Below, piece by piece: positions 1-12,002 of a stretch of DNA of 12,002 nucleotides. The translations under genes were made by a program, and so were the position numbers. Under the pieces are notes generated by a model. That model was not told the DNA's origin. It ran no database searches and saw only the letters and a list, made by a program, of their open reading frames with translations. Each line of letters opens with the position of its first letter. Positions within the stretch are counted from its first letter, which is position 1. Location: NCBI GenBank assembly GCA_030747675.1, contig JASLKH010000086.1, positions 1-12,002 of the forward strand, in the 5' to 3' direction. Source of the stretch: Candidatus Thalassarchaeaceae archaeon. Its GTDB lineage: Archaea; Thermoplasmatota; Poseidoniia; Poseidoniales; Thalassarchaeaceae.

Positions 1-291
1 GATACCCCCATACTCTGCTAGAGCACTTTCAGCAATTTTTTCCGGTTCAGCAACTACATCAGAACAAGGGTCGATGGCGTAGATACCAAATGTATGCAAT
101 AATGCATCTTCAATTTTTTCCGCTTCATCACCATTGACAAACATCAACCCGCCTTGGACGTGAACTGAAACTTTTGCATCACGAACACGACATTGGGATA
201 TCAGAGTGTTCTTCAAAACACGAGTGAAATGTTTTCTTACTGGTTTTGATTTTAGCATAGATTCGCCCATTCGGACAATCCATTGTCCCAT
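1..291 (-). CDS. thiI: tRNA sulfurtransferase ThiI / THUMP-domain protein, N-terminal part (continues beyond the window's left edge)
   Basis: Not in the ORF track; translated by hand. ATG at 291, preceded by the SD-like GGTGAT, then open to position 1: MGQWIVRMGESMLKSKPVRKHFTRVLKNTLISQCRVRDAKVSVHVQGGLMFVNGDEAEKIEDALLHTFGIYAIDP... This matches the ThiI N-terminal pattern (lVRyGEi.LKSk.vR..F...L..N ... L...FGI). It starts 9 nt after the purF stop. The catalytic PP-loop domain lies outside the window. Confidence 0.72.
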   Translation of the reverse strand, partial: MGQWIVRMGESMLKSKPVRKHFTRVLKNTLISQCRVRDAKVSVHVQGGLMFVNGDEAEKIEDALLHTFGIYAIDPCSDVVAEPEKIAESALAEYGGI

Positions 292-300
292 GATATCACC

Positions 301-1836
301 TCAGGGTTCGTTGTGGATCTCTAAGACCTCGTCATTTTTTTTTGAGTTGGACTTTGCATTGTCATTTCGTTTCTCTTCTAATGCTTTGAGATACGCATAA
401 TCAATGTCTTTGGTAACATACACTCCATTGAAACATGATGTGTCAAATTCTTCAACACCACAATCACCTCCCTGACATGCATCGATTAGGTCTTCCAATT
501 TTTGATACATTAGCCAATCTGCACCAATTGCAATTGCAATGTCTTCGATACTCTTGTCGTGGGCAATATATTCACTCTTTGCTGGCATATCTATGCCGTA
601 CACATTAGGGTGGATAACAGGAGGCGCTGCGCTCGCAAAGAACACTTTCTTTGCCCCAACATCTCTTGCCATTTGTACAATTTTCCGACTAGTATTTCCT
701 CGAACAATACTATCATCTACAAGTAGGACATTTTTCCCGAAAAATTCATCTGGAATCGGATTCAATTTTTTCCGTACAGAATCCTTTCTGATTTCCTGCC
801 CTGGCATGATAAATGTCCGGCCTACATATCTATTTTTCACGAAACCCTCTCTGAAATCCACACCGAGTTCTCTAGCCAATTCCAAGGCAGCACTCCGACC
901 ACTATCGGGAATTGGGATGACAACATCAATTCCATGTTTTGGATTTTCTTGCAATATCCTTTGAGCAAGTTTTCGGCCCATGTTTAATCTTGCCCGATGA
1001 ACACTAATCCCATCAATTACCGAATCGGGTCTTGCAAAATAGACGTATTCAAAGATACACGGTGTATAGGTTGGGTCTTCTGCGCATTGTTTTTCATAAA
1101 ATTCCCCTCCTGCTGTGATGAAAACCGCTTCACCTGGGGCAATATCTCTGACAATTTCAAAGCCCAATGATATGATTGCAACAGATTCTGATGCCAGTAT
1201 CCATTCATCCATTCCGTTGCTATTTTTCCGTTGGCCAAGAATGAGTGGTCGGATGCCCCAAGGGTCACGGAAACCTACAAGTCCGTATCCAGTGATCATC
1301 GAGATGATTGAGTATCCACCTCTGCACCGGTTATGGACTCTCGAAATAGCGTGGAATACATCATCAACATTGAGTCGTAGTTCGTTTTCAATATACATTT
1401 TCCCTCGCTTGAGCAACTCATGTGCAAATATATTCATCAATACTTCAGAGTCACTACTGGTATTCACATGGCGTAAATCTTCATTGTACAATTGTTTTGA
1501 CAATTCATTTGCGTTGGTGAGGTTTCCATTGTGAGCTAAAGTAATTCCATAGGGGGAATTTGTATAGAATGGTTGCGCTTCTGCACAAGATGAAGTTCCA
1601 GCGGTTGGGTATCTAACATGGCCGACACCCATGTGCCCGCCCAAAGATTCCATGTGGTGTTGCTGAAATACATCGCGGACCAAGCCATTTGACTTGCGAT
1701 GATAGAGTTGTTCGCCTTGGCAAGTGACAATACCTGCAGCATCTTGCCCACGATGTTGCAAAACAGTTAGCCCATCATAAATAAGTGGAGCAACAGGATT
1801 TTCGGCTCCTGAGACGATGCCGATGATACCACACAT
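301..1836 (-). CDS. purF: Amidophosphoribosyltransferase (glutamine PRPP amidotransferase), 511 aa
   Basis: N-terminal MCGIIG gives the Ntn-hydrolase Cys1, so the start is reassigned from 1860 to the ATG at 1836. Other motifs: LQHRGQDAAG, GHVRYPTAG, HNGNLTN, SDSEV, PCIFEYVYFARPDS, FVKNRYVGRTFIMP, the PRPP-binding VLLVDDSIVRGNTS, and YGIDMP. Confidence 0.98.
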   Translation of the reverse strand: MCGIIGIVSGAENPVAPLIYDGLTVLQHRGQDAAGIVTCQGEQLYHRKSNGLVRDVFQQHHMESLGGHMGVGHVRYPTAGTSSCAEAQPFYTNSPYGITLAHNGNLTNANELSKQLYNEDLRHVNTSSDSEVLMNIFAHELLKRGKMYIENELRLNVDDVFHAISRVHNRCRGGYSIISMITGYGLVGFRDPWGIRPLILGQRKNSNGMDEWILASESVAIISLGFEIVRDIAPGEAVFITAGGEFYEKQCAEDPTYTPCIFEYVYFARPDSVIDGISVHRARLNMGRKLAQRILQENPKHGIDVVIPIPDSGRSAALELARELGVDFREGFVKNRYVGRTFIMPGQEIRKDSVRKKLNPIPDEFFGKNVLLVDDSIVRGNTSRKIVQMARDVGAKKVFFASAAPPVIHPNVYGIDMPAKSEYIAHDKSIEDIAIAIGADWLMYQKLEDLIDACQGGDCGVEEFDTSCFNGVYVTKDIDYAYLKALEEKRNDNAKSNSKKNDEVLEIHNEP

Positions 1837-1910
1837 TGCGGAACCCGGCCATCGCTTCAACAGGGGGCTTTAGAGTTTGACGGCCCACAGTAATGTAGTA
1901 ATATCCAAGA

Positions 1911-2096
1911 TTACTTCTTTTGATACATTGTCCGATTTCGCTTGTTCCAACGATATCCACGCATTCGTGCAGTCTCTCCATAGCCACAAGATGCGCAGAC
2001 GTGCTTTTGCTTGTGATATGAATGGCGGCCACAACGGCGACAGCGGATGTGAGTTGACTTCTGGCGCTTGCCCATGCTCGGGGTACCCTTACTCAT
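1911..2096 (-). CDS. rpl37e: 50S ribosomal protein L37e
   Basis: [40 protein letters not shown] contains the intact CxxC...CxxC zinc finger. SD GAGGTGA lies 4 nt before the ATG. Confidence 0.97.
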
Positions 2097-2106
2097 GTGC
2101 TCACCT

Positions 2107-2142
2107 CAGCGGCTCGGCGACCGACCCTCTCTATATCAGGGT
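2107..2142 (-). promoter_or_regulatory. Putative promoter of rpl37e
   Basis: Sense sequence ACCCTGATATAGAGAGGGTCGGTCGCCGAGCCGCTG has a TATA-like GATATA and aligns without gaps to the elements upstream of rpl44e and tRNA-Ser. The predicted start near 2107 directly precedes the SD. Confidence 0.5.
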
Positions 2143-2175
2143 TGTCACACGCCCTAAGGGTGAACTAAGCCCAAT

Positions 2176-2673
2176 TCATTCGGGAATTTGAAGTGAAACA
2201 TCGCCTTGAGTCGATTCTAACTCAAGTAATTCATCGTTTGTATGGTGCCTACCGGTAATGAGTGCGAGAAGAAGTCCAAGGACCAAACCACTGGCAGCCA
2301 AAACTGCAGTTAGTGCATTGAACAACATAGCGCCACCTAAGCGGATTTCATAAATTGCGTTATCTGTAGAGCCCATATCACCCTCATATAACCAAGAGGA
2401 TAAACTGATTCCCAATGCACTGAAAAGAACAAGACCCACAATCTGTTCACGCCAATGCATATGTCGATGAATAGATCCAACACTTACCATTAGGAGTACA
2501 AGAGTTGTAATTCCAAATGCAAGGATAAATCCCATCATCAAGTCATCTAAAATTTCAGAAAAATTAGCACCACCTGAGTACTGCCATACAATCAAATTCA
2601 TGCCAATGAAAATCAGAATTATCATCACTGCGATAATTCTCCACCAGGGTCCTTGATCTTCTGCGGCCATCAT
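2176..2673 (-). CDS. Hypothetical integral membrane protein, ~4 TM helices, 165 aa
   Basis: Four long hydrophobic segments and an acidic C-terminal tail. The start overlaps the upstream gene's stop (ATGA, 2670-2673) and has a strong SD (GGAGGAGG). No family recognised. Confidence 0.8.
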   Translation of the reverse strand: MMAAEDQGPWWRIIAVMIILIFIGMNLIVWQYSGGANFSEILDDLMMGFILAFGITTLVLLMVSVGSIHRHMHWREQIVGLVLFSALGISLSSWLYEGDMGSTDNAIYEIRLGGAMLFNALTAVLAASGLVLGLLLALITGRHHTNDELLELESTQGDVSLQIPE

Positions 2674-3500
2674 CCCTCCTCCTTTATGGTCAAATTCTTT
2701 TCCAATAATTCTCTGACTCTAGCCTTCTCTTCAAGAGTTAATGGTGCAACAACATCTGGGTCTGGAGCTCTTTTTTCTGCAATATAGACCAACCATATGA
2801 ATCCCATAACTCCGAAAGTAGAACCTGCTATTCCGCCGATAATAAATGGTATTTGGTCCCAGTAAATATCGTGCCACCCTAATGTCGAAAGGTCGGTTGA
2901 ACCTTGACCCATAATTCGTATGAATATTCCTCCGCCAATTAAGGCCAAAGATGACATTGCGAGAGCTTCACGATTACGTTTTTCACCCATCATGACACAA
3001 AATGCAGCACTGACTGTTGATGTTATTACAATACAAGAAAGGAAAACTAAAACCCATGTCGCCCAGATTTTTTCACCGATGCCATCAGATCTAGCGCCAG
3101 GGGGGTCTTCCACTAGCATCCAACCAATCCAAATCAATCCACTAATTGCTAACAAAAACCCCATTGGACGTAATCCACGGGGGAGTTGACCCACAGGAGA
3201 TGGGCCTGAAAATGTCGCCACTAATGCTCCAATGGCCATTAGGGATACCGGCGGAGTCATATCGAAAAGAACAGCAAGCAGTGCGATTTCTGATGCATCA
3301 CTACCTGAAGTTTCAATGCCATATAGTACCAACATCGTAATTGCTAGAAGTAAAGTGAGACCGATTAATCGTTGTCGAAAATCTTTACGATCAGTCAGGC
3401 TAAAACCAATTGTGATACAAATCAGGCCAAGGGGCAACCAAAAGCCCAACCACGCGTTCGAGATGCCCTCCATTGAACCTTGGTTAGCGTTTAGGTTCAT
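2670..3500 (-). CDS. Hypothetical polytopic membrane protein, ~7 TM helices, ~276 aa
   Basis: About seven hydrophobic segments with basic loops and a charged C-terminal tail (EKRAPDPDVVAPLTLEEKARVRELLEKNL). The first ATG is at 3500; the ORF track uses the TTG at 3503, and a later Met (MEG) is also possible. No family recognised. Confidence 0.8.
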   Translation of the reverse strand: MNLNANQGSMEGISNAWLGFWLPLGLICITIGFSLTDRKDFRQRLIGLTLLLAITMLVLYGIETSGSDASEIALLAVLFDMTPPVSLMAIGALVATFSGPSPVGQLPRGLRPMGFLLAISGLIWIGWMLVEDPPGARSDGIGEKIWATWVLVFLSCIVITSTVSAAFCVMMGEKRNREALAMSSLALIGGGIFIRIMGQGSTDLSTLGWHDIYWDQIPFIIGGIAGSTFGVMGFIWLVYIAEKRAPDPDVVAPLTLEEKARVRELLEKNLTIKEEG

Positions 3501-3559
3501 CAACGTTGACCGTATTATGTCTTAGCAGTCGTCCGAATCACGACTTATGATTACGCGAC

Positions 3560-3594
3560 ACCCTCAAATACGGGTCGATGGTCGCAGGCTCGCA
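3560..3594 (+). promoter_or_regulatory. Putative promoter of the rpl44e operon
   Basis: ACCCTCAAATACGGGTCGATGGTCGCAGGCTCGCA lies in the divergent intergenic region and shares 21 of 34 ungapped positions with the rpl37e upstream element. SD GGAGTGA follows at 3607-3613. Confidence 0.5.
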
Positions 3595-3617
3595 CCCAAA
3601 GGGTGTGGAGTGAGATT

Positions 3618-3902
3618 ATGGTCAAGATGCCCCGTCAAGTAAAGCGGTACAGTCCCGCTGCGGGCCGCCACACATTACACACTGTTGAGCGCGTCAAGAA
3701 ACGCCGTGCGAGTGAGTTGAAATGGGGTCAGCGAAGATTCCGCAGAGTTACTGCAGGTTACCGTGGTTTCCCTCGTCCTAAGCCAGAAGGCCGTGAGAAG
3801 CCAACAAAGCGTGTAAATATCCTTTATCGATGTACTGAGACGGGAAAGGCTCACACGCCACCCTGTCAGCGTGCTAAAAAATTCGAACTTGTTGACAAGT
3901 GA
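3618..3902 (+). CDS. rpl44e: 50S ribosomal protein L44e (eL42), 94 aa
   Basis: MVKMPRQVKRY...HTLHTVERVKKRRASELKWGQRRFRR...EKPTKRVNILYRCTETGKAH fits the family pattern. It is the first gene of the conserved rpl44e-rps27e-aIF2a-nop10 operon. The ATG at 3618 has the SD GGAGTGA. Confidence 0.95.
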   Translation: MVKMPRQVKRYSPAAGRHTLHTVERVKKRRASELKWGQRRFRRVTAGYRGFPRPKPEGREKPTKRVNILYRCTETGKAHTPPCQRAKKFELVDK

Positions 3903-3916
3903 TAGTGGGTGAAATA

Positions 3917-4096
3917 ATGTCTAAAATAAAGAGTAAATTTCTCAAAGTACATTGCCGTGATTGTGGTAATGAACAAATTATGTTCGACCGTGCAACATCG
4001 GTAGTGAATTGCAACGTATGTGGTTCTACACTTGCTCGACCATCAGGTGGGAAGGCACACTTGACCGGTGCAACTGTTGCCGAGGTCCTCGAGTGA
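3917..4096 (+). CDS. rps27e: 30S ribosomal protein S27e, 59 aa
   Basis: SKFLKVHCRDCGNEQIMFDRATSVVNCNVCGSTLARPSGGKA contains both CxxC pairs. SD GGTGA at 3908-3912 supports the ATG at 3917. Confidence 0.96.
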   Translation: MSKIKSKFLKVHCRDCGNEQIMFDRATSVVNCNVCGSTLARPSGGKAHLTGATVAEVLE

Positions 4097-4110
4097 GGGG
4101 GCCTAATTCA

Positions 4111-4896
4111 ATGTCTGATGAAGATAATTGGCCTGAAATGGGCGAAATGCTGGTTTGTACAATCAAGACAGTAAAGCAGAACGGCGTTTACGTAGACTTG
4201 GGTGGCTACCCTGGAAAGGAAGGGTTTGTTTTTATTGGCGAGATTGCATCAGGTTGGGTCAAAAACATTCGCAGCCATGTTAGAGAAGGTCAGCGTGTTG
4301 TTGCTAAGGCGGTCAAAGTTCGCAAGGACCGACAAAGTATTGAGTTGTCAATCAAATCGGTTAGTGAAGAACGCCGAAGGGATGCTTTGCAGCGATGGAA
4401 GAATGAACAACGTGCTGGACAACTCCTGCGAATTGTTGGAGAACGATCTGGTTGGGATGAAGATAAAACTAAGGAGATACAATCCGAATTAGTTGAAACC
4501 TATGGTGGACTTTATTCTTCATTTGAGGAAACTGCTATCGATAATGATGCCCTATCCAATGAGGGATTTGAGGGAGATTGGATTGAACTTTTTATTGAGA
4601 CTGCAATTGAAAACATCATCCCTGATTTCGTCGTAATAAGAGCAATTGCAGAAATCGAGATTCATTCAATGGAAGGAGTAGAATTGATTCGAAATGCATT
4701 AACAGAGGTTGAAAATTGTTCTTCCAAAGAAGATGAAGTTGAAATTTCGTGTTACTATGATGGCGCTCCAGAGTATAGAATTGAGCTGAAGGCTCCCGAT
4801 TGGGAAATTGCTGAAAAAGGTTGGAGCGACGTTGAGTTGGCAATATCTACCACAATTACTGAAGATCATGGCTCCGCGGTAATCATTCGCGAATGA
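4111..4896 (+). CDS. eif2a: Translation initiation factor 2 alpha subunit (aIF2alpha), 261 aa
   Basis: N-terminal S1 domain (WPEMGEMLVCTIKTV...GVYVDL..YPGKEGFVFIGEIASGWVKNIRSHVREGQRVVAKAVKV....IELSIKSV), then QRWKNEQRA and a C-terminal GAPEYRIELKAPD. Operon position fits. The ATG at 4111 follows GAGGGGG; the longer ORF-track start overlaps rps27e. Confidence 0.96.
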   Translation: MSDEDNWPEMGEMLVCTIKTVKQNGVYVDLGGYPGKEGFVFIGEIASGWVKNIRSHVREGQRVVAKAVKVRKDRQSIELSIKSVSEERRRDALQRWKNEQRAGQLLRIVGERSGWDEDKTKEIQSELVETYGGLYSSFEETAIDNDALSNEGFEGDWIELFIETAIENIIPDFVVIRAIAEIEIHSMEGVELIRNALTEVENCSSKEDEVEISCYYDGAPEYRIELKAPDWEIAEKGWSDVELAISTTITEDHGSAVIIRE

Positions 4897-4969
4897 TTCG
4901 GCATCTATGCACTTCAGGATGAGTCATGTTCAAAGGCCCAGTTGTTTGGTTAGCAGATTGGAGATTCCG

Positions 4970-5182
4970 ATGGCACGAACAAAACTTCAGAAGTGCACTG
5001 CTTGTGGGGAGTACGGTTTGTCTGAAACTTGCAAAGAATGTGGCGGGAAAGCGCAGGCAGCAGGCCCAATGAAGTTCTCACCTGAAGATTCTCGTGCACA
5101 CCTACGTCGCCGGTTAAAGAATGTTGAATCAAAAGAATGGGTTGAATCACTGCCGTCCCCAGATGGTGGTGAAGAAGAATGA
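4970..5182 (+). CDS. nop10: H/ACA RNA-protein complex protein Nop10, 70 aa
   Basis: KLQKCTACGEYGLSETCKECGG...PMKFSPED...LRRRLK gives the zinc ribbon plus the FSPED motif. SD GGAG at 4960-4963. Canonical position after aIF2alpha. Confidence 0.93.
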   Translation: MARTKLQKCTACGEYGLSETCKECGGKAQAAGPMKFSPEDSRAHLRRRLKNVESKEWVESLPSPDGGEEE

Positions 5183-5934
5183 CGACTAAGTTACATTGGT
5201 TTGAAGGCGAATCCTTACCTGAACATAGAGTTCTCCTAATGGCAGTCCCAGGTGTTGGAAATGTCGGTAAATTAGTACTTGATACGATGGTTGAGCATTG
5301 CGATTCTACTTTATTAGCCAACATAATCCATCCCGATTTACCGCCACATGCAACAATGAATTCTGATGGTTTACTCACCCCTCCACATTTGTCGATACAT
5401 TCAGTCAGAATGTCCAATGGCGATTGTGTTATTGTGATTACAGGAACAGGGCAACCAATGATTCCTCGAGGACAGCACGAATTGGCAGGCTCGATTTTGG
5501 AATTAGCGAAAGAATCCAGCTGCGATCTTTTGCTCGTACTCGCTGGACTTTCAGCAGACCCAGGTGATACTGATATTCATATGACCTGTGCCGAGCAAAG
5601 TGTGCGAGAAAACCTAATGGATTCAGGTTTGAATATTAGTTCTAAGCATCCAGCTGGAGGTATGTTGGGGTTAGCAGGATTAGTGGTTTCACTTGCCCCA
5701 ATGTTTGGAGTCCCAAGTGTAGCATGTATGTCTGAGACCATTGGGACGAGCGTTGATGTTCAAGCCGCAGACCGTTTAGCAAAGCGAATATCACTTGATT
5801 TTGGTTTGGGATTGGAATTACCAATCGATAATACAAGTGATACAGCATCACGCTTGTTTGCCATGATGGAAGGAAAGGAAATTGCAGGGATTGACCTTTC
5901 AGAAGATGACTCTCCGTCAGGATTCTACGCGTAA
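5179..5934 (+). CDS. PAC2-family protein (proteasome assembly chaperone / PbaA-PbaB-like), 251 aa
   Basis: N-terminal AVPGVGNVGKL matches the family G.PG.G.VGk motif, with further matches at TGTGQPM and G.LGLAGL...A...G. It overlaps the nop10 stop (ATGA) and occupies the conserved position after nop10. The C-terminus is GFYA. Confidence 0.85.
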   Translation: MTTKLHWFEGESLPEHRVLLMAVPGVGNVGKLVLDTMVEHCDSTLLANIIHPDLPPHATMNSDGLLTPPHLSIHSVRMSNGDCVIVITGTGQPMIPRGQHELAGSILELAKESSCDLLLVLAGLSADPGDTDIHMTCAEQSVRENLMDSGLNISSKHPAGGMLGLAGLVVSLAPMFGVPSVACMSETIGTSVDVQAADRLAKRISLDFGLGLELPIDNTSDTASRLFAMMEGKEIAGIDLSEDDSPSGFYA

Positions 5935-5943
5935 ATCCTCGTC

Positions 5944-5978
5944 ATGCTTATGTCCGAGTCTTCGGTCGAAGAATTACA
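5944..5978 (+). promoter_or_regulatory. Putative tRNA-Ser promoter
   Basis: ATGCTTATGTCCGAGTCTTCGGTCGAAGAATTACA has a TATA-like CTTATG about 27-32 nt before the tRNA 5' end, with GGTCG at the same spacing as in the two ribosomal-protein promoters. Confidence 0.45.
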
Positions 5979-6064
5979 GCCGAGATCGCATAGCCCGGTA
6001 TCGCGGTGGATTCGAAATCCACTGTCCTCGTGACGCGGGAGTTCAAATCTCTCTCTCGGCGCCA
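5979..6064 (+). tRNA. tRNA-Ser, anticodon CGA, intronless, CCA encoded
   Basis: Acceptor stem GCCGAGA/TCTCGGC, discriminator G, then CCA. Anticodon stem GTGGA/TCCAC with loop TT-CGA-AA (6011-6017). Long variable arm (GTC/GAC stem). T arm GGGAG-TTCAAAT-CTCTC. D-loop TAGCCCGGTA. Confidence 0.97.
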
Positions 6065-6099
6065 TCAAACTCTTGAAGGGTAAGGCTGTAGCCGAGTAC

Positions 6100-6300
6100 A
6101 TGCAGGTCGGCATCACTCACGAAGGTGAGCGTGTATCACACATATTTGATAATCAGATAACAATATCCGATGTACTTGAGAAAATGGCAATCCCTCCTTC
6201 CACTGTTTTGACAGTAGTTGATGAAAAAATTGTCCCCCATACCTCAATAATTACTGATGACATTGAGATAGAATTAATCATAGTTTCAAGCGGCGGCTAG
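6100..6300 (+). CDS. Ubiquitin-like small archaeal modifier / ThiS-MoaD family sulfur carrier, 66 aa
   Basis: MQVGITHEGERVSHIFDNQITISDVLEKMAIPPSTVLTVVDEKIVPHTSIITDDIEIELIIVSSGG has beta-grasp size and pattern and ends in diglycine. The ATG at 6100 has no SD and is probably leaderless. Confidence 0.88.
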   Translation: MQVGITHEGERVSHIFDNQITISDVLEKMAIPPSTVLTVVDEKIVPHTSIITDDIEIELIIVSSGG

Positions 6301-8129
6301 TCATCACGTCGTTTGAGAATAACCAATCGAGTATTCTTTTGGAATTTAATTTCAGGTCTTCCAAAGAATTCTGAGTACACTCCATTGAGTATTGCAATTT
6401 CATCTCCGGGCTGTATTGAAGGTGCCGAAATGGGTACGGCAAAACTGTAGGCCACAACATCAATTCGTCCTGTTCCGTCTTGCATTGTGAAGCGCCATTT
6501 TGGTTTTCCAGATGCTGTCCGATTCTTTTGCCACGTAGTGTCTCGAATCGTCATTACCCTTCCAACAACGCTTCCAGCTGTGATTAGCCCGACAATGTCT
6601 TCTCCATCCCTTTCAGAAGGTTCAATAATTTCGACTGTGGATTCGTTGTCTAACTCTATCGAGGGGTTGTAATTCCATTCTGTCGGCCTTCCATTTTTGA
6701 TACGAATAAAAACTCCATTTTTGATACGTCGTGAAATAGCCCTTGGTTTGGGGATAAAGCAATTTTTCACTTCAATTCTATCAACACCTTGTTGTAAATA
6801 GAATTTGATTTCAATTCCTCCATCTGAATCTTTGATTGGCGTTAGTAACCCATTAACTTCACCACATAGGTCTACTCTTGTCACTAAATCAGTCGAATTA
6901 GTAATTGGCCATTTCTTCCCTGCATGGTCTAATCTATCTATTTCCGGTAAACTTCCCCTATTTTCTGCTGAAGGACAAATTGTAGCATGATCGCACGATT
7001 TACATCTTGCCAAAGGATCAGGGTCTTCTCCAATATGTGTACCGCCATTTTCGAAAAGTTGTACCTTTGAAGGCGTGGCTGGAAACTCATCTTCAGCTCC
7101 CCTATTTTTGAAAAGAGTATCATACGCTTCACGTAATTCTGAATCTATTTCATTAAGTCGCCTTTCATCGGGTGCTTGGATGACTTTGATTTGAGGTGCG
7201 CCAGCATACCATATACGTAGATCTTCAACACGTTCCGATTCCCCATGCGTTGACCACCATAGCCATGCATAAATTTCCAATTGCTTAACATATCCTGCAG
7301 ACCGGTCATTATTCCCCATTGCGGCTTTCAAATCTATAATGGAAATAGTTCCGTCCCAAGAATAAACAAAGTCATATTCTCCCCAAAACCAGTGTTCAGG
7401 ATGGACCGTTCCAAGTGAGAACGTGGCAGCATCTGGATCAACAAACCAAGGTCTAGCAACCTCCCATGCTTCCATTAGTGTACATCCCCCTTCGCTGACT
7501 GAAGGGTGTGGTTCAGACCACTTGAATGGAAATCCATCAGGTGGTGGCCATTCTGGCCTTTTCCCCTTTCGCCATTCATCAAGGGTAGGGCCACCATTTT
7601 CATCTAAACAGCGTTTGACTTCATCAAGGTGAAAATCAATTGTCGCTAGAGTCATCGATAGCATTTTTTCGTCATCAAGATCTTCACCACTTCCGATCGC
7701 CATTGGGTCATCTTCGAAAGATGCTACGTGCCCATCCTTGACATTAGTGAGGTGGATTGCGGCACGAGAATATGCCCATTCACGTAACGCTTCGATATTT
7801 GTAATGGGTTTTTGAGATGGTAATTTTGGGGCTGGCCACGATTCTACTGAATTTCGGTCCGGCCGACCATCTTCATCAATTGGTGATGATAGAACATCCC
7901 AATTCGCATCACTTGTAACTACTGCGGGGGATTCTCGGAGAACTCTACATACTGTGGACTCAACAATGTGGCCACGCATCATTGCGGGCACACTTGGCCC
8001 TTTCAGATATTCTACTCGCCGTAGGTACCAGGATCTAGGACATCCTTCATATTGGATTAGACTGGTAGCAGATAATCGTTCAAACTTACTAATCAACAGT
8101 GCATCGTCATCTACAATTTGAACAGGCAC
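6297..8129 (-). CDS. PD-(D/E)XK (Cas4/AddB/RecB-like) nuclease with a four-Cys Fe-S staple motif fused to C-terminal OB folds, paralogue B, 610 aa
   Basis: RLSATSLIQYEGCPRSWYL (C30), GHIVE, GEYD (D253), IIDLK (D266, K268), QLEIY and CKSCDHATIC (C376/379/385). The C-terminal region has OB-fold hallmarks (RFTMQDGTGRIDVVAY...IQPGDEIAILNG.....GRPEIKF). GTG start. The stop overlaps the SAMP stop (CTAG, 6297-6300). Confidence 0.85.
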   Translation of the reverse strand: MPVQIVDDDALLISKFERLSATSLIQYEGCPRSWYLRRVEYLKGPSVPAMMRGHIVESTVCRVLRESPAVVTSDANWDVLSSPIDEDGRPDRNSVESWPAPKLPSQKPITNIEALREWAYSRAAIHLTNVKDGHVASFEDDPMAIGSGEDLDDEKMLSMTLATIDFHLDEVKRCLDENGGPTLDEWRKGKRPEWPPPDGFPFKWSEPHPSVSEGGCTLMEAWEVARPWFVDPDAATFSLGTVHPEHWFWGEYDFVYSWDGTISIIDLKAAMGNNDRSAGYVKQLEIYAWLWWSTHGESERVEDLRIWYAGAPQIKVIQAPDERRLNEIDSELREAYDTLFKNRGAEDEFPATPSKVQLFENGGTHIGEDPDPLARCKSCDHATICPSAENRGSLPEIDRLDHAGKKWPITNSTDLVTRVDLCGEVNGLLTPIKDSDGGIEIKFYLQQGVDRIEVKNCFIPKPRAISRRIKNGVFIRIKNGRPTEWNYNPSIELDNESTVEIIEPSERDGEDIVGLITAGSVVGRVMTIRDTTWQKNRTASGKPKWRFTMQDGTGRIDVVAYSFAVPISAPSIQPGDEIAILNGVYSEFFGRPEIKFQKNTRLVILKRRDD

Positions 8130-8160
8130 ATTTCAGGCCTAGAGTTCACTGTCTTTGAAT

Positions 8161-9945
8161 CTATGGAGTATCTTGTTCTTCTTTTGATTCGCGAGGTAAC
8201 GTCTCAATTGTCAGCCGAGTATTTCTTGGGTCAATTCGAAGTTGAGGTGTTCCTTCTCTCCATCCTAATTCTGCAGACATCAAACGAATGTTATCACCAA
8301 TTTGTAAATTATCAAATGATTCACTTCTCCCTGAACCAAAAGCAACAACTTCGACTAATCCAGTTCCATCCCAAACATGCGCCATTGACATTGACCAGTT
8401 TCTTCCAGATGAATTGATACCACTATTGAATCCTCTACTAATGATGGTACCAGCGATATTAGCACGAGTCGGAATCAAACCTAATCGATTAATTTCCATA
8501 TCTTTGGCATCTTCAGAGGAAATAATTTTACTATCGATATCGAGATAGAGTCTAACCATCCCCCTCCATTGTCCTGGAGCAGCATCAACAATGACAAATT
8601 CACCTTTGTAATCATGCAAAATCGGAAATTGCCCGCATCCCATTTCCTCAATTACTGCAGATTTATCTCCAACCGTAATTGCAGCCCCTATCACACTACT
8701 GCCGAAGTGATTAGGGAGTGGACCCCAATGCCCATGCAAATTCCCTTTGACTGTAACTCGGCTTGGGAGGTTGGAAATAGGGGTAAATGGTGCTCCCGCG
8801 GTTGACTTTTTGAATTCAGGAATGAGGCGGTGTAATGGTTGTTCTTCTCCCCCGCGTGGATAATCACAAGTATCTAAACCATGGCAAACTTGACAAGACA
8901 ACCTTCCTTCAATAGTTGGTTTATCGGCATTAAGATTAAAATCATTCAGAGAGGCCAAAGTCATTTGTTGTTGGATTTTGGAAAGTCGGGGGGCCTCATT
9001 TTCAATTTCATCAATTAATCGAGCCTCATGCACGAATCCATCTGCAAGGTGCCAAGATTTCAAGGCGACAACAGGGCCACTTTTTACATGGTCAATAGGT
9101 TTCGAGGGATGATGCCGTGTTTCGATCCACAACCATTGATAAAATCGTAATTGAGTAGCAACTCCTGAGTGGTCACGCCCATGTCCTCGATTAGCTTTGA
9201 TATCGACAATCTGTACATCACCTCTCCAACGGTGTGCCATATCTAATTCGCCTGCAGCCCATCCATCGGGATGAAATAACCGCTGAGCACTGTTGATTCG
9301 GGGATCTTTTGCCCAAGGGCGAGATACTTCCCATGCCTCCCACCAACTGCAAGGCTCACCTTTTGCTTGCCAACCCTCACCTTTTCCTGAGTCCCAGCAT
9401 GGCGCAGGTGTTCCAAAAGGATCACCAATTTCACGAAATATTTCGAGAAATGGCCCCCCATTTTGTTCCAAGCACAATTTCGCTTCATTAATTTGGAGTT
9501 TGATGGCATTTTTCACCATCGCATTCAATTTTTCACGTTTTACATCATCTGGACTCCTTCCTTCTGCTTTCCAAATTATATTATCCCATCCTTCATTCAG
9601 TTGACGTCTAATTTCATCTACAATGGGTTGCATTAATGTCCGCAACCATGTTTGTAATTCATCGAGATTTGTGATGGTTAATATTTCGCCATGTTCACTT
9701 GTGACCCATTGTGTGTTTTTTTCTTTCATCCCATTCTCAGGATGAGGTCGCTCCATCCAAATTGCAGTGGCGGCTTCTTCAACAATATGCCCCAAAATCA
9801 TTTCAGGATGCTTCGGTACTTGCAGCCCCAATCTTCGTGTAAGGAACCAATCTCTCCGACAACGTTCCCATGTGACCATTGAAGAAGCAGACAACCTCCT
9901 TCTACTTCTGGCAAAAACACCAGTTGGTTGTGGTATCACTGGCAT
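8161..9945 (-). CDS. PD-(D/E)XK (Cas4/AddB/RecB-like) nuclease with a four-Cys Fe-S staple motif fused to C-terminal OB folds, paralogue A, 594 aa
   Basis: RLSASSMVTWERCRRDWFL (C29), GHIVE, GELD (D235), IVDIK (D248, K250), QLRFY and CQVCHGLDTC (C351/354/360). The C-terminal OB fold reads AHVWDGTGLVEVVAFG...LQIGDNIRL......EGTPQLRI. The start is set at ATG 9945 because it gives MPV like the paralogue and follows GAGTG. Confidence 0.85.
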   Translation of the reverse strand: MPVIPQPTGVFARSRRRLSASSMVTWERCRRDWFLTRRLGLQVPKHPEMILGHIVEEAATAIWMERPHPENGMKEKNTQWVTSEHGEILTITNLDELQTWLRTLMQPIVDEIRRQLNEGWDNIIWKAEGRSPDDVKREKLNAMVKNAIKLQINEAKLCLEQNGGPFLEIFREIGDPFGTPAPCWDSGKGEGWQAKGEPCSWWEAWEVSRPWAKDPRINSAQRLFHPDGWAAGELDMAHRWRGDVQIVDIKANRGHGRDHSGVATQLRFYQWLWIETRHHPSKPIDHVKSGPVVALKSWHLADGFVHEARLIDEIENEAPRLSKIQQQMTLASLNDFNLNADKPTIEGRLSCQVCHGLDTCDYPRGGEEQPLHRLIPEFKKSTAGAPFTPISNLPSRVTVKGNLHGHWGPLPNHFGSSVIGAAITVGDKSAVIEEMGCGQFPILHDYKGEFVIVDAAPGQWRGMVRLYLDIDSKIISSEDAKDMEINRLGLIPTRANIAGTIISRGFNSGINSSGRNWSMSMAHVWDGTGLVEVVAFGSGRSESFDNLQIGDNIRLMSAELGWREGTPQLRIDPRNTRLTIETLPRESKEEQDTP

Positions 9946-9954
9946 AATAAACAC

Positions 9955-11733
9955 TCATTCTGCATAGAAATATTCTCCTCTTGATTTTTGCTCTCGATCT
10001 TTCCTACTATCGTGTTTGTTGATACGTGGCCTATGGCTATCATGATCGCGTCGGAAGGTGATGCCAACTTGACTTAGAAAACGATTCATTCCTTTTCGGA
10101 GAGGCAGTGGCCCAACTGCTGAACCATTCTCTCCACCAACACCATCAAAAACAAGTAAGGAATCACTTACAATGTCTATGAAATAGATATCGTGATCGAT
10201 TACCATTGCTGCCTTCTCATTGACTTCCATTGTTTTCCTGATTGCTTTCGCTGCCTCCATTCTCGCATTCGCATCTAGGTGTGCACTTGGTTCATCTAGC
10301 AAGTATAGATCAGCATCTTTACCCAGGCAAATTGCAATACTAACTGCTTGTAATTCTCCACCTGATAATTTTCTAACATCTTGTTCTAGTAATTTGTCAA
10401 CTTGAAGTGGCCGAATCACAGTGGTGTGGAATTCACCTTTTCTCCATTTCGTTCCAATTTCACAATCGAGCCATAGGCGAACAGTCCCTTCAAAATCTGA
10501 TCTAACATGCTGCGGTTTGTAGGATATCTTCGCTTCCATAGTACACCAACCGGCATCCATTTCGATTTCACCAGCAACCATTTTGACCATGGTGGTTTTA
10601 CCTGTAGCATTAGGGCCTACAACACCTACTACCTCGGAACTGTGCACTTTACCAGTATCTGTTTTGAGTTGGAATGTACCTAATTTCTTCTCCAAGTCCC
10701 CCCATTCGAGAATTGGCTCCCCAATCTCTTCACCTCGCATTCTCCCCCGAAGGAACTGAATTGGTTTATCTCTAATTCGAATATTTTCTTGCTCTAAGAA
10801 ACCATCTAAGTATGCATTTATGGCTGTACGAGCGGGGCGTGGTGGCGTAAAAATTCCATATGCTGCTCGTTCGCCATACACGACGTGTATGAGGTCGCAC
10901 AAAACATCTAAAATTGCTAAATCATGCTCAATAACAATTACTCTTTTACCGGATTCAGATAATTTTTGGATAATTCTAACCATTCGCATTCTTTCGTAAA
11001 TGTCAAGATATGATGAAGGTTCATCAAAGAAGTATACATCAGCATCTTTCAGCAATGTTGCAGCAATTGCCACTCGTTGCAATTCACCACCTGATAATTC
11101 TGGTAAATTCCTTTCAAACAAATGGTTGATTGCTAATGCTTCAGCAGTTTCTTCAATGACTCCTCTTTGATCTACGCGTTGCAGCAATGCGCTTACCTTT
11201 CCATCGAAGGCACGAGGGATTTTGTCTACATATTGGGGTTTTACAGCTATACGGACACCTGAATCAGCGACTGTTGACATGAAATCACGAAGTTCTCCTC
11301 GTGGAAATGTTTCAATGATATCTTCCCATGGCCTTTCTCCCGATAACCATTCACCCAGATTGGGGCGAATTGTTCCTGAAAGGAGGTTTATTGCAGTTGA
11401 TTTCCCCATTCCATTCGCACCAAGAATACCTACAACTTGTTCTTCTCTTGGAACTGGTAATCTAAATAATCTAAACCCATTTTCCCCATAACGATGAATC
11501 ATATCTGTTTCCAGTTCGGATGGTAGGTTTGTAATTACTAGTGCATCAAATGGACATTTGTTTATGCAGATTCCACATCCTATACACAATGGTTCCGAGA
11601 TAATGGGTTTACCGTTTCCTTCATGCATCACAATACACTCAATCCCATTCCTAACAGGTGGACAAAATGATTGACATTCATCATTACATTTCTTTGGTTG
11701 ACAACGGTCTTCCAAAAGAACTGCAACTCGCAT
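9955..11733 (-). CDS. abce1: Ribosome recycling ATPase ABCE1 / RNase L inhibitor (RLI), 592 aa
   Basis: N-terminal two-cluster Fe-S domain (CQPKKCNDECQSFCP; CIGCGICINKCP). There are two NBDs, with Walker A GANGMGKS and GPNATGKT, signature LSGGELQ twice, and Walker B FFDEPS and LLDEPS. The C-terminus has ITFRRD...RPRINK. SD GGAGGGAG supports the ATG at 11733. Confidence 0.98.
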   Translation of the reverse strand: MRVAVLLEDRCQPKKCNDECQSFCPPVRNGIECIVMHEGNGKPIISEPLCIGCGICINKCPFDALVITNLPSELETDMIHRYGENGFRLFRLPVPREEQVVGILGANGMGKSTAINLLSGTIRPNLGEWLSGERPWEDIIETFPRGELRDFMSTVADSGVRIAVKPQYVDKIPRAFDGKVSALLQRVDQRGVIEETAEALAINHLFERNLPELSGGELQRVAIAATLLKDADVYFFDEPSSYLDIYERMRMVRIIQKLSESGKRVIVIEHDLAILDVLCDLIHVVYGERAAYGIFTPPRPARTAINAYLDGFLEQENIRIRDKPIQFLRGRMRGEEIGEPILEWGDLEKKLGTFQLKTDTGKVHSSEVVGVVGPNATGKTTMVKMVAGEIEMDAGWCTMEAKISYKPQHVRSDFEGTVRLWLDCEIGTKWRKGEFHTTVIRPLQVDKLLEQDVRKLSGGELQAVSIAICLGKDADLYLLDEPSAHLDANARMEAAKAIRKTMEVNEKAAMVIDHDIYFIDIVSDSLLVFDGVGGENGSAVGPLPLRKGMNRFLSQVGITFRRDHDSHRPRINKHDSRKDREQKSRGEYFYAE

Positions 11734-11817
11734 TGAATCTCCCTCCTGTTTGCTTCTTGACAAATTCCGTTCTTAATCGATGCGTGACTCACTAAACGAG
11801 AGTCCGCGTTTTTACAC

Positions 11818-12002
11818 TTAGAAAGAGAAGAACCGGTGCTTGAGGTACACACCTGCGGCCAGCGTCAATTTCTCTGCTTTGCTTAGTTTCACTCGTTCGG
11901 TGAAAACATCTCCACCACTTCTTTCTATTCGACGAAGGATACTTGAATAGAATGCTGACATTGCAGCAGGACTATAACGACTATTTTTTGGCAATAGTGG
12001 TA
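11818..12002 (-). CDS. Phytoene/squalene synthase family protein (CrtB-like), C-terminal fragment
   Basis: Not in the ORF track; translated by hand: ...PLLPKNSRYSPAAMSAFYSSILRRIERSGGDVFTERVKLSKAEKLTLAAGVYLKHRFFSF* (TAA at 11820-11818). This resembles the CrtB C-terminus (LP..sR..v......Y..IL..Ie....DvF..Rv.ls...Kl). The DDxxD motifs are outside the window. Confidence 0.68.
   Translation of the reverse strand, partial: PLLPKNSRYSPAAMSAFYSSILRRIERSGGDVFTERVKLSKAEKLTLAAGVYLKHRFFSF

Follow-up and report, generated by a model that had tools for sequence, protein, structure and literature searches.

Paralogous PD-(D/E)XK nucleases with fused RPA-like OB modules encoded next to ABCE1 in the Poseidoniales

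Characterised relatives and the locus

Dna2 and Exo5 are Fe-S nucleases of the PD-(D/E)XK fold that act on ssDNA ends or flaps and work with OB-fold binders, namely RPA and, in the case of Dna2, the enzyme's own OB and beta-barrel. A further relative, ACE1, has the Cas4-family version of the fold and has been demonstrated experimentally to be an ssDNA endonuclease (PMC12094033). It is 266 aa long, lacks OB domains and functions in defence while bound to a long-A pAgo. To our knowledge, all characterised Fe-S nucleases of the Cas4/AddB/Dna2/Exo5 class act on DNA. In archaea, the canonical resection nuclease is NurA. Here we describe two related proteins from the Poseidoniales (marine Group II, MGII), which are among the most abundant archaea of the surface ocean and are uncultured, so that their DNA metabolism is known from sequence alone.

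The 12,002-nt stretch of Poseidoniales DNA that we analysed (the window) carries two head-to-tail genes, gene A (8161-9945 (-), 594 aa) and gene B (6297-8129 (-), 610 aa, with a GTG start), each of which the ORFs, Pfam matches, mutual paralogy and structural models identify as coding for a PD-(D/E)XK nuclease, putatively of the Fe-S type, fused to a tandem OB module. A 31-nt spacer (8130..8160, -) separates the TAG stop of A (8161-8163) from the start of B at 8129, in agreement with the sizes and spacing given by an earlier, sequence-only reading of this DNA. The ORF of A extends from a GTG over 8161-9954 (-), and its actual start was set at the ATG at 9945 by the conserved MPV N-terminus; an alternative 556-aa call (P0123) is disfavoured by the retention of this MPV start in homologues. 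On its upstream side A is adjoined on the same strand by the ABCE1/RLI gene (9955..11763, -; probable ATG at 11733), recognised by its Fer4_RLI and two ABC_tran domains in Pfam, the TGA of which (9955-9957) lies 9 nt from the ATG of A. The neighbours of the pair in the window are ABCE1, PAC2, Nop10, eIF2alpha, L44e, purF and a tRNA-Ser gene, with no cas gene, CRISPR array, helicase or integrase among them, so the housekeeping setting described earlier was borne out; the GC content shows no break.

Domain architecture and comparison with known systems

A and B align over their full length with 26% identity (BLASTP, E 5e-40), far beyond chance, and are thus collinear from end to end as had been proposed. 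All the motif pairs listed earlier are present (GHIVE, NGGP, EAWEV.RPW, GE[LY]D, I[VI]D[IL]KA, QLxxY, CxxCx5C, DGTG and NTRL), and beyond these each protein has an N-terminal Cys (A C32, B C30; P0001/P0002 numbering). In what follows, Cys and domain residue numbers of A use the P0001 numbering, whereas D235/K250 are counted from the ATG. The nuclease domain of A spans P0001 residues 4-378 (8821..9945, -) and that of B residues 1-392 (6954..8129, -); both pass the curated cut-off of PF12705 (PDDEXK_1; 22 bits), with 36.8 and 54.2 bits, respectively. In A (all -), motif I GHIVE lies at 9778-9792, motif II GELD at 9241-9252, motif III IVDIKA at 9193-9210 and QLRFY at 9139-9153, while NGGP (9451-9462) and EAWEVSRPW (9313-9339) fall in a family-specific, helical, Trp-rich insertion of ~180 residues that is found in both nuclease domains. 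The counterparts in B (all -) are GHIVE at 7959-7973, NGGP at 7587-7598, EAWEVARPW at 7446-7472, GEYD at 7371-7382, IIDLKA at 7323-7340 and QLEIY at 7269-7283. Motifs II and III supply D235/K250 in A and D253/K268 in B, and the catalytic E, D, DxK and QxxxY (G53/E57, E251/D253, D266/K268 and Q283/Y287 in B numbering) are invariant in all 47 sequences of the A and B families, which extends the earlier observation that both copies keep their catalytic residues. On score, motifs and fold, A and B belong to the Cas4/RecB/AddB class of PD-(D/E)XK nucleases.

Both proteins further display the 1+3 arrangement of cysteines typical of the staple nucleases AddB, Cas4, Dna2 and Exo5, with an N-terminal Cys and a C-terminal CxxCx5C. 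In B these are C30 (8040-8042, -) and C376, C379 and C385 (6975..7004, -); in A they are C32 (9859-9861, -), the candidate fourth ligand, and C354, C357 and C363 (8866..8895, -), the latter in a region of low pLDDT in the model. This set is expected to hold a 4Fe-4S cluster. All four Cys are retained in 28/28 B-family sequences, whereas among 19 A-family sequences two lack all four, six lack the last and one is gapped at the N-terminal Cys column; hence, the earlier statement that all four are kept is right for the A and B of the window, but the A family as a whole does not bear it out.

The C-terminal 200 residues of each protein form two OB folds, with archaeal RPA DNA-binding domains (PDB 8aa9, 3e0e) as their nearest relatives in both sequence and structure. 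The module of A (P0001 residues ~387-589; 8188..8796, -) matches the OB of Pyrococcus abyssi Rpa1 (Z 11.4) and Teb1 (Z 11.1) in VIA-align and 8aa9 by PDB sequence search (E 0.004), and many of its alignment positions do not vary within the A family. That of B (residues ~399-606; 6312..6935, -) matches PF01336 (33.1 bits) and, in Foldseek, Teb1 AB, RPA70 DBD-A/B, POT1 and HIN200 (E 1e-7 to 1e-9). The family profile likewise retrieves RPA-type multi-OB proteins from a library of 1.8 billion proteins (E ~1e-18 to 1e-26). Unlike archaeal RPA, the OB folds of A and B are fused to a nuclease and are accompanied by no Rep_fac-A_C or zinc-finger domain, and their scores against the RPA family models NF006255 (11.3 bits) and NF005554 (14.0 bits) lie far below the cut-offs of >440. 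AF2 models of B (pLDDT 92, pTM 0.88) and A (pLDDT 84, pTM 0.84) are confident, and in both the nuclease and OB parts pack as one compact unit.

Both nuclease domains find their closest structural match in ACE1 (B: Z 16.0, rmsd 3.3 over 238 residues; A: Z 12.3), at an identity of only 10-16%; in contrast to ACE1, A and B have the ~180-residue insertion, the tandem OB module and a core-genome position with no Argonaute neighbour. Next come the RecB-family domains of AddB, AdnA and AdnB (PDB 3u44, 6ppu, 9np6), with Z-scores of 11.5-14.4 for AdnAB (at best 14.4 for B and 12.1 for A) and, for AddB (3u44_B), of 12.8 for B and 9.1 for A. With AddB they have the Fe-S staple arrangement in common, and with AddAB and AdnAB the side-by-side coding of a paralogous nuclease pair; however, neither A nor B has an SF1 helicase or ATPase domain, and Pfam returned no helicase or P-loop family match in either, in line with the helicase-less pair of the sequence-only reading. 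The analogy to AddAB drawn in that reading is weakened by the presence of a genuine AddAB-like pair elsewhere in these genomes. Cas4 (PDB 8d3l, 7mi4, 4ic1), an Fe-S nuclease acting on ssDNA, has a similar fold (Z 9-11; 11.0 for B), and A and B show weak sequence matches to Cas4 models. They are, however, ~3 times longer, carry OB domains, have no CRISPR context and score only 16.4 bits against TIGR00372 (cut-off 65). Cas1 (PF01867) was not found in five genomes (G000, G003, G027, G002 and G012) in which controls matched. On these grounds, and with no array or cas gene in the window, an identity as CRISPR-associated Cas4 was rejected. Finally, Dna2 and Exo5 (PDB 5ean, 7lw7) match with Z-scores of 10.6-11.3 (B 10.6, A 11.3) and 8.8-9.7 (B 9.7), respectively. 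The Pfam models of Dna2 (PF08696) and Exo5 find no match in A or B, so that the likeness to Dna2 is structural only, and A and B differ in lacking a helicase domain and in carrying the RPA-like tandem OB C-terminally, fused in cis. By analogy, these two enzymes would nevertheless offer the best functional comparison. The earlier reader knew of no characterised equivalent of the pair, and we too found none among family models and the PDB, nor any paper on the family in a literature search.

Distribution and history in the Poseidoniales

B is present in 79 of 81 Poseidoniales genomes. In all nine A-bearing loci examined (the window and eight others), drawn from three families, A and B sit side by side in the same orientation, ~30 nt apart, and the gene immediately preceding A on that strand is ABCE1. 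Throughout the order the genes run ABCE1-A-B and then meet a convergent PAC2-Nop10-eIF2alpha-L44e block, with synteny conserved across the three families; since B is so widespread and the synteny so conserved, we assign the locus to the core genome. In the tree, A and B form reciprocal clades (SH-aLRT 100 and 94), each spanning all three families sampled, which places the duplication before the split of the Poseidoniales families and agrees with the old duplication and two ancient clades anticipated earlier. Between families, the nuclease domain is 36.7% identical in A and 42.3% in B, and the OB module 40.4% in A and 20.3% in B. The catalytic residues of A have been kept for as long as those of B and A was never seen without B, a pattern compatible with A depending on B.

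The sequence-only reading had asked whether the two copies always co-occur and had counted single or patchy occurrence against its two-subunit proposal, and such occurrence is in part what we see. Among the genomes searched, 36 from seven streamlined Thalassarchaeaceae genera have B but not A, the closed one-contig genome G027 being one of these, and an A-family profile search of five B-only genomes (>=91% complete) returned the B ORF alone. In these genera ABCE1 is located elsewhere, with GrpE following it in G027. No genome with A but lacking B was found among those searched. Outside MGII, the nearest relatives occur singly, in MAGs of marine bacteria.

Other end-processing genes of the order are also relevant. 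All 41 Poseidoniales genomes searched encode, elsewhere, an AddAB-like helicase and two-nuclease pair of bacterial type, made up of an AddB-like protein of ~1200 aa and an AddA-like protein of ~1650 aa with UvrD helicase (UvrD-helicase and UvrD_C matches) and nuclease domains, whereas NurA was not found in any Poseidoniales genome searched. Given this AddAB-like machine, a role for A and B in end resection is not needed.

Predicted function and significance

We consider it probable that A and B are self-contained, subfunctionalised housekeeping nucleases directed at ssDNA, with B as the core enzyme and A as an accessory paralogue co-transcribed with ABCE1. Descended from the ancient duplication, each would be a complete enzyme in its own right, joining a Cas4/AddB/AdnAB-class nuclease to an RPA-derived tandem OB that may grip ssDNA and feed it to the metal-dependent active site, with the insertion and the Fe-S lobe closing around the DNA strand in the manner of Dna2, Exo5 and AddB. 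The outcome would be the trimming of ssDNA ends, flaps or gaps in replication or repair; substrate, polarity and Fe-S binding are here inferred from folds and motifs. B, with its invariant nuclease and Fe-S cysteines, would be indispensable, while A, always directly behind ABCE1, would have a strongly constrained OB module and dispensable Fe-S cysteines, and was presumably lost once, in the streamlined Thalassarchaeaceae. We propose subfunctionalisation because constraint differs by domain between A and B and because some A lineages have lost cysteines. A and B may physically associate, although this reading does not require it. That the two form an obligate heterodimer, without a helicase and with a pair of active sites (for instance one per strand or polarity), which acts in resection or ssDNA processing, as first suggested for this locus, appears unlikely. 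The premises of this proposal, an ancient duplication, intact catalytic residues in both copies ever since and no helicase, hold, and the adjacency of A and B in all nine loci, the finding of A only together with B and the complementary constraint on the A OB and the B nuclease, conceivably a division of labour, would all suit it. An obligate two-subunit machine is nevertheless hard to reconcile with the B-only genomes, one of them closed, the single-gene relatives, the compact, self-sufficient nuclease-OB unit in each model and the AddAB-like pair of all 41 genomes searched.

The tight ABCE1-A-B array, its 9-nt and 31-nt spacers conserved across the order, could also reflect a complex or some connection with translation or RNA, a point that runs counter to the reading we prefer. 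That the pair, or at least A, works on RNA in conjunction with ABCE1, in ribosome recycling or mRNA surveillance, is quite improbable: the constant position behind ABCE1, the joint relocation of ABCE1 and loss of A, and the match of the OB domains to PF01336, which also covers the aaRS anticodon-binding type, are countered by the DNA-directed activity of the characterised nucleases of this class, ACE1 included, by archaeal RPA as the best OB relative in sequence and by the independence of B from ABCE1 in B-only genera. Moreover, archaeal operons frequently mix unrelated housekeeping genes. It is most improbable that these are solo Cas4-like nucleases deployed against invading DNA in a defence or mobile-element module. 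While ACE1 is a defence accessory, weak similarity extends to Cas4, DruK and a phage exonuclease family, and the sporadic occurrence in unrelated marine bacteria could reflect horizontal transfer, almost every genome of the order has these genes, at an unchanging core position flanked by ABCE1 and the PAC2-Nop10-eIF2alpha-L44e block, their tree tracks family structure, cas1 was not found in the five genomes, GC is even and PADLOC matched no system, only Cas4 and DruK weakly. A helicase-independent A-B heterodimer that is coupled transcriptionally and perhaps functionally to ABCE1, and in which each of the two active sites has a built-in RPA-like ssDNA clamp, is rather unlikely; if true, such a complex would represent a kind of nucleic-acid processing machinery not known before and confined to the most abundant planktonic Euryarchaeota of the ocean, and streamlined lineages would have pared it down to a B-only enzyme.

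The core genome of the Poseidoniales carries a conserved nuclease pair, putatively Fe-S-bearing, with fused RPA-like modules predicted to bind ssDNA. A nuclease with its tandem OB in cis would be a compact natural model for the cooperation of Dna2- or Exo5-type enzymes with RPA, and the streamlined genera, which have naturally lost one of the two paralogues, provide a ready comparison for the role of each copy. Together with the AddAB-like machine and the lack of a detectable NurA, the A-B pair points to a DNA-end-processing toolkit in these archaea unlike the textbook archaeal one.

Gene layout and domain architecture of the A–B pair

Three long ORFs succeed one another on the minus strand of the window, namely those for ABCE1/RLI (9955-11763), with a Fer4_RLI and two ABC domains, for A (8161-9954) and for B (6297-8129). 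The start of A is placed at the ATG at 9945, giving a protein of 594 aa, because of the conserved N-terminal MPV; this ATG lies 9 nt after the TGA stop of ABCE1, and the GTG start of B at 8129 lies 31 nt past the TAG stop of A. The two products align from end to end with 26% identity (E 5e-40), and every A/B motif pair listed in the sequence-only reading was found where that reading had placed it. Its claim of a tandem, collinear paralogous gene pair is thus confirmed by the ORFs, the full-length alignment and the motifs alike. In the public annotation, A is a 556-aa protein (P0123) whose start is set some 40 codons too far downstream (window 9832-9954, minus strand), and the conserved MPV...RLSASS N-terminal block, including the candidate Fe-S ligand Cys32, is upstream of that start. 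On the plus strand, a 66-aa ORF (window 6100-6300) ending in VSSGG is convergent with B, the stop codons of the two overlapping. The gene for the PAC2 proteasome chaperone is close by, separated from this ORF by a tRNA-Ser(CGA) gene (5979-6064, plus strand), and the ORF shows a weak SAMP2 match below the cut-off (E 0.007). It probably codes for a ubiquitin-like small archaeal modifier or a ThiS/MoaD-type protein.

Both A and B show a PDDEXK_1 domain above the Pfam cut-off and a C-terminal OB fold (PF01336). Modeled confidently with AlphaFold2 from family alignments, B (pLDDT 92, pTM 0.88) and A (pLDDT 84, pTM 0.84) each form a compact body in which the OB region packs closely on the nuclease; confidence is low only in A, in the surroundings of the Cys cluster. 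In an exhaustive structural comparison of B, matches covering the first ~390 residues were led by ACE1, an experimentally characterized ssDNA endonuclease of the Cas4 family (PMC12094033; Z 16.0, rmsd 3.3 over 238 residues), followed by the AdnAB nuclease domains (Z 14.4 and 12.9), AddB (Z 12.8), Cas4 (Z 11.0), Dna2 (Z 10.6) and Exo5 (Z 9.7). The top matches of A are similar: ACE1, the AdnAB nuclease domains and Dna2. The last ~210 residues of each protein form two OB folds, a tandem that resembles RPA70 DBD-A/B, Teb1 AB, POT1 and HIN200 in Foldseek searches and archaeal RPA by sequence; indeed, the A/B family profile also pulls out multi-OB RPA proteins.

In a 47-sequence alignment covering both paralog families, the invariant positions of A and B (in B numbering) comprise G53 and E57 of motif I, E251 and D253 of motif II, D266 and K268 of motif III, and Q283 and Y287 of the QxxxY motif. 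A Trp-rich block, EAWExxRPW..DP, is likewise invariant and lies inside a ~180-residue insertion between motifs I and II. The catalytic motifs and the candidate Cys ligands are intact in both A and B. These folds and motifs mark each of the two as a nuclease of the Cas4/AddB class, predicted to hold an Fe-S cluster, that has an insertion of its own and an RPA-like OB tandem fused to it in cis. A fifth Cys (B C174, 7608-7610; A C161, 9472-9474), in a C-L-x-x-N-G-G-P motif on an insertion helix, is kept by each of the 47 sequences, lies outside the canonical 1+3 Fe-S ligand set and is missing from most bacterial relatives.

The component domains are well known. No Pfam, NCBIfam or PDB entry past the generic superfamily describes these proteins: a PDB sequence search returned no match for either nuclease domain, the sole matches being weak ones of the A C-terminal region to RPA OB domains, and the NCBIfam matches, to Cas4 and RPA, were below threshold. 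Databases annotate these proteins as "PD-(D/E)XK nuclease family protein" or as "hypothetical", and our literature searches found no paper on the family, nor on AddAB in marine Group II (MGII).

Distribution, duplication and loss

Homologs bear source names such as "Candidatus Thalassarchaeaceae archaeon" and "Thermoplasmatota archaeon", which place the window in Poseidoniales (MGII). The A/B family belongs to the core genome of this order: of 81 genomes drawn from across it, 79 yielded a B-type gene, and the other two are 87-88% complete. Among 301 genomes sampled from the phylum, only Poseidoniales had the family, which was not found in the sister order (0/8) or in other families; the sole outside matches were two weak ones limited to the OB part (G152 and G186), which proved to be multi-OB RPA-like proteins that are not kin of the nuclease. 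A third standalone PDDEXK_1 paralog of Poseidoniales (387-480 aa with a full-length Pfam match; e.g., L020 2833-3996 and L019 2577-4019) shows no specific kinship to A or B. When a profile was run against 1.84 billion representative proteins, 84 were recovered at E<1e-30, most of them fragments from short contigs. The search also brought up a rare set of ~430-477-aa proteins (P0300, P0303, P0331 and P0378) that share the nuclease, the insertion type and the 1+3 Cys of A and B but have only one OB fold, at the C-terminus. They come from MAGs of marine bacteria (a proteobacterium, a Planctomycetia bacterium and an uncultured bacterium; loci L027, L028 and L029). These are single genes amid unrelated housekeeping genes; the neighborhood of one, with peptidase M28 and Ppx/GppA, is uninformative. 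Their architecture may be the ancestral one, or the gene may have been transferred between marine bacteria and MGII archaea.

In all 9 A-bearing loci examined, from three families, the order is ABCE1, A, B, then a convergent PAC2-Nop10-eIF2alpha-L44e block, with purF further along. In a maximum-likelihood tree with the bacterial relatives as outgroup, A and B form reciprocal clades (SH-aLRT 100 and 94), each containing all three Poseidoniales families. Therefore, the duplication is older than the sampled radiation of the order, which bears out the earlier view that it is old.

The pair is not universal, which counts in part against the sequence-only reading: B stands alone in seven Thalassarchaeaceae genera (36 genomes), where searches with both B and A returned one ORF only. 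These genera have small genomes (1.2-1.7 Mb), including the one-contig G027 and the five-contig G023. Their lone ORF shows ~40% identity to B and ~30% to A, and nests within the B clade (SH-aLRT 99); in five of these genomes, all with a completeness of 91% or more, the A-family profile matched this lone ORF alone. In B-only genomes, B still adjoins PAC2, while A is missing and ABCE1 has moved to another site; in G027, where a vestige of A was sought next to ABCE1 at its new site, the neighbor proved to be GrpE. The simplest reading is that A was lost once, secondarily. B suffices on its own in many lineages. In one B-only genome, 92% complete, three ORFs (92, 341 and 228 aa) take the place of an intact B (G019:C26:43551-45305), which may reflect a pseudogene with a frameshift or a fault of assembly.

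Resection background and candidate functions

Searches of 41 Poseidoniales genomes, of which 37 have a completeness of 90% or more, turned up no NurA (PF09376), whereas 4/4 archaeal control genomes and 36/84 other Thermoplasmatota have it. The Poseidoniales genomes examined instead display adjacent genes for an AddB-like protein (~1200 aa, PDDEXK_1 at its C-terminus) and an AddA-like protein (~1650 aa, UvrD helicase plus PDDEXK_1), e.g., at ~319.5-328.2 kb of G003:C1 (L021 3499-7224 and 7221-12161) and in G027 (L022 3869-7483 and 7480-12528). The AddA-like gene is present in all 41, including the window's own genome (G000:C14:37472-42058). This suggests that an AddAB-type machine replaced the archaeal HerA-NurA route of resection. 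Searches for the Rad50 zinc hook, HerA HAS-barrel and Rep_fac-A_C returned no match, but these models missed several positive-control archaea too, so that this result carries no weight. Given a resection machine with a helicase and two nucleases, A and B would not have to serve in resection.

We favor, as the probable though by no means secure reading, that A and B are housekeeping ssDNA-trimming Fe-S nucleases with a built-in tandem OB module, acting on ssDNA ends, flaps or gaps with labor divided between them. By analogy with Dna2, Exo5, AddB and ACE1, the tandem OB would capture ssDNA and feed it to the active site, the insertion and the lobe bearing the predicted 4Fe-4S cluster would arch over the strand, and metal-dependent cleavage would occur beneath. 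That the two instead form a heterodimer, as the sequence-only reading proposed, appears unlikely; a complex prediction with A residues 4-597 and a truncated B (residues 1-396), in which ipSAE was 0.00 in both runs, weighs neither way. An RNA-related role tied to the neighboring ABCE1 seems more doubtful still, and a role in defense is very improbable: Cas1 was not found in the five genomes searched, no defense-system model matched A or B, and PADLOC and PHROGs yielded weak Cas4, DruK and exonuclease matches only.

Unequal constraint on A and B

All four Cys are kept in 28/28 B sequences. Among 19 A sequences, two (P0176 and P0182) lack all four, the N-terminal Cys and CxxCx5C being gone together, six of Poseidoniaceae type (P0186, P0190, P0204, P0205, P0226 and P0219) lack the last, and one shows a gap in the alignment where the N-terminal Cys belongs. 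Compared across the two main families, the nuclease and OB modules are respectively 36.7% and 40.4% identical in A, and 42.3% and 20.3% identical in B; invariant residues are many in the A OB module and few in that of B. From Cys retention and the per-domain identities it follows that A and B have specialized, the sequences pointing to constraint on the Fe-S nuclease in B and on the OB module in A, with the active site intact in both. As the Cys-losing A lineages, mostly of Poseidoniaceae type, keep every catalytic residue, they provide a natural test of whether activity needs the cluster.

What the first reader, a model, noticed from the sequence alone, without database searches (positions are those of the whole stretch)
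6297..6881. Fe-S staple nuclease fused to RPA-like OB folds (a built-in ssDNA-binding module)
Seen: after the CxxCx5C motif each protein has about 200 further residues (B from ~6881, A from ~8763 to their stops). These form two beta-rich repeats; the last has the RPA/SSB-type pattern G.v.......f.l.DgTG.i.vvaf.......l..GD.i.l.......G.pel. The first repeat is less certain. Established: one N-terminal Cys plus CxxCx5C around a RecB-type core is the 4Fe-4S staple of Cas4, AddB, Dna2 and Exo5, and eukaryotic Dna2 and Exo5 depend on separate RPA for loading and polarity. Inference: a single-chain equivalent of a Dna2/Exo5 nuclease plus RPA.
Basis: partly seen in the sequence, partly recalled or inferred. 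Interest (0 to 1): 0.75.

Follow-up and report, generated by a model that had tools for sequence, protein, structure and literature searches.

The report
Iron-sulfur nuclease with built-in RPA-like domains
Two neighbouring genes of a marine Group II archaeon each fuse a Cas4/AddB-type iron-sulfur DNA nuclease to a pair of RPA-like single-strand-binding domains, an uncharacterised helicase-less enzyme found in nearly every member of an archaeal order where the usual Mre11/NurA DNA-end-processing genes were not found.

Summary
Gene B (6297-8129, minus strand, 610 aa) and gene A (8161-9945, minus strand) each encode a PD-(D/E)XK nuclease. In 141 family representatives the RecB motifs are invariant and the four cluster cysteines (1 + CxxCx5C) nearly so. 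Two OB folds follow the nuclease in both proteins.

- **Structure models:** AlphaFold models are confident (pLDDT 91 and 81).
- **Nuclease domain:** It resembles ACE1, AdnAB, AddB, Exo5, Cas4 and Dna2 (Z 16-11).
- **C-terminal ~210 residues:** They match tandem OB proteins (RPA70 DBD-A/B, Teb1; Foldseek E 3e-9). By sequence profile they match archaeal RPA (E 6e-8).
- **First OB:** The less certain repeat is also an OB fold and is similar to OB2.

The functional inference remains untested.

New here:
- The family was found in 148 of 151 Poseidoniales genomes and in none of 231 other Thermoplasmatota searched.
- It sits in a conserved housekeeping locus.
- Mre11/SbcD, NurA, the Rad50 hook and Cas1 were not found in Poseidoniales, while RadA was found in all 41 searched.
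- Streamlined genera keep only B.

My reading is an ATP-independent ssDNA-end nuclease with an in-cis RPA-like module, probably for DNA-end or flap processing.

The scan found this family before on two other MGII genomes (e1-2887486, e1-4487161). It is a new variant of a known kind.

The parts
6297..8129 (-). Gene B (NucB), 610 aa: Fe-S PD-(D/E)XK nuclease plus two OB folds; GTG start, homologues begin MPV
6963..8090 (-). B nuclease domain (residues about 14-389). It includes a roughly 195-residue, largely helical family-specific insert between E57 and D253 with a fifth nearly invariant Cys (C174).
   Evidence: VIA-align: ACE1 9iab Z 16.1, AdnAB Z 14.8, AddB Z 12.9, Exo5 Z 11.9, Cas4 Z 11.3, Dna2 Z 11.1; Pfam PF12705 E 2.5e-14
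8040..8042 (-). B: N-terminal cluster cysteine C30
   Evidence: C in 130 of 141 representatives, 10 of the rest N-terminally truncated
7269..7373 (-). B: RecB motifs D253, D266-x-K268 and Q283-x3-Y287
   Evidence: invariant in 141 of 141 representatives; coordinates
6975..7004 (-). B: CxxCx5C (C376, C379, C385), the three C-terminal cluster ligands
   Evidence: 141, 137 and 140 of 141
6606..6935 (-). B: OB fold 1 (residues about 399-508), conserved R418 and W485
6300..6605 (-). B: OB fold 2 (residues about 509-610), RPA/SSB-type, aromatics W545, Y561, F588
   Evidence: PF01336 above cut-off; Pyrococcus abyssi RPA E 6e-8 with alignment; conservation
8161..9945 (-). Gene A (NucA), 594 aa from ATG 9945 (ORF opens at GTG 9954): paralogue of B, 25% identical end to end
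8866..8895 (-). A: CxxCx5C (C354, C357, C363); the N-terminal Cys is C32 at 9859-9861; motifs D238, D251-x-K253, Q268, Y272 lie at 9139-9243
8197..8766 (-). A: two OB folds (residues about 397-485 and 486-586)
   Evidence: model pLDDT 81.4; Foldseek RPA70 4gop_C E 3.2e-9, 1jmc, Pyrococcus abyssi RPA
9955..11763 (-). ABCE1 (RLI) gene directly upstream, same strand; its stop lies 9 nt before A's ATG. This is conserved context, probably one transcription unit.

Best explanation
Each gene encodes a helicase-less, ATP-independent single-stranded-DNA nuclease. The N-terminal domain is a Cas4/AddB-class PD-(D/E)XK nuclease. One N-terminal and three C-terminal cysteines should staple it around a [4Fe-4S] cluster. 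The C-terminal tandem OB pair, derived from RPA-type OB folds, binds the ssDNA strand in cis. I infer that it holds or feeds a free end or flap into the active site, doing within one chain what separate RPA does for Exo5 and Dna2. The enzyme is a housekeeping DNA-end or flap processor of marine Group II archaea. Its most likely role is to produce or trim ssDNA for RadA-dependent recombination and fork repair, because the Mre11, Rad50-hook and NurA genes of the canonical archaeal machinery were not found in this order. Where both paralogues exist they probably work together. B alone suffices in streamlined genera. Shown: domain architecture, residue conservation, distribution and synteny. Inferred: cluster, substrate, polarity, partnership and cellular role.
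For: Architecture: Pfam PDDEXK_1 plus an OB fold in both proteins; confident models; nuclease fold hits at Z 11-16 to ACE1, AdnAB, AddB, Exo5, Cas4 and Dna2; tandem-OB hits to RPA70 A/B and Teb1 AB at E 3e-9. Active enzyme: E57, D253, D266, K268, Q283 and Y287 are invariant and the four Cys nearly so in 141 cluster representatives covering both paralogue clades. ssDNA binding: OB2 aligns to Pyrococcus abyssi RPA and Sulfolobus SSB. Aromatic residues are kept at the W56 column (99%), the F79 column (89%) and W545 (98%); OB1 keeps W485 (95%). Beyond the family, the profile hits multi-OB proteries of the archaeal RPA type, with Rep_fac-A_C domains, at E 1e-28 to 1e-17. Housekeeping: found in 148 of 151 Poseidoniales genomes and 58 of 58 high-quality ones. 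The synteny ABCE1-A-B-orf75-PAC2-Nop10-aIF2alpha-S27e-L44e-PurF is conserved across the order. Gap it could fill: SbcD/Mre11 was found in 0 of 38 Poseidoniales genomes against 110 of 112 other Thermoplasmatota, and in 0 of 70 with the Mre11 of the sister family as query. NurA was found in 0 of 61 and the Rad50 hook in 0 of 41, yet RadA in 41 of 41. The nuclease family was found in 0 of 231 non-Poseidoniales genomes. Precedent: EXO5 resects ssDNA 5'-3' with polarity enforced by RPA, and Dna2 has an OB fold packed on its Fe-S nuclease domain (PMC8710748).
Against: There are no biochemical data for any member. The Mre11/nuclease-OB complementarity reflects one evolutionary split, since kin are not independent, so it is only suggestive. 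NurA was also not found in about two thirds of the other Thermoplasmatota searched, which also showed no match to this family. No helicase partner was identified, and resection of duplex ends normally needs one. The gene neighbours are translation genes, not repair genes. A DUF87/HerA-like ATPase of about 837 aa is present in one family of the order. No RNA-seq holder was listed.
Confidence: 0.55

Rival explanations
1. The chemistry is the same, but the cellular role is replication-linked: a Dna2/Exo5-like trimmer of long 5' flaps on Okazaki fragments or of stalled or reversed forks, rather than double-strand-break resection.
For: Dna2 and Exo5 are among the structural matches (Z 11.1 and 11.9), and both work on RPA-coated flaps or forks (PMC8710748). 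The gene sits beside the L44E-S27E-aIF2alpha-Nop10 cluster, which in most archaea adjoins PCNA/PriS/Gins15 (PMC2643942). No helicase domain is needed for flap threading.
Against: The nuclease genes are convergent to that cluster, not co-oriented with it. The failure to find Mre11/NurA gives a more specific gap for end processing. The two roles are not exclusive.
Confidence: 0.2
2. The OB pair is not an ssDNA feeder. It is a dsDNA-binding (HIN-200-like) or protein-protein module, for example for pairing A with B or docking on RPA, as OB folds do in the RPA trimer core.
For: HIN-200 dsDNA-binding tandem OBs rank as high as RPA70 A/B in Foldseek. Dna2's OB fold binds RPA rather than DNA. Superpositions on RPA70 A/B have a high rmsd (14-16 A), which indicates a different inter-OB orientation.
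Against: By sequence the module matches only ssDNA-binding RPA/SSB proteins. Aromatic residues at the SSB W56 and F79 columns are kept in 89-99% of members.
Confidence: 0.08
3. It is an RNA nuclease tied to ABCE1-dependent ribosome rescue or mRNA surveillance, with the OB folds binding RNA.
For: ABCE1 lies directly upstream on the same strand with a 9-nt gap, and this arrangement is conserved in the family Poseidoniaceae and in the window's genus. The neighbourhood is translation-related.
Against: All characterised Fe-S Cas4/AddB/Exo5/Dna2-class enzymes are DNA nucleases, and the OB folds match RPA/SSB rather than S1 or cold-shock types. Genomes with B only have no adjacent ABCE1, so the link is not obligatory.
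Confidence: 0.07
4. It is a defence or mobile-element nuclease: a solo Cas4, or a partner of an immune effector as ACE1 is.
For: The best structural match is ACE1, an Argonaute-associated Cas4-family ssDNA endonuclease (PMC12094033). There are weak PADLOC Cas4/DruK and PHROG exonuclease hits.
Against: The gene is near-universal and syntenic in the core genome across the whole order. Cas1 was found in 0 of 61 genomes. The Cas4 equivalog TIGR00372 scores 16 bits against a cut-off of 65. No defence genes were identified among the flanking genes scanned.
Confidence: 0.05

Closest known systems
AddB / AdnA-AdnB nuclease domains and ACE1 (Cas4-family Fe-S PD-(D/E)XK nucleases)
   Same: Same fold (Z 12.9-16.1 over about 225-250 residues). 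Same RecB motifs and the same 1+3 cysteine staple. ACE1 is a stand-alone ssDNA endonuclease (PMC12094033). AdnAB, like this locus, pairs two paralogous nuclease-bearing subunits.
   Different: AddB and AdnAB carry their nuclease at the end of SF1 helicase(-like) motors, and ACE1 partners with an Argonaute. Here there is no ATPase domain. There is a roughly 195-residue family-specific insert and two C-terminal OB folds.
Eukaryotic Exo5 and Dna2 working with RPA
   Same: Fe-S PD-(D/E)XK nucleases that act on ssDNA ends. RPA enforces EXO5 polarity, and Dna2 has an OB fold packed on the nuclease plus a beta-barrel directly after it (PMC8710748). Structural matches are Z 11.9 and Z 11.1.
   Different: Exo5 has no OB fold and Dna2 has an SF1 helicase. 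Their ssDNA-binding partner RPA is a separate heterotrimer. Here two RPA-type OB folds are fused C-terminally. No Pfam Exo5 or Dna2 match reached the E 0.1 threshold.
Archaeal RPA / SSB (Pyrococcus abyssi Rpa1 OB-1, Methanococcus maripaludis RPA, Sulfolobus SSB)
   Same: OB2 aligns by sequence (E 6e-8 to 2e-4) and by structure (Z 11.4-12.0). Its aromatic DNA-stacking columns are conserved. The tandem arrangement resembles RPA70 DBD-A/B.
   Different: This is not an RPA. The RPA equivalog models score 11-14 bits against cut-offs above 440. No Rep_fac-A_C match was returned, and I saw no zinc-finger motif by eye. The genome has a separate 580-aa multi-OB, zinc-finger RPA candidate.
CRISPR-associated and solo Cas4
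   Same: Same nuclease superfamily and cysteine pattern, with weak profile hits.
   Different: About three times longer, with OB folds. There is no Cas1 in the order, and the score is far below the Cas4 equivalog cut-off.

Membership tests
Fe-S 'staple' PD-(D/E)XK nucleases (Cas4/AddB/AdnAB/Exo5/Dna2 class; Pfam PF12705) | RecB motifs: acidic motif II, (D/E)xK motif III and QhxxY | tested here: met
   D253, D266-x-K268 and Q283-x3-Y287 are invariant in 141 of 141. PF12705 scores 54.2 and 36.8 bits against a cut-off of 22.
Fe-S 'staple' PD-(D/E)XK nucleases (Cas4/AddB/AdnAB/Exo5/Dna2 class; Pfam PF12705) | One N-terminal Cys plus three C-terminal Cys (CxxCx5C) bracketing the core | tested here: met
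   C30, C376, C379 and C385 in B; C32, C354, C357 and C363 in A. The A clade of Poseidoniaceae has a permuted C-x4-6-C-x2-C arrangement.
Fe-S 'staple' PD-(D/E)XK nucleases (Cas4/AddB/AdnAB/Exo5/Dna2 class; Pfam PF12705) | Fold similarity to solved members | tested here: met
   ACE1 Z 16.1, AdnAB 14.8, AddB 12.9, Exo5 11.9, Cas4 11.3, Dna2 11.1
Fe-S 'staple' PD-(D/E)XK nucleases (Cas4/AddB/AdnAB/Exo5/Dna2 class; Pfam PF12705) | Bound [4Fe-4S] cluster and metal-dependent DNA nuclease activity | not testable with these tools
   Needs purified protein (UV-vis or EPR, nuclease assays).
Cas4 proper (TIGR00372; CRISPR adaptation) | Score above the equivalog cut-off and association with cas1 or CRISPR | tested here: not met
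   16.4 bits against a cut-off of 65. Cas1 found in 0 of 61 Poseidoniales genomes.
Dna2 | SF1 helicase domain C-terminal to the nuclease | tested here: not met
   No P-loop or helicase Pfam match in either protein. The C-terminus is two OB folds.
Exo5 (Pfam Exo5) | Match to the Exo5 family profile | tested here: inconclusive
   No Exo5 hit at E up to 0.1 in the Pfam scan, but structural similarity to human EXO5 is Z 11.9.
RPA/SSB-type OB fold (Pfam PF01336 and relatives) | Five-stranded OB barrel with a profile match | tested here: met
   B scores 33.1 bits against a cut-off of 27; A scores 16.3 bits, below it. Both model as two barrels. Matches: RPA structures Z 11-12, Foldseek E 3e-9, profile to Pyrococcus abyssi RPA E 6e-8.
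RPA/SSB-type OB fold (Pfam PF01336 and relatives) | Aromatic ssDNA-stacking residues at the SSB W56 and F79 columns | tested here: met
   Y561 column 99% aromatic, F588 column 89%, W545 98%, and OB1 W485 95%. That W56 and F79 are stacking residues is from my own knowledge.
RPA/SSB-type OB fold (Pfam PF01336 and relatives) | ssDNA binding | not testable with these tools
   Needs EMSA or fluorescence anisotropy with the isolated C-terminal module.
Archaeal RPA proper (NF005554, NF006255) | Score above the equivalog cut-off; zinc-finger / Rep_fac-A_C domain | tested here: not met
   14 and 11.3 bits against cut-offs of 447 and 442. No Rep_fac-A_C match.

The most novel reading that the evidence does not exclude
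This family is the missing DNA-end resection machinery of marine Group II archaea. On this reading the Mre11-Rad50/HerA-NurA system was displaced non-orthologously by a helicase-less Fe-S nuclease that carries its own RPA-like ssDNA-binding pair and supplies RadA with ssDNA. It would act as an A-B heterodimer, or as B alone in streamlined genera.
Probability: 0.3. Interest if true: 0.75.

Novelty: new variant of a known kind. Interest (0 to 1): 0.58.

Why it matters
Marine Group II archaea are, to my knowledge, among the most abundant archaea of the sunlit ocean, and none is in culture. Their DNA-repair toolkit is therefore known only from sequence. Here an entire order keeps RadA, while Mre11, NurA and the Rad50 hook were not found by family or protein searches. 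Nearly all of its genomes carry a nuclease architecture I could not find described: a Cas4/AddB-type Fe-S nuclease with two RPA-type OB folds in cis. If the OB pair sets substrate choice and polarity, the protein would be a one-chain natural model for how RPA directs Exo5/Dna2-type nucleases. The protein is small, lacks an ATPase and can be tested directly by recombinant expression.

Tried and rejected
- Single-sequence phmmer of B against PDB sequences gave nothing meaningful, and OB1 alone likewise. Only the family profile and the structure models were informative.
- RNA evidence: no RNA holder was listed for the locus, so expression and operon structure could not be checked and read laying was not used.
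- Origin of the single-OB relatives of about 400-480 aa (P0185, P0186, P0211, P0245, P0258; alignment A3): two genome-contig scans and one metagenome scan found nothing, and the alignment was too divergent for a pattern scan.
- A profile of those short relatives searched across the phylum found only the Poseidoniales family plus weak hits. The two listed were ordinary 277-295-aa PD-(D/E)XK ORFs, too short to carry OB folds. The ESM Atlas hints at a Myxococcota cluster, which is a lead only.
- A strict NurA-versus-nuclease complementarity was considered and rejected as an argument, because NurA was also not found in about two thirds of other Thermoplasmatota.
- The Rad50-hook search has weak sensitivity: only 2 of 4 archaeal control genomes matched.
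- The DUF87/HerA search hits an ORF of about 837 aa in one family only. Its identity was not pursued.
- PADLOC and PHROGs gave only weak generic Cas4 or exonuclease hits.
- Literature searches found no paper on this architecture or on Mre11 loss in MGII. The library is incomplete, so this is not proof of novelty.
- Cysteine geometry and the position of the OB pair relative to the active site could not be examined, because model coordinates are not exposed.
Full report
**What is in the window**

The window is archaeal. It carries L44e, S27e, aIF2-alpha, Nop10, a PAC2-family protein, PurF and ABCE1. Its homologues are named Thalassarchaeaceae, Poseidoniales or Thermoplasmatota. It is contig C86 of a 1.68-Mb, 78%-complete assembly.

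Three genes lie head to tail on the minus strand:
- ABCE1 (9955-11763).
- Paralogue A (ORF 8161-9954). Its likely start is the ATG at 9945, because homologues begin MPV.
- Paralogue B (6297-8129).

The finding's interval, 6297-6881, is the last 194 residues of B.

**Check of the observation**

- **Cysteines.** B has C30 plus C376-x2-C379-x5-C385. A has C32 plus C354-x2-C357-x5-C363.
- **Paralogy.** A and B align end to end at 25% identity (E 5e-37).
- **Pfam.** Both proteins match PDDEXK_1 (54.2 and 36.8 bits; cut-off 22). The PF01336 OB fold sits at the extreme C-terminus: 33.1 bits, above the 27-bit cut-off, in B, and 16.3 bits in A.
- **Conservation.** In an alignment of 141 cluster representatives covering both paralogue clades, E57, D253, D266, K268, Q283 and Y287 are invariant. 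The four cysteines are conserved in 130-141 of 141; ten of the eleven sequences lacking C30 are N-terminally truncated.

Both paralogues therefore look like active Fe-S nucleases.

**Structure**

With 28 homologues, AlphaFold2 gives B a mean pLDDT of 91.0 and pTM of 0.86. With 19 homologues, A gives 81.4 and 0.82. A's low-confidence stretch is 338-384, which contains its C-terminal cluster cysteines.

An exhaustive VIA-align search with the B model matched residues about 9-390 to:
- ACE1 (9iab, Z 16.1, 238 residues aligned)
- AdnAB (Z 14.8 and 14.4)
- AddB (Z 12.9)
- human EXO5 (Z 11.9)
- Cas4 (Z 11.3)
- Dna2 (Z 11.1)

The same search matched residues about 400-610 to RPA-type OB folds: Methanococcus maripaludis RPA (Z 12.0), Teb1, and Pyrococcus abyssi Rpa1 AROD-OB-1 (Z 11.4).

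Foldseek with either whole model ranks tandem-OB proteins first, over about 205-235 aligned columns. For B these are Teb1 AB, RPA70 DBD-A/B (1fgu, 1jmc) and HIN-200 domains, from E 3.2e-9. For A they are RPA70 4gop_C (E 3.2e-9), HIN-200 domains, 1jmc and Pyrococcus abyssi RPA. The high rmsd of these superpositions (13-18 A) indicates that each barrel matches but the inter-barrel orientation differs from the solved tandems.

**Are the OB folds RPA-like, and is the first repeat real?**

A profile of the family searched against all PDB sequences finds only ssDNA-binding OB proteins for OB2:
- Pyrococcus abyssi RPA (E 6e-8)
- a Methanobacterium RPA-related protein (2.8e-6)
- Sulfolobus SSB (2e-4)
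- human RPA70 (2.5e-3)

In those alignments the family's 'vvaF/Y/W' aligns with 'VVLW', 'AVFW' and 'LTLW', and 'gEFaGrp' aligns with 'TAFKGQ'. From my own knowledge, these are the columns of the ssDNA-stacking residues W56 and F79 of Sulfolobus SSB.

Across 141 representatives these columns are 99% and 89% aromatic. W545 is 98% conserved, and OB1 keeps W485 at 95%.

A profile search of 1.84 billion representative proteins finds RPA-type proteins beyond the family itself. They have multiple OB folds and Rep_fac-A_C domains, they match profile positions about 410-612, and they score E 1e-28 to 1e-17.

Four lines of evidence support OB1:
- the model shows a barrel
- VIA hits are confined to 413-503 (Z 9.1-9.3)
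- the profile hits the OB protein Ta0387 (E 0.0018)
- OB1 aligns collinearly with OB2 (26% over 90 aa, E 1e-4), as expected for a tandem duplication

**Not an RPA, not Cas4, not Dna2**

- The RPA equivalog models score 11-14 bits against cut-offs above 440, and the Cas4 equivalog scores 16 bits against 65.
- No ATPase or helicase domain is detected.
- The genome has its own candidate RPA. It is a 580-aa protein on contig C95 with repeated OB folds and a CPEC...C zinc-finger-like motif, weakly similar to the nuclease's OB module.

The built-in OB pair therefore adds to the cellular ssDNA-binding protein rather than replacing it.

**Distribution and context**

- The family profile finds the gene in 148 of 151 Poseidoniales genomes: 58 of 58 high-quality ones and 22 of 22 genera.
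- The nuclease domain alone finds nothing in 231 other Thermoplasmatota genomes, including 0 of 8 genomes of the sister family in the same class.
- The order ABCE1-A-B-(orf75)-PAC2-Nop10-aIF2alpha-S27e-L44e-...-PurF is conserved across the order.
- Small-genome genera of the window's own family have only B, and ABCE1 is not adjacent there. A is therefore dispensable, and the pair cannot be an obligate heterodimer everywhere.
- Cas1 was not found in 61 genomes, and PADLOC gives only weak generic hits. This argues against a CRISPR or defence role.
- The L44E-S27E-aIF2alpha-Nop10(-COG2047) cluster next to B adjoins PCNA/PriS/Gins15 in most archaea (PMC2643942). This is a weak hint, because the nuclease genes are convergent to the cluster.

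**A gap the enzyme could fill**

| Search | Poseidoniales | Other Thermoplasmatota |
|---|---|---|
| SbcD/Mre11 (TIGR00619; matches all four archaeal control genomes) | 0 of 38 | 110 of 112 |
| Mre11 of the sister family (in an Mre11-Rad50 operon) as query | 0 of 70 | not searched |
| NurA (PF09376) | 0 of 61 | 50 of 151 |
| Rad50 zinc hook (weak control) | 0 of 41 | not searched |
| RadA (PF08423) | 41 of 41 | not searched |

A separate SbcD/Mre11 search of 41 genomes of the order gave one weak hit, in its third family.

An order that keeps the recombinase, but in which the canonical end-processing nucleases were not found, carries this nuclease-OB fusion in nearly all genomes. This is one phylogenetic event, so it has no statistical weight. 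NurA is also patchy elsewhere in the phylum. I treat the pattern as suggestive only.

**Mechanism proposed**

- **Shown:** the architecture, the conservation of catalytic, cysteine and aromatic residues, the core-genome status and the distribution.
- **Inferred:** the four cysteines hold a [4Fe-4S] cluster, as in AddB, Cas4, Exo5 and Dna2.
- **Inferred:** the tandem OB pair binds ssDNA next to the nuclease. It presents a free end or flap to the active site and so sets substrate choice, processivity or polarity in cis. This is what separate RPA does for EXO5 ('5' to 3'... enforced by RPA') and for Dna2, whose own OB fold is packed against its nuclease domain (PMC8710748).
- **Inferred:** the high pTM values (0.86 and 0.82) suggest a defined packing of the OB pair on the nuclease. 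I could not inspect the coordinates.

The most likely cellular role is DNA-end or flap processing for RadA-dependent repair or fork restart. Replication-linked flap trimming is the main alternative and is not exclusive.

**Comparison with what is known, and novelty**

Nuclease-plus-OB combinations are common, from my own knowledge: RecJ, the ExoVII large subunit and Dna2. The Fe-S PD-(D/E)XK class is well studied.

I found no description of a Cas4/AddB-type Fe-S nuclease fused to a C-terminal RPA-type tandem OB pair, nor of Mre11 loss in MGII. The paper library is incomplete. Public records call these proteins 'PD-(D/E)XK nuclease family protein' or 'hypothetical protein'.

The scan itself met the family twice before on other MGII genomes and reached similar conclusions (e1-2887486, e1-4487161). 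My tests were made independently and agree.

I rate it a new variant of a known kind. The interest is moderate, and it is raised by the failure to find the canonical end-processing genes across the order.

**Details worth recording**

- In the A clade of the Poseidoniaceae genomes, the three C-terminal cysteines are arranged C-x4-6-C-x2-C instead of CxxCx5C.
- A fifth cysteine is nearly invariant (C174 in B, 139 of 141; C161 in A). It lies in the family-specific helical insert.
- A few metagenomic proteins of about 400-480 aa share the family's signature but have a shorter insert. They appear to carry one OB fold instead of two: hhalign probability 99.4% for P0245, which also has a weak PF01336 hit, while the others rest on the alignment alone. 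Their origin could not be traced.

Noticed in passing
window 6073-6300 (+): A small ORF (about 66 aa from its internal Met) ends in Gly-Gly, which looks like a ThiS/MoaD/SAMP-type ubiquitin-like protein. It is conserved next to gene B in five of the eight genomes compared, across both large families (31-55% identity). It overlaps B's stop codon convergently by 4 nt. There was no Pfam hit at E 0.001.
   Followed up: partly
window 9945-9957 and loci L031-L038: The ABCE1 stop lies 9 nt before A's ATG, so the two are probably one operon. In genomes that have lost A, ABCE1 is no longer adjacent to B, so ABCE1 travels with A. The meaning is unknown; both are Fe-S proteins.
   Followed up: partly
L032:8150-9865, L033:9880-11637, L036:7964-9556, L037:8011-9735, L038:7032-8762: In the A paralogues of the Poseidoniaceae genomes the C-terminal cysteine triad is permuted to C-x4-6-C-x2-C ('C....GC.WC') instead of CxxCx5C. 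The third ligand seems to have moved upstream.
   Followed up: partly
window 7608-7610 (B C174) and 9472-9474 (A C161): A fifth, nearly invariant cysteine (139 of 141) lies in the family-specific helical insert between the first nuclease motif and the catalytic Asp. Also conserved there is the block W222...R226-P-W228..D231-P232. The role is unknown.
   Followed up: no
whole order (genome search): Mre11/SbcD, NurA and the Rad50 zinc hook were not found in Poseidoniales genomes, although RadA is universal there and Mre11 is near-universal in the rest of the phylum. A DUF87/HerA-like ORF of about 837 aa occurs only in one family of the order.
   Followed up: partly
G000:C95:23095-24837 (L039:538-2280, +): This 580-aa multi-OB protein with a CPEC...C zinc-finger-like motif is the likely RPA of this genome. 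It barely reaches Pfam thresholds (Ssb-like_OB 25.5 bits), and no Rep_fac-A_C match was found in this assembly, so MGII RPA appears divergent.
   Followed up: partly
proteins P0185, P0186, P0211, P0245, P0258 (alignment A3): Rare metagenomic relatives of 400-480 aa share the N-terminal Cys, RecB motifs, CxxCx5C and a W..RP block, but apparently have only one C-terminal OB fold. Only P0245 has a Pfam OB hit, and it is weak. Their origin is unknown; an Atlas lead points to Myxococcota.
   Followed up: partly
window 3603-5934 (+) and 5979-6064 (+): The archaeal L44E-S27E-aIF2alpha-Nop10 cluster, with the PAC2/COG2047 gene, is followed by tRNA-Ser(CGA). In most archaea this cluster adjoins PCNA/PriS/Gins15 (PMC2643942). 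Here the next protein genes are the small GG-ending ORF and the nuclease pair.
   Followed up: partly
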